Assembly (NCBI GenBank): GCA_023954155.1
Contig: JAMLIO010000008.1
Location: 5,229-69,228, forward strand
Reading direction: 5' to 3'
From: Pseudobdellovibrionaceae bacterium
GTDB lineage: Bacteria; Bdellovibrionota; Bdellovibrionia; Bdellovibrionales; UBA1609
Length of the DNA: 64,000 bases
Position 1 is the first letter of the stretch. Each line of letters starts with the position of its first letter. This document shows positions 1-64,000 of this stretch, one piece after another. A program made the translations under genes and the position numbers. A model generated the notes under the pieces. The model was not told the DNA's origin. It saw only the letters and a program-made list of their open reading frames with translations, and did not search any database.

Positions 1-765
1 ATTCCAGAGATTTTTGAGCTGTCAGTGGTTTTAAGTGCGATCACTCCCAAAGGCTTAATGAACAGAGCCCATGCTTACAAAGCTAAGGTGCAGGAAAATG
101 AATCTAAAAATATAGAAGATGTAGATGATGGTGTGAATATGGGGCTTTACACCTACCCCATACTTATGACCGCTGACATTTTGGCTTTGAATGCTCATCG
201 TATTCCTGTGGGTCCTGATCAAGTTCAACATCTTGAAATCGCTAGAGACATTGCACAGAAGTTTAACCATATTTATGGCAAACAAAAGCAAGGTGATTTT
301 TTATTTAATCTTCCCGAATTTCATTTGAACACACGCACACAAAAAAATCTTTTACCTGGATTGGATGGAAGAAAAATGAGTGCGAGTTACAACAATCATA
401 TTCCCGTATTTTTGCCAGAAAAACAGCTGCGCAAAATGATCATGAAGATTGTCTCAGACTCAACCCCTCCCGAAGCTCCTAAGAGCATTGAGAACAATGT
501 CTTGTTTGATTTCTATAAGTTCTTTGCAACAGATGAACAGATTAAAGAGATGACACAAAGGTATGCTCAGGGCATTGCGTGGGGAACGGTCAAACAAGAG
601 ATCTTTGAAATTTTAAACGCCAGACTGCAAGAGCCCCGCAAAGTGTATGATCATTATATGAGTCACTTAGACGAATTAGAAAGTGTCTTACAAGATGGAG
701 CACAAAGAGCCCGCGAGCAGGCTCGTGAAGTGTTAAAGGGTGTACGTCAAGCTATCGGAGTATAA
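1..765 (+). CDS. trpS: tryptophanyl-tRNA synthetase, C-terminal part (5' end lies outside the window)
   Basis: The frame is open from base 1. A class-I aaRS KMSKS-type loop is present as GRKMSAS. The blocks YPILMTADIL and VPVGPDQVQHLEIARDIAQKFN are typical of TrpRS. Stop TAA at 763-765. Confidence 0.85.
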   Translation: MPEIFELSVVLSAITPKGLMNRAHAYKAKVQENESKNIEDVDDGVNMGLYTYPILMTADILALNAHRIPVGPDQVQHLEIARDIAQKFNHIYGKQKQGDFLFNLPEFHLNTRTQKNLLPGLDGRKMSASYNNHIPVFLPEKQLRKMIMKIVSDSTPPEAPKSIENNVLFDFYKFFATDEQIKEMTQRYAQGIAWGTVKQEIFEILNARLQEPRKVYDHYMSHLDELESVLQDGAQRAREQAREVLKGVRQAIGV

Positions 766-768
766 AAA

Positions 769-2139
769 CTAAGGCGAGGTTTTAGATTCTGCCGCAGAGT
801 CTTTTGTGGCAGGAGGTGCCTCTTTTGGCTTTGTTATGGTCGTAGTTTCAGCGGCTTCTTTATTAGAGCGAGCTCCTCTTTGGGAAAGAGTGCCTTCGAC
901 AGGAAGGACCGTGGTTTGTGAGGGTGTATGGGCTTCCGCCGCAGTAAGAGTTTCTACGTCAGATTCTGTTTTTGCAGGTGAAGGCACAATCGGAGCAATA
1001 GGTTGTGATACATCTTCTTCTTGTGCTTTGGAGGACTGAGGTGCTGGTGCACTCGCATTCACAGTGGCAGTTTGTGGTGTCGTAGCAGATTGGGCTTGCT
1101 CAAGGCGCTGTTTGATGGAGTCTTCTTGATTTTTTTGTGCTAATTCATCTAGATAGGTTTTTTGAATTGTAAATAGTTTTTTATGAAAGGCCGTAGTGGG
1201 TAACATTAAAGCACCAAAGGGACGTTCTACGCCGCGTTCTTTGATATAGACCAACGTGTCCCAAGCAAATGTTTCCGTGCTCTCTTGCACCCAACGTAAA
1301 CAATTGGATTCATCATCTTTGGCATTACTTGCGGGGTTACTTGAGATGTGCATCCCAATAAAAAGCCCTTCTTCGTTAAAGTAAATGCCTCCAGAAGATC
1401 CTTGTGCTGTTGAAGCATTGGTGCTAATCACTGCTGGGGCCATAAATTTAATCTCAGCACTTTCAACTGTCTGAGGTAAACCTCGCATAGAGCTGACAAA
1501 GTACAAACGATCATTGAGTTTTAAAATTTCTGCATTGTCGTTTACTCTTGCAGGTTCTATTCCTTTAACAGGACGATCCAATTTAATAATGGCATAATCC
1601 ATGTGACCATCCATTTTTGAAGCCCCGTACTCTTGGCCCTGTGGGCGAAACTCAGGATTGACGTCATAACGGATGTATTCTCGTTTCACACAACTGTAAA
1701 CATCTTCGTGAGGTATGATGTCAGTATGGCCTGTATAGTTGATCACCAATTTTCTTTCTTTACAGTCTGTCGAGCGTTTATATAAATGAGCAGGGACCAA
1801 AACATGATCAGGTGTGATCAGAATACCTGACCCTTTTAAAGATTCTGCGCGATAGTCCCTAGAGTAGAGTTCGGTCTCACACACCATGCGAAGAGCGTCA
1901 GTTTTGGGGGAGTTAGGGACGGCGTTCATTTGGAATTTTTTAACTAGGTAGTCCCCATTAGGTTGTTGAACAAACCCTGATGGAGAAAACACACTTACTA
2001 CAGCACGTGAAGCCCACCTGATAGGCTCAGGGGCTTCGTTTACATTTGCACGCCTAGAACCATTATCAAAAATTAATGCACTAGCAGTGTGTGCAAGTAA
2101 AAACGCCGTTATAAAAATAGAAACATTAAGCACCTTCAT
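769..2139 (-). CDS. secreted trypsin-like (S1/Trypsin_2-type) serine protease with a low-complexity Pro/Ala/Thr/Glu C-terminal tail
   Basis: N-terminal signal peptide (MKVLNVSIFITAFLLAHTASA). Catalytic triad context: His in PDHVLVPAHL, Asp in DYAIIKLDRPV, Ser in TAQGSSGGIYF. Its stop lies only 3 nt from the convergent trpS stop. Confidence 0.75.
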   Translation of the reverse strand: MKVLNVSIFITAFLLAHTASALIFDNGSRRANVNEAPEPIRWASRAVVSVFSPSGFVQQPNGDYLVKKFQMNAVPNSPKTDALRMVCETELYSRDYRAESLKGSGILITPDHVLVPAHLYKRSTDCKERKLVINYTGHTDIIPHEDVYSCVKREYIRYDVNPEFRPQGQEYGASKMDGHMDYAIIKLDRPVKGIEPARVNDNAEILKLNDRLYFVSSMRGLPQTVESAEIKFMAPAVISTNASTAQGSSGGIYFNEEGLFIGMHISSNPASNAKDDESNCLRWVQESTETFAWDTLVYIKERGVERPFGALMLPTTAFHKKLFTIQKTYLDELAQKNQEDSIKQRLEQAQSATTPQTATVNASAPAPQSSKAQEEDVSQPIAPIVPSPAKTESDVETLTAAEAHTPSQTTVLPVEGTLSQRGARSNKEAAETTTITKPKEAPPATKDSAAESKTSP

Positions 2140-2408
2140 CGTGAGTAAAGTATATACTGAATTTTAAAATTTTTCATCCTTAAAGAGTTCATATAAAGGT
2201 CCTAAAACAGGTCTAAGGTATGAATAAAATGTGTTTTAAAGTCTTGAATGTGTAAAAAACTACACTGTCTAGAATTAGGATTTTGAGTGTCTAAAGTTTT
2301 GACACATGTAATTTTAACTCTCTGTAAGTACGCATAAAACGTCCCTTATTTGGCCCTAAATTTGCTTCTTTATAATATCCACAAGTGATGCTTATTGGGG
2401 GGAAGTAA

Positions 2409-4421
2409 GTGTTTAAAGTCGTTCTATGCTCTTTATTGATGATGTTACCTGTAGTCTCGCAAGCCTACTTGTATGCTTCATTAAAAGGACATGAGAATGA
2501 TCTGCTTGTGGATGGACGGAACGTACATGTGATCGTTGCTGGTTATGGTAATGAACTAGGTATGAGCACTTATCAGATGGCTGTATCTAGAGCCAAACGT
2601 ATTAAAGAAAATTTTCCTAACGATCGCGTTCTTATTTTGGGTTCCACGTCTTTTCATGAAGGGACAGTTCATCATAAAACAACTCCAGAAAGACTGGAGC
2701 AAGACTATGACATTAGTATTCATAGAGACTTCAAAGACGGTGGACCTCAAGCTCACATGATCACCACTCCACTGACAGCAGATAATTTCACTACGGCCAC
2801 ATTGTATGCCATCGCTAAACCTTCAAGCTTAAGAGAGTTTTATCGCTCTTCAGGTCCCGTGACTCTGACAGATGTGGCAAGTGCCATTAAAAGTGGGAGA
2901 ATTGAAGGGGCAGGTAAAATTCGATCTTTAGATTTTATCACACATTCAAGTCCACTTGATGGAATTTTTCTTCATAATAGCACTGAGTATTACAAGCCTA
3001 TTTCTGCACAAGAGGCCACACGAGCCAAAGCGATGGGACGAGAAGTGATTCTTGAAGATGGTAAATATTATGTGCGTGAGAACATTGCAGGGACAGACAA
3101 AGAATCCAAAGCGCAACGTTCACTGACGGCTGCGTCTTCGCAGATATCGGCTTTAAATGGACTTTTTACTGATGATGCCTATGTCAATATGGCAGGATGT
3201 TCGGGCGGGTTTGGAGTTGTAGAAGATATGTCAAGAGCCTTAGGGGTTCCTGTTTCAGGAAGTGCTAATGGAGCGGAAGTGTATGTGATGGATCAAAACG
3301 GCGACTATTACTACAACTACCCTGAGACGAATCCCAATGAAGGTGATAGCAAACCTTTATCCGACAGTATGAACGCCATGCTAGGCCATGAGTTAGGGGC
3401 CAATGATGATACCGCACCACCCATGGGTTTTAAACCTGCGATCAATATGTACAATGGATATTGGGGAAATTTAAGCAGTGGTACTAACTTTACAATTACA
3501 GCTTGTGTGGTGCGTGAAGATCAACGCGCAAGTGATTTAGCCCGATGTGAAATGGGTATGGCAAGACGAATTGAAGATGCTCTGACAGCCAGCAACTCTA
3601 AAGGTGAAAGCTTTGAAATCAAAGAAGGGATGTCTAGAGAAGAGATCGTTGCGGTCTCTACGGCAAAATATAAAAACTTTTTAAATTCTTTAAAAGAAAA
3701 CATGTGTCCAGATGGCCGAGGTCTGAATGCCTACAAAGAACGATACGCCGAAGTTCGCAATCAGTGTTTTGCGGCGATCAATTCTCTGGGTGTATTAAGT
3801 ATCAATTGTAATGTGAAATCACAAGAGCTTGCGCAGGCTAAATCTGCAAGTGAATTAGAACAAAAATTTCCAAGTAAATACAAAGAAGTCTGTACCAAGC
3901 ATGCTGAGGAGTACATTCAAAAGTATAAGAGCTTTGTGCCCCTTTTAGACAGAGAGGGAAAAACTTTGGTGTGTGACTTAAATGGATGTCGAGTAAGACT
4001 GATGGGTTGTGAAGTCACAAATCAAGAAAGATATCAGTGCTTAAGTGATTTGAGTAAAGATTATCCACAACTTAGCAGTGCGACGTCAGATGCCTCTTGT
4101 TATGCTACTGACGGTGCCCCTGAACAGTGCTTAAAAAGAATTCTGGGTTCTTCGGGTGAGGTGTACTCAGGCGCAAACGCCAAGCTTAAAAGATGTTTTA
4201 ACTCCAAACGTTGTGAGATAGATCAGGATTACACTCAAGCCTCAAATAAAGACAACTATACGTTTATGAATTACATTCAACACTATTTAAGTGGTTATGT
4301 GAAATTGGAACAATACAGACGAGGGGATTTAAAAATTGAGGGTGATCATCCTCCAGTTTTACCTTTCACCAACGCGAGCCCCTCAACTCAAGATCATTTA
4401 AATGCGACTGGGGTCCGATAA
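2409..4421 (+). CDS. secreted hypothetical protein (670 aa) with a Cys-rich C-terminal half; the N-terminal domain has a His...Cys pattern
   Basis: GTG start preceded by GGGGGGAAG. Signal peptide MFKVVLCSLLMMLPVVSQA. Contains FITHSSPLDG and, about 80 aa later, VNMAGCSGGFG. Many Cys residues after about aa 440. I recognise no family with confidence. Confidence 0.55.
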   Translation: MFKVVLCSLLMMLPVVSQAYLYASLKGHENDLLVDGRNVHVIVAGYGNELGMSTYQMAVSRAKRIKENFPNDRVLILGSTSFHEGTVHHKTTPERLEQDYDISIHRDFKDGGPQAHMITTPLTADNFTTATLYAIAKPSSLREFYRSSGPVTLTDVASAIKSGRIEGAGKIRSLDFITHSSPLDGIFLHNSTEYYKPISAQEATRAKAMGREVILEDGKYYVRENIAGTDKESKAQRSLTAASSQISALNGLFTDDAYVNMAGCSGGFGVVEDMSRALGVPVSGSANGAEVYVMDQNGDYYYNYPETNPNEGDSKPLSDSMNAMLGHELGANDDTAPPMGFKPAINMYNGYWGNLSSGTNFTITACVVREDQRASDLARCEMGMARRIEDALTASNSKGESFEIKEGMSREEIVAVSTAKYKNFLNSLKENMCPDGRGLNAYKERYAEVRNQCFAAINSLGVLSINCNVKSQELAQAKSASELEQKFPSKYKEVCTKHAEEYIQKYKSFVPLLDREGKTLVCDLNGCRVRLMGCEVTNQERYQCLSDLSKDYPQLSSATSDASCYATDGAPEQCLKRILGSSGEVYSGANAKLKRCFNSKRCEIDQDYTQASNKDNYTFMNYIQHYLSGYVKLEQYRRGDLKIEGDHPPVLPFTNASPSTQDHLNATGVR

Positions 4422-4544
4422 ACAAGTATTGTGGTTTAAAACGAAACACAACTTAGGTCTGTAAATCTATGGCTTAAGTCTATGTCCATCCATGTGTAAA
4501 AAAATGCACTTTTAAATTGAAACTGAATAAGGCACACTGAAGGA

Positions 4545-5510
4545 GTGAACTTCTTTATTAGAGTTGTTGTTTTAGTTGTTGTCCTGCTGTCTGGCGTGTT
4601 CGCGTCTGCGGCTCCACTTGTGTTAGGGAAACGTTACCCTTTAAATACAAAAGCTGAGCGCGGCACGCTGGTTTGGCAGTTTGTAACTTTTAACCGCTCT
4701 ATTTCTGGTGGGATCAACATTCAGCTTGAAGTTTACAATTCTAGAGCCAAAAGTCTAAAGTACTTTGACGAGTATCGCGAGATTGTAGATAGCTCTATTC
4801 AAAAAAATACGGTATCAAAATTTGCTCTTGAAAACTCAAGTGTGAATTTCAGCAGTGACCGCTACGCCCTTTTAACCTTTCAAGTCAGTAAGCTTTCAAA
4901 TCTTTATTATATCCCATTAAGGGTCGATTATTATGATGGCTTTGAAGACTATTTGGTAAGATTGTATTTTGCTAAAGGTAAGTTTTCAATGGCCTCTAGG
5001 TTATTGCAACAAGGTAAGTTTGTAAACGCTGATGAGACAGCAGAGTCTCAAGAAGATAACAAGAAGAGCAAAAAGAAATCTAAAAAAGATAAAAAGAAAA
5101 AGTCAGAGGAACAAGAACCGTCTGATCAAGGCATGACATTTTCTCCACAAGAAGCCCCTGCAGAATCTGTAGACACTGGTGCTGCTGCTGATAGCACTTC
5201 ACCAAGTGAGCCGTCTGTAGATGAGGAACACACTATTTTAGTGGAACCTATAGAGCTTACTCCTGAAGAGCAAAAAGAGCAGGATAGAGTCAATGAAGAG
5301 CTAAGATCTTTTATCGAAACAGCTCCTGACGAGACACTTTTACAAGAACTCCCAGAATTTAAGTCAGACCTTTCAGATCCTAACTTTAAAGATGCCTCTG
5401 ACATTTTATTTGGCGAGAAACCTGATGCACCCAAATCAGATGAGGCAAGTTCAGACGCCAACTCGGAGACCACTCCTAGCCAAGATGAGACAGAGGAAGT
5501 AGCTCCTTAA
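4545..5510 (+). CDS. secreted hypothetical protein with a Lys-rich then acidic Ser/Glu/Pro low-complexity C-terminal half
   Basis: GTG start. Signal peptide VVVLVVVLLSGVFASAAP. KKSKKKSKKDKKKKSEEQE block followed by an acidic PEST-like tail. The antisense ORF 5126-5473 is a low-complexity artefact. Confidence 0.5.
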   Translation: MNFFIRVVVLVVVLLSGVFASAAPLVLGKRYPLNTKAERGTLVWQFVTFNRSISGGINIQLEVYNSRAKSLKYFDEYREIVDSSIQKNTVSKFALENSSVNFSSDRYALLTFQVSKLSNLYYIPLRVDYYDGFEDYLVRLYFAKGKFSMASRLLQQGKFVNADETAESQEDNKKSKKKSKKDKKKKSEEQEPSDQGMTFSPQEAPAESVDTGAAADSTSPSEPSVDEEHTILVEPIELTPEEQKEQDRVNEELRSFIETAPDETLLQELPEFKSDLSDPNFKDASDILFGEKPDAPKSDEASSDANSETTPSQDETEEVAP

Positions 5511-5755
5511 AAAGCGTCACACATCGTACGCAGTCAGCGGTACAGTATTTTTGGTGAGACTGATGAGGGAGGAGGGGATGGTCCTTTGCTGAAAAGTGCG
5601 AAGCGGTTCTCCCTTAAATGCCTTCTATAGACAAAAAAAGTCTCTTTAAGCCAAAAATGCCAAATATTGTAGGGGTTTAGGTGGCAAAAGTCCCTTTAAA
5701 TCCCAGTGATCTGGTATAGGGCTCGCATTTAAAGACTTGTATAGGAAAAGTACAA

Positions 5756-7252
5756 GTGATGAAGCAAGCCTTAGGTTTTTTAGCTCTATGTGTGTTTTAC
5801 ACCCTGTTTGCGAATGCACAGGATGGGGTAGGAGCGTCTAAGCCTTCTGCTAAGACCGCCTATGTGGATGGATTCACGTTATGTTCTGCGGCTCTGACTC
5901 GTCAAACAGGTGGGTGGGTTCAAACAGGAACCTTCAAAGAGGAAGCTGTTTTTGTTTACACTCATTTTATCAATTCCTTTCAAGCAGAGCGTCCTACAAT
6001 TTTATATTTTACAGGTGGCCCAGGTGGGCACTCTCATAATCTAGATCTACAAGGGCGAATTGCTACGCAATTGGGATATAATCTCTTGGCCTTTGATCAT
6101 CGTGGAGTGGGGTGTTCAAAGCCTAGAACTGAAGCCATATATTTGGATTCAGATTTTTACAGTTCTGTGAATGTGGTGACAGATGCTAAGGCGATCATTG
6201 ATCATTTTAATCTTAAAAAGGTGAGTGTATGGGGAGCCTCTTACGGGACAGTACCTGCTACTATCTTTGCCAGCTATTATCCACAGTCTGTGCAAGCGGT
6301 TCTATTAGAAGGTGTGTTTTATCAGTTTGTGACAACAGACCACATGAAGAAGCTTGTAGATCAGTTTTGGGCGTCGTTATCTGAAGATGCAAAAAAGAAG
6401 ATCGAATCCTATCATGCTTACCCTGAAACAAAAAATATACCTAATCCTGTTTTTCAGGTTTTAAGAGACATCAGCTTAAATCATGGTCAATATGCTCAGA
6501 AAAAATTTGCCGCACATTTAAATTCTATGGGTTCAGAGTTGATCGTCAATCGTGATGTGCTCTTAAACTGGGTGAAGCAAAATTTTCCTAAAAAGATATC
6601 CATGTCTACGGTCTTTCCGCAAGGGGTGGCCCCCACGGATGTGGATGTCCATGTTTACAATACACTTCTGGCAAAAGAACTGGGACGTTGTACAAGAGAT
6701 TTTAATGCCGTCTTTTATAAAGTTATGAACGGTATGATTGTGGAATTAAAACAAATCGAAGATGAAGATGCTACAATGGCCTGTGATGAATTAGCTGCCA
6801 GAAATTACATTTCCACATTTAATCTACAAGAAATTGAGAAAGAATATATAGATACAGAGAACTTTTTAATTCATTATGAAGAGGATATCAGCCTTTTGTA
6901 CTTTAAGAACAAATATTATAGTTTTGGTGATGTGCCGTCATTATATAAACCAGAACAGTTTTCTATTAAGGCTCCTGTGTACTACTTTAATGGGACATAC
7001 GATCTGGCAACTCCATTAGATTTAGCGCAAAAGCATTATCGTGACGTCAACACCATTCCAGAGCAGAGTTATTTTCTAGCCTTTGATAGTTTGGGCCATC
7101 ATCCCATTTTAGAGTCTTACGATATGGGTTCACAACAAGAAATACAATGTATGGATATACTTATTAAGAGCGCTTTGATGGGTTTAAATATAAAAAATAA
7201 AATGTGTACTGCTCAGAGTTTAAGTTCGTTTAAAATCAATGTTGAGCAGTAG
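5756..7252 (+). CDS. secreted alpha/beta hydrolase, proline-iminopeptidase-like (S33 family)
   Basis: Signal peptide. TGGPGGHS oxyanion-region motif typical of prolyl aminopeptidases. Nucleophile elbow GASYG (GxSxG). C-terminal LGHH with a candidate catalytic His. ATG at 5759 is an alternative start. Confidence 0.65.
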   Translation: MMKQALGFLALCVFYTLFANAQDGVGASKPSAKTAYVDGFTLCSAALTRQTGGWVQTGTFKEEAVFVYTHFINSFQAERPTILYFTGGPGGHSHNLDLQGRIATQLGYNLLAFDHRGVGCSKPRTEAIYLDSDFYSSVNVVTDAKAIIDHFNLKKVSVWGASYGTVPATIFASYYPQSVQAVLLEGVFYQFVTTDHMKKLVDQFWASLSEDAKKKIESYHAYPETKNIPNPVFQVLRDISLNHGQYAQKKFAAHLNSMGSELIVNRDVLLNWVKQNFPKKISMSTVFPQGVAPTDVDVHVYNTLLAKELGRCTRDFNAVFYKVMNGMIVELKQIEDEDATMACDELAARNYISTFNLQEIEKEYIDTENFLIHYEEDISLLYFKNKYYSFGDVPSLYKPEQFSIKAPVYYFNGTYDLATPLDLAQKHYRDVNTIPEQSYFLAFDSLGHHPILESYDMGSQQEIQCMDILIKSALMGLNIKNKMCTAQSLSSFKINVEQ

Positions 7253-7267
7253 AACGAAGAGGTAAAA

Positions 7268-7753
7268 ATGATTTTTCAATTCTTATTAAGTCTTTTTGTT
7301 TTTTCTGCAGGAGCCCAGAACGTGGCTCCAGAGGGTCAGTCTGCGGCTCAAAGTGTAGTTAGCTGTGAGGTTCGCTTTGGCCCCTTAGAGCTTAAAAAAA
7401 ACCAATACGGATATTTTGTGGAGCTTGAAGGTAAAAAGTATTCTGCCACAAAAGCCACCCATTCCATTACTGATAAATATGAGCGCTTGGATTTTGGTTA
7501 TATGGGTCTTGATAGGCAAAGATTAAATCGTGCTGAAGGTCATATTACCTTAGTTAAATATTTGATGGGTGATGAAGAAGGGATTGTGCCTTTAAGTTTT
7601 GATCTTACAAAAGCTCGTAGCGCAGATGTTTTTTCTTTTAATACACCAACCTATTACACTTCCAACACCTATGACATTGTGCTTTTATTCGATTCTAATG
7701 GTCATAAGCTTGGTGGCTTAAGTGCTCCCTTTGATATCGGTGAATGTCGCTAA
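7268..7753 (+). CDS. secreted hypothetical protein (161 aa)
   Basis: GAAGAGG SD 5 nt upstream of the ATG. Signal peptide MIFQFLLSLFVFSAGAQN. Overlaps the next gene by 10 nt, suggesting an operon. Confidence 0.5.
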   Translation: MIFQFLLSLFVFSAGAQNVAPEGQSAAQSVVSCEVRFGPLELKKNQYGYFVELEGKKYSATKATHSITDKYERLDFGYMGLDRQRLNRAEGHITLVKYLMGDEEGIVPLSFDLTKARSADVFSFNTPTYYTSNTYDIVLLFDSNGHKLGGLSAPFDIGECR

Positions 7754-8268
7754 TTTCTAATATGCGGATGTTCTGCCTTATACTTCTTTTGCACTTCCCA
7801 TTTTTGTCACATGCAAACAAAGCTTGCGTGGGTTTTCTTATGGCTTCAAAAATCAGACTCAGCGAAGCTTTGGTTAATGGGGACTTAAAAACGTCTAAAA
7901 ATACTGGTGACTTAAGGCCGCAGGAAATATCAGCTATTCAGATATTGGTAAACTCATCAGGGCTCGATGTTTTTATTACAGGCTCAGCGGCAAAAGGACA
8001 GCGTCGAGCTATAGACTCTGATTTGCCTCTGGCCGTTTTTGGCGGCTCAAAAAAGGATACAAAGAGTGACATCGACTATGTGGTCAAAATAGGCCTGGGT
8101 GATAAGGCGAATAGATTGCCTTTTCCCGATGTAGACTCTTCGTGGGGTGTCAGGGAGGTTGATTATATAAATCTTTCTAGTGGCCCTACAATACTTTTTC
8201 GTCCATACGCGGATCCTATTTTGATCGAAGGATCTGGTCGCTTATATTTGGATGATACTACGAATTGA
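7744..8268 (+). CDS. signal-peptide-bearing minimal nucleotidyltransferase (Pol-beta superfamily)-like protein
   Basis: ITGSAAKGQRRAIDSDLPLAV fits hG[GS]-x(9-13)-Dh[DE]h. A further acidic SDIDYVV block lies downstream. N-terminal hydrophobic leader ends in ...FLSHA. Confidence 0.45.
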   Translation: MSLISNMRMFCLILLLHFPFLSHANKACVGFLMASKIRLSEALVNGDLKTSKNTGDLRPQEISAIQILVNSSGLDVFITGSAAKGQRRAIDSDLPLAVFGGSKKDTKSDIDYVVKIGLGDKANRLPFPDVDSSWGVREVDYINLSSGPTILFRPYADPILIEGSGRLYLDDTTN

Positions 8269-8344
8269 TTTCGCGAAGCGGGTAAAACTACGCTGGGTTG
8301 AAGGTTTACCCCGTGCAAACAAAGTTTACCTTCTGATCTGATCT

Positions 8345-8385
8345 CAGAATACTGACCAGTATTCTGAATACCGTTAACTGTATTC
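8345..8385 (-). terminator. two adjacent hairpins sharing a GAATAC motif immediately 3' of tRNA-Leu (candidate terminator or processing site)
   Basis: CAGAATACTG-AC-CAGTATTCTG (8345-8366) forms a perfect 10-bp stem. GAATAC-CGTTAACT-GTATTC follows (8366-8385). There is no clear U-tract. Confidence 0.35.
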
Positions 8386-8403
8386 TGGGTATTGCATTTT
8401 AGA

Positions 8404-8492
8404 TGGTGCCCGAGGCCAGACTTGAACTGGCACGTCCGGTGAGGGACCCAGGATTTTAAGTCCTGTGCGTCTACCAATTTCGCCACTCGGGC
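8404..8492 (-). tRNA. tRNA-Leu, anticodon UAA, long variable arm, encoded CCA
   Basis: The reverse complement reads GCCCGAGTGGCGAAATTGGTAGACGCACAGGACTTAAAATCCTGGGTCCCTCACCGGACGTGCCAGTTCAAGTCTGGCCTCGGGCACCA. Acceptor stem is GCCCGAG/CTCGGGC. T-arm is GCCAG-TTCAAGT-CTGGC. The anticodon loop CT-TAA-AA gives anticodon TAA. Confidence 0.95.
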
Positions 8493-8682
8493 ACGTAAGG
8501 AATAAACATAGCGATTTTTTGATAAAAAACAATCTTTAAGTGTGAAGTAAGGCAAAAAAACCTGTGGATCTTCACGAAGTTACTGAGAAATTTCCCTTAG
8601 ATTTTAAAAATGCTTAATTCATCGTCAATATTCTATTTGTGATGGGGCTTGCGAGAAGGAACAGAGTGTGTAAAAAAATAGC

Positions 8683-9684
8683 ATGTCTAGGTTGAAATCA
8701 GGTGCGATCTTATTTTTACTTCTGGTTCTGGGTTATCTACTTTTAACCTATAAGTGTGTGGCGCCTCCTCCTGAAAATGAGGAGAGAATCAGGCCTCAGT
8801 CTACAAATCTTAAATTGCCAGAAGAATCAAAATCAACAACGCAAATTCAAACAGCTGTGAGTGTGAATTTTGATAGATCAAAACCTTCTACGGCGCCTCA
8901 AACTCAATTAAGTCTCCCCACAGAAAAAAAGAATCCAGAGCCTAAATCTTTGCTTGAAGTAGACTCTCGTCAAATTCGATTTACAGTGCATGGCAAGTAC
9001 GCCCTTGCTGGAGAGGACATTCTTTTGGGGGAGCTAAGCCCCAAAGACCAAGAAAAGTGGAGTGGAGCCGCCGTCTATGGACGCCTGCCCTGGTCTAGAG
9101 GGGTGGAGTTGTGGCCAAGAGGAATAGTTCCCTTTGCCATCAGTACCCAGATTCCAGAACAGCAAGTGAAGCAGATTCGAGACGCCATGGAGGTCTTTCA
9201 TCAAAAGACCAGCATTCGTTTTGTAGACTACAATGGCGAAAAAGATGCCCTGCATTTTATTTCTGACCCCGAAAGGTGTGCCAGCTATGTGGGAAGAGTC
9301 GGTGGGCATCAGCCTGTACTGGTGGGGCCAGAGTGTGGCATGAAAGAGATGATTCACGAGATGATGCACGTTCTGGGTTTCATTCACGAGCATCAAAGAG
9401 AAAGCAGAGACCGTTTTGTGCGTGTTCACCTGGATCAAATTGAGCCCGATAAACTCATCAATTTCGATATCTTACCCCAAGACTATCAAGCAATTTATAA
9501 AAGACTTAGTGTCGAATTTGACCATCAGTCTCTGATGCTCTATCCCACTCATTTTTTTGCCAAAGACCGTGAAAGGGGAGTGACCTTATCTAGTCGTGAT
9601 CCACAAACTCCACTTGCTCCCAGTGCCACATTGAGCGCAGGAGACATTTTGAAACTGCAAGAAGTTTACGAGAGAAACTTCTAA
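8683..9684 (+). CDS. secreted astacin-family (M12A) zinc metalloprotease
   Basis: HEMMHVLGFIHEHQRESRD matches the astacin signature HExxHxxGxxHE. A Met-turn-like SLMLY lies downstream. There is an N-terminal membrane/signal segment. Confidence 0.85.
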   Translation: MSRLKSGAILFLLLVLGYLLLTYKCVAPPPENEERIRPQSTNLKLPEESKSTTQIQTAVSVNFDRSKPSTAPQTQLSLPTEKKNPEPKSLLEVDSRQIRFTVHGKYALAGEDILLGELSPKDQEKWSGAAVYGRLPWSRGVELWPRGIVPFAISTQIPEQQVKQIRDAMEVFHQKTSIRFVDYNGEKDALHFISDPERCASYVGRVGGHQPVLVGPECGMKEMIHEMMHVLGFIHEHQRESRDRFVRVHLDQIEPDKLINFDILPQDYQAIYKRLSVEFDHQSLMLYPTHFFAKDRERGVTLSSRDPQTPLAPSATLSAGDILKLQEVYERNF

Positions 9685-9710
9685 GACCAAATGTTTTTTA
9701 GAAAACTTCA

Positions 9711-10952
9711 CTAAAGATAAGTGGTTATCTTTAAAAGCTCATCCCAACTTAGAGCCTTCTGCTGGCCAGAAGCTAGATGTTTAAGCTGCACCTGTTTGTG
9801 CGTGACTTCATCTGGACCAAAGATCACCACATGAGTGCTGCCATTTTTTTCGCACTTTTTCATCTGTTTGGAAAAGTTCCCTGTCAGCGAATAATTCACA
9901 CTATGACCTTGATGGCGCAAGACTTCTGCCACTTGCAACAGATAGGTACGGTACTCGTGATTCATATCTACAATGCCAAGACTTGTGACTTGAGGGCGTT
10001 GAAATTGAGTCAGCAGTAACAGGCGTTCAAGACCTGCGGCCCAACCAAAACTGGGACAGTCAGGTCCTCCCATGCTTGAGATCAGATGATCGTATCTGCC
10101 TCCTGCAAGCAGTGTTCCTTGGGCGCCAAGTTCTGAATGTTGAATTTCAAAGACGGTGTCGTTGTAGTAGTCCAGTCCGCGCACCAACTTGGATTCGTAG
10201 GTGTAAGGAATTTCAAGAGCTTTTAAATGAGTCTCGACCTCAGCAATATAGGCTAAACTTTCAGAACTTAAATACTGTTTAAGCTCTGGTCCGCCGATTA
10301 AGAGTTTCTGATCGTTTTCATCCTTGCTGTCTAAAATGCGTAGAGGATTCGTGCTGAGTCTATTTTGACTGTCTTCAGAGAGCTGAGTTTTTTTGCTGGT
10401 CAAAAACTTCACAAGGTCGTCTTTAAATTTTTTTCTTTCAGGGGCTTGGCCCAATGAATTCAGTAAAATCTGGGCGTGTGTGTGTAGGTTTAAGTCTTTT
10501 ACTATGCGCCAACCCAGAGCAATGATCTCTGCGTCTACAATGGGGTCCCTTTGTCCAAGACATTCTACACCTAGCTGGGTGAACTGCCGCAGGCGTCCTT
10601 TTTGAGGGCGCTCGTGTCGGAACATAGGGCCTTGATAAAACACTTTATAAGGGAGTTCGCGAAAAAGTTTGTGACTGACAAAAAGCCTAGCGATACTGGC
10701 TGTGGCTTCAGGGCGAAGAACCATAAGGTCCCCACCTTTATCAGTAAAGGTGTACATCTCTTTGGTGACCACATCGGTGTCATCGCCTAAGCTTTTTAAA
10801 AAGACTTCGGCGTGTTCAAAAATAGGAGTTTCGTGCTCTAAAAACCCATACTGTTGCACGCATTTTCTGACCACAGCTAAAACCTGTTGTCTGTGGTAAA
10901 TCTCATCAGGGAAAATATCAGGGCAGCCTTTGGGGGCTTGAAGACGACTCAT
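9711..10952 (-). CDS. hisS: histidyl-tRNA synthetase
   Basis: Class-II aaRS motifs are present (LRPEATASIARL, FYQGPMFRHERPQKGRLRQFTQ, GGRYD). ATG at 10952 is preferred over the ORF-track start 10958 because AGGAG lies 5 nt upstream. Confidence 0.9.
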   Translation of the reverse strand: MSRLQAPKGCPDIFPDEIYHRQQVLAVVRKCVQQYGFLEHETPIFEHAEVFLKSLGDDTDVVTKEMYTFTDKGGDLMVLRPEATASIARLFVSHKLFRELPYKVFYQGPMFRHERPQKGRLRQFTQLGVECLGQRDPIVDAEIIALGWRIVKDLNLHTHAQILLNSLGQAPERKKFKDDLVKFLTSKKTQLSEDSQNRLSTNPLRILDSKDENDQKLLIGGPELKQYLSSESLAYIAEVETHLKALEIPYTYESKLVRGLDYYNDTVFEIQHSELGAQGTLLAGGRYDHLISSMGGPDCPSFGWAAGLERLLLLTQFQRPQVTSLGIVDMNHEYRTYLLQVAEVLRHQGHSVNYSLTGNFSKQMKKCEKNGSTHVVIFGPDEVTHKQVQLKHLASGQQKALSWDELLKITTYL

Positions 10953-11055
10953 AAACACTCCTAGGTTTCTAAATTACTGTATCTGTCTTGCGGATGGCAA
11001 GAGTTCTGGTATCTTTAGGGCTAAAGATTTTGAATTCCAGTATTAGGGGGCAAAT

Positions 11056-11907
11056 ATGGCAACTCAGAAAAAGAAAGCAGCTAAGAAAAACAAAAAAACC
11101 AGCAAAAAAGCACAGAAAAAAGCGAGCCGAAAGACAACTAAAAAGGCCCCTAAGAAAATCGCCAAAACAGCGAGCAAGAAAGCAAAAAAGACAAAGGCAA
11201 GTCAAACAGTCAGCAAGAAGGCCAGCGCAAAGTCCAAAGCCAGTAAGAAAAAAACGAATAAAGCTGCAAAGGCAAAAAAGACTTCATCTAAAAAAGCAGT
11301 AAAAACTGTGTCTGGGAGCAAAAAGAAAATAACATCTGCAAAAAAAACAAAATCGGCAGGAGCTAAATCTGCACCTAAGACTAAAACCAAGTCTGTGACT
11401 CAAAAATCTAAAACCACCACACCTGCTTCTGTGGTGTCGAAAACTTCTTTAAAGGTGGGGGACAGAGTTCCTCATTTTGTCGCTCAAGCCACAAAGGGGA
11501 CTGTGAGTCTGGACGGTCTTAAAGGTAAAAAAGTAGTGATTTATTTTTACCCCAAGGATCACACACCAGGGTGCACCATTGAAGGGCATGACTTCTCCAA
11601 AGCCCTTCCTGAATTTACGTCTCACAACACACTTGTGTATGGAGTTTCAAGAGACTCTTTATCTTCCCATGCAAGCTTTATTGATAAACAGTGTTACACC
11701 ATTGATCTGATCAGTGATCCCGAAGAAAAGTTGTGCCAGATTTTTGGAGTGATGGCCGAAAAAAGTCTTTATGGTCGTCAGTATATAGGTGTAGATCGCA
11801 GTACATTTTTGATTGATGAATCAGGTGTGGTGACCCACGTCTGGCGTAACGTCAAAGTTGATGGGCATGTGGACGAGGTATTAAAAGCCGCAAAGGGTGA
11901 GTCGTGA
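11056..11907 (+). CDS. bcp: Bcp-type peroxiredoxin fused to a ~130-aa N-terminal Lys/Ala/Ser/Thr-rich histone-H1-like tail
   Basis: The C-terminal domain has YFYPKDHTPGCTIEGHDF (peroxidatic Cys motif TPGCT). The N-terminal 130 aa are KK(A/T/S)-repeat low complexity. AGGGGG SD upstream. ORFs in other frames across this stretch are artefacts. Confidence 0.85.
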   Translation: MATQKKKAAKKNKKTSKKAQKKASRKTTKKAPKKIAKTASKKAKKTKASQTVSKKASAKSKASKKKTNKAAKAKKTSSKKAVKTVSGSKKKITSAKKTKSAGAKSAPKTKTKSVTQKSKTTTPASVVSKTSLKVGDRVPHFVAQATKGTVSLDGLKGKKVVIYFYPKDHTPGCTIEGHDFSKALPEFTSHNTLVYGVSRDSLSSHASFIDKQCYTIDLISDPEEKLCQIFGVMAEKSLYGRQYIGVDRSTFLIDESGVVTHVWRNVKVDGHVDEVLKAAKGES

Positions 11908-12551
11908 GTGATGTGCGTTTAGATTTTGCTCAAGAGATTTATGACATCTCACCTGTGATCAACTCTGAGCTTGCGGTGTTTCCAGGGGATGTGCCCTTTA
12001 GACAAGAGACCTCTTTAGATCAAAACAAAGGGGATCATTTGTATCTCTCAGCCATGACGACCACCTTACACATTGGGGCTCATGCTGATGCCCCCTTGCA
12101 CTACGGAAAAAACGCACCCTCTATAGATGTGCGTTCACTTCGTCCCTATATGGGAGAGTGTCAGGTGGTGCGTGTTAAAACTCCAATGGGTCAGAGAATA
12201 TCTTTAGCAGACTTTGATGTAGAAGTGATCAAAGCTCCGCGTGTACTTTTTAAAACAGAATCTTTTTACCCTTATCGTTGGACAGACACTTTTAATTCTC
12301 TTTCTTCTGAGGTGATTGAAGCTTTGGTAAAAATAAAATCTGTCACCTTGGTAGGAATCGACACACCTTCTGTGGACCCCCACGATTCAAAAGATTTAGA
12401 AAGCCACAGCAGTTTACTGCAAAATGATGTCTCTGTACTTGAGGGCCTAGACCTTGAGAAGGTGCCTGAGGGGATGTATCAGCTCATCGCCTTGCCTTTA
12501 AAGATTCAAGGTGCAGACGCTTCGCCCGTGCGGGCCATCCTGTTGCGCTAA
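11904..12551 (+). CDS. kynB: kynurenine formamidase (arylformamidase/cyclase family)
   Basis: HIGAHADAPLH matches the HxGTHxDxPxH metal motif of KynB-type cyclases. The GTG start overlaps the bcp stop (GTGA). Confidence 0.8.
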   Translation: MSDVRLDFAQEIYDISPVINSELAVFPGDVPFRQETSLDQNKGDHLYLSAMTTTLHIGAHADAPLHYGKNAPSIDVRSLRPYMGECQVVRVKTPMGQRISLADFDVEVIKAPRVLFKTESFYPYRWTDTFNSLSSEVIEALVKIKSVTLVGIDTPSVDPHDSKDLESHSSLLQNDVSVLEGLDLEKVPEGMYQLIALPLKIQGADASPVRAILLR

Positions 12552-12559
12552 GTTTAATC

Positions 12560-13306
12560 CTATCGGATTTTGTTTCCGTTATGAGCAGGGTTTCTGACCA
12601 AGTCCAAATTGCCTTCGCTCACCTTAGGAAAGGCTTGGGCTTTTCTGTAAGCCGCAGCCAGTTCGGGAGAGAGTTTGTAAAGTGTGACGGCCTCAGGAAG
12701 TTTTTCATCCTGATAGTCTAAGCACTGTCCCTTAAAAATTCTTTTGCATGTTCCTGCAAAGAAATCCAAGATGGGTTCGTTGCTGTATTCGATGAACTGG
12801 GACACGATGGCACATCCATCATGCTTTTGAGCGCCACATCTTTTGCCCTTAAGTTCTGGAACAAAAATCACATCGCCAATGTTTAAAGCTCGGCGGTCGC
12901 CAAATCGTTGTTCATCACGAAAGGTCTTTCCTACAGAAATGCTATGACAGGGGTCAAGACACACTTTTTGATCATTGTATTTTTGATGCCCAAAAAATCC
13001 TTTACTGACTTGTGGGGCATAACCAAAGGGACATAGTGCGCTAGATAAGGATTCCGTGCGGTCAGTGTGTCCAAAAAAAAGTTGGTTGTTGTCGGTGTCA
13101 ATGCAGTTTGTAAAAACATTCAGAGTGTCACTGTCGCAGTCTTCTTTAACAGGAGTGAAATACTTTGAAGGACTTCCTACTTTACCCAAGAGCCATTCTT
13201 TGTCCATACTTGCAGGGCATGTGGCTGACGCACTCAAAGCGATGAGGGTGGTAGGGATCAAACTGATTAGAATTTTAGAGATACAATTTTTCATAAAGAT
13301 CATCAT
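12560..13306 (-). CDS. secreted Cys-rich hypothetical protein, possibly with a 3D/MltA-like (double-psi beta-barrel) C-terminal domain
   Basis: Signal peptide ...LIALSASA. GDVIFVPELKGKRCG...HDGCAIV...ILDFFAG resembles the 3D-domain layout. That assignment is weak. Confidence 0.45.
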   Translation of the reverse strand: MMIFMKNCISKILISLIPTTLIALSASATCPASMDKEWLLGKVGSPSKYFTPVKEDCDSDTLNVFTNCIDTDNNQLFFGHTDRTESLSSALCPFGYAPQVSKGFFGHQKYNDQKVCLDPCHSISVGKTFRDEQRFGDRRALNIGDVIFVPELKGKRCGAQKHDGCAIVSQFIEYSNEPILDFFAGTCKRIFKGQCLDYQDEKLPEAVTLYKLSPELAAAYRKAQAFPKVSEGNLDLVRNPAHNGNKIR

Positions 13307-13393
13307 AGCGCACTTCCCGAGGCTTTGAAACAGCCTTTGGGGAAGTCTTTAAAGAGATTGGAGCTTAAAAACACAATATCGACCATGGTCCTG

Positions 13394-14458
13394 TTAGGAG
13401 TTAAAAATATCTTGGGGTAAGTGGGGCAAGTTGGAGCTTGAGATGAAAAAAGTAGAAAGCTTAAAGAAGTCGTTAAACACCTTGTGCTTTTCTGTAGCAC
13501 TTTTTAAATACTCCGCTCCCGAAGACCCACCTGTTCCTACCTTTTGACCCAACATACGAAGCACCATTTGTGCATGACGATAACGCCAAACGGTCCACTT
13601 TTCATCTAAAGTGAGAAGGTGAGTGATGAGTTGAAATGCAGGCTGTAAAGAAGGTTGTTCTCGGTAAAGCTGAATGAACAAGGCCGCCATTAAGGCTTTG
13701 TGAGACAGACGCCAGAATTTTTCTTTGCGGAACTCTTCATACTTGATGGGGTCGGTGATGATTTCAAAGTTGTCTCTTTCTTGTCCTAATTTTTTTAAAG
13801 CACTTTGCAGGTCCTCACCTTGTAAGAACTTTTGTAGCTGCAAGGCCTCATCTTCAAACATTCTATGAACGGCGTTCTTGTACTCTTGCCAGAAGTTGTA
13901 GTTGTCCACTTGCAGATAAGGGGTTCTTTCTAGCCATTTTTCAACAGCAGTAAAAAGGCTGGGCCCTTGTTCTGACTTTAGAACACTGTCTTTGGCTTCG
14001 GCGTTTAAATATTGATGGTAAGGACATCCTCCCATCATGGCGCGATCTGAGGCTCTTAAGCCCATACGGTTTTCAATGAGTCTAAATTGTGAACTTTGAA
14101 AACCTGAAGCTGAAAAAAGTAAGTTTCTAAACTCTAAAAATTCAAGAGGCGTCATAGTTTCTAGAACGTCTATCTGGTCGATCAAAATTTTTTGAATCTC
14201 AAGAATGCGCAGCATGCGGTGGTTGGCGGTGTAAAGATCCGAGTCAGGAACAAAGTCTTTAGATAAGATTTTAATGATAGAATCTAGTTCCCATATAATC
14301 TGTTTGAACCACAGTTCATAGGTTTGATGAATAATAATAAACAGCATCTCTTCGTGAGCGGGTTCACCCTTTTTCGCGCTCTCTAGGAATTGTAAACTTG
14401 TAATGTTCTCTACTTGTAGATAAGAATTGTAACTGAAGTTTTCATTTTTAATGCTCAT
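13394..14458 (-). CDS. kynA: tryptophan 2,3-dioxygenase
   Basis: YNSYLQ...AHEEMLFIIIHQTYELWFKQ and GTGGSSG blocks are typical of TDO. The start at 14458 (MSIKNEN) is chosen because it forms an ATGA overlap with the upstream stop. Confidence 0.85.
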   Translation of the reverse strand: MSIKNENFSYNSYLQVENITSLQFLESAKKGEPAHEEMLFIIIHQTYELWFKQIIWELDSIIKILSKDFVPDSDLYTANHRMLRILEIQKILIDQIDVLETMTPLEFLEFRNLLFSASGFQSSQFRLIENRMGLRASDRAMMGGCPYHQYLNAEAKDSVLKSEQGPSLFTAVEKWLERTPYLQVDNYNFWQEYKNAVHRMFEDEALQLQKFLQGEDLQSALKKLGQERDNFEIITDPIKYEEFRKEKFWRLSHKALMAALFIQLYREQPSLQPAFQLITHLLTLDEKWTVWRYRHAQMVLRMLGQKVGTGGSSGAEYLKSATEKHKVFNDFFKLSTFFISSSNLPHLPQDIFNS

Positions 14459-15528
14459 AAGTCCCTCTTTTGCAAGCGCGCTATTTCCGTACATAGATCT
14501 ATAAGATCTTGCTCTGTGGTGTCAAAGCTTGTCATCAGTCTGACTACACATTCTTCGGGACTAGAAGGGGACTCCTCTTCCCAGACGTAGAAAAAGACTT
14601 TTTCCCGCAAGGGCTTAATCCATTTTTTTTGCAGGGCGCAAAAGACGGCGTTAGACTCTACGGGGTAAAGAGGTTTAATGCCCAAGGAAGTGAGCCTCAA
14701 GCTTAGGTCTTGTGCCCTCTCGGTGCTGTGCTTTGCAATTTCAGTCCATAAATGATTTTCAAAATAAGTTAGAAATTGTTGGGATAAAAAGCGAGCCTTT
14801 GAGGGCAACTGCAAACTCTGTTTTCTTTCAAACTTAAAGGCGTGAGCCTCTTGGGGAGAGGTTTTACTGTTAATTAAAACCATCTCACATCCTAAAAGCC
14901 CATTTTTAGTGCCCCCTAAGCTGATGGCGTCAGCGTGTGAGGCGATGTCTTTAAATGTGCAGTTCAAATGAACTACGGCGTTGGCCAGACGTGCTCCATC
15001 AATGTGTAAGAAAAGTCCTAGCTCTTTACAAACAGCAGAGATGTCTTGAATCTCTTTAAGGCTGTACACGGTCCCAAGTTCAGTGGGCTGAGTGAGGCTG
15101 ACGGCTTGCAGTTGGCTGTAATGCTGGTCTCCGCGACGAATAAAAAACTGACGGATGTCTTGGGCTGAAATCTTGCCTTGATGGGTGGGAGCTAAAAGCA
15201 ACTTACAACCTATGTGCTTCTGTGGGGCCCCACATTCATCTAAATGCAAATGCGCCTGATCCGAGCAGAGGACCGTGTGCCAAGGTTTTACGAAGTGATT
15301 CAGAGCTAAAACATTAGCAGCACTGCCATTAAAAACCAAATAGGAGTGAAACTGGGGTCCAAATATTTTTTTGATGGTGTCTCTTAGACTCAGACTCCAA
15401 GGATCACCCTCATAACTGTGACAATGGTCTTTGTTTATAGATAGTAAAGACTCTAGAATTTGTGGATGTACACCTGAGTGATTGTCACTGGCTAAACTAC
15501 GTGGGGGATGTTTGGGGGATGTGGTCAC
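14455..15528 (-). CDS. PLP-dependent low-specificity threonine-aldolase-family (beta-eliminating lyase fold) enzyme
   Basis: ASDNHSGVHP, FNGSAANVLAL, DECGAPQ, HIDGARLANA and the PLP-Lys context LGGTKNG resemble LtaE-type aldolases. GTG start with AAGGAG 8 nt upstream. Confidence 0.7.
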   Translation of the reverse strand: MTTSPKHPPRSLASDNHSGVHPQILESLLSINKDHCHSYEGDPWSLSLRDTIKKIFGPQFHSYLVFNGSAANVLALNHFVKPWHTVLCSDQAHLHLDECGAPQKHIGCKLLLAPTHQGKISAQDIRQFFIRRGDQHYSQLQAVSLTQPTELGTVYSLKEIQDISAVCKELGLFLHIDGARLANAVVHLNCTFKDIASHADAISLGGTKNGLLGCEMVLINSKTSPQEAHAFKFERKQSLQLPSKARFLSQQFLTYFENHLWTEIAKHSTERAQDLSLRLTSLGIKPLYPVESNAVFCALQKKWIKPLREKVFFYVWEEESPSSPEECVVRLMTSFDTTEQDLIDLCTEIARLQKRDL

Positions 15529-15544
15529 AATGTGTTCTCCTTAT

Positions 15545-15622
15545 GGGACGAGATACGTAATTGATATTACATATCTGATTATAGGGCGAGATTTGTAATT
15601 GATATTATATATCTGAATTCAA
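15545..15622. promoter_or_regulatory. two tandem ~39-bp direct repeats, each containing an 11-4-11 palindrome, in the leader/promoter of the ltaE-like/kynA operon
   Basis: Copy 1 is GGGACGAGATACGTAATTGATATTACATATCTGATTATA and copy 2 is GGGCGAGATTTGTAATTGATATTATATATCTGAATTCA. The palindrome in copy 1 is AGATACGTAAT-TGAT-ATTACATATCT. Confidence 0.5.
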
Positions 15623-15630
15623 TGAAATAG

Positions 15631-16599
15631 CTATGTTGAAGATTGGGCTGCGTGATGAAGGTATCTGTAAGCAATCTGTGCGGCCAGTTTGGCGGTGCGA
15701 TGATCCTGATCTAGTGGGGGTGAGACTTCATAAATTCCCAAAACCTGCACGTCAAAATGATCCAGTAAAAAGCAAAACATCTGCAAGAACCCAAGGGGCT
15801 CAAGGCCTGTAGCAAAGGATTGACTGCACCCCATGGCATAGGCGTTAGAAAAAGCATCAATGTCGACACTCACATAACAGGGGCGATGGGGATTGGTCTC
15901 TGATTCTAATATTTTTTTAAATCGCGTGAAGTTTAAAAAAGACTGAGGATAACGCTCACTGCTCGTATAGAGATCAGAAAATGAAATCACTTGTCCTCCT
16001 TGGGACTTAAGCCACTGCAAATGCTCTTTGGAGTTGCAGTGCTCTTGGATGCCGATCTCGTAAAAATCAAAACCTCCGTGCTCTAACAGTCGATAAAAGG
16101 GGGTGCCACTTGTAATGCCATTGCTCATGGGTCTAACATCTAAGTGGGCATCAAAGTTAAAAATAAGAGGACGCAGACTAGATCCTGCATTTCTTTTTAA
16201 GAAATATTTTCCATCCACATAGCCGTAGTCATGTCCTCCGCCAAAGCTGATCAGTTTTTGTTTACTGCCAAGATTTTTCTCTAAAGCAGCCACAGCGACC
16301 TCGTGTCGAGAGGCGAGATCGGGCTGAGTGCTGAGATTTCCCAAGTCGGAAATCAAAGGCAAGTCGGTGTCTTCACCTCTAAAAGCAGGAGGGGTCATCT
16401 TAAATAAGAACTCACGAATGGCATTGGGAGCAAGGCGGGCTCCTGGGCGACCCGAATTATTTTTGATCCCTTCGTCATCAGGATAACCTACAAGCACAAA
16501 ATCACTGCTGGCGATGTTGGGAGATAAATAAGAAACAACACGTAAATCAGATTTGGTGGTTTGCAGGTGGAGGTCTTCGGGGTGAACGGGCTCAAACAT
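15631..16599 (-). CDS. arginase/agmatinase/formimidoylglutamase-family ureohydrolase
   Basis: Mn-binding blocks are present: GGGHDYGY, FDAHLDVR, SVDIDAFS. The size and N-terminal region look most like HutG-type enzymes, but substrate is not assignable. Confidence 0.7.
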   Translation of the reverse strand: MFEPVHPEDLHLQTTKSDLRVVSYLSPNIASSDFVLVGYPDDEGIKNNSGRPGARLAPNAIREFLFKMTPPAFRGEDTDLPLISDLGNLSTQPDLASRHEVAVAALEKNLGSKQKLISFGGGHDYGYVDGKYFLKRNAGSSLRPLIFNFDAHLDVRPMSNGITSGTPFYRLLEHGGFDFYEIGIQEHCNSKEHLQWLKSQGGQVISFSDLYTSSERYPQSFLNFTRFKKILESETNPHRPCYVSVDIDAFSNAYAMGCSQSFATGLEPLGFLQMFCFLLDHFDVQVLGIYEVSPPLDQDHRTAKLAAQIAYRYLHHAAQSST

Positions 16600-16605
16600 A
16601 CTTTA

Positions 16606-16643
16606 TTCCTTTATGATCTCTCTTAGGATCAGTCATAAAGGAA
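16606..16643 (-). promoter_or_regulatory. 11-bp perfect hairpin whose 3' arm (mRNA sense) contains the Shine-Dalgarno of the ureohydrolase gene
   Basis: On the minus strand the sequence reads TTCCTTTATGA-(16-nt loop)-TCATAAAGGAA-TAAAGT-ATG. The AAGGAA SD lies inside the stem. Confidence 0.4.
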
Positions 16644-16681
16644 TATTAGCAGGGTCAATGTGAAGATAAAAGGGGCTCTGC

Positions 16682-17359
16682 TTACTTGATGCCCAGTAGA
16701 AGTCCCCAATGGTAATTGGAAAACTGACCTTGTTGGTTTTGTGGTGGAGAGACGGTGCGGTACTTTTCTGTTGTTAAAGCTAAAGGGATTTTAACCTGAG
16801 TGTTTAAGAGTTCACCCGTGGCATTGGTCTCTTGAATGGTTAAGGCCAAATGGTCTACAGTTTCCATCTTATCCTGAGCGCGCGGTTTAGCGTGCACCAG
16901 AGACACCCCAAGTAACGTGCCTTTCACTACAGAGGAACTTTGAATTTCTGCCCCACGCCCTTCCCAAAATACAAACTGTACTGTTTGCCCCTGACGGGTT
17001 GAAGGGAATGAAAGGCTTTTTAAATATCCTATAAGGCTTGGGGTGTTAATGCTGTAAAAAGAGCCTTCAAGCTTTAGAGCTTCAAAAATTGGATCTAAAC
17101 TTTTCTCCCCATTCTGGTTCCATTTCGCGCGCGTTGATTCTGTACTTTTGAGAGGAATGGTATTGGTGGAAAGAGGCGTATCTATCTTATTGTTCCGAGA
17201 GATATAAAACCTCACACTGGGGTCTAAAAAGTCAGTAGTAGAACTTGGGTTAGGGACTGTAATCTCTTTTAAATACCCTAAACAAGCGGCATTAGCCCAA
17301 GACAGCGTAGGGGTGATAAGTGTCAATAAGATACACATGGAAAACACACTTTTTGTCAT
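16682..17359 (-). CDS. secreted hypothetical protein (225 aa)
   Basis: Signal peptide MTKSVFSMCILLTLITPTLSWA. The mature N-terminus NAACLGYL resembles that of the 7744-8268 protein. Confidence 0.5.
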   Translation of the reverse strand: MTKSVFSMCILLTLITPTLSWANAACLGYLKEITVPNPSSTTDFLDPSVRFYISRNNKIDTPLSTNTIPLKSTESTRAKWNQNGEKSLDPIFEALKLEGSFYSINTPSLIGYLKSLSFPSTRQGQTVQFVFWEGRGAEIQSSSVVKGTLLGVSLVHAKPRAQDKMETVDHLALTIQETNATGELLNTQVKIPLALTTEKYRTVSPPQNQQGQFSNYHWGLLLGIK

Positions 17360-17452
17360 CTTTACCTCAGTAATTTCAATAAGTTAGAACTTATACCCTT
17401 TTCCTTACCAATAATCCAGCAATAAAAGTGCCATTCTATTGGGGGGGCTTGG

Positions 17453-17597
17453 GTTCGGGTTGGATTTGGAGATTATTTTATGTGCACTCAAAATGCTCAG
17501 ACAGTGACGTTTGGCATGCTTTTGCGTTCGCAAAAGAATGCCAAGCCGAACTCGCATTTTGACCACACATAAAATAATCTCCAAATCCAACCCGAAC
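17453..17597. repeat. rod-like hairpin element, copy 1 (conserved core reads on the minus strand)
   Basis: 17453-17484 is the exact reverse complement of 17566-17597 (32 bp). The interior 81 nt folds further and is 92% identical over 75 nt to the core of the 33651-33791 element. Confidence 0.85.
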
Positions 17598-17694
17598 GCC
17601 AGGCCGAGTGAGGGACTTTATCTGGGCTTACAGATGCTTGGGGTATGTGGTGAGGATTGGTTTTATGAGAAACAGACATGAGTGCCGTCTATTC

Positions 17695-18807
17695 TTACTG
17701 AGAGTTATCTTTTTTTAGTTCAGAGATAATAGTGGCTTTGAAAGGGTTTAATTTTTCTCCTAGGTCTAAAGTTTCTAGGGTGGGGATCAGTTCTGTGGCT
17801 TTTAAGTTAAGGGCCATGATAAGCGCATTGCGTTTTAGGCCGAAGCCTCGAGGGCGAGTCAGTGGGGTGCTTGCAAACTGTTTTTCTAGGCTTTTATGAG
17901 AGGAGTTTAAAATTTCAAGAATAGTTTTTAAACTGTGCGCTCGACTCCACTGTGCTGAGGGAGGCGAGGTGGGTTGATGTTTGTATTCAAAGACTTTTTG
18001 ATTCCAGGGGCAAACATCTTGGCAGATGTCACAACCAAAAAACCAAGTACCAAATTTTTTAGCCAGTGCAAGCGGTGGGGTGGTTTTGGCTTCAATGGTC
18101 CAATAGGAAATGCACTTGCTGGCATCAAGTTTAGTTTTAGTGGGGGAGTCAGAATCTACACTTAGAGCTTCAGTGGGACAGGCTTCAATGCACTTGGTGC
18201 ACTTTCCACAACGATCAGGGTGAACAGTGATGTCAGGCAAGGCGGAACTTAAGGGCAGACTGGTGATGATTTCGCCAATTAAAAAAAAGCTGCCTTTGTG
18301 AGAGTGAATGACACAGGTGTTTTTACCAAACCAACCAAGGCCCGCCTGGTAAGCAAAATCTCTTTCCATAATGGGTTGAGAGTCCGTGGCAGGCAAAAAA
18401 TGGTGATGCGGGAAGGTTGATTTTAATTTCTCACAGGCCTGTTGCAGTTTATGTTTAAACCAATAATGGTAGTCTATCCCTTGAGCGTACTTGGCGATAT
18501 GAAACGCTTGGTTCACATCATTAAGACTTTCATGGGGTTCAGGGTGATGAAAGTAAGACTCGGTGACAACAATGGTGCTCTGGGCATCAGGCAGAATGTG
18601 TTTAAGGTCTTTTTTGGTTTCAAGATGATCTCGGAGGTAGTGCATCTGTGCGTTTAGACCTTCATCGAGCCAATTTTGGTAAAAGGACATCGAAACAGGG
18701 GTGGTCAGAGGCAGGGCGCTCACCTGATCAAAAGAAAATTCAGTAAGTAAACTCTGGATTTGTTCTCTCACCAGATGACACTTATAATGAGAAGCATGGA
18801 CGGTCAA
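17695..18807 (-). CDS. queG: epoxyqueuosine reductase
   Basis: Two ferredoxin-type clusters are present (CGKCTKCIEACP and CDICQDVCPWN), with QueG-like N-terminal and HEAT-like C-terminal regions. The ORF-track start is TTG, so the exact start is uncertain. Confidence 0.8.
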   Translation of the reverse strand: MTVHASHYKCHLVREQIQSLLTEFSFDQVSALPLTTPVSMSFYQNWLDEGLNAQMHYLRDHLETKKDLKHILPDAQSTIVVTESYFHHPEPHESLNDVNQAFHIAKYAQGIDYHYWFKHKLQQACEKLKSTFPHHHFLPATDSQPIMERDFAYQAGLGWFGKNTCVIHSHKGSFFLIGEIITSLPLSSALPDITVHPDRCGKCTKCIEACPTEALSVDSDSPTKTKLDASKCISYWTIEAKTTPPLALAKKFGTWFFGCDICQDVCPWNQKVFEYKHQPTSPPSAQWSRAHSLKTILEILNSSHKSLEKQFASTPLTRPRGFGLKRNALIMALNLKATELIPTLETLDLGEKLNPFKATIISELKKDNSQ

Positions 18808-20154
18808 AACATCTTACGTATTCTGCAAAAAGATCCAAGGTATAAAGACCTTCAAGGGATATTTTCTACTCTGCAAAGCGCAGGTCATGAAATTTATTTG
18901 GTCGGTGGATGTGTTCGTGACGCCTTATTAGGACGAGAGATTCACGATTATGATTTTGCAACTTCTGCAAAGCCTGATGAAACTAGGTCTCTATTTGCTA
19001 AAACTTTAAATCATGGCAAGGCTTTTGGGACGATCACTGTGGTCACTTCCAGTGCTCACTATGAAGTGACGACCTTTCGATTAGATATGAATTACAATGA
19101 CCATCGTCGTCCAGAAAGCATCAATTACTCTGACTCTTATGTTGAAGATTCCAAACGTCGCGATTTCACCATCAATGCTTTGTACGCCAACTCAAAAGGT
19201 GAGGTGCTGGATCCCCAAGAGGGCCTTAGGGATTTAAAGGCCAAGATTTTAAAATGTGTGGGAGGGGATGACCTGCGTGGTGCTGAGGAGCGATTTCGCG
19301 AAGACGCCTTAAGAATGTACCGTGCTCTTCGATTTGCCTCACAGCTTGATTTTCAGATTGAAGCTCTGACTTTAGAGGCTTTGACCTCTTTATGGCCTTT
19401 GACTGCACATATTTCTAAAGAGCGTCGTTATCAGGAATTTAAAAAGATGGTCGACGCTCCTTATTTTGCACATCATTTACCGATGATCTTTGAAAAGAGG
19501 TTTTTGCCTTGGCCCACAGACCCAATAAATTCATCCTATTTATGCTTAAGGATGAAGCAAGCGTGGGGTTTTAATGTTCGATTTAAAATCTTCTTGCTGG
19601 AATGGATGCGTTTGCAATCAAAGACCAAGGATATGGCAGAAGAGATGTTTGCTGGATTAAAGCAGACTTTAAGTTTAACTAAGGAAGAGGGCAAGTGGTT
19701 GAGTGTGGCACTGGGGCTTCTCTATTCTGAAAAACTACGAACGGATGGGGAAGGACTTCTGCGCTCTGATCAAAAAAAACCAGCTCCCGCAACTCCCCAC
19801 CTGCTCAGAACAGCTGTGAAAGAAATTTTACATTCTGATACATCTATAGCGGCAGTAGAACTATTTTTATCTTGGGGTTCTCTTTTAGATGTCAAAGAGA
19901 TGAAACTATTTTTTATTTTAAATGTAAATTTACAAGAATACATCCAAGAGGACGTACTTGTGCAGCTCCGCGGACTTTTAGCAAAGCACACTGAAATGCC
20001 TAAGCCTTTGGTGAAAGCTCAAGACATTCTCAGTGACACATTAAAGGGACAAAAATTAGGAGAGGCCCTTTCTGAAATCTACAAACAGCAAATTCTTCTG
20101 GGCATTACAAAAAAAGAACCCCTCTTGCAGTGGTTCTTTAATCAGAAAGATTAG
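18796..20154 (+). CDS. cca: CCA-adding tRNA nucleotidyltransferase / poly(A) polymerase family protein
   Basis: YLVGGCVRDALLGREIHDYDFAT and RRDFTINAL are head-domain motifs. ATG at 18796 (MDGQNIL) is chosen to minimise overlap with divergent queG. Confidence 0.8.
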   Translation: MDGQNILRILQKDPRYKDLQGIFSTLQSAGHEIYLVGGCVRDALLGREIHDYDFATSAKPDETRSLFAKTLNHGKAFGTITVVTSSAHYEVTTFRLDMNYNDHRRPESINYSDSYVEDSKRRDFTINALYANSKGEVLDPQEGLRDLKAKILKCVGGDDLRGAEERFREDALRMYRALRFASQLDFQIEALTLEALTSLWPLTAHISKERRYQEFKKMVDAPYFAHHLPMIFEKRFLPWPTDPINSSYLCLRMKQAWGFNVRFKIFLLEWMRLQSKTKDMAEEMFAGLKQTLSLTKEEGKWLSVALGLLYSEKLRTDGEGLLRSDQKKPAPATPHLLRTAVKEILHSDTSIAAVELFLSWGSLLDVKEMKLFFILNVNLQEYIQEDVLVQLRGLLAKHTEMPKPLVKAQDILSDTLKGQKLGEALSEIYKQQILLGITKKEPLLQWFFNQKD

Positions 20155-20954
20155 AATTTAACTTTTAGGGTCGTGGTGTAAAGATGGTCCAGTCTTTCGC
20201 GTGCAGGAGTCGCATCAGGTGGCACGTTGTCATAGCTTAGTCTGTAAGCTAGTCCTAAAGAAAAGTTACCAGAAAGAATGACATCTAAAGAAGGTTCAAA
20301 ACGAATCTCGATGTCTTCAGTGTTTTCAACGTTAAGTTTGCTTTCTAACCACACTTTAGCAGAAAGAGTGTCTGAAAATTTATTAGAAAGTTCAAAATAA
20401 GATCTCCAAAAGCTAGTGTCAGATACGGGACCACTTGCAGGACCAGAAACATAAGCCGTCTCTTGTCTGAACGAGTAACCTTGTTCCGTAAAGAACTTAA
20501 GAGTGTCAGATTTGATGAAGTGGTAGCTTAAACCCAAACCGCCTTCAATTCGTTTCTCAAATCCTCTGAAGTTGTCTTTAGCCCATGATCCTAAAGCAAA
20601 GGCACCGAGCTTTTCGTTGAAAAGTCGCTCGCCTTTCAACTCCGCTAAAGAGTTTTCTGAAGTCAGTTCGGAAACGCCACCCACTTCCCCTTTAGTTTGA
20701 AAGTATTCACCGCGTAGAGAAAGGTTGTAGTTTTCTAGTAGTGTATATTTGTTTAAGGTTTTAAAAGTGACAGACTGAGACTCTGTGTTTCCTTGGTTTA
20801 CAATCACACCTGCTTCGGATTCACTAGAAAAGCTATTGTCCTGAGCAAGTACGGCGGTTGAAAGTGCCATCACCACGCCAAAGATCAAAGACTTAAGAGC
20901 TAAGAACGTGAGACCCAGTGGGGTACGTGCTATACTGTGTTTAGAGCTATACAT
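20151..20954 (-). CDS. outer-membrane beta-barrel protein, DUF481/YdiY-like
   Basis: Signal peptide, alternating amphipathic beta pattern, and a C-terminal ...TLKVKF ending in Phe. The GNTESQS start of the barrel is typical of DUF481. Confidence 0.55.
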   Translation of the reverse strand: MYSSKHSIARTPLGLTFLALKSLIFGVVMALSTAVLAQDNSFSSESEAGVIVNQGNTESQSVTFKTLNKYTLLENYNLSLRGEYFQTKGEVGGVSELTSENSLAELKGERLFNEKLGAFALGSWAKDNFRGFEKRIEGGLGLSYHFIKSDTLKFFTEQGYSFRQETAYVSGPASGPVSDTSFWRSYFELSNKFSDTLSAKVWLESKLNVENTEDIEIRFEPSLDVILSGNFSLGLAYRLSYDNVPPDATPARERLDHLYTTTLKVKF

Positions 20955-21069
20955 AAAGACCTCATTTGGTGTATATGGTTAATCAAATTTGTAATTTTAC
21001 AATAGGTTGTATTTTGTAACCCACATTAAGTAGTATTTTCAAAGTAGAGTGGCAAGGGCAAAAGGTGAA

Positions 21070-22137
21070 ATGATGAATCAAGATTCAAAAAAAAACCAAA
21101 ATTTAGGTTCAATGATGTCTCAGACTTCCCCCCTAGAGGACACTCAAAGTGAATATGAAGGAGCGGTAAGAAGCATTCGCTTGGAGCGGCCAAGACGCTT
21201 AAGAAAGAACGCTCGAGTGCGGGCCTCTGTGGCAGAAACGGTGCTTTCGCCTGCACACCTGATTCAGCCTATTTTTATAGCAGAAAAAACTGAGGACATC
21301 GCCTCAATGCCTGGCCAAAGACGTTTAAGTCTTAAAGACTTAGAGTCCCAAGCCTTAGAACTTCAAGAGCTAGGACTTTTTGGAGTCGCCTTATTTTCCA
21401 AAGTGGATGAAAAGCATAAAAACCCACTAGGCAGTTATGCTCTAGAAGACCGTTTGTATTTTGAAGCAATACAGATGCTCAAAGAAAGAGTGCCTGCGCT
21501 ACAAGTGGTGACCGACTTGGCTTTAGATCCCTATAGCAGCACGGGCCATGATGGGGTCTTAAATGAAGAAGGTCGGATTTTAAATGATGAGACATGTGAG
21601 ATTCTTTCTCAAATGGCTTTAAAGCATGCTGAAATGGGGGCCGACTTTGTTGCGCCCTCGGATATGATGGATGGACGAGTGTATGACATCCGCTGTGCTT
21701 TAGAATTAGGGGGCTATGATGATGTGGGCATTATTAGTTATAGTGCTAAATATGCTTCGTGCATGTATGGCCCATTTCGAGACGCGCTAGATTCTGCTCC
21801 TAAATCTGGAGATAAGAAGACTTATCAAATGGACCCCGCTAATTCCAAAGAGGCTATTAAAGAGGCGTTGCTTGATGTCTCAGAAGGAGCCGATTATGTG
21901 ATGGTCAAGCCCGCGGGATTTTATTTGGATATCATAAGCAAAATTGAACAAAAGGTAAGCATCCCTGTGGCAGCTTATCAAGTCAGTGGCGAATACAGCG
22001 CGTTGTGCGCTGCATTTGAAAGAGGATGGCTCAATAGAGAGCAGGCCATTGATGAAAGTCTGCTTGCTATTCGACGAGCAGGGGCTTCGCTAGTGTTCAC
22101 TTACTTTGCTAAAGAGTGGGCGCAAAAAAAATCTTAA
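21070..22137 (+). CDS. hemB: porphobilinogen synthase (delta-aminolevulinate dehydratase)
   Basis: RPRRLRKNARVRASVAET...LIQPIFI at the N-terminus. Active-site blocks are PSDMMDGRV and YQVSGEY. ATG at 21070 has AAGGTG upstream; the ORF-track GTG at 21049 is possible. Confidence 0.9.
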   Translation: MMNQDSKKNQNLGSMMSQTSPLEDTQSEYEGAVRSIRLERPRRLRKNARVRASVAETVLSPAHLIQPIFIAEKTEDIASMPGQRRLSLKDLESQALELQELGLFGVALFSKVDEKHKNPLGSYALEDRLYFEAIQMLKERVPALQVVTDLALDPYSSTGHDGVLNEEGRILNDETCEILSQMALKHAEMGADFVAPSDMMDGRVYDIRCALELGGYDDVGIISYSAKYASCMYGPFRDALDSAPKSGDKKTYQMDPANSKEAIKEALLDVSEGADYVMVKPAGFYLDIISKIEQKVSIPVAAYQVSGEYSALCAAFERGWLNREQAIDESLLAIRRAGASLVFTYFAKEWAQKKS

Positions 22138-22185
22138 TGACAAAATGATGACAATTCCAAATCAAAATTAGTCTAAGTTATAAGT

Positions 22186-23190
22186 ATGACTGAAGCTATT
22201 AACGTTGTGCATATTCCTAAAAACACTCTAGGAATGCCTTTGGACCTTAAGGACCAAAGACAAAATGCTGACGAGCTTTTGGGTCTACACCGCGCAGCCC
22301 TATCTTATGCCCAGCTAGAAGACCAGTTGGATGCCGCACAAGCTAGAAATGAAGCCCTGCTTTTTGAAACCTGCTTAAGAAAAATTTGGATCGTAAAATC
22401 TACCGATCAACTTGTAGCCACCGATCTTATGGATCAAGGTGTGAGTAGCTTTAAATCTCAAGAGGCTTATAAGTTTTTATTAGAAGTGATCTGTGGACTT
22501 CATTCACCTGTGGTGGGTGAAACAGAAGTTTTTGGTCAATTTAAAGAACAAGTGGTTAAAAAGACTAACCCCAAACATTCTTTGTTTAAAGTGGTCAGTC
22601 AGCTTGTCACAGATGCTAAAGACATTCGTCGTCAGTACCTTACACACTTAGGCAGCCAGACTTACGGCAGCTTTTGTCGCCGCGTCGTTTTAGATCAAAA
22701 CGCCGTGGACATGATTGGGTTTGGAAGTTTTGCACAAAGCATTTTGCCTTGGGTTTCTAAAGAGCACATTGAAGGTCGTATTTTTGTGCGTGATCTTCAA
22801 AAGCATTTAGGTCTTCAAAACGAAGAGCGTGATCCTTCTAAATCCAAAGCGGGTTCTTTTTCTAAGTTTAAACTTCAAGATATAAAAACTTGGGCGCAGT
22901 CAGAACCTATGCACCAATCAGTGCTCATTCTTTGTGCCCCGATAGCGGCACAAGAGGTAAAAGCCCAAGGCTATGAGGTGGTGATTGATCTTCGAGAAAC
23001 CGCCAAGACCGATCCTATAGCTCACTCTCAAGTGATCACCTTACAAGATGTGTTTGCAGAAATCCAAAAGGGCTCTGAGCATGCGCTAAACCAAAAGACT
23101 TTAGCTCTTGCTGAAGCCAGGGCGCGTGCGAGTCGATTTAACAACAGTATGATGCTTCGTCCTTTTGGTTGGGACGATATATGTGCGTAA
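22186..23190 (+). CDS. hemA: divergent, short glutamyl-tRNA reductase-like protein
   Basis: ETCLRKIW (catalytic Cys region, compare TCNRxE) and LLEVICGLHSPVVGETEVFGQFK (compare GLDSxxxGExQIxGQ). It is only 334 aa, so the usual C-terminal dimerisation helix region appears to be missing. Sits in a heme-cluster context. Confidence 0.65.
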   Translation: MTEAINVVHIPKNTLGMPLDLKDQRQNADELLGLHRAALSYAQLEDQLDAAQARNEALLFETCLRKIWIVKSTDQLVATDLMDQGVSSFKSQEAYKFLLEVICGLHSPVVGETEVFGQFKEQVVKKTNPKHSLFKVVSQLVTDAKDIRRQYLTHLGSQTYGSFCRRVVLDQNAVDMIGFGSFAQSILPWVSKEHIEGRIFVRDLQKHLGLQNEERDPSKSKAGSFSKFKLQDIKTWAQSEPMHQSVLILCAPIAAQEVKAQGYEVVIDLRETAKTDPIAHSQVITLQDVFAEIQKGSEHALNQKTLALAEARARASRFNNSMMLRPFGWDDICA

Positions 23191-23199
23191 GCTTAGGTT

Positions 23200-24672
23200 A
23201 TGATTATTGGTTCAAGGAAAAGTGATTTAGCTGTCATCCAAGCTCAAAGCATTGCTGAAGTTTTACAGTTGCAAAACCCCCATTTACAGATTCAATTTTT
23301 TCAACGCCCTTCCATGGGTGATCTTAATTTAGATATCGACTTAAATAAAACAGGGTCTAAAGGGGTCTTCACCGCTGATTTTGTAGAGCATCTGCAAAAA
23401 GGGGACTGTGATGTGGTGGTCCACTCTTGGAAGGATTTGCCTATAGACAGTCATCCAGAGTTTAAAGTTCTTTCAGGCCCTTATCGTGAAGATCAAAGAG
23501 ACATTTTATTTTTAAAACGTGCGTCTGATAAAAAATCTCATCTTAAAATTTTAACTTCAAGTCCTCGCAGAGAATTTCAACTGCAAGAGAACTTAAAAGA
23601 TCTCTTGCCCTTTCAGGCAGAGATTTCCTTTCAAAGCATTCGTGGCAATATTCCTACACGGTTTAAAAAGTATCTGGATTCAGATGCTGACGGGTTTGTG
23701 GTGGCTAAAGCTGCTGTGGATCGGCTGATGGGGGCAAGTTCAGAATCTTATGCCGAGATTCAAAAGCAAATTCAAAATGTATTTTCACAGTGTTTATGGA
23801 TGGTCTTACCACTTTCAGAATTTCCAACAGCTGCAGCCCAAGGGGCATTGGCTTTAGAAGTGCCAGTGCAAAGTTCGATACTTCCCACTTTGAAAAAGAT
23901 TTCTAATTTGCAAGTGGCCGAGTGTGTGGAGTTAGAAAGACAAACTCATAAGTCTTATGGGGGAGGATGCCATCAGGCCATGGGATTTTCGGCCTTGGCT
24001 TTAAGTGAGGGGATTTTGTTTTTCACTTCAGGGCAAGATGAGGGTCTAAATTTTAAAACTCAAGAGTGGCGACCGAAAAGAAATTTGCCTGCAAGATTTC
24101 AGCTGCAAGAGATATTTTTATCTTCAACTGTTAAAGTTCAAAGAACGACAACGCCACCTGTCTCCTTTAAGGCGGATCATTACTCTGAATGTGTTATTTC
24201 TCGTTTTGAAGCCTTCCCTAAAGATTTAGGGGCGAACCCAAATGCTGTGATCTGGGCTGCGGGGACAAAAACATGGAAGAAGTTAGCCGCTCAAGGCACC
24301 TGGGTGCATGGAAGTTTAGATGGGTTAGGTTTAGATCATAAACCTGAATTTTGGTTTTTAAAATCTTATTCCAAGTATTGGTTCACTCACGCAGAGGCCT
24401 CTTCAGAGCATCTGGGTGATTTTACAAAAGTTCCTATGTATAAAGTGAATTACACTTTAGAAGCGGGGGACCTTGAGAATAAAAAGATCTTTTTTTGGAG
24501 CAGCGCTGAGCTGTTTCATAAGGCTTGGAAGCTCAACTCTGCGGCTTTAAAGCCCGCCTTGCATGTGTGTGGACTGGGGCGAACATCTTGGGCGATCAAA
24601 TCCCTAATTCCTGACGCACAAATGTACTATGCCCTAGATGAACAGGAGTTTTTGCAAAGAGCCCTGCTGTAG
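23200..24672 (+). CDS. hemC: hydroxymethylbilane synthase with a ~190-aa C-terminal extension (candidate fused uroporphyrinogen-III synthase)
   Basis: IGSRKSDLAVIQA, GSKGVFTADFVEHL, VVHSWKDLP and the cofactor Cys in GGGCHQAMG identify HemC. It is 490 aa against about 310 typical. No separate hemD is present in the cluster. Confidence 0.75.
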   Translation: MIIGSRKSDLAVIQAQSIAEVLQLQNPHLQIQFFQRPSMGDLNLDIDLNKTGSKGVFTADFVEHLQKGDCDVVVHSWKDLPIDSHPEFKVLSGPYREDQRDILFLKRASDKKSHLKILTSSPRREFQLQENLKDLLPFQAEISFQSIRGNIPTRFKKYLDSDADGFVVAKAAVDRLMGASSESYAEIQKQIQNVFSQCLWMVLPLSEFPTAAAQGALALEVPVQSSILPTLKKISNLQVAECVELERQTHKSYGGGCHQAMGFSALALSEGILFFTSGQDEGLNFKTQEWRPKRNLPARFQLQEIFLSSTVKVQRTTTPPVSFKADHYSECVISRFEAFPKDLGANPNAVIWAAGTKTWKKLAAQGTWVHGSLDGLGLDHKPEFWFLKSYSKYWFTHAEASSEHLGDFTKVPMYKVNYTLEAGDLENKKIFFWSSAELFHKAWKLNSAALKPALHVCGLGRTSWAIKSLIPDAQMYYALDEQEFLQRALL

Positions 24673-24783
24673 TGATAAGGCATGATGAGACAGAGATATA
24701 AAAGTGAAGACACAAAATAAAGAAACCCACAGAGACATAAAGCGAATGTGAGAATCTAAGTAAACTAAATAAAGAGGTCGCCG

Positions 24784-26079
24784 ATGAAATCAGAAGAATT
24801 ATTTAACCGTGCTTTAAAGATCGCCCCTGGTGGTGTGCACTCTCCAGTGCGTGGGTTTCAAAATGTGGGAGGTCATCCCGTGTTTTTTAAATCAGCCAAA
24901 GGAGCCACTCTGGTTTCTGTGGAAGGCGATGAGTATTTAGATTTTTGCCAAAGCTTTGGGCCTTTGATTTTGGGTCATCAAGATGAAGACGTAAAGCAAG
25001 CCGTACACGAAATGATTGATACGATTTGGACTTCGGGAACTTGTGAACCTTACTCTTTGGAGCTAGCCGAAACCATCAAGGAACTGGCCTCACCTGTGGT
25101 GGAAAAATTAAGATTTGTCAGCAGTGGGACAGAAGCTGTAATGAGTGCGTTGCGTGTAGCGCGTGGAGCGACCAAAAAAGATAAAGTGATTAAATTTGAA
25201 GGCTGTTATCATGGACATGTGGATTCGCTTTTAGTCAAAGCTGGCAGTGGACTGGCGGATGGGGCAGCGGCTTCAGATTCCGCAGGAGTGTCATTGCAAA
25301 CAGCAGCCCAAACCTTAGTTTTACCCTTAGACGATGAAAAGGCCTTTAGAGATTGTGTGGATGCCCACAAAGATGAAGTAGCGGCTGTGATTTTAGAACC
25401 CTTGCCTGCTAACTTTGGCCTTTTAATACAACGCCAAGAATTTGTGGAGTATGTGGCGTCTTACGCTAAAAAAAATGGCATTCTTGTGATCTTTGATGAG
25501 GTGATCTCTGGCTTTAGAATGGGATTTGGGGGAATGGCAAGGATCTTAGGCATTCAGCCTGATCTTGTGACTTATGGTAAAGTCCTTGGCGGTGGATTTC
25601 CTGTGGGATGTTACGGGGGACGCGCAGAGCTGATGGACTTAGTGGCTCCTTCAGGGCCTGTGTATCAAGCAGGAACTTTAAGTGCGTCGCCTGTGGGTAT
25701 GGCCGCAGGTCTTGCACAACTTAAAAAAATGCAAAGATTAAATATTCACGACACCTTAGAGGCACGTGGGGCCCAACTTGAAAGAGGTTTTAACTCTATA
25801 GCACAATCTAAAGGGTGGAACATGCGTATGTTACGCCAAGGCTCTTTATTTTGGTTTGCCGACACCTCTAAAGGGGCTTTACGTCGTGTGGATCAAATTC
25901 CAACGGATCATAAATCCTTTTATAAGTATTTTTTTAAAGGCTTAATGTCTAGAAGACTTTATATGGCCCCCAGTGGTTTTGAAGTGGGATTTATTGGTTA
26001 TGCTCACACTCAAGATGTGATAGAACGTGCCATTGGTATTTTTGTCGACGCCATGGATGAAGCTTTAGGGAAGGCATGA
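24784..26079 (+). CDS. hemL: glutamate-1-semialdehyde 2,1-aminomutase
   Basis: PGGVHSPVR, SGTEAVMSALRVARG, FDEVISGFR and the PLP-Lys in TYGKVLGGG. Confidence 0.92.
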   Translation: MKSEELFNRALKIAPGGVHSPVRGFQNVGGHPVFFKSAKGATLVSVEGDEYLDFCQSFGPLILGHQDEDVKQAVHEMIDTIWTSGTCEPYSLELAETIKELASPVVEKLRFVSSGTEAVMSALRVARGATKKDKVIKFEGCYHGHVDSLLVKAGSGLADGAAASDSAGVSLQTAAQTLVLPLDDEKAFRDCVDAHKDEVAAVILEPLPANFGLLIQRQEFVEYVASYAKKNGILVIFDEVISGFRMGFGGMARILGIQPDLVTYGKVLGGGFPVGCYGGRAELMDLVAPSGPVYQAGTLSASPVGMAAGLAQLKKMQRLNIHDTLEARGAQLERGFNSIAQSKGWNMRMLRQGSLFWFADTSKGALRRVDQIPTDHKSFYKYFFKGLMSRRLYMAPSGFEVGFIGYAHTQDVIERAIGIFVDAMDEALGKA

Positions 26080-26942
26080 GTAAGAAGTTTATCTTAAGTT
26101 TTTTATGGTTAGGGTTCACCACAGCTTTAGGAAGTTGGTGGGTGTACTTTAGCTATTTACAATATAACTCCCTTAAGCAATCCAGCTGGGAGCACTCCTC
26201 AGATGTCTTACGTTACCAACGTATGCTGATCTATGAGGGAGGATTCTTTTTAGTGCTAGTGATTCTTGGTGGTGGGGCTTTGGTGTACTTTACCCTAAAA
26301 GAAAATGAAAGGCTCAATGAAAAAGAGGCCTTCTTTTCGGCCTTCAGTCATGACTTAAAAACTACGATCACCAATCTTAAGATCACTCTAGAAAAGATAT
26401 TACAAAAAAAATCAGGGATCTCTAGCCAAGACCTGCAACGCCTTTTTAATGAAAGTCATCGCTTAAGTTTACAACTTGAAAATTCGCTGCTTTTAGCACG
26501 ACAAAAAGACATCAGAGCTGTCTTAAGTAAAGTCTCGTTGACCAACACCATTGCGTTTTTAAAACAAGCCTGGCCAGAACTTGAGGTCAGACTCAGTGGC
26601 AATGTGGAGCTGTATGCTGACTCTGTGCTTCTGACCAGTGTGGTGTCGAATATTTTGCAAAACGCCAAAGTGCATGGCGATGCTAAAACTATAGATATCC
26701 AAGTCGAAAGTTCAGAAGATAAACCTCAGGTGCAAATCCTAGTCAGTAATGATGGACATCCTTTTGAAGGAGACTATAGCAAACTGGGGGCAGAGTACTT
26801 TTCTCGTGGTCAGTACAGTGGGTCAGGCTTGGGCTTATTTATCAGTAAAAAGTTGATGAAAAAGATGCAAGGGGATTTAAGCTTTTGTGATTTTGAAGGT
26901 CAGTTTTGTGCGGTGTTAAATTTAAATCGGTTTAAGGCTTAA
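26076..26942 (+). CDS. small membrane sensor histidine kinase (two TM segments, no obvious sensor domain)
   Basis: H-box FSAFSHDLKT, N-box NILQNAKVHG, G-box GSGLGL. The start forms an ATGA overlap with the hemL stop. Confidence 0.8.
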   Translation: MSKKFILSFLWLGFTTALGSWWVYFSYLQYNSLKQSSWEHSSDVLRYQRMLIYEGGFFLVLVILGGGALVYFTLKENERLNEKEAFFSAFSHDLKTTITNLKITLEKILQKKSGISSQDLQRLFNESHRLSLQLENSLLLARQKDIRAVLSKVSLTNTIAFLKQAWPELEVRLSGNVELYADSVLLTSVVSNILQNAKVHGDAKTIDIQVESSEDKPQVQILVSNDGHPFEGDYSKLGAEYFSRGQYSGSGLGLFISKKLMKKMQGDLSFCDFEGQFCAVLNLNRFKA

Positions 26943-26955
26943 AAGGCAAAAAGAT

Positions 26956-27645
26956 ATGAAAAGTATTTGTTTACTCGAAGACAATCTTGAATTAGGTAGC
27001 TCCTTGGTGGAAAAGTTCCAAGAGACTAATTTTGTATGTCACTGGTTTAAAACACTTAAGGATGCGAAGACTCATTTAGATGTGCTCTTAAGTTCTGATC
27101 TTTTTATTTTGGATGTGGGCCTTCCTGATGGTTCGGGATTTGAATTTGCGCAGTGGTTACGTACCAATAAATACAATCAGCCTTTGATGTTCTTAACAGC
27201 CATGTCTTCAGCGGAAGATCGTTTAAGAGGTTATGAGTTAGGGGCTGAAGAGTACATCCCTAAGCCTTTTTTATTTAAAGAGCTTGAGATTCGAGTGCGC
27301 CACGTTTTAGACACTCATTTAAGCACAGATGAGTATGATCTTGGGGAACTTAAAATTGATTTTAAATCCATGTCTTTAATCTGGAGCAGTGGTGAAGTTT
27401 TATTTTTACAAAACAAAGACATGCAAATTTTAGAACTCATCATAAAAATGTCCCCCAAGGTGTTATCGCGCGATGAACTTTTAGATCGTGTCTGGGGAGA
27501 GGATCAATTTCCCACGGAACGTACCATTGACAACTGTATTGTGCGTTTAAGACAAAATTTAAAAGACTACGGCAAGTACCTGCGCTCTGTCAGAGGGGTA
27601 GGGTACCAGTGGATAGAAGTGGACGCGGCTGAACACAATAAATAA
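26956..27645 (+). CDS. OmpR/PhoB-family response regulator
   Basis: Receiver domain (LEDN..., phospho-Asp in ILDVGLPDGSG, K in IPKPF) plus a winged-helix C-terminus (TIDNCIVRLRQNL...RGVGYQ). Confidence 0.88.
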   Translation: MKSICLLEDNLELGSSLVEKFQETNFVCHWFKTLKDAKTHLDVLLSSDLFILDVGLPDGSGFEFAQWLRTNKYNQPLMFLTAMSSAEDRLRGYELGAEEYIPKPFLFKELEIRVRHVLDTHLSTDEYDLGELKIDFKSMSLIWSSGEVLFLQNKDMQILELIIKMSPKVLSRDELLDRVWGEDQFPTERTIDNCIVRLRQNLKDYGKYLRSVRGVGYQWIEVDAAEHNK

Positions 27646-27653
27646 CCGAAGAG

Positions 27654-27679
27654 GGCAACTTTTATGGTTGCCGCTTTTC
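27654..27679 (+). terminator. candidate weak intrinsic terminator or attenuator between the response regulator and hemE
   Basis: GGCAAC-TTTTATG-GTTGCC followed by GCTTTTC. Confidence 0.4.
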
Positions 27680-27692
27680 ACTGGAGATCAAA

Positions 27693-28715
27693 ATGAACGT
27701 AAAATTTAAAAATGCTTTAAATCGTAGTCCTCAAGCGGTCCCCCCAATTTGGTTTATGCGACAGGCAGGAAGATACCATAAGCACTATCAAGGTTTGCGC
27801 TCCAAGTATTCGTTTATGGACTTGTGTAAAAAACCAGAGCTGGCCAGTGAAGTGGCCCTGGGTCCTATCCGCGATTTTGATTTTGATGTTTCTATTTTAT
27901 TTTCAGACCTTTTATTTCCGCTTGAAGCTATGGGGATGGGTCTTGATTATAAACCAGGCCCAGTACTGGGTTGGCACTTAGATGCCACAAATATAAATCG
28001 TCTCACACCATGGGAAGATGCTGTGAGAGGAGTCGAGTTTCAAAAAGACGCTGTGCGGGCCACACGTGAACTTTTACCTCAAGACAAGAGTTTAATTGGA
28101 TTTGTCGGTGGACCATGGACGCTGTTTTCTTATGCCGTAGAAGGCAGTCATAAGGATGGCCTTAAGAAGACCAAACAAAATTTATCTTTATTTAATACTT
28201 TTTGTGAAAACTTAGTTCCTCTACTTAAAGCCAATATTGCCTTACAGCTTGAAGCGGGATGTGAAGTGGTGATGATCTTTGACACCTCTTCTGGAGAGTT
28301 AAGCCCACAGGATTATCAAAGCTATGTGGTGCCTCAGATTTTAAAATTAGCGGAGACCTTCCCTAAAAGACTGGGTTACTATTCTAAAGGCACTACAGGG
28401 GATCACTACACTCAAGCACTTTATAGTGCCGCTTGGGCAGGTTTAGGCTTTGATCATCGTTGGGACATCAAGGCGGCTTTACAAAATTCTAAGCAACCTG
28501 GTTTTGTGCAAGGCAATTTTGATCAGTACTTTTTATTTCAAAACACAGAGGATTTTAAACGCAGCGTGGATCAGTACTTGTCACGTCTTCAGGAACTCAG
28601 TCCCAGTGAACGTGCAGGGTGGGTGTGTGGTTTAGGACATGGAGTTTTACCAGAAACTCCTGAGGATCATGTGAAATATTTTGTTCAAAGAGTCAGAGAG
28701 GTGTTAGGTGAGTAG
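27693..28715 (+). CDS. hemE: uroporphyrinogen decarboxylase
   Basis: PPIWFMRQAGRY N-terminal signature. Typical length of 340 aa. Confidence 0.9.
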   Translation: MNVKFKNALNRSPQAVPPIWFMRQAGRYHKHYQGLRSKYSFMDLCKKPELASEVALGPIRDFDFDVSILFSDLLFPLEAMGMGLDYKPGPVLGWHLDATNINRLTPWEDAVRGVEFQKDAVRATRELLPQDKSLIGFVGGPWTLFSYAVEGSHKDGLKKTKQNLSLFNTFCENLVPLLKANIALQLEAGCEVVMIFDTSSGELSPQDYQSYVVPQILKLAETFPKRLGYYSKGTTGDHYTQALYSAAWAGLGFDHRWDIKAALQNSKQPGFVQGNFDQYFLFQNTEDFKRSVDQYLSRLQELSPSERAGWVCGLGHGVLPETPEDHVKYFVQRVREVLGE

Positions 28716-30054
28716 TGAACTGTTAAATAAATATGATGTGCCCGCTCCTCGATACACCAGTTATCCTACGGTGCCCTATTGGAATGATGATCCCACATCA
28801 GAAGAATGGGTGACATCCCTAAGAAAGTATTTTTCTCAAGACCACACCACGTGGTCCATGTACATTCATATTCCTTTTTGTGAAACTCTATGTACATTTT
28901 GTGGATGTAATACCATTATCACCAGAGACCACAAAAGAGAAAACCCCTATCTTGAAAATTTAATCAAAGAGTGGAAGCTTTACGTAGAAAAAGTTCCAGA
29001 GATCAAAACCAAACCTTTAAAAGAGCTGCATCTAGGTGGCGGAACACCTACTTTTTTTTCGGCACAGAATCTTTCGCAGTTGATTTCAGAAATTCTTAAA
29101 GATGTCACCTTAGCTGAAGATTTTGAAGGAGGCATTGAAGTTGATCCTAGAAGAACCAAAGAAGATCAATTGCAAGCTCTTCGTGAACTTGGATTTTGTC
29201 GAGTCAGTATGGGCGTTCAAGATTTTGATCCTGAAGTGCAAAGACTGGTGAACCGCATTCAACCTGAATCCATGACCTATGATCTGACCCAAAAAGCGCG
29301 CGCACTAGGGTACTCTTCAGTCAATTATGATCTGATTTATGGCTTGCCCAAGCAGACCCCCGAAAGCATCGAGGTTTTAGCGCAAAAGACTTTGCAACAT
29401 AAACCTGATCGTATCGCACTTTACTCTTTTGCTATGGTGCCTTGGATTAAACCTACTCATCGAATTTATAAAGATGAAGATTTACCTCAGGGTGCAGACA
29501 AGCGTCGACTGTATGAAATTGCTCGTAATATTTTAACTGAAGGTGGGTATGTTGAAATCGGTATGGATCACTTTGCCTTAAAGACGGACTCTTTGTACTC
29601 GGCAACTGAAAACCAAACCTTGCATCGTAATTTTATGGGTTACACTCCTTTTAGAACTAATATTTTATTGGGTTTAGGTGTGAGTTCTATTTCAGAAACT
29701 CCAGATTGCTTTCATCAAAACGAAAAGAAACTTCCCGTGTACGAAAGAATGTTAGAACAAGCTGAACTGACGACATTTCGAGGGCACAAGCTCACCGCTT
29801 TAGATCAAAGACGTCGAGAACAGATTTTAAATTTGATGACATTGTGGGAAGCGCAGTTAGATGATCAGGTTCATGAAGAACGTATTAAGGAGTATTTGAC
29901 TGAGATGATTGCTGACGGTTTGGTGGAAGTGAAAGACCTTAAAATGCGCATCACAGATAAAGGGCAACCTTTTTTAAGAAATGCGTGCATGGCTCTTGAT
30001 GAGCGTTTAAGAGAAGTGTATCCCGATAAAAAAATATTCTCTCAATCACTATAG
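28708..30054 (+). CDS. hemN: oxygen-independent coproporphyrinogen-III oxidase (radical SAM)
   Basis: KYDVPAPRYTSYPT N-terminus, radical-SAM CxxxCxxC in HIPFCETLCTFCGC, and GGGTPT. The GTG start overlaps the hemE stop by 8 nt. Confidence 0.9.
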   Translation: MSSELLNKYDVPAPRYTSYPTVPYWNDDPTSEEWVTSLRKYFSQDHTTWSMYIHIPFCETLCTFCGCNTIITRDHKRENPYLENLIKEWKLYVEKVPEIKTKPLKELHLGGGTPTFFSAQNLSQLISEILKDVTLAEDFEGGIEVDPRRTKEDQLQALRELGFCRVSMGVQDFDPEVQRLVNRIQPESMTYDLTQKARALGYSSVNYDLIYGLPKQTPESIEVLAQKTLQHKPDRIALYSFAMVPWIKPTHRIYKDEDLPQGADKRRLYEIARNILTEGGYVEIGMDHFALKTDSLYSATENQTLHRNFMGYTPFRTNILLGLGVSSISETPDCFHQNEKKLPVYERMLEQAELTTFRGHKLTALDQRRREQILNLMTLWEAQLDDQVHEERIKEYLTEMIADGLVEVKDLKMRITDKGQPFLRNACMALDERLREVYPDKKIFSQSL

Positions 30055-30063
30055 GGTCAAGCT

Positions 30064-31320
30064 ATGAAAAAAGTGGCCGTAATAGGTGGGGGATTTTCAG
30101 GACTTTCGGTGGCGTGGGCTCTATGTAAAGAAGCTCATCGTCAGAATTGGGATGTGCAGATCGACATCTACGAAAAGCACTCTTGTCTTGGGGGACTGCT
30201 GCAAACCCAAAGAGACACGTGGGGACTGGTTGAGCCTGCGGCGAACTCGATTTTAGTTTCTGAGGCCGTAGATGAAATGGCTAAAGACTTTGGTGTGACT
30301 TGGGCTAAGAAGAAAAAGACCTCGCGCAAACGTTGGGTGATGACGGCAAAGGGTCCATCAAGATGGCCTTTGAGTGCATTTCAAACTTTTAAAAATTTAG
30401 ATCGTCTGTTGGGTGTAGCTAAAGGCAGCCCCAGATGGATATTTAAAGAACAAGAGACCATCAAGCAGTGGGGCGATCGGGTGTTTAGAACTCCGCAAGT
30501 GGTGGATGAGTTCATCGGTCCTGCTTTATCAGGAGTGTATTCCAATCGACCGCAAGAACTTTCAGCCAGTTTATGTTTAAGTTCGCTGTTTCAAAAACCC
30601 CAACCTAAATCTAAAGGCTCTATGGCTCCCGAAACAGGAATGCTTGAGTTTTTTGAAAAAGCAGAAGAGTTCTTTAAACATCAAGCTTCTGTCAGTGTGC
30701 ATTTAGATACTGAGATTCAGGACGTGAAGTCTTTGGGGGCTGATATTGTGATAGACTGTAGGCCCAACGCTTTAGGGCTTAAGATCAACTACAATCACAT
30801 GACTAGCGTTTCCGTCTTTTGGCCTGGGGAAGGTCGTCCTAATATTGAAGGATTTGGGTGTCTGTTTCCGCATTCAGACAAATATATTGGAGTGCTGTTT
30901 GACACCGATATTTTTGAGGGACGCGCTTCGCAAGATGTATTTTTAGAAAAGTGGATCATTAAAAATCCAGAACCTCAAACTCAGTGGACGGAAAAAGATA
31001 CACAAGACCTTCTAGAATTTAGATTTAAGAATCTACAGCAAAATGCCAAATCTTTACAACGTTCAAATGTGGAACCCTTAAAAGTATGTGCCTTTAGTTT
31101 ATCAAGAGCGTTGCCCAAGTATGATCTGAATTTAGAAGCCCAACTTAACGGTGCCACTAAAAAATACTTTATGGGTTCAAAGATCTATGTCGATCGTAAT
31201 AATGACAAGCATATTTTTCATGGAAATTATTTGGGTGAGATAGGACTAAATAAGATTCTTCATAAGTCCATACTGATTGCAAAGTACGTGGGTGACATTA
31301 CAGCTAGTGGAGCAGTATGA
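30064..31320 (+). CDS. hemY: FAD-dependent protoporphyrinogen/coproporphyrinogen oxidase (HemY-type)
   Basis: N-terminal dinucleotide fold VAVIGGGFSGLSVAW. Position between hemN and hemH. Substrate (proto- versus coproporphyrinogen) cannot be called. Confidence 0.7.
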   Translation: MKKVAVIGGGFSGLSVAWALCKEAHRQNWDVQIDIYEKHSCLGGLLQTQRDTWGLVEPAANSILVSEAVDEMAKDFGVTWAKKKKTSRKRWVMTAKGPSRWPLSAFQTFKNLDRLLGVAKGSPRWIFKEQETIKQWGDRVFRTPQVVDEFIGPALSGVYSNRPQELSASLCLSSLFQKPQPKSKGSMAPETGMLEFFEKAEEFFKHQASVSVHLDTEIQDVKSLGADIVIDCRPNALGLKINYNHMTSVSVFWPGEGRPNIEGFGCLFPHSDKYIGVLFDTDIFEGRASQDVFLEKWIIKNPEPQTQWTEKDTQDLLEFRFKNLQQNAKSLQRSNVEPLKVCAFSLSRALPKYDLNLEAQLNGATKKYFMGSKIYVDRNNDKHIFHGNYLGEIGLNKILHKSILIAKYVGDITASGAV

Positions 31321-32342
31321 AAAAAGCAGTTTTAATGATCAATATCGGTTCTCCAAATAGTTTAGACCTTAAAGATGTTAAAGATTATTTAGAGCAGTTT
31401 TTAATGGACCCTCGTGTGATCAATTACCCGTATTGGTTAAGATACTTATTATTTAAAAAAGTGATCATTCCTAAGCGCACCCCTAACTCGGCAGAAGCTT
31501 ATGAACAAATTTGGCAAAAAGAGGGTTCCCCACTTCTGATCTACACTCAAGAGCTTGTGGATAAGATGAATGAAAAAGATAAGGAGTATGATTGGTTCTG
31601 GGCCATGCGCTACTCTAAGCCTACGGTGGCTTCTCGGCTGCAAGAGATTATAAATAGGGGTTATGAAGAGATTGTGATTTTCCCTGCTTATCCCCAATTT
31701 GCCGACTCTTCGACAACGTCGTCTTTGGATGTGGTGCAAGATTTTTTTAAAGAACCCCAAATGTGCAAACTATGGCAGGGCAGAGTTAAGTACGTTGAAG
31801 ACTTTTATAAGAATAAGGATTTTATTTCTAATATCGTAGATCAATGTCAGAATCAGACTAAAAAGTTCACAAGTGCAGATCATGTGCTGTTTTCTTTTCA
31901 TGGTCTTCCAGAAAGTCATCTGCGTTTGATTCATAAAAGTTGCAAAAGTGCACAGTGTGAAACTCAAATCAGTTCTGAAAATCAAAAGTGTTACAAAGCC
32001 CAATGCTATCAAACCGCAAAGGCTGTTGCAGAAGGTTTAGGAATTCAAGATAAGTATTCTGTGTCTTTCCAAAGCCGCTTAGGCCCTAGCAAGTGGATTG
32101 AACCTTATACAGATGTTGTTGTAGAAGATTTAGCTCGTAAAGGCACAAAGTCTTTAGTGGTATTTTCTTTAGCCTTTGTCACAGACTGTTTAGAAACTCT
32201 AGAAGAGTTAGATATCCGCCTTAAAGACTCTTTTTTATCTTCGGGTGGTACAGATTTTTACCGAGTCCCTTGTTTGAATCAAAACTTTGATTCTGCGTTT
32301 GATATTATAAGAACGGAAGAGCTGAAGATATTAAATCTTTAG
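31317..32342 (+). CDS. hemH: ferrochelatase
   Basis: MINIGSP...FLMDPRVI, FPAYPQFADSSTTSS, FSFHGLP and AFVTDCLETLEE blocks. ATGA overlap with hemY. Confidence 0.9.
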   Translation: MKKAVLMINIGSPNSLDLKDVKDYLEQFLMDPRVINYPYWLRYLLFKKVIIPKRTPNSAEAYEQIWQKEGSPLLIYTQELVDKMNEKDKEYDWFWAMRYSKPTVASRLQEIINRGYEEIVIFPAYPQFADSSTTSSLDVVQDFFKEPQMCKLWQGRVKYVEDFYKNKDFISNIVDQCQNQTKKFTSADHVLFSFHGLPESHLRLIHKSCKSAQCETQISSENQKCYKAQCYQTAKAVAEGLGIQDKYSVSFQSRLGPSKWIEPYTDVVVEDLARKGTKSLVVFSLAFVTDCLETLEELDIRLKDSFLSSGGTDFYRVPCLNQNFDSAFDIIRTEELKILNL

Positions 32343-32397
32343 AATTAAGCTTTAAATTTTTCAAGTGCGATAATGCGCATGGTTATTGCGCCATACC

Positions 32398-33411
32398 TTA
32401 ATTATTATGCGGACTCCACTGCTTACCCATAGATATAATTTTATTTATAAGTTCAATATAAGATATTCCTATAGACTTAGCACTCATAGCAAAGTCTTCA
32501 AATTCCGAAATATCGGGATTGGGGTTGGCTTCTAAAATGTAAATGTCTTCGTTTTCTGAGACTCTTAAATCCATGCGCGCATAACCACTAAGCCCTAAGA
32601 TTTGATATGCTTTTTTTGAAATCTTTTGCAGTAGGGCGGCTTGAGCTTCTGAAATTTCGGCAGGTCCAGTTTGAATGCCGTTTCGTTTGCGATAACTTTC
32701 ATTAAATTTAGCATTTGTAGTGTACCACTGGTTTTCTGGGTCCACATCTTTATTAAATTTCAATTGCCACACAGGCAAAGCTTGCAGGCGGTAGTTTCCC
32801 ATAACCCCTACAAAAAACTCTTGGCCTTGAATGAACTCTTCAGCAATGGCATCAGTCTTAAAATTTTCGTGGATGAACTTCACGCGCTCTTTAAGCTTTT
32901 CATCATTTTTAACAATAGAAGCTTGGGAAAGTCCCAAAGAGGCCTCTTCGTTTAAACATTTTACGATCACAGGAAAACTATCTATTTTCACTTTAGTCTG
33001 AGGCGTATTTAAGGGAAAGACCTGAAACTCTGCCGACTTGATCTTGTGAAAGGCCAAGATCTTTTTAGATAAGGCCTTATCCCTAGCTAAAATCAGTCCC
33101 TTAGGATTGCACCCCGTATAAGGTATCCCTAAAAGTTCTAAGTGACTGACCACATTCTGATCCAGAGTGGCTTCACCATTAAACTCTTCAAGTAAATTAA
33201 AAACAATACTGGGTTTAAATTCAGAAATAGTATCAGTAATGATCTGTAGGTTCTCATACACCCCAAGAACATGCACATTATGACCCGCAGTAAGAAGAGC
33301 CTGCTTGACCTGATACTCTGTCACCCAAGGTGTATTATCCCAATCCACAATAGAAGGATCTTCAACCTCTGGCGGCACTAAATCCTGATGCACAAGCAAT
33401 AACACCTTCAT
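32398..33411 (-). CDS. D-alanine--D-alanine-ligase-like ATP-grasp enzyme of unknown substrate
   Basis: Pre-ATP-grasp N-domain. ARDKALSKKIL, PVIVKCLNEEASLG, AEEFIQGQEF and YILEANPNP match the ATP-grasp layout. It lacks normal ddl (murein) gene context. Confidence 0.65.
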   Translation of the reverse strand: MKVLLLVHQDLVPPEVEDPSIVDWDNTPWVTEYQVKQALLTAGHNVHVLGVYENLQIITDTISEFKPSIVFNLLEEFNGEATLDQNVVSHLELLGIPYTGCNPKGLILARDKALSKKILAFHKIKSAEFQVFPLNTPQTKVKIDSFPVIVKCLNEEASLGLSQASIVKNDEKLKERVKFIHENFKTDAIAEEFIQGQEFFVGVMGNYRLQALPVWQLKFNKDVDPENQWYTTNAKFNESYRKRNGIQTGPAEISEAQAALLQKISKKAYQILGLSGYARMDLRVSENEDIYILEANPNPDISEFEDFAMSAKSIGISYIELINKIISMGKQWSPHNN

Positions 33412-33650
33412 AAAAAAGCCACCCTTCTTAATATATTACACGACGAAGCTAAGAGTTTGTAAAGACTAGAATAAAAAGAAACCCCAAAACAACAAAAGAA
33501 ATCAACAGATCGTTTTTAATTCAAAAATATTTAAAGATAACGAAAACACACAATATCAAGCGTTTGATAATTAAAAGCTTAACATTAAAAATTTAAAATT
33601 TCACTAAGACAAAGAAAACAACTTCACTCACTTTACCCGATTAACTGAGA

Positions 33651-33791
33651 CTTTGGGTCTTGGGGTGGGGATTTTCTATATATGGTCGAAATGCGAGTTC
33701 GGCTTGGCGTGATTTTGCGAACGCAAAATCATGACAAACGTCACTGTCTGAGCATTTTATATATAGAAAATCCCCACCCCAAGACCCAAAG
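33651..33791. repeat. rod-like hairpin element, copy 2 (conserved core reads on the plus strand)
   Basis: 33651-33683 is the exact reverse complement of 33759-33791 (33 bp). The 75-nt core 33684-33758 matches the reverse complement of the 17485-17565 core at 69 of 75 positions. Confidence 0.85.
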
Positions 33792-33794
33792 GGG

Positions 33795-34829
33795 CTACAT
33801 TTTGATTCCCATTTTACCTGAGTAAATTAAATTCATATTATAGATACAAAGCATAGAAACAAGTTCAAGACTGGTCGTCTTTTCAGTTTTAATCAGAAAG
33901 GCTTTGTTCTCTTTGCAAAATTCAAGGATCTCGTCATACATCTGCCCAAGGGTGTAGGCGTCTTGCCCCGTCCACTTGGACAGAGTTTCAAGAATATGTG
34001 GCCGCTCTTTTTTTAAAAACACAGCAGCAGATTTGTTTTTCTTATAAGCTGTGGACGAAGAAAATAAATGAAACACAATAGGGGTCAGATCCATTTTTTC
34101 TTCAGAAGATAAATAAGACATTTGGTCATGATAAAAGGTCTTTAGTTTTTTTGTGCTTTTGACAATGTTTCCTGGACGTTTTCTGACAAACACCTTGGGG
34201 CTTTTGCCTTTAATGCCCTTCATGGTTTGATCCACGAACTTTAATTTTTCTAAAGCCAGAGGCCAATTTTTATATTTGCTCTTCCATTTAGACGAGGGGC
34301 TTAGCCAAGTGGCAAAGGTCTCGGCCCAATCCTCATCGGGATGAGCTTGGGCGTACCAAGGGTTAATGTGGCTAACAAAATTTTTATAGTTCAATCTTGG
34401 GTAATAGGATTCAGGGTATGGCGCCGAGGACAAACCAAAAAGTTTTTGTCGTTTGCGTGACATTCTTAAATGGAAGGCGTTGTCTATGGCATGTCCCGCT
34501 TCATGGCGCAAAACCCGCATACAGTCTTTGGGGTCAGCACCTTCGGGTGGAGCACCCATGATCGCCGCATGCAGGGCGATCAATCGAGGATGAACCAGAT
34601 AAAAGGGCACGGCAATGCCAGGCACTCCATCAGTGGCGTACCACTCGCTAGCAATCCAAAAGTGAGGTTTAAATCTTAAATCTTTTTCAGAAAGTTCTTT
34701 ATAAAGAGCCTTAATAAAAGGAGTCAGACGCGAGTGACGAAGAGACAAGTTCAGATCGCAAAAGCGTAACTCTAAAAGCTCTTTATCAGTAAGAGAGGTC
34801 CACCAGTCCGTCTTTTGTCTTTTTGCCAT
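33795..34829 (-). CDS. cytoplasmic HExxH putative zinc metallopeptidase-like protein
   Basis: VLRHEAGHAIDNAF (HExxH), followed downstream by HPDEDWAETFATW. No signal peptide. Confidence 0.55.
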   Translation of the reverse strand: MAKRQKTDWWTSLTDKELLELRFCDLNLSLRHSRLTPFIKALYKELSEKDLRFKPHFWIASEWYATDGVPGIAVPFYLVHPRLIALHAAIMGAPPEGADPKDCMRVLRHEAGHAIDNAFHLRMSRKRQKLFGLSSAPYPESYYPRLNYKNFVSHINPWYAQAHPDEDWAETFATWLSPSSKWKSKYKNWPLALEKLKFVDQTMKGIKGKSPKVFVRKRPGNIVKSTKKLKTFYHDQMSYLSSEEKMDLTPIVFHLFSSSTAYKKNKSAAVFLKKERPHILETLSKWTGQDAYTLGQMYDEILEFCKENKAFLIKTEKTTSLELVSMLCIYNMNLIYSGKMGIKM

Positions 34830-34838
34830 AAAGCTGAT

Positions 34839-35234
34839 TTAGTCTTCGCAGAGTGTTTCTATCACGGACCATTTTCCTGCCCACAGTGTCCATTCGGTAC
34901 TGCAGAGGTAGTACTCATAACCCTTGCAGGGATAAATGGGGCCGTAGACTTTAGTGATCACGCTGAAATTTTTTAAAGCATGGGTCAGAAGGTTATCGGT
35001 AGTTTCAAACCCCTCAAGATAAAAATGTTTAAGTCCACAAGTCATTCCATGAGCATCTTGAAACAAATAAGACTCTAAGGAGGCTTCTGTCTCTTGCACC
35101 ACAGACGCAAGATCAAGTCCAGTGATGGTAAGCACCTCATTTTGACTTAAAGGTGTGACTGCGGCCTGGAGATTTTGTAGGTGTAAAAATAGGGGAATGG
35201 CAAACGCAAAAAATAGTGGGATTTGGTTTTTCAT
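34839..35234 (-). CDS. small secreted Cys-containing hypothetical protein
   Basis: ATG at 35234 (MKNQIPLFFAFAIPLFLHLQNLQA signal peptide) has AAGGA 6 nt upstream. The ORF-track start 35264 would overlap the GNAT gene. Confidence 0.5.
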   Translation of the reverse strand: MKNQIPLFFAFAIPLFLHLQNLQAAVTPLSQNEVLTITGLDLASVVQETEASLESYLFQDAHGMTCGLKHFYLEGFETTDNLLTHALKNFSVITKVYGPIYPCKGYEYYLCSTEWTLWAGKWSVIETLCED

Positions 35235-35254
35235 ATCTATCCTTTGTAAGGGCA

Positions 35255-35737
35255 TTAAGTCCAAATTCTACGTAATCGTTTATGCGGCCCAGAGCCTGGG
35301 ATGTCAAACTCTGCACCATGAATTTTAAAGCCAAAACTAGTATAGAGATTAAGAGCCGATATTCTGGCATTACACCAGATCATCTCGGCCTTGGGTTCGT
35401 TGTCAATCAGATGGTTGAACATCATTTCCAGTAGAGTATGGCCAATGCCTGAGCCTTGAAATTCAGGCAGCACGGCCATACCTCGAATCCTAAAGATGCG
35501 CTCTGATAACACCTCGTCCTCGTCTTCAGGAATCAAAGTGCCAACGCCCACAAGTTTCGCTCCTTCAAAGGCGCCAATATGTAGAGTGCGAGGGTGGAGG
35601 TCTTGGGCATAAGTGACCCGCTGGGGGGGGCCGTGGGGATGAAGAACGGCTTGTCTTAAGCCTAAAATGTCTTCAAGCATACTGGGGTCTAAAACCTTAA
35701 AACTTCTAGGGGGAATGTCGTTTTGCCAAAAGACCAT
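35255..35737 (-). CDS. GNAT-family N-acetyltransferase
   Basis: Acetyl-CoA loop context IRGMAVLPEFQGSGIGHTLL (Q/RxxGxG/A). Size is 160 aa. Contains a C8 homopolymer (35623-35630). Confidence 0.75.
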   Translation of the reverse strand: MVFWQNDIPPRSFKVLDPSMLEDILGLRQAVLHPHGPPQRVTYAQDLHPRTLHIGAFEGAKLVGVGTLIPEDEDEVLSERIFRIRGMAVLPEFQGSGIGHTLLEMMFNHLIDNEPKAEMIWCNARISALNLYTSFGFKIHGAEFDIPGSGPHKRLRRIWT

Positions 35738-35740
35738 AGA

Positions 35741-36709
35741 CTATAAATCTCTGAGTGGAACTTGAAGGCTGATGGGACAATGATCCGAGATGTAGTCCTT
35801 GTAATATTTGGGATTTTCATAGGACTTAGGCTCTTTAGAGGCATGTAATGAACAAGCCACAAACATCTCATAAGTGTTTAGCCAATTGGCTTTAGGCACA
35901 AGTAAGTAATCAAAAAAGCGATTTTTACCACTGCCTAAGTGGGTGGTCAGAGCAAACTCGGTGTGGAGCTCTAAAGAGCGACGGTCGGCTTGATCAAGAT
36001 AAAGATAAATGTCGTCCTTTTTCATGCGGGTAGAGTCTTTGCTAAAAGCATTGAAGTCTCCACCAATCACAAGGCCTTTTTCTTTATGAAGACCTTGTTC
36101 AATGATTTGATCAAATAAAGAGGCCATTTGCTGTACGCGAAACTCGGAGTGCATGGGACTAGCGCGTAAGTGCACGTTGATGGTGTGAAGGAATTTGGTT
36201 TTGTTCTGCAGGGACTGAAATTGCAAATAGAGGGCATTTCTAAGACCAAAAATTTTAAAGCTGATATCAAAAGTACGATCGGTGTCGTGAACGTCTTTAG
36301 AAACCCCCACAGGAGCCACGGTCTTAGGATTGTAACAGGTCACCACATACTGGTAACTTGAACCTCTGTTGCGTGTGCTGAGGCACTTGTACCCACGGCC
36401 AATGGTCTTTTGCAGACGTAAAGGGTCGGTGATCTCTTGAAAGAGAAAAATATCAGTGTCTTTGTAATAGGTTTTAAAAAAGCGTGTGAGGTGTCCGTCT
36501 CTTTCTTCATCATTGTGGGGAGGGAACTTTTTTGACCCATACCAGCGCAAATTAAAAGACGCCACTTCAAGGGAGTTTGTGGTTTTGGCCAGTGAAGGTG
36601 AAGAGGTAAAAACCTGTAAGAGCGCAAAGACCAGTGTGCTCAAAAAAAGAGCGGGTAATTTCGATTTAAAGAGAGTGTGGGGCACAAACATGGGATGATT
36701 ATCTATCAC
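35741..36709 (-). CDS. secreted endonuclease/exonuclease/phosphatase (EEP) family protein
   Basis: Signal peptide. SFNLRWYG, FLFQEI, GGDFNA and C-terminal SDHCPISL are the canonical EEP blocks. Confidence 0.75.
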   Translation of the reverse strand: MIDNHPMFVPHTLFKSKLPALFLSTLVFALLQVFTSSPSLAKTTNSLEVASFNLRWYGSKKFPPHNDEERDGHLTRFFKTYYKDTDIFLFQEITDPLRLQKTIGRGYKCLSTRNRGSSYQYVVTCYNPKTVAPVGVSKDVHDTDRTFDISFKIFGLRNALYLQFQSLQNKTKFLHTINVHLRASPMHSEFRVQQMASLFDQIIEQGLHKEKGLVIGGDFNAFSKDSTRMKKDDIYLYLDQADRRSLELHTEFALTTHLGSGKNRFFDYLLVPKANWLNTYEMFVACSLHASKEPKSYENPKYYKDYISDHCPISLQVPLRDL

Positions 36710-36735
36710 TCCTCTAAAGAGGCAAGGAATAACTC

Positions 36736-37695
36736 ATGAAGACACCTTGTCATTCCGTGGGGCATTCCTTACACTTTAATTCTATGCATCTCAGAGTCAT
36801 TGCACCTAGTTTTAAAATCAGCGATGAGGATTGGGCTCGTACCTACGAGCTATTAAACCAGTCTCAGTGCTCCTATGCGGTCAATCTCCCGTTATTTGAA
36901 GAAGGGCAGCTGTGTGCGGCTTCACTGGATAAGCGTATAAAGGACTTAAAAGAGTCGATTTTAGACCCTAAGGCTCAGATCATTTGGTGTCTGCGTGGGG
37001 GGTATGGGGCCTTGCACCTTTTGCCGCACTTGCAGAAACTTAAAAAACCAAAATCTATCAAGCTTTTGATTGGTTTTAGTGACATTACAATTTTGCATTA
37101 CTTTATCAATCAAAAGTGGGGTTGGCCGTCTTTGCATTACAGACACTTAAATAGTTTTGTAAAGGATCAGTCTGTGGCCGAAGGGCTCAAGGTCTTTCGT
37201 CAAACGTGCAAAAATCTACACGCTTCAAGCCCCTTGGTGTTTAAAGGGCTTAAGCCTCTAAATACTAGGGCCAAAGAGTGTCTGAAAAAAGGGAAGTCCA
37301 TGAAGGCCCCCATAGTGGGCGGCAATCTGATCACCATGCAGTCTTTGATAGGGTTAGATGTTCCCCCACCCCAAAAGCAGTGGCTGTTTTTAGAAGAGAT
37401 TGACGAGCCTATTTATAAAATTGATCGCGCCTTAACTCAATTGCAGCAGTCAGGGTGGCTTAGGTCCGTTAAAGGAATTTTCTTAGGAAGCTTCACACAT
37501 TATAAACCTGAAATAGAGCAAGACATTCGTAAATATTTAACATCTGGCTTAGAGCACTTACCTGTCCCAGTATTTGGATTTCTGCCTTGTGGGCACATGA
37601 CTCCACAGCGTCCACTTTTTTTAAACACCTCCAGTGTACTGAGCTTTACAAAAACCTCAGCCACACTGACCAATCAGACCTTTTCAGTCTTGTAG
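36736..37695 (+). CDS. ldcA: LD-carboxypeptidase (S66, muramoyltetrapeptide carboxypeptidase)
   Basis: IAPS..., IWCLRGGYGALHLL, and the nucleophile context GFSDITILH. Lies next to mpl. Confidence 0.75.
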   Translation: MKTPCHSVGHSLHFNSMHLRVIAPSFKISDEDWARTYELLNQSQCSYAVNLPLFEEGQLCAASLDKRIKDLKESILDPKAQIIWCLRGGYGALHLLPHLQKLKKPKSIKLLIGFSDITILHYFINQKWGWPSLHYRHLNSFVKDQSVAEGLKVFRQTCKNLHASSPLVFKGLKPLNTRAKECLKKGKSMKAPIVGGNLITMQSLIGLDVPPPQKQWLFLEEIDEPIYKIDRALTQLQQSGWLRSVKGIFLGSFTHYKPEIEQDIRKYLTSGLEHLPVPVFGFLPCGHMTPQRPLFLNTSSVLSFTKTSATLTNQTFSVL

Positions 37696-37706
37696 GAAAT
37701 TAAAGT

Positions 37707-38777
37707 ATGGCTTTGTCTAAAACTGCAATCACCAAAACATTACAAGCCCAACTGCTAAAAGACGTCTTTGTGCCCTTACAAGAAAGCCATAAAGATTTAA
37801 GTTTACAAATGGCAGTCTTATATAAAAACGAGCAGTGGAAGTTTTCATTCGGAAAGTCCTTTAAGTTCTTTGATCTGGCGTCTCTGACCAAACCCATCTT
37901 TGCCATGAGTTTATGTATGTATTTAGAAGATCGCTCGCCTGGATTTGTATCGCAAACAGTGTCCAGTCATTTGCCATGGTTTAAGTTTCCGAAGGTGAAG
38001 ATCAAAGACCTTTTGGCGCATCAAAGTGGCGCCCCCGCACTTTATCCTGTGTTTGAAGAACTTAAGCACGACACCTTAAGTGGGCTTGCCCCCTTAAACC
38101 TCTTAATCCGAGAGGTGGATTTTAATATGTCTGAACCCGTGTACTCTGATGTGGGATTTTTTATTTTAGGCGCAGTCTTAGAAGAGGTATTTAATAGACC
38201 TTTGATTGAAGTTTTTAAGGACGCACACCAAGGTCAAATGTCCTCAGCCCTGACAGAGGCGTGGGGCACCATGCACTTTCGAATGACGGGCCAAAAGAAA
38301 GAGGATTCTAAAAACTACGCCCCCACTGAAAATTGCCCCCTTCGTCACAAGGTGATCCAAGGTGAAGTCCATGACGAGAGCTGCTGGAAGATGGGTGGAG
38401 TGTCCACACACGCGGGTCTGTTTGGTAGTCTTGAGGATGTCTCGCAGTGGGTGAGGGTGCTCAATCAAGTGTTTCAGGGAAATAAATTTTATTCACGCAA
38501 AACGATCTCTACTTTTTATAAAAAACAAATCGGTGATTGGAGATTGGGGCTGATGGTGCCTTCGCGTCCACGCTCTACAGCAGGCGAAACTTTTTCCGAG
38601 GCCTCCTATGGTCATTTGGGATTTACGGGCACCTCAATTTGGGTGGACCCCAAACAAGATCTATCCGTGGTGGTACTGTCAAATAGGACTTACCCCGATC
38701 GCCGAATCAATATGTTAAATCAATTTAGACCTCACATTCATAACTTGGTGGCCAAAGTCATAAAGGACAACAAATGA
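37707..38777 (+). CDS. serine hydrolase of the class-C beta-lactamase / DD-peptidase (AmpH-like) family
   Basis: SxxK motif in LASLTKPIF, YSD(V) (YxN-like) motif, and HLGFTGTS (KTG-like region). Confidence 0.7.
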   Translation: MALSKTAITKTLQAQLLKDVFVPLQESHKDLSLQMAVLYKNEQWKFSFGKSFKFFDLASLTKPIFAMSLCMYLEDRSPGFVSQTVSSHLPWFKFPKVKIKDLLAHQSGAPALYPVFEELKHDTLSGLAPLNLLIREVDFNMSEPVYSDVGFFILGAVLEEVFNRPLIEVFKDAHQGQMSSALTEAWGTMHFRMTGQKKEDSKNYAPTENCPLRHKVIQGEVHDESCWKMGGVSTHAGLFGSLEDVSQWVRVLNQVFQGNKFYSRKTISTFYKKQIGDWRLGLMVPSRPRSTAGETFSEASYGHLGFTGTSIWVDPKQDLSVVVLSNRTYPDRRINMLNQFRPHIHNLVAKVIKDNK

Positions 38778-40225
38778 AACATAATATTTCAGAACTGAAA
38801 CCTGGAGCGCACATACATATCATGGGAATTTGTGGAACAGCGATGGGAAATTTTGCAGGACTCTTGCAAAGTATGGGTTACAAAGTGACAGGCAGTGATC
38901 AGAATGTATATCCCCCCATGTCTGATGTTCTAAAAAGTTTAGGCATTTCTATTTATCAGGGTTACAAAAAAGAAAATTTAAATCCAAAACCAGATTTTGT
39001 AGTTGTGGGCAATGTGATCACAAAAAGTATGGAAGAGGCCGAAGCTTTACTTGCATCAGACATTGCTTATGCCTCTTTTCCTGAAAGCATGGGGGATATG
39101 CTTTTAAAAAACAGTTACTCTATTGTGGTGTGTGGCACCCATGGCAAAACCACGACCACAGCCATGATGGCATGGATGGCCAGTGAATTACATCAACAAC
39201 CTGGTTACTTGATAGGTGGAGTACCTAAAAATTTTGATGTGTCTTTTGCTAAAGGTGGTGGCAAATACTTTATCATCGAAGGGGATGAGTACGACACGGC
39301 TTTTTTTGATAAGGTGCCAAAGTTTAAACATTATTTTCCCAAGTCTGCCATATTGACCAGTGTCGAGTTTGATCACGCTGACATTTATAAAGATTTAAAT
39401 GATGTACTAAGTGCATTTAAAATCCTAATGGAAAAACTGCCCGCCGATGGAAACCTAGTTTACCATTTTGATGATCAAAATATTGCAGGACTCTTGGAGT
39501 GGACACAGTGTCAAAACAAAGTGTCCTATGGTTTTAATAAAAAAGCGCAATTTAGAATAGAAGATGTCAAGTATACGGATCAGGGCACATCGTGGACGGT
39601 GGTGGAACGAAAAGCAGAGGGTAGAGAAGTATCAACTTTACTGACAAGCTCTATGAGTGGGGATCATAATATTTTAAACTTTACAGCCAACTTTGCTCTA
39701 GCCACCCAATTAGGATGGGATCACAAAGGGGTTGTAAAGGCCATTGCCACGTTTCAAGGTGTTAAACGTCGACAAGAGATTTTAGGCGAGTTTGGCGGCG
39801 TGCTTGTCATCGAAGATTTTGCCCATCATCCTACAGCTGTAAAGGTCACCTTAGAGGGTTTAAAAAAGAAGTACGCAGGTCGCAGGCTGTTAGCTGCCTT
39901 TGAACCCAGGTCTGCCACAAGCAGAAAGTCGATCTTTCAAAAAGATTATGTGGGGGCTTTTGATCATAAGGCTGATCACACTTTTATTATGCAAGCCTAT
40001 GTGCCCCAAGGTAAGGCGGCTGAAGAGGATGGATTTTCGGCCGTGAAGTTAGTGGAAGATCTTAAGGTTCAAGGGAACTCTGTGTGTTTAGCCACAACTT
40101 ACGAAGAGCTTGTAAGCGAAGTGCTGACACAGGCCAAACCTCACGATGTGTTAGTGCTTATGAGTAACGGAGGTTTTGGCGGCATCTATTCTCAGATTAC
40201 TAAAGGACTAGGGACCTCACGCTGA
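38774..40225 (+). CDS. mpl: UDP-N-acetylmuramate:L-alanyl-gamma-D-glutamyl-meso-diaminopimelate ligase
   Basis: HIHIMGICGTAMGNFAGLL and GSDQNVYPPMS at the N-terminus, with the Mur-ligase P-loop GTHGKTTTT. The ATGA-type overlap with the upstream gene suggests an operon. Confidence 0.85.
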   Translation: MKHNISELKPGAHIHIMGICGTAMGNFAGLLQSMGYKVTGSDQNVYPPMSDVLKSLGISIYQGYKKENLNPKPDFVVVGNVITKSMEEAEALLASDIAYASFPESMGDMLLKNSYSIVVCGTHGKTTTTAMMAWMASELHQQPGYLIGGVPKNFDVSFAKGGGKYFIIEGDEYDTAFFDKVPKFKHYFPKSAILTSVEFDHADIYKDLNDVLSAFKILMEKLPADGNLVYHFDDQNIAGLLEWTQCQNKVSYGFNKKAQFRIEDVKYTDQGTSWTVVERKAEGREVSTLLTSSMSGDHNILNFTANFALATQLGWDHKGVVKAIATFQGVKRRQEILGEFGGVLVIEDFAHHPTAVKVTLEGLKKKYAGRRLLAAFEPRSATSRKSIFQKDYVGAFDHKADHTFIMQAYVPQGKAAEEDGFSAVKLVEDLKVQGNSVCLATTYEELVSEVLTQAKPHDVLVLMSNGGFGGIYSQITKGLGTSR

Positions 40226-40918
40226 GGGTTGGCCTGAACCTTCGGCAATCAGTTGGTTGGGTGTCGAGTAAGTTTCCACAAGGTCTACAATCATACACAG
40301 ATAGTAGAGCAAGATGGCGTTAAGAATATGCCACATGAAGTGTGTTCCAAAGGGAATGAAGTGACACAGTGGAATGTCTACGCATCTGAAAAATAAAGCT
40401 AATGAAAATATGTTTAAGGCTTTTAAAAAGTGATGTCTTAAAAACACTGAAGGAAAAGTAAACCACACCTTCATGGTAAAGATGAATAAAAATAACCAAG
40501 CAGGTAAGTAGCTAAAGGTTCCTGCGGCAATATGTTTAAACTTCATATCCATCAGTAGGGTAAGAGAGACAAAAGCCACCACAATCAGCAGATTGAGCCA
40601 CAAAGGTCGGTTTAAAATACGTTTATTGGCCCATATCAGATAAACAATAATAAAACTAAAAATAGGAACCACATCCAGCCACATGGCCAGAGGTGTGGCA
40701 AGCAAATGAAAACTGATACTGCCTAAACCAATCACTAAAACCCACGAGACGAAAAAATAATAGATGCGTGAGACTTTTTTGAATTGGCGAATTTGATAAA
40801 CAAGGGCAAAGAAAGCCACGATAAAAGCAAAGTTACTGATGAGATTGATGGGCTCTTGCCATAATCCCCAATCTGTTCTTTCACAATAGGAGACAATAAA
40901 ATCTGTCATATAAATCAT
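40217..40918 (-). CDS. polytopic membrane protein, alkaline-ceramidase-like family
   Basis: About 7 TM segments. N-terminal YCERTDWGLWQEPINLISNFAF resembles the ceramidase-family CE...EP.N..SN signature. Conserved His residues are present (SFHL, MWHI). Confidence 0.4.
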   Translation of the reverse strand: MIYMTDFIVSYCERTDWGLWQEPINLISNFAFIVAFFALVYQIRQFKKVSRIYYFFVSWVLVIGLGSISFHLLATPLAMWLDVVPIFSFIIVYLIWANKRILNRPLWLNLLIVVAFVSLTLLMDMKFKHIAAGTFSYLPAWLFLFIFTMKVWFTFPSVFLRHHFLKALNIFSLALFFRCVDIPLCHFIPFGTHFMWHILNAILLYYLCMIVDLVETYSTPNQLIAEGSGQPSA

Positions 40919-41059
40919 TTTATACTTAAATAGATTCTAATTTAAAACAAAACTTTAATCCAGACGATGGTCCTAATGCGAGACGCATAAGCTTGGCAGT
41001 CCCTTAAACCCTGCTTGTAATGAAGGAGAGATCAATCTTTTAACAAGGAAGGTTATAAG

Positions 41060-41452
41060 GTGAAATATATCTTTTCACTCCTATTTCTGGTGGGTATGAG
41101 TGCTGTGGCAACGAACGCTCATGCAAATTGTTCATCGACTTTAGACTCTAAGACGGATGCAAATCTTAAACGTTTTATAGAAAAATTAGACCCATTTTGG
41201 GGGACATGGAGAGGCACCTACCAAGGGGAAAGAATTGTAGGGGAGCTGTATTTAGACAAACAGAACCGTTTTAATATCACGGGCTCTTACAAAAACCAAA
41301 ATATCAGAGATGTAAAAGTGAAGTTGTGTTATCGCAATAATAAATTTCAAGCGGTCGTGTATGGCTTTACGGCAGATGTGGAAGTGCTTAGTTCACGTTC
41401 ATTGCGCGCAAACCACTTTCTACTGAGCGAACCTGTTACAGTTAAAAGATAG
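41060..41452 (+). CDS. secreted hypothetical protein (130 aa)
   Basis: GTG start with an AAGGAAGG-rich SD. Signal peptide ...SAVATNAHA. Confidence 0.45.
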   Translation: MKYIFSLLFLVGMSAVATNAHANCSSTLDSKTDANLKRFIEKLDPFWGTWRGTYQGERIVGELYLDKQNRFNITGSYKNQNIRDVKVKLCYRNNKFQAVVYGFTADVEVLSSRSLRANHFLLSEPVTVKR

Positions 41453-41592
41453 TTAGAGAAACTTTGGCTGGTAAGCGGTGGGTGGGGTTACTGCCCTCTC
41501 ATTATGCTGTCGCCCCTAGAGTTCAAATTTAAGAAGCCCTTAGTAGATGTTACTAGGGGTTAGATTTTTAAAGTGAAAGTTACAATTTTTAA

Positions 41593-41823
41593 TTATCGCG
41601 ATTGTGAGTTATTAAGGAACTGACTTTTTTGCAGTTGGTTTTCAAGCTCTGTGAGCTTTTGTAGGTCTTTGGGTTTGACGTCTCTTGAGCTTTTCATTTT
41701 ACTTTTAAGGGACGAGATTTCGTCTTGCAATTTTTGATGTTCACTATTTGAGGACTGGGCCCAAACCCCGTGGTTAAGAGCGAGAACACTTATAAAGGTG
41801 AAAATCAGATATAGCTTTCTCAT
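41593..41823 (-). CDS. small secreted coiled-coil protein (76 aa)
   Basis: ATG at 41823 (MRKLYLIFTFISVLALNHGVWA) is preceded by AGGGGG. The rest is a charged helical repeat. Confidence 0.45.
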   Translation of the reverse strand: MRKLYLIFTFISVLALNHGVWAQSSNSEHQKLQDEISSLKSKMKSSRDVKPKDLQKLTELENQLQKSQFLNNSQSR

Positions 41824-42018
41824 ACCCCCTATTATCTCAACTCCTGAGCAATAAAAAAAGCGCAATTATAGTTTTTTTGTCTATCCTGTAAAAAAGAGAC
41901 TTTAATGGCGTTAAAATGTCTCAAAGCGATACGGTTTTGACCTCAAATCCAAATTAACCCCTATTGACTGCCTGCTCTTTTCTTGAATTCACTTTCAGAA
42001 ACTGCCAAATTATCGGGT

Positions 42019-44502
42019 ATGACAAGTGCCGAAACATCTAAAAAGCTGACCCCTTTAATGCAACAGTATTGGGAGATCAAAGACCTCCACCCTGACGAAA
42101 TTCTTTTATTTCGTATGGGAGATTTTTATGAAATCTTTTATGAGGATGCCATCAAGGCCGCCCCTATTGTGGGACTGACTTTGACCTCAAGAAATAAAAA
42201 ATCAGGGGACGAAACTCCGATGTGTGGGTTCCCTCATCATAGCGTGGCGGGACCTTTACAAAAGCTTTTAGAGGCGGGGCATAGGGTAGCGATCTGTGAT
42301 CAGGTGGAAGACCCTGCTTTGGCGAAGGGATTAGTAAAACGTGCAGTCACTCGTCGTCTAAGCCCAGGTATGGTCTTTGACCCCGACACTTTAGATCAAA
42401 TGCAAGGCCATTATATGATGGCTGTGGATGAAGACCACTTGGCATTTTTAGATGCCACTACAGGAGAAGCTTTTTATTATAAAAACGACGGTGATTTAAA
42501 TTACTATTTTGAAGCTTTAAACGTAGTGGAAGTGATTGTTAGCGACAAAGACATCTTTCAAAAGTTAGAGGCTCCTAAAAAAGTATGTCTGACTTTGTTT
42601 GATAAGGTGAAAAATCCTAAGCAGCCTGCAACCCAAACTCTTTTGGATTATGTCAGGTACACTCAAGGTGAGGAGGCGTTGCCTCAGTTTGAAAAGTTCA
42701 AGTACATTCAACGAAGTGCTTTCCTAAATATTTCAGGACGAGTTTTTAAACATCTAGAAGTGTTTAAAAATTACGAAGGGGACAATACAGGCAGCCTTTT
42801 TTCTGCCATTCAAAGAACCTGCACGCCTGCAGGAGCTAGAAAGCTCAAGCAGTGGTTGCGTACCCCCTTGGTCATGCAAGACGAGATTGAACGCCGTTTA
42901 GAGCAAGTCACCTTGTGGAAGCGAGATTATTTTAAACTTAAAAACTTAAGAGCCATCCTTTCTGAACTTGGAGACTTAGAACGTAGAGTGGTTAAGATCG
43001 CAAGTCCTAGTTGCAATCCCAAAGACCTTTTAAGACTGGCAGAAAGTTTAAACACAGTTCGTAGACTGTCTATGCTTGTGCCTTTAGATGCCACGCAAGT
43101 GCAAAAGGTCCTTGATGCCGAAGCTCTTATAGGCCAGGCGATTAAAGAAGATGTGCCTGCCTTGTTACAAGCAGGTGGTTTTATCCGCAAAGGGTATAAG
43201 CCTGAACTGGATGCGGTGTTAGAGCTTGCGGATGAAACCCAAAGTCTGATCTCTAAAATGGAACAGGCCGAAAAGCAGGCCACAGGCATTTCTAGTTTAA
43301 AGATCAGATACAACAGTGTATTTGGATTTTATATTGAGGTGACCAAAACCCATTCGGAAAAAGTGCCTTCGCATTACATTCGTAAACAGACATTAACCCA
43401 ATCTGAAAGATACACCACAGAAGAACTGCAAGGTTTAGAAGAAAAAGTGTTATCAGCAAAATCTAAAAAGATTGAACTGGAACTGCAAGAGTTTGTGGAT
43501 ATAAAACAACGTTTGATTGCGGACTCCAAAGACTTTTTGAATTTATGTCACCACCTTTCAGAGTTAGATGTCTTGTCGTCTTTTGCGTGGCTTGCGGTAG
43601 AAAGAAATTACTGTCTGCCTCAATTTAATGATACGGGACGAATGGAGATCTACGAATCTAGGCATCCTGTGGTGGAACAAAGCAGTGAAGTGAGCTTTCG
43701 TCCTAATACCATCATGATTGACCCAGGTCATGGACTTTTAATCACGGGTCCCAATATGGCGGGGAAGTCGACCATCATGCGACAGGTGGCACTGACTGTG
43801 ATTCTTGCACAAGTGGGGTCTTATGTTCCTGCAACTGAAGCGAGCCTTCCTGTTTTTGAACAGATATTTACGCGCATTGGGGCTTCAGACTCTTTAAGCC
43901 AAGGGCTATCTACCTTTATGGTGGAGATGACTGAAACTGCAGAGCTGTTAAAATTAGCTGATGCCAAAAGTCTTGTGATTTTAGATGAGATTGGACGTGG
44001 GACAAGTACCTATGATGGTTTAAGTTTGGCGCAAGCTATTCTTGAAAACCTACTTGTTAAAAAATGCACCTTTATGTTCTCTACCCATTACCAAGAGCTT
44101 GTGGCTTTGGATCAAGACTTTAAACATCTTAAGAATGTGCACATGGGAGCGATCAGGCAGGATGACAAGATCATCTTTCAGTATGTGCTTAAGTCTGGAC
44201 CCGCCGAACAGTCTTACGGAATTGATGTGGCCAAGCTCGCGGGTGTTCCTGGAAGTGTCACACGAAGAGCGGGAACTCTACTTAAGCTTTATGAATCTCA
44301 ACGAAAGAACTCTTTAGGTTCTCAAACCTCATTTAATATGGATACAATGGTAGAAGAAGGGAAAGATCAAAGTGAAGACCCCAGTCCCACTTTAGATCCC
44401 AAAGCCTTGGAAGTGTTAGAGGGTATAAGAAACTACCCCACACAACAAGTGACCCCTCTTGAGGCATTAAATGAGATCGCAAAGTGGCAAAAGAATTTAT
44501 AG
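42019..44502 (+). CDS. mutS: DNA mismatch repair protein MutS
   Basis: TPLMQQYWEIK...LLFRMGDFYE mismatch-binding N-terminus. Walker A GPNMAGKST. STFMVEM and DEIGRGTSTYDG. The start could also be the TTG at 41983. Confidence 0.92.
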   Translation: MTSAETSKKLTPLMQQYWEIKDLHPDEILLFRMGDFYEIFYEDAIKAAPIVGLTLTSRNKKSGDETPMCGFPHHSVAGPLQKLLEAGHRVAICDQVEDPALAKGLVKRAVTRRLSPGMVFDPDTLDQMQGHYMMAVDEDHLAFLDATTGEAFYYKNDGDLNYYFEALNVVEVIVSDKDIFQKLEAPKKVCLTLFDKVKNPKQPATQTLLDYVRYTQGEEALPQFEKFKYIQRSAFLNISGRVFKHLEVFKNYEGDNTGSLFSAIQRTCTPAGARKLKQWLRTPLVMQDEIERRLEQVTLWKRDYFKLKNLRAILSELGDLERRVVKIASPSCNPKDLLRLAESLNTVRRLSMLVPLDATQVQKVLDAEALIGQAIKEDVPALLQAGGFIRKGYKPELDAVLELADETQSLISKMEQAEKQATGISSLKIRYNSVFGFYIEVTKTHSEKVPSHYIRKQTLTQSERYTTEELQGLEEKVLSAKSKKIELELQEFVDIKQRLIADSKDFLNLCHHLSELDVLSSFAWLAVERNYCLPQFNDTGRMEIYESRHPVVEQSSEVSFRPNTIMIDPGHGLLITGPNMAGKSTIMRQVALTVILAQVGSYVPATEASLPVFEQIFTRIGASDSLSQGLSTFMVEMTETAELLKLADAKSLVILDEIGRGTSTYDGLSLAQAILENLLVKKCTFMFSTHYQELVALDQDFKHLKNVHMGAIRQDDKIIFQYVLKSGPAEQSYGIDVAKLAGVPGSVTRRAGTLLKLYESQRKNSLGSQTSFNMDTMVEEGKDQSEDPSPTLDPKALEVLEGIRNYPTQQVTPLEALNEIAKWQKNL

Positions 44503-46766
44503 TTAAGAAAACTCAGTTTGATCACATCTGTCAGGGTCATGCTCCCTCACAGTGGCAAGAGCTGCTCAACGCACATGTGGAGCAAGTGATTCTTTGCGCT
44601 TTGGGGCAAGACGAGTTTACGCCTTTAAAAATCTTTGCTTTAGGATCTTTTGGTCTTAGAAAGCTATGTCCTTATTCAGACATTGATCTTTTAATTTTAG
44701 GGGACACAGAACGTGTGCGGCGGTTTTCAGAATTTTTAGAAAAGGATTTAAAGCACCTTAAAATTCGTCATATCCCCTATGAAAAAGACATAGATTACAG
44801 TTTATGGCTTAAGGATGTGAATATCTTTGATCATTATTCTTTACTGTATGCTCGTGCCTTTCGCAAAGAGGATGAGGGAGTGCTTGAGCGCTTCTGGCAA
44901 GAGGTTCAAAAACCCCATATTCAAGAGAATAAAGAACAGTTTTTAAAACAAGTTCTAGAAGAAAAGCAGCGGCGTTCTCAAAGATATGGAAATGTGGATG
45001 GCCTGCTACAGCCCAATATCAAATATGGTCGAGGCGGACTTAGAGACATCACTCAGGCTTTGGGGTGGCTCACATGGTGGGATCAGGGTGTGGTTTTACA
45101 TACAACAGTAAGACAACGTCTTTTAATGCACTATGATCTGCTGTCACGGCTTCGGTTTACGGTGCACATGCTTCACGACAATGATTATATCTCTGCGGAC
45201 ATGTGGCCTGAGGTTCTAAAAGGGTTTGCTGAGTCTTATGCAGTCTTAGAGCTGCAAAAAAAGATTCATAAAACTTTTAATGCCGTAAAGGTGGCAGGAG
45301 AGTATATCTTTTTTTCTGATGAATTCTATAACAGCACTGAGCAAAGTGAGTTTGCATCGGGGTTAAACTTTTCGGTGTTAGATCAAAAACTGAAAGAGGA
45401 CACCTTAAGTTTTCGTGACAGTTTGGAATTAAGACTGGGATTTCAGCCTCCCCATGTAAGAACCTTATCCGAGATAGAAAAATCCTTACTTTTTACAAGG
45501 CTGCACGAAAAATTCTTAGGACACGTAACTCCTCGTATGTGTGGGTTGCTGTTTGATTCATTTTTGATTCCGCAGTTGCTTCCACATTGGGACACTATCG
45601 CGGGGCGTCCACAGTCTGGGCATTATCATCAGTACACTGTGGATCAACACTTATTAAAGACCCTTGAGGCTGTCTGTCAGATTCAAAGTAAAGAGATCAA
45701 TATGTTTGGACTGACTTCGATGACAGACACTTTTAAGCCTGAAGACTGGCAGATGCTCAAATGGGTGAGTCTGTTCCACGACCTGGCCAAGGGCTTACCT
45801 GGGGATCACTCCGAGGTGGGAGCCGACATTGTGACAAACGAAATCCACTGTGAGTTATGGAGTGAAAAGTTCAAGCAGGACATTTCTGATATGGTTCGCT
45901 ATCATCTTGTGTTGTCTAAGTCTGCCTTTCGTTATGATCACAATGATGCCGAAAACTTGCAGCAGCTTTATAGCAAACTTAAAAGTTATAAGTTCTTTAA
46001 ACTTCTAACAGTCTTTACAGCTGCCGATATCATGGCCTCTAACCCCGAGGCATGGAATGAATGGAAGTCAGATCAATTTTATCTTTTGTCAGAGTCTTTT
46101 CGAGCCTTCATCAACAATGGACAAGTCAGCACATGGCTGGACATTGAAGGCTTTCAAATCCTAGTCACCTTGTCCAAAAAACTAGGAGAGTCTTTGTTAA
46201 AAGAAGACCTCTTAAGTTTAGATAAAGATCCTCAGGGCCTAAACATCAAAGTGATTCAACATGAGTTTAATATTTGGATCAGAGCTTGCGATAGGGATGA
46301 GGGGCCAGGAGTCTTGGTCAAAATGCTCAATCTGTTTTTCCAAGCGGGCTTATCTATTGAACAGGCCTTTATTTGTGGTAATGAAAAAAGACAAGTGGCC
46401 TACAACTGGTTCCGCTTACCCTTAAAGACCTCTAAGTCCGCTCAGGAAATTGAAAGAACACTAAAGACCCTTATGAAAAGAGAACTTACCGCCAGCGAGA
46501 TCAAGGTTTCCTTTGAAAGCATAAAATGTTTATCTGATGTAGACAATAAATGGGTGTTTTTATTTAAAGGAAGGGATCAAAAAGGACTTTTGTTGCGAGT
46601 GACCCAAGTTTTTGCCAAGATGAACTTAAATATTCTCAAAGCCCAAGTCAGCACCTGGGGCGAAAGTGTGGAAGACGTCTTTGTGGTAGAGCAAAGACAA
46701 GATTTAAGTTTAGAAGAGGCCTTAGAAAGTCTGCGACAAGAGTTGATGAACAATTATTGGCACTGA
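44484..46766 (+). CDS. glnD: [protein-PII] uridylyltransferase-family protein (NTase + HD + two ACT-like domains)
   Basis: GSFGLRKLCPYSDIDLLIL nucleotidyltransferase motif. HD domain (HYHQYTVDQH ... LFHDLAKG). C-terminal ACT-like repeats. The GTG start overlaps the mutS 3' end by 19 nt. Confidence 0.7.
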   Translation: MAKEFIVKKTQFDHICQGHAPSQWQELLNAHVEQVILCALGQDEFTPLKIFALGSFGLRKLCPYSDIDLLILGDTERVRRFSEFLEKDLKHLKIRHIPYEKDIDYSLWLKDVNIFDHYSLLYARAFRKEDEGVLERFWQEVQKPHIQENKEQFLKQVLEEKQRRSQRYGNVDGLLQPNIKYGRGGLRDITQALGWLTWWDQGVVLHTTVRQRLLMHYDLLSRLRFTVHMLHDNDYISADMWPEVLKGFAESYAVLELQKKIHKTFNAVKVAGEYIFFSDEFYNSTEQSEFASGLNFSVLDQKLKEDTLSFRDSLELRLGFQPPHVRTLSEIEKSLLFTRLHEKFLGHVTPRMCGLLFDSFLIPQLLPHWDTIAGRPQSGHYHQYTVDQHLLKTLEAVCQIQSKEINMFGLTSMTDTFKPEDWQMLKWVSLFHDLAKGLPGDHSEVGADIVTNEIHCELWSEKFKQDISDMVRYHLVLSKSAFRYDHNDAENLQQLYSKLKSYKFFKLLTVFTAADIMASNPEAWNEWKSDQFYLLSESFRAFINNGQVSTWLDIEGFQILVTLSKKLGESLLKEDLLSLDKDPQGLNIKVIQHEFNIWIRACDRDEGPGVLVKMLNLFFQAGLSIEQAFICGNEKRQVAYNWFRLPLKTSKSAQEIERTLKTLMKRELTASEIKVSFESIKCLSDVDNKWVFLFKGRDQKGLLLRVTQVFAKMNLNILKAQVSTWGESVEDVFVVEQRQDLSLEEALESLRQELMNNYWH

Positions 46767-47105
46767 CTTTTGAAAAATAGATAAAAGCTTTAGGATTTTA
46801 GTGCGAAGTATTAAAATTTAATCTTATTGCTCGAAAAAGCATATTTTTTAGGCACAAAAAATGAAATTGTCTTAATTTTTTGGAGATAAGTAGCTGGTTT
46901 TGTTGATTAAAGTGGCAAGACTTCGATGTAAAAAAATCTGTATTTGCCATGGTCCAGAAAAAGTAAAATACTTAACATAAAATACTTCTGTCTAGTTTTT
47001 GTCAAAACTTTTTTCCAGTGCTTGTGCGCATAATAAAAAGCTGCAAGACTTTATATATGGGCTAGGGGAAGGCCCACAAACAGACCATTAGGGGAGGAAG
47101 CAAGG

Positions 47106-47492
47106 ATGCTTAAAGATGTATTAATTAAAGAAGGTCTTTCTAATAGAGAAGCTGAGGTTGCAGAATTAGTAACTCAAGGTTTATCAAACAAAGAAGTTGC
47201 AAATCGTTTATTTGTAACTGAGAAAACTGTTAAATTCCATTTAACAAACATCTATAAAAAAATGAATGTAAAGTCTCGTGCGCAATTGATCGTATGGTGC
47301 TTACCTAATATGTCTTTCACTGAGCAAGCTCCTGAAGGAACTGATAACAGAGACAGTGGAAAAACAATTTCTAACATTAACGTACCTGTTGCAGGAAATG
47401 GTGATATCAATACAAAGCCTTTTTCTGAGGACGATGGCGTAACGCCAGATATTATTCCTGGTCAAGCTAATAAGTCTGGTTACTCGTTCTAG
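47106..47492 (+). CDS. stand-alone LuxR/GerE-family HTH protein with a disordered C-terminal tail
   Basis: LSNREAEVAELVTQGLSNKEVANRLFVTEKTVKFHLTNIYKKMNVKSRAQL is a textbook GerE HTH. GGGGAGGAAG SD upstream. No receiver or ligand domain. Confidence 0.8.
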   Translation: MLKDVLIKEGLSNREAEVAELVTQGLSNKEVANRLFVTEKTVKFHLTNIYKKMNVKSRAQLIVWCLPNMSFTEQAPEGTDNRDSGKTISNINVPVAGNGDINTKPFSEDDGVTPDIIPGQANKSGYSF

Positions 47493-47494
47493 TA

Positions 47495-47971
47495 ATGCAA
47501 TCGGTTCCCGCTTCTGTTTCAGAAGTAACCATGACGGAATTAGTGCTTCCGTCCCATACCAACGCCCTCTCGAGTATCTTCGGGGGGGTAATTATGTCTT
47601 GGATAGACATTGCCGCAGCCATCTCGGCCCAACGTTACTCTAAAACTACAGTAGTCACTGCAAGTATCGACGCTTTAAGTTTTGAAGCCCCTGTGTACGC
47701 AGGTTGGGTTGTCAATTTAAAGGCTAAGGTCAATTACGCAGGACGAACTTCAGTGGAAGTAGGTGTACGTGTCGATGCTGAAAACACCAAAACAGGTGAG
47801 AAGTTTAAAACTGCTAGTGCCTATCTCACTTTTGTGGCTATTGATGATGAAGGCAAACCTGTGTCTGTGCCGCAGTTGATCTTAGAGTCAGAAGAAGACA
47901 AACGCCGCCATAAAGAGGCAGAAATTCGCCGCAAAAATCGCCTCAAACACAAAGCCGAACTGCAAAAGTAA
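47495..47971 (+). CDS. acyl-CoA thioesterase (hotdog fold, YciA-like)
   Basis: ELVLPSHTNALSSIFGGVIMSWID and a Lys/Arg-rich C-terminal helix are typical of YciA/Acot-type thioesterases. Confidence 0.75.
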   Translation: MQSVPASVSEVTMTELVLPSHTNALSSIFGGVIMSWIDIAAAISAQRYSKTTVVTASIDALSFEAPVYAGWVVNLKAKVNYAGRTSVEVGVRVDAENTKTGEKFKTASAYLTFVAIDDEGKPVSVPQLILESEEDKRRHKEAEIRRKNRLKHKAELQK

Positions 47972-47975
47972 ACAA

Positions 47976-48010
47976 GTAGCAGCAAAGATTATGCTGCTAC
48001 GATTTTATTT
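47976..48010 (+). terminator. rho-independent terminator (possibly bidirectional) between the convergent thioesterase and adhesin genes
   Basis: GTAGCAGCA-AAGATTA-TGCTGCTAC forms a perfect 9-bp stem, followed by GATTTTATTT. Confidence 0.75.
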
Positions 48011-48023
48011 ACAATAGAACGTT

Positions 48024-50654
48024 TTATTCTGCGTCTACAGTTGCGGTAGAAGAGCCTGAAATAGAATTGTCTAGACTTTGTTGTTCTAGATGGATTTCAA
48101 ACTCGGTCTCAGTATCGGGAAGATCAAGCTCGACACGAAAGTGCCCTTCATGCGCTTGTGTTGCAGTCGCATAACACTCAGTGCTGAGCGTGTGGTTGTA
48201 AGCATTATCCCCTGTCATTGTGATATTGACGTCACCCATTAAATGTCCATGAGTGCACTCACCAAAGAGTACGGCTTTAGTGGGTGAAACAGGCACTGTA
48301 GTGATTCCTGCGTCCAAAGAAATGTGCACCGACACGGGAAGCGAAGTGGCTAAAGACTCAAGTTCAATATCGTGCTGAGTGCGGTTGTCAGCCAGGTCAT
48401 CATGCTCGTAGGACAGTTCTACAAGTGCGGCATCACTAAGAAAGATGACCGCAGAGTACTCGTTGTTTTCACAAGTCGTGGTCACAGTCGTTCCTGGAGG
48501 AGTGGCTTTTAACACCACGTCCTTACCATTATCAGAACAATCCCCTTGAATCAGTCTATACCCAGGATAGTATTCAAAGTTCATAGCATTAAAGGTATCC
48601 AGAGTGATCAAGATTTGACTGTCTAAAATGTAAGACAGACCTGTATCTATGCAGGCCGTGCTTTGACTATTAGCAGTCACAATCACAAAAAATTCATGTA
48701 GCCCATCATCGCTGCCGTCATTTTCAAAGTTTAAAGTGGCAGTGACTTCACCTGCTGCAATACTAGAAGAGACTCCAAGCTCTTGTGTGCAATTGCTGTC
48801 AGCATACACAGTCATAAGTCCTCCATCGGCATTAGTGACTGTACCTGATAGAACAGGACTTACAGATGACGACGTGGCGGGTGTGGTTTGTGGATAGAGA
48901 GGATTTCCATCAGCAATTTGTAGTGCTAATGCGGGCGCATTAGGTGGCGGAGCCACAACAGTCAGAGACATGCTGCCACTGGCATTAGTGTTGCCCGCTT
49001 TATCTGTTTGATGAAAGGTCACGGTCATGGTTTTTGGAGTCGCAGGGAAGGTGACCGCTTGACTATAAGCACCTGCCACACAACCTGTAGAATAGCTTGC
49101 GCCATCCACTGTCAGATCCACAGGCAGGCCGTTTTCGCAAGCCCCTTCTAAAGTTTGAGCGCTTCCTGTTAAATAAGTGTCCACACTATTGTGCGAAGTC
49201 AAAGTCACCACAGGAGCCCCAGTATCAAGAATAAAACTCAGACCCGTGTTATGACAACCGCTAGGGTTGGTATGAGAGGTGGACATAGTGACAAGCCCAT
49301 AGAGTTCATAAAGTCCATCGGTATCTAAATTTAAAGTCACATTCACCACATCCCCAGCGCCCACAACAGTGTCAGTGAGCTTTGTAGAACATGTGTTATC
49401 TGTAAACAGTTCTAATGTTCCCCCAGCTCCTTTAACCACTGTGCCTGAAATCACAGGGTTGACTCCTGCAGTATGAGGAGGATTCTCAGATGGAAATGCA
49501 GGGTTGCCTGGTTGCAAAGTGATGGACAAGGTAGGATCAGACGGTGGGATCACGTAGGTCACACTGTCAGTGGCCGTTACAGGCGTCATATAGTTATTAG
49601 TTTGTGACGCTGTTAAATTGATAAGAGGCTGATCATTAAAGGTCACATTGGTAGAGAAAGTCCCTCCATAAGTTGAAACCCCATCGGTAATACAATTTAC
49701 AGATACTGGAGAAGCAATATCACCTGTTAAAGTCACCTGACTCATTTCTGCGTGAACTGTGCAAGCACCGCTGACTGTTGTTGTGCTGGCACTGACACCG
49801 CTGTTATCCGCAGGACTAGTGATCGCAAGATTGATGCTAGGCGGAGGAGGTAAGGTCAAATTGATGGACCTATTGGTTGTGGCACTTTCATTTCCTGCGG
49901 CATCGGTGGACATAAATTGGTAAGAGATCGTAGCTACATCAGCAGGAAGAGTGATATTGATACTGAACTCATCGTCTACACAATTGGCCACTTCTTCTTG
50001 AGGCACTGCAGAACCAAAATTAAACTTCACAGGGGCTCCACTTTCACAAAATCCAGAAAAGGTCTGTGTTGATGTAGCATAAAAACTGGCATTATTAACC
50101 GGAGCGGTTAGTAAAGGTTCAGGGGCATGTGTATCTAAAGTATAAGTAAGTCCTGTGTCGACGCATCCTCCAGGATTTGGAACATTTCCAGGGGCAAGCA
50201 CTTTGGCGTAGTAATGATGGACACCATCAAAATTTTGTCCAATTTCCATATACATCAAAATGACTTCTACATCGCCACTGGCATCGAGCATGATAGACTC
50301 AATAGGTGCGCCTGTGCAGGTGTTGTCATTGTCATAAATATAAAGCATGGCTCCATCCGCATTGCTTACTGTTCCTGTAATGGTCACGGCAGTTTGATTT
50401 GCTGTGATGGGAGTTGTGGGCAATTCAGGGTTTCCATGAACCACATCAAACTCAAGATCAGGGTCGCCAGGAGGAGGTAAAGTATCCACTGTTAAAGTTA
50501 AAGATTTAGAGGTCGTATTGTTAGCAGCATCGACTTGGGAGTAATTGATAAGAAGTGATCCAGGACTGCTAGGGAAGGTCACACTTTGGGCAAAGGTGCT
50601 GCTGGCACAGGTCACCGTGTAAGATGTGCCACCGACATCTAAAGCCACATTCAA
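48024..50654 (-). CDS. C-terminal portion of the giant repetitive Ig-like surface protein (first ATG after the in-frame TGA; the frame is actually open from 50669)
   Basis: It has the same three-module repeat units as the upstream ORF (DTxAP linkers, F/L-x-G-x-CE-[NS]G motifs). It has no signal peptide of its own and no SD. Confidence 0.6.
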   Translation of the reverse strand: MNVALDVGGTSYTVTCASSTFAQSVTFPSSPGSLLINYSQVDAANNTTSKSLTLTVDTLPPPGDPDLEFDVVHGNPELPTTPITANQTAVTITGTVSNADGAMLYIYDNDNTCTGAPIESIMLDASGDVEVILMYMEIGQNFDGVHHYYAKVLAPGNVPNPGGCVDTGLTYTLDTHAPEPLLTAPVNNASFYATSTQTFSGFCESGAPVKFNFGSAVPQEEVANCVDDEFSINITLPADVATISYQFMSTDAAGNESATTNRSINLTLPPPPSINLAITSPADNSGVSASTTTVSGACTVHAEMSQVTLTGDIASPVSVNCITDGVSTYGGTFSTNVTFNDQPLINLTASQTNNYMTPVTATDSVTYVIPPSDPTLSITLQPGNPAFPSENPPHTAGVNPVISGTVVKGAGGTLELFTDNTCSTKLTDTVVGAGDVVNVTLNLDTDGLYELYGLVTMSTSHTNPSGCHNTGLSFILDTGAPVVTLTSHNSVDTYLTGSAQTLEGACENGLPVDLTVDGASYSTGCVAGAYSQAVTFPATPKTMTVTFHQTDKAGNTNASGSMSLTVVAPPPNAPALALQIADGNPLYPQTTPATSSSVSPVLSGTVTNADGGLMTVYADSNCTQELGVSSSIAAGEVTATLNFENDGSDDGLHEFFVIVTANSQSTACIDTGLSYILDSQILITLDTFNAMNFEYYPGYRLIQGDCSDNGKDVVLKATPPGTTVTTTCENNEYSAVIFLSDAALVELSYEHDDLADNRTQHDIELESLATSLPVSVHISLDAGITTVPVSPTKAVLFGECTHGHLMGDVNITMTGDNAYNHTLSTECYATATQAHEGHFRVELDLPDTETEFEIHLEQQSLDNSISGSSTATVDAE

Positions 50655-50669
50655 TCCAGATTCACAGCT

Positions 50670-53600
50670 TCAAGAAAGAGTTTGCATGGAAGACACAAGA
50701 TACGTGCTAGCAGCAGAGTGAGAGGTGAGGTTCACATCAGGAGCTTGAGTGTCTAAGACATAAGACACTTCAAGGTCTAAACAGTCAGATTGAAAACTTC
50801 CTGAAGACACCTGTGCATAATAGCTGTGTAAGCCATCATCTGATCCATCATTATTATAGCTTGTACCCAAAACAATTTCACCACTTGGAGGCACAGTCTG
50901 TGTGGCTATGGCCGTACCAGTACACATGGCATCTTCAAAAAGTGAAAGTGTGAGACCTTCGGCCTCGGGTAAAGTTCCTGTCAAAGAAGGAGTTGTGTCG
51001 GCACTCACTGGAGGATCAGAAGGAATATTAGGATTTCCTGGGTCCAAATTCATGGTAAAGACCGCATCGAAATTCAACAACACATACGTCATTTGTAAAG
51101 AAGGGTAGAGTGTGCCGTCAGAAATCTTTTGTTGTCGGGCTCTAAGAGTCGGAGAAGCAACGGGATTAAAGACCACCTCTGCCTCAAAAGTTCCCCCATA
51201 ATCACTGCCATCACTGATACAAGGCGTGAACACTGAATTGTTGATTTCACCAAAAATTTCAACTGTTGAAATGTCAGGATGGTAAGCACAAGTTCCAGAA
51301 ATGGTGGTTTCCATTAAATGAGTCACAGTGCTTCCGCCGCTAGGAGATGTGATGGCTACGCTTACTGAAGTCGGAGGAGGAAGGGTGATATTGACCGTGA
51401 TGCTATCTAGAGCGGTGTTTCCCGCAGCATCGGTTTGACCAAAACTAAGAGTTGTACTTCCTAAAGTCGAGGGGAATGTAAGGACTCTGTTATAGGTCCC
51501 TGATGCGCAAGTGGCTGTATGGCTTACACCACCCACATTCAGATCCACCTGAGCTCCATTTTCACACGCTCCTTGCAGAGTTTGGCTGGAGTTGGCGTAA
51601 TAAGAATTCCCTTCCGTATGAGAAGTCAAAGTCACTGTAGGCGCTATAGTGTCTAAAGTGTAAGAGAGTCCTGTATCAAAACATCCCGAGGGATTTGTTT
51701 GTCCATTTTGTGCTGCCACTTGCGCGTAGTAATGATGAAGACCATCGTCAGTGCCATCATTATCATAAGTTAAACTTAAGTTGATCACTCCTGTGGAGGA
51801 CACAGAGGACGTCTGCACCATGACCGCGCACATCGTATCTTCAAAAATCTGAATGGTGCCGTTGTTTGCTCTTTCTACTGTACCCGAAATGACAGGGGCG
51901 GTGTCTTTAGAAACAGCTCCTGCGGGAGTGACAGTCAAAGTCAGTGTAGGATCAGTCGGTGCTACGTAGTACTGTCTGCTGGCCGAGTTGCTTTCAGCAT
52001 CAAAATTATTTGTTTGAGTGGCTGTGAGCGTAGGTGAAGAGACAGAGTTAAAAGTCACATACGTGGAATACATCCCCCCATAAGCACTTCCATCACTATT
52101 ACAAGGTGCATTCACGGTTGCTGTAATATCTCCAGTCAGCACCACAGGACTCATGTCTGAATGATAAGTACACACTCCACTAACAGCAGTAGGCACAGTA
52201 GGATCTACGGTGCTATGTTGTGCAGGAGCACTAATGGTGATTGTAATAGAAGAGGCAGGGGCTAGAGTTAAAGAGTAAGTGTGATTGATCTGTGTGGTGT
52301 TGTTCGCGGCATCGGCTTGAACTAAAGTGAGGTTGATCGAACTTCCTGCACTAGGAAAAAGAACATTTTGTGTAAACGCACCAGAAGCACACGTAGGTGT
52401 GAAGGACTGTCCTCCCACTGTAAGCTGAATAGGGGCGTCAGATTCACAACTTCCAGTAAAAGTTTGTAAAGACTCAAGGTAGTAGGTTTCTCCATGAGTA
52501 TGAGAGGTCAGAGTAAGAGCAGGAGCTGTGGTGTCCAGTTTATAACTTCCCACAGCCGTACAGCCACCCGCATTGGGTGTGCCATGAGAGTTGTGTAGAA
52601 TAGCATAAAAATGTTTATCGCCGTCATCTGAGCCATCATTTTGATAATTAAGACTTGTGATATTCACATTCCCATTAGAAGGAACACTGTAGCTTTGCAC
52701 TAACTGCGAACAACTGGGATCAGAATAAATAAAAAGAGTTCCTAAGGTGGCTAGAGACACTGTGCCCGTGATTGTAGGTGTAGTGTCGCGTGATGAAGGG
52801 GGAGTTGTGGTGTAAGTGGGGTGTCCTGCATCGTGATTTAAAGTTAAAGTCGTGGGATTAGCAGGGGCCACCTGATAGCTCACTGTGCTGGTGTAAGTTG
52901 TGTTGGTATCAGTTTTAATTTGTGTGGCAGTCAATGTGGGATTAGCTACAGTCGAAAATTGCAAGGAGGTGCTAAACGTTCCCCCATAAGCACTTCCGTC
53001 ACTGATACAGTTCGTGGTTGTTGTGCCCACAACGCTTCCAGTAAAGGTGATGGTGCTATTCATCACAGGGTGAGACGTACACGTTCCTGACACTGTGACA
53101 GGATTAGAAACGTCAATCACGCTCCCTGAGGCGGGAGAAGTGATAGCGATTTCAGGATTTGTGGGAGGCCCTAGAGTGAGTGTGAAGGTCACAGACTCAC
53201 TGGTGTTTAAATTAGCTAGGTCCGTTTGGGCAAAGGTCGCAGTGGTGGCGCCTGTAGATCCTGGTAAATTGAGCGAAGTGGAAAAGGCACTTGAACTGCA
53301 TGGGGCCTGATGAGTGCTGCCATCTAAAGTGATGTCGACAGGAGTTCCATTCTCACAAGTTCCCGAAAACAGAAGACTGCTTCCTGCGTAATAAGACTGC
53401 CCATTTTGAGGTGAGGCCACAGTAATAACAGGAGGTGTGGTGTCCAATCTGTACGATAATAAAGTGCTATAGCATCCCCCTGGATTTTGCACTCCGTTGA
53501 CGCCTGTTACTCGAGCATAAAATCTTTTAAGCCCATCAGCACTTCCATCGTTGGCAAAACTGATGTTGGTGATATTGAGATTTCCTCCCGAAGGAATGGT

Positions 53601-54377
53601 TTGTGAACCTATGACAGGAGTGGCACATAATGAATCGGCAAAGATCTCAATGCTTCCGCCGTCAGCATCTGCAACGGTACCTGTAAGAACAGGAGTGTTG
53701 TCGGCACTGACACGAGGGTCAGAAGGGAAATTGGGATTTCCTGCAGAAATATTTAATGTCAAAGTTGGATGTCCAGGGACTGTGTTGTCAAAATCATAAG
53801 TGGCGCTATCTGTTCCTGTGTTACCTGCAAGATCAGTTTGCGAGGCGATAAGTTCTCTTTGTCCCACAGTGGGCAATAAATTAAATTGGACTGTGGCAGT
53901 GAACTGTCCAGACTCAAGACAAGGGATGTTGATGCCGCTTTGTAAGTCCCCAGTCAGAGCCACCAGAAGACCTGCTTCACAAGTTCCAGACACACTCACT
54001 TGCACACCGACAAAACCACCATTAGCAGGATGAGTGATGCTCACTGCAGGAGGAGTGGTATCAAAAATGATTTGGGCTGTAGCACTGTACGTGTCTTGTG
54101 TGGCTTCTAGATCGGTTTGAGCTTGATCTACGGTGATATCAGCTTCGTATTGACCGTCTGTACACGTCAGTGTCAGAGGGGAACCCGTAAAATTGCCAGT
54201 GACTGTCACTGTTAAGTCGTCAAGTTTATCCTGACAGACCCCCGAAATATGAACCGCAGCCACATTGGTGTGTGAGGGAGCGACAAGAGTAAATCGTTCA
54301 GCGCTGTTATTACTAGTAAAGCCACCGCAACCAGTGACAAAGGATAAAAGTATTACTCCCCAGAGCAAACGGACCAT
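50670..54377 (-). CDS. N-terminal portion of the giant repetitive Ig-like surface lipoprotein
   Basis: Lipobox in MVRLLWGVILLSFVTGC. About 300-aa super-repeats are delimited by LDTT(P/A)P linkers at aa 106, 312, 615 and further on. Ends at TGA 50670-50672 in the middle of a repeat. Confidence 0.75.
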   Translation of the reverse strand: MVRLLWGVILLSFVTGCGGFTSNNSAERFTLVAPSHTNVAAVHISGVCQDKLDDLTVTVTGNFTGSPLTLTCTDGQYEADITVDQAQTDLEATQDTYSATAQIIFDTTPPAVSITHPANGGFVGVQVSVSGTCEAGLLVALTGDLQSGINIPCLESGQFTATVQFNLLPTVGQRELIASQTDLAGNTGTDSATYDFDNTVPGHPTLTLNISAGNPNFPSDPRVSADNTPVLTGTVADADGGSIEIFADSLCATPVIGSQTIPSGGNLNITNISFANDGSADGLKRFYARVTGVNGVQNPGGCYSTLLSYRLDTTPPVITVASPQNGQSYYAGSSLLFSGTCENGTPVDITLDGSTHQAPCSSSAFSTSLNLPGSTGATTATFAQTDLANLNTSESVTFTLTLGPPTNPEIAITSPASGSVIDVSNPVTVSGTCTSHPVMNSTITFTGSVVGTTTTNCISDGSAYGGTFSTSLQFSTVANPTLTATQIKTDTNTTYTSTVSYQVAPANPTTLTLNHDAGHPTYTTTPPSSRDTTPTITGTVSLATLGTLFIYSDPSCSQLVQSYSVPSNGNVNITSLNYQNDGSDDGDKHFYAILHNSHGTPNAGGCTAVGSYKLDTTAPALTLTSHTHGETYYLESLQTFTGSCESDAPIQLTVGGQSFTPTCASGAFTQNVLFPSAGSSINLTLVQADAANNTTQINHTYSLTLAPASSITITISAPAQHSTVDPTVPTAVSGVCTYHSDMSPVVLTGDITATVNAPCNSDGSAYGGMYSTYVTFNSVSSPTLTATQTNNFDAESNSASRQYYVAPTDPTLTLTVTPAGAVSKDTAPVISGTVERANNGTIQIFEDTMCAVMVQTSSVSSTGVINLSLTYDNDGTDDGLHHYYAQVAAQNGQTNPSGCFDTGLSYTLDTIAPTVTLTSHTEGNSYYANSSQTLQGACENGAQVDLNVGGVSHTATCASGTYNRVLTFPSTLGSTTLSFGQTDAAGNTALDSITVNITLPPPTSVSVAITSPSGGSTVTHLMETTISGTCAYHPDISTVEIFGEINNSVFTPCISDGSDYGGTFEAEVVFNPVASPTLRARQQKISDGTLYPSLQMTYVLLNFDAVFTMNLDPGNPNIPSDPPVSADTTPSLTGTLPEAEGLTLSLFEDAMCTGTAIATQTVPPSGEIVLGTSYNNDGSDDGLHSYYAQVSSGSFQSDCLDLEVSYVLDTQAPDVNLTSHSAASTYLVSSMQTLS

Positions 54378-54523
54378 AGCAACGTACCTCAGTGAATAGG
54401 TTATAAATATGAGATTTCATCGGAACTCTAGCGCAAATGTATTAGGTTTTGTGAATGAAGTTTTGGTAAATTATCAAATTAAGATTTTCACTTTTTCAGA
54501 GGCCACGTGTTGGAATTGAGTGT

Positions 54524-54552
54524 CTCAAAACACAGCACGACTTTGGGCTGTG
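54524..54552 (-). terminator. candidate intrinsic terminator downstream of hflX
   Basis: The minus strand reads CACAGC-CCAAAGTCGT-GCTGTG followed by TTTTGAG. Confidence 0.4.
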
Positions 54553-54597
54553 CACAACATTTTTGAAACGCAGATCCTCTGCTGTACGGTGCTGAAT

Positions 54598-55920
54598 TTA
54601 TTCTTCTTCTGAAGAAAAATTGTCTGTTTGGGGGGCTTGAGTTTGGTGTTTTGCTTTGAGTTCTTTTTCCCAGATGAGGTAGTTTCTAAAGGGGAAAGCG
54701 ATTTTTAAATTGTATCCTGTTTGGACAGGATGTTTTTCTAGGATTTGTCCTAGTTTGGTGATTTCGTAAATGCGATGTTCTTCTTCGTAGGGGATAAATG
54801 TTTCGACCTCTTTACTGATTGAATGAATTTCAGCCACGATTTTGGTTTTTAGAGCAGGAATGCCTTCTTCGGTTTGAGCACTCACCACGCAGAAAGGACG
54901 TTGTTTAATTCGAAATTGAGCTTCAATGGGAGCCGCATCTTTTTTATTAAACACATAAATGATGGGCTTTTCATTCCACTTAAACTCTTCGATCAATTTA
55001 TTTACAGCTTCAATCTGAATTTCAAAATCTGGATTTGAAAGATCAATCACATGCAGCAAAATATCGGCTTCACTGGTCTCTTCCAAAGTCGCCTTAAAGG
55101 CTTCGATCAGATGAGTGGGAAGCTTTTGAACAAATCCCACAGTATCCGTTAGAATCACATTGGGGGCTTTATCCAAGTGCATTTTTCGAGTCAAAGGATC
55201 AAGGGTGGCAAACAGTTGATCTTCAATTAAGGGTTCAGAACGGGTCAACGCCTTTAACAAAGAGCTTTTCCCAGCATTGGTGTATCCGATCAAGGCCACT
55301 TGTATGGCCGCAGAGCGACTGCGGCGAATCTCCTTGCGATGCTTTCGGACTTTTTCTAATTGTTTACGGATGACTTGTATGCGTTCGCGAATACGACGGC
55401 GGTCCATCTCCAAAGCCTTTTCCCCTGGGCCCCGAGTTCCGATTCCCGCGCCTAGTCTGGAAAGTGAGCCTAACCATCCTCCCACCATACGTGGTAATTG
55501 ATCAAGATGTTGAGCCAGTTCCACTTGCAGTTTTCCTTCATGAGTCTGTGCACGTTGAGCAAAGATATCAATGATGAGCTGACTGCGATCTAAAACTCGC
55601 ACGCCAATTTCTTTTTCTAAGTTTCTTAACTGTACTCCAGAAAGTTCGTGGTCAATGATCACCACATCTGCGGAAAGATCAGAAGCCAAACGTTTGATCT
55701 CTTGTACTTTGCCTTCACCAATAAGTGTAGCTGGTTGGATCTTTTCGGTGTGCTGATAGACGGAGGCAATGACTTCGCCCCCAGCAGCCTCGATAAGCTG
55801 TTCTAATTCAATCAAATCCAATTTTACACGTTCTAAACTTTGGCTTTTTAAACCAAACCCGACAGCGATCACGCCATCAGGTGTGGGTTTATTATTTTTA
55901 TTGATATGATCAGTGGGCAT
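54598..55920 (-). CDS. hflX: GTPase HflX
   Basis: HflX N-domain followed by the G-domain motifs GYTNAGKSSL (G1), DTVGF (G3) and NKKD (G4). ATG at 55920 is chosen, giving an 11-nt overlap with the maeB stop. Confidence 0.88.
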   Translation of the reverse strand: MPTDHINKNNKPTPDGVIAVGFGLKSQSLERVKLDLIELEQLIEAAGGEVIASVYQHTEKIQPATLIGEGKVQEIKRLASDLSADVVIIDHELSGVQLRNLEKEIGVRVLDRSQLIIDIFAQRAQTHEGKLQVELAQHLDQLPRMVGGWLGSLSRLGAGIGTRGPGEKALEMDRRRIRERIQVIRKQLEKVRKHRKEIRRSRSAAIQVALIGYTNAGKSSLLKALTRSEPLIEDQLFATLDPLTRKMHLDKAPNVILTDTVGFVQKLPTHLIEAFKATLEETSEADILLHVIDLSNPDFEIQIEAVNKLIEEFKWNEKPIIYVFNKKDAAPIEAQFRIKQRPFCVVSAQTEEGIPALKTKIVAEIHSISKEVETFIPYEEEHRIYEITKLGQILEKHPVQTGYNLKIAFPFRNYLIWEKELKAKHQTQAPQTDNFSSEEE

Positions 55921-58237
55921 AGATTTCTGGTTGAGTCTGACGTTGGGTGATGTCATGAGCAACAAGAGCTAGGGCGTTGACAATGTCACCGACAAGACCT
56001 GTGCGCTGAACAATGTTGCAAGGTTTTTTCATACCTAATAAAAGCGGGCCCACCACTTCGGCGTGAGAAAGCTGCTGAATGATTTTGTAAGAGATATTGG
56101 CCGCATCCAGATTAGGGAACACTAAAATATTAGCACCACCATCTTTGAGTTCAGAAAATGGAAACAGACGGTTGAGAATGGTAGGGTTGACGGCAGCATC
56201 AGCTTGCATCTCTCCGTCGACAATAAGATCAGGACGATATTTTTTAGCAAGTTCTGCAGCAAATTTCATTTTTGCTGCCCCTTCTGTGTCGCCAGAAAAA
56301 TTAGTGTAAGACAGCATAGCCACGCGTGGTGTTTGTCCATAACTGGTGGCAAGATCTGCGACATCTAAAGCAATGTGGGCTAAAGTTTCTGCATTAGGGT
56401 TAATGCACATGGTGGTGTCGGCAAAGAAGAACATTTTACCGTCAATCAAAACAATGTTAGCTCCCGCAGCGCGCCTGTCTTTACACACACCCACTGCTTC
56501 AAGAAGTGGTTTTACGCATTTAGCGTAACTTTGTGATGCTCCAGATACAACACCATCAGCGTCTCCCATTCTGACCATCATGGCTGCAAAATAATGGGGA
56601 TCTTTAAGAAGCGAGTCCACTTCGGATTGTAAAAGTCCACGACGACAACGAAGTTTAAAAAGTTCCTGGGCGTACTCTCTAAATCTGGGATGATCTTCGG
56701 GGCTGATGATTTCAGCATTTTTGATCAAATACAGTTCGTTTTTATCGGCTCTTTTTAAAATGGTGTTTCTGTTTCCAATGATGACAGGGTGGGCAAAGCC
56801 TTCTTCTAAAACCTGTTGCACGGCGCGGAGTACTTTACGACTGTTTCCTTCTGGTAAAACAATGCGGGGTTTCGTTTTAGTTTTTTTATTATAACTTTTA
56901 ACTTTGTTGATCAACGGTCTTATAAATGTTTTCTTTTGACTTAAGTAAGACTCAAGTTGATCTACATACTTATCAAAGTTTTCAATAGGTTTTTGGGCTA
57001 CGCCAGTGTCCATGGCGGCTTTTGCTACGGCGGGAGCGACTTTTAAAAGTACACGAGTATCAAAAGGTTTGGGAATGATATAGTCTTTACCAAAGTGAAA
57101 CTCTTGGTCTTTATAAGCTGAAGAGACCTCGTCTGGGACGGTTTCTTTGGTGAGTTCTGCTAGAGCACGAACAGCTGCAAGCTTCATCTCTTCATTGATG
57201 GTCGTGGCGCGCACATCTAGTGCTCCTCTGAAAATATAGGGAAAACCTAAAACGTTATTCACTTGATTGGGAAAATCACTGCGTCCAGTGGCCATAATCA
57301 AATCTGATCTTAAACTCATGGCGTGATTGGGATTAACTTCAGGGTCTGGGTTTGCTAGCGCAAAAATGATGGCATTAGAATTCATCGACATGATCATGTC
57401 ATCAGTAAGAATGTTAGCAACGCTTAAACCCACAAAGACATCCGTATTTTTAATAGCGTCGGCTAAAGTTCTGTGTGGTGTTTTACGGGCAAACTCTTCT
57501 TTGTATGGCCCCAAATCAGTTCTTTCTGTTTGAATGACACCCTTAGAGTCACACATAATGATGTTTTCTTTTTGAATTCCTACTTTGACAAAAAGTTTAG
57601 CACAAGTTATTGCAGCCGCGCCTGCTCCGTTAATCACCACTTTGGTTTCATTCATTTTACGATTAGTCAGCTCACAGGCATTGGTTAAAGCTGCGGCAGA
57701 AATGATGGCGGTCCCATGTTGGTCATCATGAAACACAGGGATATTCATCTCTTCTTTAAGGCGTTTTTCAATTTCAAAACAAGCAGGTGAAGAGATGTCT
57801 TCCAGATTGATCCCTCCAAAAGTAGGTTCAAGACTTTTTACAATCTGGATGAATTTTTCAGGATCAGTTTCATTGATTTCAATATCGAACACATTGATAT
57901 TGGCAAACTTTTTAAATAAAACACCTTTACCTTCCATAACTGGTTTTCCCGCCAAGGCACCAATATTGCCAAGGCCTAAAACGGCAGTTCCATTGGAAAT
58001 GACTGCCACAAGATTACCTTTAGAAGTGTACTCAAAAGCAAGTCCAGGGTCTTTGGCAATTGCACGACAAGGCACTGCCACTCCAGGAGAGTAAGCAAGT
58101 GCTAGAGCATGCTCAGAACTCACATCTTTAGTGGTGTTGACTTCTATTTTTCCAGGATAAGGGTAGGTATGATAAGTTAAAGCCTCTTCTTCAAAGGATG
58201 CCAATTTAGATTTGTTCTCACTAAAGATCGTGGACAT
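55910..58237 (-). CDS. maeB: NADP-dependent malic enzyme with a C-terminal phosphotransacetylase-like domain
   Basis: [15 protein letters not shown] and GAGAAA malic-enzyme blocks, plus a PTA-like C-terminal half of about 330 aa. ATG at 58237 has GGGAGA upstream. Confidence 0.9.
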
Positions 58238-58385
58238 AAATTCTCCCAAAAACCGTGCATGTTTTAAAATTGCTTATTTCAAAACTGGTAATATAATCAA
58301 TAATTACAGACTTAGCACCACTTATTCACTATTTTAAGAAACCAGACAAGGGCAATTCCTAATAATGTGTTTATCAAGCTACAGA

Positions 58386-58415
58386 TTGACAGTGGGAATT
58401 AGAGTTTTGGACAAT
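58386..58415 (+). promoter_or_regulatory. candidate sigma-70-type promoter for fadI
   Basis: TTGACA at 58386-58391, an 18-nt spacer, then GACAAT at 58410-58415. It lies about 30 nt upstream of the GGAGGA SD. Confidence 0.3.
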
Positions 58416-58446
58416 AGACACTTAAAGCATCCACGGAGGATAAACT

Positions 58447-59793
58447 ATGAGCCAAAGAGAAGTTGTGATCGTTGAAGGTGTGCGCACTCCATTTGCAAAA
58501 TCAGGCGCTGATCTGGCAGGGGTTCACCCCTCAGAATTGGGAACGGTGGCTTTAAAGGAGCTGCTTCAAAAAGTGGCTTTGGATGTGGGTCTCATTGATG
58601 AGGTGATCATGGGCAATACAGGGTCGCCTTCGGATGCGGTGAACATCTCAAGAGTAGTGGCCTTAAATGCGGGAGTCCCTCTTAAAACTTCGGCTTACAC
58701 TGTGCATAGAAACTGTGCATCAGCCTTAGAAAGCATTGCCTCAGGTTATGAAAGAATCAAATCAGGCACTATGGATGTGGTGGTCTCTGGTGGAACTGAA
58801 AACATGTCTCAGATGCCTTTAATTTGGAATCATGAACACATGAAGCGTTTTAACAAACTTGCTGCGGCAAGAACGGGAGGGGCTAAATTGAAAGCTCTCT
58901 TGTCCCTACTGATGGCCAACATCGGTCAGGTGAAAGAGATTGCCACAACCTCACCTATGAAAAACACAAGACTCAAACCCCGCATCTCCTTAGTGGAAGG
59001 ACTCACAGACCCTTTTGTGGGCATTAACATGGGACAGACTGCTGAGATTTTAGCCAAAGAGTTTGGTCTAAGCCGTGAAGAGCAAGATCGTTTTGCCATG
59101 AATTCTCATCACAAAGCGGGAAAGGCCCAAGAAAATGGAAACCTTGCTGAGGAGATCACCCCAGTTTATCTACCGCCTAAATATAATAAAATCGTAGAGC
59201 AAGATGTGGGTCCAAGAAAAAATCAATCGATGGAAGCTTTGGCAAAACTCAAACCCATTTTTGATCGCAAATATGGAACGGTCACTCCTGGAAACGCCTG
59301 CCCCATCACCGATGGCGCGGCTGTGTTGCTTTTGATGGACTCAGAAAAGGCCAAAGCCTTGGGTTACAAACCTCTGGCTAAAATTAGATCTTACGCTTTT
59401 GCGGGGCTTGAACCAGAGCGAATGGGACTGGGACCTGCTTACTCCACACCTATAGCTTTGAAGCGTGCGGGTTTGACCTTAAAAGACATCGACAGAGTGG
59501 AACTCAACGAAGCTTTTGCCGCCCAAGTGATGGCCTGCCAAAAGGCGATGGCCAGTGACAAGTTCTGCCAAGAAAAGTTAGGGCTCACTTCGGCTGTGGG
59601 TGAACTGTCAGATGACATCCTTAACGTCAACGGAGGAGCCATTGCCCTAGGACACCCCGTGGGTGCTACAGGTACAAGATTAGTTCTGACACTGATGAAA
59701 GAACTTAAACGCAGCCAAAAACAATTTGGTCTAGCCACCCTGTGTATCGGTGGTGGACAAGGTGGCGCTATGGTGATCGAAAACTTAAACTAG
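58447..59793 (+). CDS. fadI: 3-ketoacyl-CoA thiolase, FadI-like (long form with insertion)
   Basis: VRTPFAKSG, active-site Cys in HRNCASAL, NEAFAAQ and C-terminal CIGGGQG. The 448-aa length with an internal insertion resembles FadI, and it is paired with a FadJ-like gene. Confidence 0.8.
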   Translation: MSQREVVIVEGVRTPFAKSGADLAGVHPSELGTVALKELLQKVALDVGLIDEVIMGNTGSPSDAVNISRVVALNAGVPLKTSAYTVHRNCASALESIASGYERIKSGTMDVVVSGGTENMSQMPLIWNHEHMKRFNKLAAARTGGAKLKALLSLLMANIGQVKEIATTSPMKNTRLKPRISLVEGLTDPFVGINMGQTAEILAKEFGLSREEQDRFAMNSHHKAGKAQENGNLAEEITPVYLPPKYNKIVEQDVGPRKNQSMEALAKLKPIFDRKYGTVTPGNACPITDGAAVLLLMDSEKAKALGYKPLAKIRSYAFAGLEPERMGLGPAYSTPIALKRAGLTLKDIDRVELNEAFAAQVMACQKAMASDKFCQEKLGLTSAVGELSDDILNVNGGAIALGHPVGATGTRLVLTLMKELKRSQKQFGLATLCIGGGQGGAMVIENLN

Positions 59794-59933
59794 TGGAGTG
59801 GAGAAAGTAAAAGCATTGAGTGCGCGTCCAACCCCAAAATTGAAAATGTGAACAACTGGATGACAGAGTAAAAAAATAGTAAAAATTTATATCCAGATTA
59901 AAATTGAAGTGAAGCCAAAAAGGAAAGTCATAT

Positions 59934-62084
59934 ATGAGCATGGAAGAGAGTTTAAAATTAGTCAGTAAAGGCGAGTACGTTGTTTTAGAGTTAGATTTAC
60001 AAGGGGAGAAAGTGAATAAGCTTTCCACTCCTGTGATGCTGCGTTTAGAAAAGCTCCTCGAAGAGGTCAAGAGTTCCAGCTATAAGGCTTTGGTGATTTT
60101 GTCCAAAAAGAAAAATATTTTTATCGCAGGGGCCGACATCGAAGAGATTAAAAGTTTTACCGACAAAGACGCTTTTTCTGAGGCAGTGGAGCGTGGGCAA
60201 AACATCATGAACCATATTGAAGACTTAAAAATCCCTGTGATCGCAGCCATTAATGGTGCCTGTATGGGAGGGGGTACAGAGTTAGCCCTAGCCTGTGACT
60301 ATCGTGTAGCCTCCGATGCGGACTCGACAAAAATTGGTCTTCCTGAAACTCAGCTAGGGATCATTCCAGGCTTTGGAGGTTGTGTAAGGCTTCCACGTGT
60401 GGTGGGACTCATTCAAAGTTTACAGATCATTTTACCTGGAGGATCCGTGCGCGCGGATAAGGCTTATAAGATTGGTCTTGTCGATGAAGTGATCCCTGAG
60501 ACCGTTTTTGAGTCTAAGGTGGAGGAGTTTGTAAATGCCATTCTTAAAAAAGGAGCTAAGAAACGCCGTAAGGTCTTTTCTCCTAGTTTGACAGGTAAGC
60601 TTATGGAAAGCCCGCTCCTTAAATGGAAGATCTTTTCTGAATCCAAAAAAGGTATAATGAAGCAAAGTAAAGGTCACTATCCTGCACCCTTAAAAGCCCT
60701 TGAGGTGGTGCAAAAGACCTATGGCATGTCTAATCGAACAAAAGCTTTGCGTATTGAAAGAGAAGGCTTTTTAGAAGTTGCACTCACAGACATCAGTAAA
60801 AACTTAATTCAACTTTTCTTTTGGATGGAGAACATTAAAAAACGCAATGGTCTTCCTGCGGGAGCCCCTGCTGTAAAGCCTCGTGAAATTAAAAACATGG
60901 CGGTTTTAGGTGCAGGAACTATGGGCGGAGGGATTGCTCAGCTCGCTGCTGATAAAGGGGTCAATGTGCGTATGAAAGACCTCTCTAACGAGGCTCTTAA
61001 AAAGGGCTTTGAGGCCGCTGCGGACATTTGGAACAAAAAGGTCAAGCGTCGTCGTATGACAGAAAAAGAGCTGCAAACTAAAATGGGACATTTGACAGGC
61101 ACGATGGACTATTCTGGATTTCAACACATGGATCTAGTTGTAGAAGCCATTGTTGAGGACATGAACATCAAAAAGAAAGTGATCGCCGAAACCGTAGCTC
61201 AATGTCCTAAGGACTGTATAATTGCCACAAACACTTCGTCTTTAAGTGTGAATGAAATGTCAGAGGCTCATCCAAGACCTGAGAACTTTGTGGGTCTGCA
61301 TTACTTTAACCCAGTTCATAAGATGCCTCTGGTTGAGGTCATCCGTGGGAAAAACACCAGCGATGAGGTGACTACAACAGTATTTGAATTCGCAAAACGT
61401 ATGGGCAAAACCCCAGTGGTGGTGAATGATGGTCCTGGATTTTTGGTCAACCGCTTACTGTTACCGTGGTTGTCTGAAGCTCTCTTCATTCTTGAAGACG
61501 GCATGGATATCAAAACCGTGGATAAATATTATACCCATATTTTTGGTATGCCCATGGGGCCTTACAGACTGATGGATGAGATCGGCATTGATGTGTGCAT
61601 GAAGGTGCTAAAGATCTTTAAATCATCGTTTGGAGACCGTATGGAAGTCTCAAAACTGGTAGAAAAGGTTTCACAAACAGATCGTTTAGGCAGAAAAAAT
61701 AAAAAAGGTTTTTATAAATATGATGAGAAAGGCTTTGCCACTGAAGTGGATACGTCCGTGTATGCCGACCTAGGGCTACCAGCACCTAAAGCAAATATCC
61801 CAGCGGGCGAGGTGATTGATCGCGGTGTGTACGCTATGGTCAATGAGGCGGCTTTGGCTTTGTTAGAGGATAAAATTGTAGAGTCCGCAGAAGAAGTGGA
61901 TGTGGCTATGATTTTTGGTACGGGTTTCCCTCCTTTCCGTGGTGGACTGCTGAAGTATGCTGACAGTGTGGGAGTGAAAAACGTCGTAGAGCGACTTGAA
62001 GCTTTTGAATCCAAATACAGCTCAAGGTTTAAACCCACAGAGCCTTTGAGAGAGCTTGTAAATAACAATAAAACGTTTTACTAA
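59934..62084 (+). CDS. fadJ: fatty-acid oxidation complex alpha subunit (enoyl-CoA hydratase / 3-hydroxyacyl-CoA dehydrogenase)
   Basis: Crotonase domain (FIAGADI, INGACMGGGTELALACD) followed by an NAD-binding VLGAGTMGGGIA dehydrogenase domain. Length 716 aa. Confidence 0.88.
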   Translation: MSMEESLKLVSKGEYVVLELDLQGEKVNKLSTPVMLRLEKLLEEVKSSSYKALVILSKKKNIFIAGADIEEIKSFTDKDAFSEAVERGQNIMNHIEDLKIPVIAAINGACMGGGTELALACDYRVASDADSTKIGLPETQLGIIPGFGGCVRLPRVVGLIQSLQIILPGGSVRADKAYKIGLVDEVIPETVFESKVEEFVNAILKKGAKKRRKVFSPSLTGKLMESPLLKWKIFSESKKGIMKQSKGHYPAPLKALEVVQKTYGMSNRTKALRIEREGFLEVALTDISKNLIQLFFWMENIKKRNGLPAGAPAVKPREIKNMAVLGAGTMGGGIAQLAADKGVNVRMKDLSNEALKKGFEAAADIWNKKVKRRRMTEKELQTKMGHLTGTMDYSGFQHMDLVVEAIVEDMNIKKKVIAETVAQCPKDCIIATNTSSLSVNEMSEAHPRPENFVGLHYFNPVHKMPLVEVIRGKNTSDEVTTTVFEFAKRMGKTPVVVNDGPGFLVNRLLLPWLSEALFILEDGMDIKTVDKYYTHIFGMPMGPYRLMDEIGIDVCMKVLKIFKSSFGDRMEVSKLVEKVSQTDRLGRKNKKGFYKYDEKGFATEVDTSVYADLGLPAPKANIPAGEVIDRGVYAMVNEAALALLEDKIVESAEEVDVAMIFGTGFPPFRGGLLKYADSVGVKNVVERLEAFESKYSSRFKPTEPLRELVNNNKTFY

Positions 62085-63008
62085 ATGAATATGAGTCCAT
62101 GTCCTGTTGTCGTCGTCGGCGATATTATTTTAGATGAATATTGGTATGGGGTTTCAGAGCGTATTTCTCCAGAAGCTCCTGTGCCTGTTGTTCTTAAAAA
62201 ACAGTCCACGAGCCGTTTAGGTGGAGCCGCTAACGTCGCTTTAAATATCAAGACTCTAGAAGTTCCCGTGCATCTAGTAGGAGTTCTAGGCCAAGACGAA
62301 GCGGGGGCGAAAGTGAACGCTTTACTCCAAGAGCACGAGATTGGGACAAGTTTGGTGCAAGAACCAGGTTTAACCACGATTCAAAAGCTTAGAATTTTAG
62401 CCAACAATCATTACATTGGGCGAGTAGATTTTGAAGAGCCCTTTACGCCCGAGCCTCAAGAGCTTTGGGCTCGTATTCCTGAGTCTGTGGAGTATTGTGT
62501 TCTTAGCGATTATGGCAAAGGGACTTTGACCAGCAGCAAACATAAAAGCGTGGTGTCTTTACCCGAAGGCCTCATTCAAAACTTAAATGCTAAAGGCTGC
62601 AAAGTGCTTGTGGACCCCAAAGCCAGCTTTGATAACTACCAAGGGGCATGGCTGATCAAGCCCAATAAAAAAGAATTTGAAACCTATGTGGGTGAATTTT
62701 ACTCCCGTGAAGACCTGATTCAAAAAGCACAAGAGGCTCTTAAAACCCATGGCATTAGTAATATGCTTGTGACTCTGGGTTCTGAGGGGATGATGCTGAT
62801 CAGCGAAAACCAGCACCAGCACTGGCCTTCAGAGGCTTTGGATGTCTTTGATGTGACAGGAGCTGGGGACACGGTCATCGCCACATTAGCAAGCTTTATG
62901 GCAAAAGGGTCTTCACTGGTGGAAGCGGTGGTCCAAGCAGGTAAAGCCGCTGCCATAGCTGTAGGCAAGAAGGGTGTATATAACGTGAAATTACAGGAGC
63001 TTAGCTAA
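62085..63008 (+). CDS. hldA: D-glycero-beta-D-manno-heptose-7-phosphate kinase (RfaE domain I, PfkB family)
   Basis: VVVVGDIILDEYWYG...ISPEAPVPV N-terminus and the PfkB signature DVTGAGDTVIATL. The ATG immediately follows the fadJ TAA. Confidence 0.75.
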   Translation: MNMSPCPVVVVGDIILDEYWYGVSERISPEAPVPVVLKKQSTSRLGGAANVALNIKTLEVPVHLVGVLGQDEAGAKVNALLQEHEIGTSLVQEPGLTTIQKLRILANNHYIGRVDFEEPFTPEPQELWARIPESVEYCVLSDYGKGTLTSSKHKSVVSLPEGLIQNLNAKGCKVLVDPKASFDNYQGAWLIKPNKKEFETYVGEFYSREDLIQKAQEALKTHGISNMLVTLGSEGMMLISENQHQHWPSEALDVFDVTGAGDTVIATLASFMAKGSSLVEAVVQAGKAAAIAVGKKGVYNVKLQELS

Positions 63009-63329
63009 CTTTTAAAGTTGATCTGGTTCCAAAATGGCACACAGCAAAAATCGCAAAAAAACCAAGCAAAGTTTTCACGACATGGAATTTAAGAAAACCC
63101 TTGTTTTTCTGTAACCCAGATGGATTTATCTAAGAAAAACAGTAGTTTAAGCGTAAAATTTCAACACATAATTATCTTTTATATCATCCATATAAATTTT
63201 GCTTATCTCTAAGCCCCTTATTTCTTGACAGAAACGCGCCCTTAAACAAAAACTCTGGTCTCAATTTGGGTTCATTTAAGAATCTGATTAGAAATTTAAG
63301 AACCAATAAAACCGTGAGGGGATAAAATA

Positions 63330-64000
63330 TGGAATTTATAGCAAGCATGTCAGAAGCATTTGTAAAAGGTGGATTTTGGATGTGGGTGATTTTAGGTCTT
63401 CAATTAGGATCTTATGCCATCATCATCGAACGAACCATCTTTTTATACAGAAAAAGTAAAATTGGACAAAGAAAGCTTGTAGACAACTACGAGAAAGACA
63501 TCAGAACTGGACGCTTAAATGAAGTCAAGGATGCTGCGCAAAAAACAGAAGAGCCTGTTGGCCAAGTTGTTGCTGCGGGTGTTGAAGCGGCTATCAACTG
63601 GGGTGGTAAAGATGAGATTCGTGGTAAAATGGACGAAGTGCTTTTGGATACCAACTCTCAATATGAAAAGCGCACAAACTTCCTAGCCATGCTTGCTAAC
63701 GTTGCCACTCTAACAGGTCTACTTGGAACCATCACAGGGATGATTAAGTCATTTACTGCGGTATCTACTGCAAGCCCTATGGAAAAAGCAGTTCTACTTT
63801 CTTCAGGTATTTCTGAAGCGATGAACACAACAGCTTATGGTCTGATTGTGGCGATTCCAGCTCTTGTCGCTTTTGCGATCTTAGCTAACAGAGGAAACCA
63901 ATTGTCTGAAGATTTAAACCAGGCTTCATTAAAAGTTTATAACTGGTTGAGCTACTCTTATGATCCAGCAGAAAGAGCTGTTGGCATTGATGCTCCTAAA
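63330..64000 (+). CDS. MotA/TolQ/ExbB proton-channel family protein (3' end outside the window)
   Basis: It is absent from the ORF track because no stop falls in the window. ATG at 63330 is preceded by GAGGGGA. It translates to MEFIASMSEAFVKGGFWMWVILGLQLGSYAIIIERTIFLY...LANVATLTGLLGTITGMI...AMNTTAYGLIVAIPALVAF. Confidence 0.75.

Follow-up and report, generated by a model that had tools for sequence, protein, structure and literature searches.

A long hairpin lies between queG, whose stop codon is at 17695-17697, and a gene for a 225-aa protein that starts at 17359, and the question raised by this locus is whether the hairpin represents an RNA gene, a signal in the messages of its neighbors, or an element of DNA that folds back on itself. 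Positions are those of the window, which is the whole 64-kb stretch of DNA that was analysed and lies on an NCBI contig of 141,488 nt. The identity of queG is backed by homologues, which assign the source organism to the Bdellovibrionota, and by the Pfam domains of QueG, and the intergenic setting given in the original prediction, from the queG stop to the start of the 225-aa gene, was confirmed. The 5' arm of the hairpin (17453-17484, GTTCGGGTTGGATTTGGAGATTATTTTATGTG) has 32 nt, is 81% G+T, and is the same in an independent assembly (L052); the 3' arm (17566-17597), also of 32 nt, is C/A-rich and is the exact reverse complement of the first, so that the predicted outer helix is indeed perfect over 32 bp. 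No strand is assigned to the arms. The core between them (17485-17565, plus strand, 81 nt) is defined by its folds, by its match to a second copy, and by a covariance model with which it scores 110.8 bits. The interior that had been claimed for the hairpin was reproduced on re-reading and folding: a 9-bp closing helix (17488-17496, TCAAAATGC, with 17554-17562, GCATTTTGA), an asymmetric internal loop with a larger side of 14 nt (17497-17510, TCAGACAGTGACGT) and a smaller side of 9 nt (17545-17553, GCCGAACTC), and an inner hairpin (17511-17544) of 16 bp with one mismatch and a 2-nt loop, which contains the central palindrome TTTTGCG-NN-CGCAAAA. An imperfect extension of the outer stem pairs 17445-17452 with 17598-17605 at five of eight positions; with this outward pairing included and the inner closing helix counted, the inverted repeat covers 17445-17605 and has 52-nt arms that are 88% complementary.

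Folding of both strands gave a very stable rod either way, with z about -14 to -16 as RNA or DNA. The RNA folds of the two strands have predicted energies of -101.3 and -100.6 kcal/mol (z = -13.8 and -15.5), and none of 200 shuffles was equally stable. The DNA folds have energies of -56.3 and -59.5 kcal/mol (z ~ -15), with the same rod formed from both strands. Besides this hairpin, referred to as copy 1, the 64-kb window has just one other long inverted repeat with closely spaced arms, copy 2.

Copy 2 occupies 33651-33791 and is inverted relative to copy 1. Its two arms are each 33 nt long and 100% complementary to one another, without an assigned strand; the first (33651-33683) is G/T-rich 5' to 3' on the plus strand, and the second (33759-33791) has its end 3 nt away from the stop codon of the adjoining Peptidase_Mx gene (33795-34829, minus strand). 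The copy 2 core (33684-33758, minus strand) has 75 nt, is inverted relative to that of copy 1, and scores 109.3 bits with the covariance model, R1. Copy 2 has an 85-nt match at 89%, in inverted orientation, to 17490-17574, and the two cores are identical at 69 of 75 positions (92%). Five of the six core differences are in the inner stem, and one change there is compensatory, from C-G to A-T. Neither loop (TCAGACAGTGACGT and GCCGAACTC) varies between the copies, nor do the closing helix and the palindrome at the centre (TTTTGCG-NN-CGCAAAA), and outside the arms the flanks of the two copies are unrelated. Conservation is therefore ordered from the loops, closing helix, and central palindrome, through the inner stem, to the arms; because the core is best conserved, it is constrained and presumably recognised. 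The two cores face opposite ways, whereas each of the four flanking genes is encoded on the minus strand; with a GC skew that stays positive across the window, the copies also differ in orientation with respect to replication (n=2). The copy count is two within ~74 kb of the source genome, and "repeat family" here means these two copies plus orthologues.

Conservation in the element is reversed, in that the centre is constant and the arms drift yet remain perfectly Watson-Crick paired. The arms of copy 1 and copy 2 align at 21 of 32 positions (~64%) with three additional gap columns (p ~0.045 against composition-preserving shuffles), and arm homology between the two copies is only marginal. 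The 5' arms are 81% G+T in copy 1 and 79% in copy 2, with base counts of T15 G11 A5 C1 and T15 G11 A4 C3, respectively; by a binomial estimate, the chance of a random 32-mer having 26 of 32 G+T is ~3e-4 per arm. Given the shared G/T-rich composition, the alignment, and the lack of significant resemblance to the native sequence at the empty sites, the arms are taken to be part of the element. On visual inspection of the two empty sites, the arms seemed to be possible inverted duplications of native target DNA; the similarity was not significant, however, with 189 of 1000 and 434 of 1000 shuffles scoring equally, and the idea was rejected. A shared polarity of the G/T-rich arm relative to the core was also considered and withdrawn, because the 5' arm of a perfect palindrome reads identically on either strand; this leaves just the G/T-rich composition common to the 5' arms as informative.

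The ten substitutions and three indel columns that separate the arms of the two copies are all mirrored in the partner arm, with no mismatch and no G·T pair in 65 bp; the comparison was made on the anchored arm alignment, the columns of MAFFT having gapped the two arms asymmetrically. That many transitions have occurred without a single wobble intermediate speaks against selection on the fold of an RNA and in favor of copying at the DNA level. The orthologous comparison, made on the C/A-rich arm of strain ERR13725800 only, points in the same direction. This arm, in contig L053, has six differences from the window in 33 columns, and the 3' part of the core next to it is identical to the window at 29 of 29 positions. 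Since the arms in the window are perfect despite six orthologous changes, either all six fell on the other lineage, for which the probability is ~0.016 at equal rates, or changes in the window lineage were copied onto the partner arm.

Both sites are empty in the sister lineage (L004-L006, L009, and L010), in which QueG is 94% and Peptidase_Mx 98% identical. At locus 1 there are ~27 nt downstream of queG in the sister lineage compared with ~264 nt in the window, and at locus 2, between the Peptidase_Mx gene and an ATP-grasp gene, the intergenic region is 134 nt compared with 383 nt. More distant relatives (66-75% identity) also have short intergenic regions, of 78-109 nt, so the long state is the derived one. 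In ~124 kb of sister DNA, the covariance model found no copy and there was no comparable inverted repeat. Locus 1 is filled in three strains, namely the source of the window, L052, and ERR13725800. The flanks in L052 are identical to those of the window, but 17460-17519 (60 nt) is replaced by a single T; only CCCGAAC is retained of one arm, and the predicted fold weakens from -89 to only -24 kcal/mol. A hairpin-deleted form of this kind implies that the element is dispensable and unstable, although a strong hairpin could also give rise to such a deletion as an artefact of the library or the assembly. Strain ERR13725800 is ~10% diverged from the window genome-wide. One of its contigs (L048) ends soon after queG, and another (L053) begins within the core, continues along the C/A-rich arm, and extends into the flank; relative to the window this flank is 97% identical and the 225-aa gene 99.3% identical, and a rearrangement has affected the outer junction at the side of 17441-17452 (on the minus strand, CCAAGCCCCCCC). 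As judged from these assemblies, the element is a dispensable, lineage-specific insertion carried by some strains of one Bdellovibrionota species-level clade. A dispensable repeat that is not conserved in sister genomes had been listed in the original prediction as an outcome that would count against it, and the empty sites and the hairpin-deleted variant are of exactly this type.

The same strains bear on whether the hairpin exists at all. A constant core between locus-specific perfect inverted repeats does resemble a missed hairpin adapter, but it is hardly conceivable that the element is an artefact of assembly or sequencing such as an unremoved adapter or a palindromic chimera. One arm and half of the core are present in L052, and the other half of the core and a diverged arm are present in L053, which are independent assemblies of the same locus. 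In addition, the inverted repeat ends after 32-33 bp and not at read length, and the cores of the two copies differ at six positions.

The absence of the element from close relatives also weighs against an independently transcribed gene for a structured sRNA, whether rod-shaped like 6S or Y RNA or of the antitoxin type, with the two copies as paralogues. The extreme stability of the fold, the conserved internal-loop architecture, and the single compensatory pair in the inner stem would all suit such a gene, as would the fold of copy 2, which is ~5 kcal/mol better on one strand due to a G·U pair; the arms, however, avoid G·U altogether, although such pairs would be tolerated under selection at the RNA level. 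Stable bacterial sRNAs do not usually contain a perfect duplex of 32-33 bp, which RNase III would degrade. A whole-window Rfam scan at gathering score returned a tRNA only, and under permissive thresholds the two copies matched nothing but models of the miRNA or snoRNA type, at scores far below gathering; no family was matched, and the earlier caution against calling the element 6S was well placed. Promoter and terminator scans at both copies gave no signal above shuffle expectation, and because nothing outside the hairpin is common to the copies, they have no common promoter. With neither an Rfam match nor a shared promoter or terminator, an sRNA gene is very unlikely. A coding role was rejected as well: the open reading frames that cross copy 1, already suspected to be spurious, are interrupted by stop codons in the same frames of copy 2, and a chimera of all core frames matched none of 5.8 billion predicted proteins. 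The original prediction had offered two readings, a structured RNA and a foldback DNA element. The second is favored by a palindrome that is repeated and insertion-like, and the first, as a dedicated RNA, is disfavored by the Rfam and promoter results, the opposite orientations, the lack of G·U in the arms, and the dispensability of the element.

The total insertion is ~240-250 nt and of similar size at both loci. At locus 1, the region RH1 (17598-17694), between the hairpin and the queG stop, is lineage-specific and is absent together with the hairpin in L004-L006. At locus 2, the region RH2 (33545-33650, with approximate boundaries) is AT-rich, adjoins copy 2, and is absent from the sister lineage in the alignment with L009. 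Neither has an assigned strand. RH1 and RH2, which may or may not belong to the element, are ~100 nt each, mutually unrelated, and on the same side of the asymmetric core at both loci. The ~60 nt of RH1 nearest to queG are present in L048, the contig of ERR13725800 that ends with an RH1 homologue, at roughly 80-85% identity; as this part is common to that strain, it was either co-inserted or native to the subclade. Homology between RH1 and RH2, or copying of either from nearby DNA, was considered and rejected, no similarity and no source having been found. The possibility that RH1 is a decayed extra arm was likewise rejected, with 539 of 2000 shuffles as good. The best flanking direct repeat at locus 1 is AGTGCCATTCTATT and AGTGCCGTCTATT, of 13-14 nt with two differences, and is not adjacent to the hairpin. 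As a target-site duplication this pair is not significant (matched by 511 of 3000 shuffles), none was found at locus 2, and no close strain offers a clean empty site. A match to a known IS or MITE family with target-site duplications, which the original prediction had named as a finding that would count against it, was not found. Neither copy has a transposase, recombinase, or reverse transcriptase nearby, as judged by gene order matching that of relatives; in relatives with matching gene order, the called genes carry housekeeping Pfam domains.

Searches for further copies were made in several collections. Neither the exact two-motif pattern nor a 19-mer from the large loop had any match in 185k species-representative genomes. 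Metagenome contigs gave three matches, all by chance inside a GC-rich coding gene, and viral contigs gave none for the two-motif pattern and only chance 16-19-nt matches for each half. A blastn search in distant mode with both full insertions against plasmid and phage collections found nothing, and no IS-like match. The core covariance model, run over 245 kb of the window and relatives, found the two known copies only.

Although the element has no relatives in these collections, it can be compared with several known types of bacterial palindromic repeat. Correia elements (CREE/NEMIS) of Neisseria and other MITEs are alike in size (~100-155 bp) and in having inverted repeats around a conserved core; they are also intergenic, often co-transcribed, found in either orientation, and variable in presence among strains. 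The terminal inverted repeats of MITEs are the conserved, transposase-recognised part and are accompanied by a short target duplication (TA for Correia). Perfect terminal inverted repeats, of 32 and 33 bp, and insertion polymorphism are MITE features that are present here; however, MITEs conserve their terminal repeats, whereas here the arms are the least conserved part (~64% between copies) and the cores are 92% identical. As for a target duplication, no significant one was seen at either locus. ERIC sequences, or IRUs, of enterobacteria and vibrios are imperfect palindromes of ~127 bp that are intergenic, in transcribed regions, in either orientation, and strain-variable. ERIC copies differ from the element in being alike over their full length, without a long perfect outer stem specific to each copy, and have no sequence similarity to it. 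The attC sites of integrons, imperfect palindromes of ~57-141 nt, are recognised not by sequence but by the structure and the unpaired or extrahelical bases of their folded single strand. They conserve the base of the stem (R''/R', RYYYAAC / GTTRRRY) and vary at the tip, so the polarity of the element is the opposite, and its arm termini (GTTCGGG / CCCGAAC in copy 1, CTTTGGG / CCCAAAG in copy 2) do not fit the attC consensus. The integron context, with integrase and cassette array, is also lacking, and the copies here are single ones between housekeeping genes. Elements of the IS200/IS605 type (PATE) have separate subterminal hairpins at the left and right ends, in contrast to the one symmetric stem here, and insert with a strand bias, while the two copies here are opposite under uniform positive GC skew (n=2).

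REPINs, which are REP doublets mobilised by RAYT (TnpA-REP), provide a further parallel. A REPIN is a non-autonomous palindromic unit that forms one long hairpin as ssDNA or mRNA and in which compensatory changes are common (PMC3116915). The single long hairpin and the compensatory changes of the element are REPIN-like; however, what a REPIN conserves is its ends, the REP 16-mers, on either side of a variable spacer, while the element has a conserved centre and variable ends. REPINs also number tens to hundreds of copies alongside a single RAYT gene, as opposed to two copies in ~74 kb and no RAYT seen here, and their conserved GTAG-type REP head is lacking. Hairpins made by template switching resemble the element in having perfect, G·T-free, and fast-changing arms. 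Template switching creates, extends, and repairs perfect stems and can introduce multi-base compensatory changes in a single event (PMC8794818), and in two further reports it is described as homogenising and perfecting inverted-repeat arms with no need of G·U intermediates (PMC13100816, PMC8604942). Template switching is a mutational process, however, and leaves unexplained the same 76-nt core at two unlinked loci and the shared 80% G+T of the arms. The element appears to be of the palindromic-repeat kind but outside every named family, and the family would be one not previously described.

The hairpin is most likely a small selfish element of the foldback type and not an RNA gene. More specifically, we give about an even chance to the element being a non-coding palindromic foldback insertion element of an undescribed family, the stem of which is re-perfected by intrastrand copying. 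Its intergenic position, either orientation, presence or absence among strains, and proneness to deletion are those of a small non-autonomous palindromic repeat. The core of 75-81 nt is probably the part recognised, by a mobilising agent or by a host factor, and the arms would be needed only as a stem and constrained only to pair. One arm may be copied from the other at the DNA level, by intrastrand template switching or by hairpin-templated correction in replication or repair. Co-transcription with the neighboring genes would produce a dsRNA stem of 32-33 bp, a likely RNase III substrate or 3'-end structure, but as a by-product and not as the purpose of the element. We infer the mobility and the mechanism, including the template switching and the RNase III processing, and the mechanism is unproven.

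Small palindromic repeats such as REP/REPIN, ERIC, Correia, and other MITEs influence how bacterial genes are transcribed, how stable the mRNAs are, and how plastic the genome is, and to our knowledge the ends are the conserved, enzyme-recognised parts in all of the well-described small palindromic repeat families. The element described here is a natural opposite case, with an invariant internal loop module and arms that change fast without the loss of one Watson-Crick pair. DNA-level maintenance of hairpins is otherwise inferred mostly from phylogenetic reconstruction; if the pattern holds in more copies, the element would be a clean natural example of such maintenance, by template switching or hairpin-templated correction, and would point to a hairpin-recognising enzyme in Bdellovibrionota. 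In practical terms, annotation of the hairpin as an sRNA gene should be avoided, and the sites of the element are where short-read assemblies of the organism break or collapse.

An enzyme that recognises the hairpin is the central feature of an alternative in which the element is a new type of mobile element specified by structure. Such an enzyme, for example an HUH/Y1 transposase (as in REP/RAYT and IS200/IS605) or a tyrosine recombinase working on folded ssDNA (as in integron attC), would act on the single strand in its folded form and read the invariant asymmetric loops. Each event would move only one arm along with the core, and the other arm would be made anew by fold-back (self-primed) synthesis. 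We know of no precedent for self-templated arm regeneration in bacterial transposons. The gradient from invariant loops and closing helix through a variable inner stem to the most variable arms is consistent with this alternative, as are the perfect Watson-Crick arms without G·T and the very stable folding of both strands as ssDNA. Asymmetric excision products of REPINs appear in population reads, and the L052 form, with one arm and half of the core, loosely recalls them (PMC3116915). Nevertheless, gene order in the 64-kb window and the fetched relatives revealed no gene for an HUH transposase or recombinase, a conserved cleavage motif or tetranucleotide was likewise not identified, and opposite orientations in one replichore are unlike a strict lagging-strand ssDNA mechanism (n=2), all of which make the alternative unlikely. 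It is somewhat more doubtful still that the element represents a new class of structure-specified mobile DNA, in which the internal loop and hairpin module, and not the termini, is recognised and the stem is rebuilt from one arm in each cycle of replication or transposition, through self-templated fold-back synthesis or through template switching that is obligatory. Under such a reading the perfection of the arms would follow from how they are made, leaving them free to diverge at a several-fold higher rate than the core, and the 60-nt-deleted form in L052 could be an intermediate of excision or processing and not a random deletion.

A further alternative is that the element, irrespective of how it arose, has since acquired a role toward the genes beside it. 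As an exapted cis-acting hairpin, it could be a 3'-UTR stabiliser, an RNase III site, a factor-dependent terminator, or the site of a dimeric regulator at TTTTGCG-AA-CGCAAAA. Both copies are just downstream of one gene and upstream of the next co-directional gene, copy 2 being 3 nt past a stop codon, and the core is constant across strains, as in the 29 identical positions of L053. There is also precedent from other repeats: Correia/ERIC-type repeats are described as binding or being cleaved by RNase III and as altering the expression of adjacent genes, and Correia elements as forming long mRNA hairpins open to RNase III binding or cleavage (PMC2649163; see also PMC10969869, PMC2229807). Against these points, the same genes occur without the element in the sister lineage and in outgroups, and a deleted variant occurs in the otherwise identical strain L052. 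The opposite core orientations relative to the minus-strand genes also mean that the two mRNAs would carry different loop sequences. An exapted role of this kind is decidedly unlikely on balance. An intrinsic terminator was rejected, consistent with the earlier view that the hairpin is not a plain terminator: neither copy has a U-tract (the flanks of copy 1 are GCCAGG... and CCAAGCC...), and no T/U tract or terminator-like site was found on either strand. Use of the central palindrome as an operator elsewhere was rejected too, as it occurs only inside the element among the window and the fetched loci. A sigma-54-like motif in the inner hairpin, TGGCA-N-TTGC, was considered and dropped; its spacing is one base shorter than that of the sigma-54 consensus.

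Around locus 1, where the hairpin (17453-17597) lies between queG and the gene for a 225-amino acid protein, the window and strain ERR13725800 have diverged in a mosaic fashion. In comparisons of window 15631-17452 with L053, the contig of that strain on the side of the 225-aa gene, and of window 17695-17997 with L048, its contig on the queG side, identity is 97-99% across the 225-aa gene and the flank upstream of it, and ~89-90% in the genes to either side, queG and the arginase-family gene. The mosaic suggests a recent recombination tract with an end at or beside the hairpin. The C-terminal residues of QueG also vary by strain, being …ELKKDNSQ, …ELKNP, and …ELKKD (window 17695-17720 compared with 2580-2598 of L004, a sister-lineage contig without the element, and 4775-4800 of L048). 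These differences are due to small indels immediately before the stop codon, and the indels directly adjoin the inserted block. An imperfect direct repeat, AGTGCCATTCTATT / AGTGCCGTCTATT (17427-17440 and 17681-17693), encloses the hairpin and RH1, the extra sequence beside it (17598-17694), and is found in ERR13725800 as well. It is not significant given the search space, since 511 of 3000 shuffles score equally well.

The two Logan contigs of ERR13725800 both stop near the element, L048 with its 3' end (4867) ~39 nt short of the arm and L053 with its 5' end (1) within the inner hairpin. For this reason the partner arm, the G/T-rich complement of the C/A-rich arm read in L053, is unreadable in this strain; short-read assemblies seem to break or lose coverage at the element. 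In a metagenome scaffold from a different sample (ERZ28614527; L052:1094-1200), the element is present between flanks identical to those of the window, with 60 internal nucleotides (corresponding to window 17460-17519) missing and a single T in their place, so that one arm and half of the core survive. This form could be natural, an allele produced by deletion or excision, or could be an artefact to which the hairpin gave rise.

RH2, the extra sequence beside the second hairpin copy, contains the 9-mer CTTGATATT (33552-33560, minus strand), which is similar to the nick-site core of rolling-circle origins of the phiX174 and pC194 type. RH1 has no counterpart of this 9-mer, and the resemblance is probably due to chance, RH2 being AT-rich.

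The 307-amino acid PfkB-family kinase (62085-63008) has an identical sequence on contigs of several metagenome assemblies (L049-L051), one of which has a record name pointing to Hadza/Nepal human stool samples; near-identical strains of this Bdellovibrionota organism thus recur across samples. Among other repeats in the window, a 38-nt unit is present in two tandem copies that are 82% identical (15536-15611), in the intergenic region between a beta-eliminating-lyase-like gene and the arginase-family gene. A 43-nt segment occurs three times at a spacing of ~880-906 nt (51186-53016) inside a 1235-amino acid ORF (50670-54377, minus strand), and its copies probably reflect internal repeats of ~300 amino acids in a large protein. 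The sole Rfam match at gathering score in the window is a tRNA gene (8407-8492, minus strand; 59.3 bits).

Follow-up and report, generated by a model that had tools for sequence, protein, structure and literature searches.

Two hairpins with long, perfectly paired arms lie 16 kb apart among syntenic housekeeping genes in the window, i.e. the whole 64-kb stretch of Pseudobdellovibrionaceae DNA analyzed here, and raise the question as to whether their symmetry reflects selection on an RNA structure or the arrival of a small insertional element. The former was the gist of the original prediction for the copy at 33651-33791 (copy 2), which took conserved loops flanked by covarying helices as the signature of structural selection. 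The window itself is a chromosome segment of 42% G+C, whose housekeeping genes, syntenic with those of the relatives L004 and L007, include mutS, glnD, a haem pathway cluster and genes for tRNA synthetases and fatty-acid oxidation.

The geometry of copy 2 is as originally described: its arms are exact reverse complements of each other (33/33 pairs) with 75 nt between them, and copy 1 (17445-17605), which is inverted relative to it, has 32 perfect arm pairs (Table 1). The copy 2 core is identical to the reverse complement of copy 1 at 69 of 75 positions; blastn of the two cores returns a 76-nt alignment with 6 mismatches, and a repeat search aligns the two copies over 85 nt at 89%. The internal-loop strands GAGTTCGGC and ACGTCACTGTCTGA are, as claimed, the same in both, and so are the larger blocks AAATGCGAGTTCGGCTTGGC and CAAACGTCACTGTCTGAGCATTTT, which found 0 chance matches in shuffles with 3 mismatches allowed. 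The conserved unit spans ~70-75 nt. Its parts are the helix AAAUGC/GCAUUU, GAGUUCGGC as the 5' strand, an apical helix of 16 bp and, on the 3' side, a strand that ends in UGUYUGA. Outside this unit the copies end differently, with GTTCGGG...CCCGAAC in copy 1 and CTTTGGG...CCCAAAG in copy 2. On both strands of both copies the predicted fold energies range from -78 to -100 kcal/mol, with z-scores against shuffles of -12.7 to -15.6. Copy 1 is flanked by queG (17695-18807, minus strand) and a gene for a 225-aa protein (16682-17359, minus strand). Copy 2 lies between a Peptidase_Mx (HExxH) gene (33795-34829, minus strand) and an ATP-grasp gene (32398-33411, minus strand), the setting first reported, with distances of 3 nt (not 4) to the stop codon of the former and 239 nt (not 240) to the start of the latter.

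Table 1. Features of the two window copies, intergenic lengths at the two sites in the window and its relatives, and full-element fold energies of the three members
Feature	Position or locus	Strand	Detail
Direct repeat AGTGCCATTCTATT	17427-17440		pairs with 17681-17693; brackets the 240-nt site-1 insertion
Copy 1, imperfect (ragged) outer arm extension	17445-17452 / 17598-17605
Copy 1, arm (GTTCGGGTTGGATTTGGAGATTATTTTATGTG)	17453-17484	none	32 bp, perfect
Copy 1, core	17485-17565	forward strand on -	81 nt
Copy 1, loop strand GAGTTCGGC	17553-17545
Copy 1, loop strand ACGTCACTGTCTGA	17510-17497
Copy 1, second arm	17566-17597	none	32 bp
Extra segment at copy 1	17606-17680		absent together with the hairpin in the 94% relative
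Direct repeat AGTGCCGTCTATT	17681-17693		1 nt from the queG stop codon (17695-17697)
AT-rich extra segment at copy 2	33520-33650		about 115-130 nt; absent together with the hairpin in the 98% relative
Copy 2, left arm (CTTTGGGTCTTGGGGTGGGGATTTTCTATATAT)	33651-33683	none	33 bp, 100% complementary to 33759-33791
Copy 2, core	33684-33758	forward (GAGTTCGGC) strand on +	75 nt; 69/75 versus copy 1
Copy 2 core, bulge GGTC	33684-33687
Copy 2 core, helix S1	33688-33694 / 33752-33758
Copy 2 core, 5' loop strand GAGTTCGGC	33695-33703
Copy 2 core, apical helix	33704-33719 / 33722-33737
Copy 2 core, 3' loop strand ACGTCACTGTCTGA	33738-33751
Copy 2, right arm	33759-33791	none	33 bp; 3 nt short of the Peptidase_Mx stop codon (33795-33797)
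Site 1 intergenic (queG to next gene)	window		335 nt
Site 1 intergenic	L001-L003 (94%)		95 nt
Site 1 intergenic	L004 (75%)		110 nt
Site 1 intergenic	L045 (63%)		142 nt
Site 2 intergenic (Peptidase_Mx to ATP-grasp)	window		383 nt
Site 2 intergenic	L005/L006 (98%)		134 nt
Site 2 intergenic	L007-L010 (72-75%)		about 80 nt
Site 2 intergenic	L030-L033, L048 (61-67%)		12-16 nt
Copy 2, full-element fold		forward / reverse	-82.4 / -77.8 kcal/mol
Copy 1, full-element fold		forward / reverse	-89.1 / -85.4 kcal/mol
L023, full-element fold		forward / reverse	-75.9 / -60.1 kcal/mol

Genome and metagenome scans, in which exact matches of 18 to 23 bases were required, recovered a single further member. The 18-mer AATGCGAGTTCGGCTTGG from the 5' block had 15 loci among the matches listed from the JGI metagenomes, and the only true member among them is L023, a 118-nt hairpin at 4173-4290 of its contig from the Bdellovibrionales metagenome-assembled genome GCA_002778785.1. 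The other 14 were set aside as chance matches in coding, GC-rich DNA devoid of a hairpin (e.g. L018, inside a 654-aa ORF with a fold z-score of -0.3, and L025 and L029 in GC-rich coding DNA). The L023 element is 100% identical across 5 independent assemblies or samples. It carries 19 identical core bases (AAATGCGAGTTCGGCTTGG), with an apex of GCGAGCGC as against GCGAACGC in the window copies and a 3' side of TGTTTGAGTATTT as against TGTCTGAGCATTT, and it retains their overall architecture (-89 kcal/mol, z=-11.4); no similarity links its arms (GTTTTTAAAAGCGTCAGTTTCTTC) to those of either window copy. It too has co-directional genes on its two sides, a Wzy_C gene whose stop codon precedes it by 39 nt and an HU-like gene that follows after 143 nt. 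The recovery of one true 18-mer match despite repeated sampling suggests that GCA_002778785.1 holds a single copy, unlike an active repeat family.

Other searches added no members. The 18-mer ACGTCACTGTCTGAGCAT gave 4 chance matches among those listed from genomes, the two-loop pattern GAGTTCGGC-N25-45-ACGTCACTGTCTGA had no match in the genome, viral and metagenome collections, two further viral scans returned nothing in one case and chance matches alone in the other, and blastn against phages and plasmids produced nothing below E=2. A covariance model built from the three cores (R1) scores copy 2 at 100.8 bits on the plus strand and 21.5 on the minus strand, and copy 1 at 103.4 bits on the minus strand; overall, the model gives 100-103 bits forward versus 21-28 reverse. 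The covariance-model scan initially proposed for the whole genome and its relatives was run over 281 kb and over the window with filters off, and it recovered the three known copies and no others. By blastn-short, a perfect-hairpin scan and R1 alike, the ~280 kb of related Bdellovibrionota DNA contains no other copies, as against 2 in the 64-kb window. In keeping with the novelty claimed at the outset, no Rfam 15 family reaches its gathering threshold at the element, the only passing match in the window being a tRNA, and permissive Rfam scans of the three loci brought up no more than animal miRNA models, matched weakly on hairpin shape and with scores far short of threshold. A ribozyme or other known RNA was thus rejected for want of Rfam support, and a likeness to a tRNA T-arm was likewise discarded, the window's tRNA-Leu being unrelated. 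A literature search on palindromic repeats of Bdellovibrio yielded none of relevance. The known members accordingly number three, in two distantly related Bdellovibrionota genomes, and the element is a rare, undescribed family with a conserved folded core of ~75 bases and a different perfect palindrome at each site.

Comparison with related genomes bears directly on how the window came by its two copies. By its QueG and Peptidase_Mx homologues the organism falls within Bdellovibrionota, although the Peptidase_Mx protein of the window itself has no entry in the assembly index. The nearest relatives are uncultured, with flanking proteins 94% and 98% identical to those of the window (GCA_964578435.1 / ERZ23499309 / ERZ27276804), and the next, from Logan assemblies, stand at 72-75% identity. 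No relative examined, close or distant, has the hairpin at the orthologous site 1 or site 2, and the remaining intergenic DNA at both sites is nearly identical to that of the closest relative, including at site 2 the ATP-grasp promoter TTTACA-N17-TAATAT. Because the relatives lack the hairpin while the flanks are otherwise nearly identical, the gains are placed on the window's own branch, and by parsimony both copies appear to be insertions acquired after the split from these relatives. This bears out the original view that the element is not tied to one mRNA leader. The gain at each site is ~240-250 nt, which is the hairpin plus 90-130 nt of extra DNA lying 5' of it on the forward (GAGTTCGGC) strand in both window copies. 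The extra segments have no homology to each other or to other DNA examined. The direct repeat that brackets the site-1 insertion is imperfect (13-14 nt), is present as a single copy (AGTGCCACCTTGTT) in the relative L001, and could represent a target duplication; neither site 2 nor L023 has an equivalent.

Within the core, the differences between copies 1 and 2 fall into helices in 6 of 6 cases and in none of the ~31 unpaired bases. Two of these substitutions form one compensatory pair and two are changes from G.U to A-U. The C-G to A-T change and the repair of a mismatch to G-C originally noted in the apical hairpin are both real, but two positions going the other way had been missed: in copy 2, a G.A mismatch takes the place of one G-C pair of copy 1, and G.T that of one A-T pair. 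In L023 the apical helix is almost wholly rewritten with its pairing kept. Judged from these substitutions, the core shows the pattern expected of a selected fold, so that the initial argument from conserved loops and covarying helices stands for the core, with its 6/6 helix changes and the re-paired helix of L023, and is not supported for the arms, which are almost free of wobble pairs (see below). A further feature is that the G.U pairs of the minimum-energy folds are one-sided (13 on the forward strand versus 2 on the reverse, binomial p=0.007). The strand asymmetry rests mostly on L023, and in fold energy it is gone when the copy 1 core is folded on its own (-30.7 vs -31.8). The core G.U pairs lie mostly on the GAGUUCGGC (GAGTTCGGC) strand, chiefly in L023, and the greater stability of the forward strand in the full-element folds (Table 1) also holds with DNA parameters.

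These observations would be compatible with the whole hairpin, arms included, being a family of structured non-coding RNA genes whose helices covary under selection on RNA structure, a reading that we regard as unlikely if still to be reckoned with. In one variant RNase III could cut the arms as a double-stranded processing stalk and so set free a conserved RNA of ~75 nt. Beyond the conserved loops, the variable but paired helices and the one-sided wobbles, such genes would fit the seemingly single-copy state of L023 and its identity in five samples, as of a resident gene, and the presence in both window copies of variable extra DNA in promoter position, 5' of the forward strand, with two weak sigma-70-like sites at 33564-33599 on the plus strand at copy 2. 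Against this, both window copies are missing from the orthologous sites of relatives with flanking proteins that are 94-98% identical, no convincing promoter or terminator occurs at the three loci (counts lie within the shuffle range), in 2 of the 3 loci the forward strand lies antisense to the genes on either side, no Rfam family matches, and the arms have 1 G.U in 89 pairs as opposed to 12 in 83 in the core, which would be unexpected from RNA-level selection alone.

The conserved block might instead encode a small protein from an ORF opening at an ATG inside AAATGCGAG in all three copies (MRVRLG...), which we consider highly improbable. ORFs of 44-50 codons do begin at this same ATG in copy 2, copy 1 and L023, and a gene caller placed ORFs of 44-45 aa over the L034 element; yet past residue 9 the peptide of L023 bears no relation to those of the window, identity of the 19 conserved bases extends to synonymous positions, no ribosome-binding site is present and a helix encloses the start codon. 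With its peptide unconserved, the MRVRLG ORF was rejected.

The arms behave differently from the core. They were initially reported to align at about two-thirds of positions, with every substitution mirrored on the partner arm. However, the ungapped alignment of copies 1 and 2 has 15 of 32 positions identical (shuffle p=0.08-0.12), and 19% of shuffles that preserve composition attain the gapped global score (p=0.19). Since both arms are G/T-rich and their similarity lies within that of shuffles, the arm homology that mirrored substitutions presuppose, and hence compensation, is undemonstrated. Only the inner ~14 bp look related (GATT-TTCTATATAT versus GATTATTTTATGTG, 11/14 by eye), and at the level of sequence the arms of the two copies appear simply to be different palindromes. 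Across the three members the arms have 24-33 bp, and their ratio of Watson-Crick to G.U pairs is 88:1 as against 71:12 in the core helices (Fisher p=0.0009). If selection for an RNA fold were all that maintains a helix, wobble pairs should occur in it, as they do in the core. The near wobble-free arms therefore point to youth or to symmetrization at the DNA level rather than to RNA-structure selection, mechanical symmetry being the alternative that the original prediction had itself named as contrary to it, and the perfection of the arms loses the evidential value first given to it. The copy 2 left arm has no similar sequence elsewhere in the 64-kb window. A role of the arms as guides or targets was ruled out there, no arm k-mer of at least 13 nt being repeated elsewhere in the window.

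As to the source of the arms, the site-2 junction reads TAG-ACG-CCTTTGGTTGGTGGA in the closest relative and TAG-C-CCTTTGGGTCTTGGGGTGGGGA in the window. L005 has CCTTTGG right behind the stop codon at this site, and L007, a 75% relative, has CCAAGACCTCAAAG directly behind the stop, which is one edit from the other arm end of the window copy (CCAAGACCCAAAG); in 278 kb there is one near-match to that arm end besides L007. Comparison of the empty-site segments with the arms in a composition-controlled shuffle test gave no significant similarity (p=0.06-0.4). As a lead only, the outer arm sequence may be local DNA, or else the junction matches may be deletion scars of an older hairpin; the arm-like remnants in L005 and L007 could in that case mark a site-2 hairpin lost by deletion. 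A mutational process with suitable properties has been described, in that template switching at quasipalindromes homogenizes and lengthens inverted-repeat arms (from 5 to 16 bp in one case) and inverts spacers (PMC8604942), and it has been assayed in E. coli (PMC7202029). As inverted-repeat spacers can flip in this manner (PMC8604942), the opposite orientation of the two cores is weak evidence. This process, i.e. the Ripley model, would by itself and without selection fit the Watson-Crick arms, the flank-like outer arms and a possible flipping of the core (PMC8604942, PMC7202029). It is nonetheless a mutational process and not an element, it leaves unexplained the core common to two genomes and the net gain of ~240-250 nt per site, and its documented cases have much shorter arms and spacers.

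A different origin for the arms would be that the mobile unit is the core plus ~7-14 bp of inner repeats belonging to it, that this unit targets the loops of pre-existing hairpins such as intrinsic terminators, and that the outer arms are native to the site. Each of the three copies does follow closely behind a gene, the place of terminators, and the L023 arms (TTTTTAAAAGCGTCAG...CTGACGCTTTTAAAAA) are laid out like a bidirectional terminator; at site 2 of L008 a canonical terminator is present (AAGGCGTAAGCCTT and then a T-run), and L044 has a terminator behind queG. We nevertheless regard such targeting as improbable, as the empty sites of the closest relatives (L001, L005) lack a palindrome, the window arms are 32-33 bp long and G-rich with no T-run behind them, and the window and syntenic loci have no coreless palindrome above 14 bp save an unrelated repeat in L045. 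In the first ~278 kb of Bdellovibrionota DNA examined, all perfect palindromes of at least 17 bp surround the element core, and the sole exception in loci added later is that same perfect 24-bp inverted repeat of L045/L047 (L045 8583-8730, with a 100-nt interior). None of the three loci has the G+C-rich stem followed by a U-run of an intrinsic terminator; a partial likeness is seen in L023 alone because its A and T tracts lie inside the arms.

The presence/absence differences among close relatives, the size (118-161 bp) and intergenic location, the possible target duplication of 13-14 bp at site 1 and the L045 inverted repeat, which would show that MITE-like insertions occur in the clade, might together suggest an ordinary MITE, with terminal inverted repeats bound by a transposase, a passenger core and copies that are diverged subfamilies. 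This we hold to be still less probable than terminator targeting. Conservation is lowest at the termini and highest in the interior, with the similarity of the window arms within the expectation from composition (p about 0.1-0.2) and the L023 arms unrelated, no target duplication is found at site 2 or L023, and the window encodes no transposase. The original contention that this is not a typical MITE is therefore upheld, because the arms are not conserved between copies. Similarly, the Correia/NEMIS, ERIC, RUP and BOX elements, bacterial MITEs with stable hairpin transcripts, resemble the present one as short palindromes inserted between genes, which vary in presence among close strains and can act on mRNA ends in either orientation, but they have conserved terminal inverted repeats and defined target duplications, whereas the termini here are unrelated between copies and the target duplication is ambiguous.

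By analogy, the element would act most like a REPIN or another hairpin element recognized as single-stranded DNA, with the layout inverted such that the center is conserved and the arms are free. REPINs, which depend on RAYT (TnpA-REP HUH-Y1), are likewise intergenic and non-autonomous, of ~100-150 bp, form a long hairpin in ssDNA or mRNA, and are moved in trans via a single-stranded form with no adjacent transposase, as would be proposed here. They occur in tens to hundreds of copies, as against 2 in 64 kb and apparently 1 in a second genome for this element. As in the present case their hairpin is kept, by compensatory changes (PMC3116915). In REPINs, in contrast, the REP arms are conserved and recognized and the spacer varies; the three copies here have no GTAG-type REP motif in common, and the arm similarity tests given above offer no sign of conserved REP arms. 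The attC sites of integrons are comparable in conserving structure over sequence, in having arms complementary within a site and different between sites, in folding strand-specifically as a single strand with unpaired bases, and in size (57-141 nt). They differ in that they have conserved outer boxes (RYYYAAC / GTTRRRY) and a variable center, the opposite of this element, in which the R''/R' boxes are absent, and neither copy is accompanied by a cassette array or an integrase, the two lying far apart among housekeeping genes. The subterminal hairpins of IS200/IS605-family elements and of their miniature derivatives (PATEs) are also imperfect hairpins with mismatches and unpaired bases; recognition on one strand as ssDNA would be shared with them, and they insert without target duplication, as is seen at site 2 and L023, but they comprise two different end hairpins with conserved cleavage motifs, unlike the single core hairpin in long perfect arms seen here. 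A retron is contradicted by the neighbors, which are queG, hypothetical, Peptidase_Mx and ATP-grasp genes with no adjacent reverse transcriptase. The element departs in at least one defining feature from REPINs, MITEs, attC sites, terminators and retrons, and it fits no Rfam family.

Taken together, its recent insertion and the different palindrome at each site would place the element closer to a small mobile element than to a fixed RNA gene. The best explanation, which we advance tentatively and with rather less than even confidence, is a non-autonomous insertional element whose core is selected as a single-strand fold and whose arms arise or persist through a process at the DNA level. The core would be the selected part, working as a single-strand fold of ssDNA or RNA, and a factor encoded elsewhere would recognize it and then move or copy it. 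The kind of co-occurring protein gene originally envisaged was sought among the window's ORFs, and those scanned encode no transposase, integrase, recombinase or reverse transcriptase, and in particular no RAYT/Y1 HUH, TnpA or TnpB. The long perfect arms would be a product of events in DNA rather than an adaptation of RNA, either because each insertion is young or because template switching homogenizes the arms and extends them outward over the local flank. In the latter case the stable core hairpin may nucleate a quasipalindrome where the polymerase switches template, which would account for arms that are both perfect and specific to the locus. To the host it might amount to a highly stable stem-loop set at the 3' end of a gene and between co-directional neighbors, where it could serve, whichever way round it lies, as a barrier at 3' ends or as an insulator.

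In a stronger form of this proposal, to which we give as little weight as to terminator targeting, the core would be a mobile module, single-stranded, which at each landing makes a fresh perfect palindrome out of the DNA flanking its target, by an inverted target duplication through hairpin-primed (snap-back) synthesis or template switching. Such building would explain locus-specific arms that resemble the sequence of the local empty site. To our knowledge, an insertion mechanism of this type has not been described for bacterial elements.

In methodological terms, perfect complementarity without wobble argues for symmetrization at the DNA level and against RNA covariation. If the product were an RNA, it would add a new conserved RNA, unusual for its double-stranded stalk, to those of the predatory Bdellovibrio-like bacteria. 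Returning to the preferred reading as an insertional element, the small palindromic repeats of bacteria are usually defined by conserved ends, and this family has the reverse layout. Long perfect palindromes are normally unstable in bacterial chromosomes; should the arms derive from local DNA, the element would record a route by which such palindromes come about there, and would also point to a partner protein that recognizes the core.

At site 1, the spacer between queG and a gene for a 225-aa hypothetical protein (16682-17359), a sigma-54-type promoter lies 60 nt upstream of the latter gene and is kept in the relatives L001 (TGGCAC..TTGC), L004 and L045. One end of hairpin copy 1 lies about 10 nt upstream of this promoter, whose -24 box is present in duplicate as part of the imperfect direct repeat that brackets the insertion. 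At the other side of the spacer, QueG ends in KKDNSQ-stop (window 17695-17715), as against KNP-stop in the 94% relative L001 (2575-2595). As this difference falls exactly at the insertion boundary, the last queG codons and the stop may have been replaced by the insertion event. In the 66% relative L044, queG is followed downstream by a superoxide dismutase gene in place of the one for the 225-aa protein, and therefore the region has been rearranged among relatives. The terminator behind queG in L044 is of the textbook bidirectional type.

At site 2, the flanking genes, encoding a Peptidase_Mx (HExxH) protein and a D-Ala-D-Ala-ligase-like ATP-grasp protein, form a conserved pair (window 32398-35737; L007-L010, L030-L033 and L048), preceded by a GNAT acetyltransferase gene and a small hypothetical gene. 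An operon-like gap of 12-16 nt separates the two genes in more distant relatives; in the window's clade the spacer is enlarged and has gained its own TTTACA-N17-TAATAT promoter.

The conserved AAATGCGAG block of the core contains, in all three element copies, the ATG of a short ORF (MRVRLG...). As the window copies share only the first ~9 residues of the peptide with the third member, from a Bdellovibrionales MAG (L023), this ORF is probably not a gene. Over the L034 element, a gene caller annotated ORFs of 44-45 aa.

Selected features of the window and of related loci
Feature	Position	Strand	Remarks
Short ORF MRVRLG...	window 33691-33828	+	ATG within AAATGCGAG
	window 17405-17557	-	
	L023 4199-4333	+	
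Sigma-54-type promoter	window 17419-17433	-	TGGCAC-N5-TTGC
Bidirectional terminator	L044 11020-11052		ATAAAAAAGGGAAC-CTAAA-GTTCCCTTTTTTAT; 3' of queG
Two tandem 38-nt direct repeats	window 15536-15611		TCTCCTTATGGGACGAGATACGTAATTGATATTACATA and variant; 82% identical
Two very large ORFs	window 48024-54377	-	876 and 1235 aa
Element with 24-bp perfect inverted repeats	L045 8583-8730; L047 1015-1162		CTGGCCCACAATAAGTTGGTCAAA; 63%-identity relative

Elsewhere in the window, the tandem 38-nt repeats are intergenic, between beta-eliminating lyase and arginase-family genes. The two very large ORFs, which had no Pfam match, contain internal DNA repeats spaced ~880-906 nt (51186, 52068, 52974) and 1518 nt (50199, 51717) apart; they possibly encode repetitive proteins that are secreted or exposed at the surface.

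The L045 element, unrelated to the window hairpin, has a 100-nt non-palindromic spacer between its arms and is situated between the DUF481 and CCA-adding-enzyme genes; one arm overlaps the final 4 codons of the CCA-adding-enzyme gene. Its presence shows that this clade also has other kinds of insertion with perfect arms.
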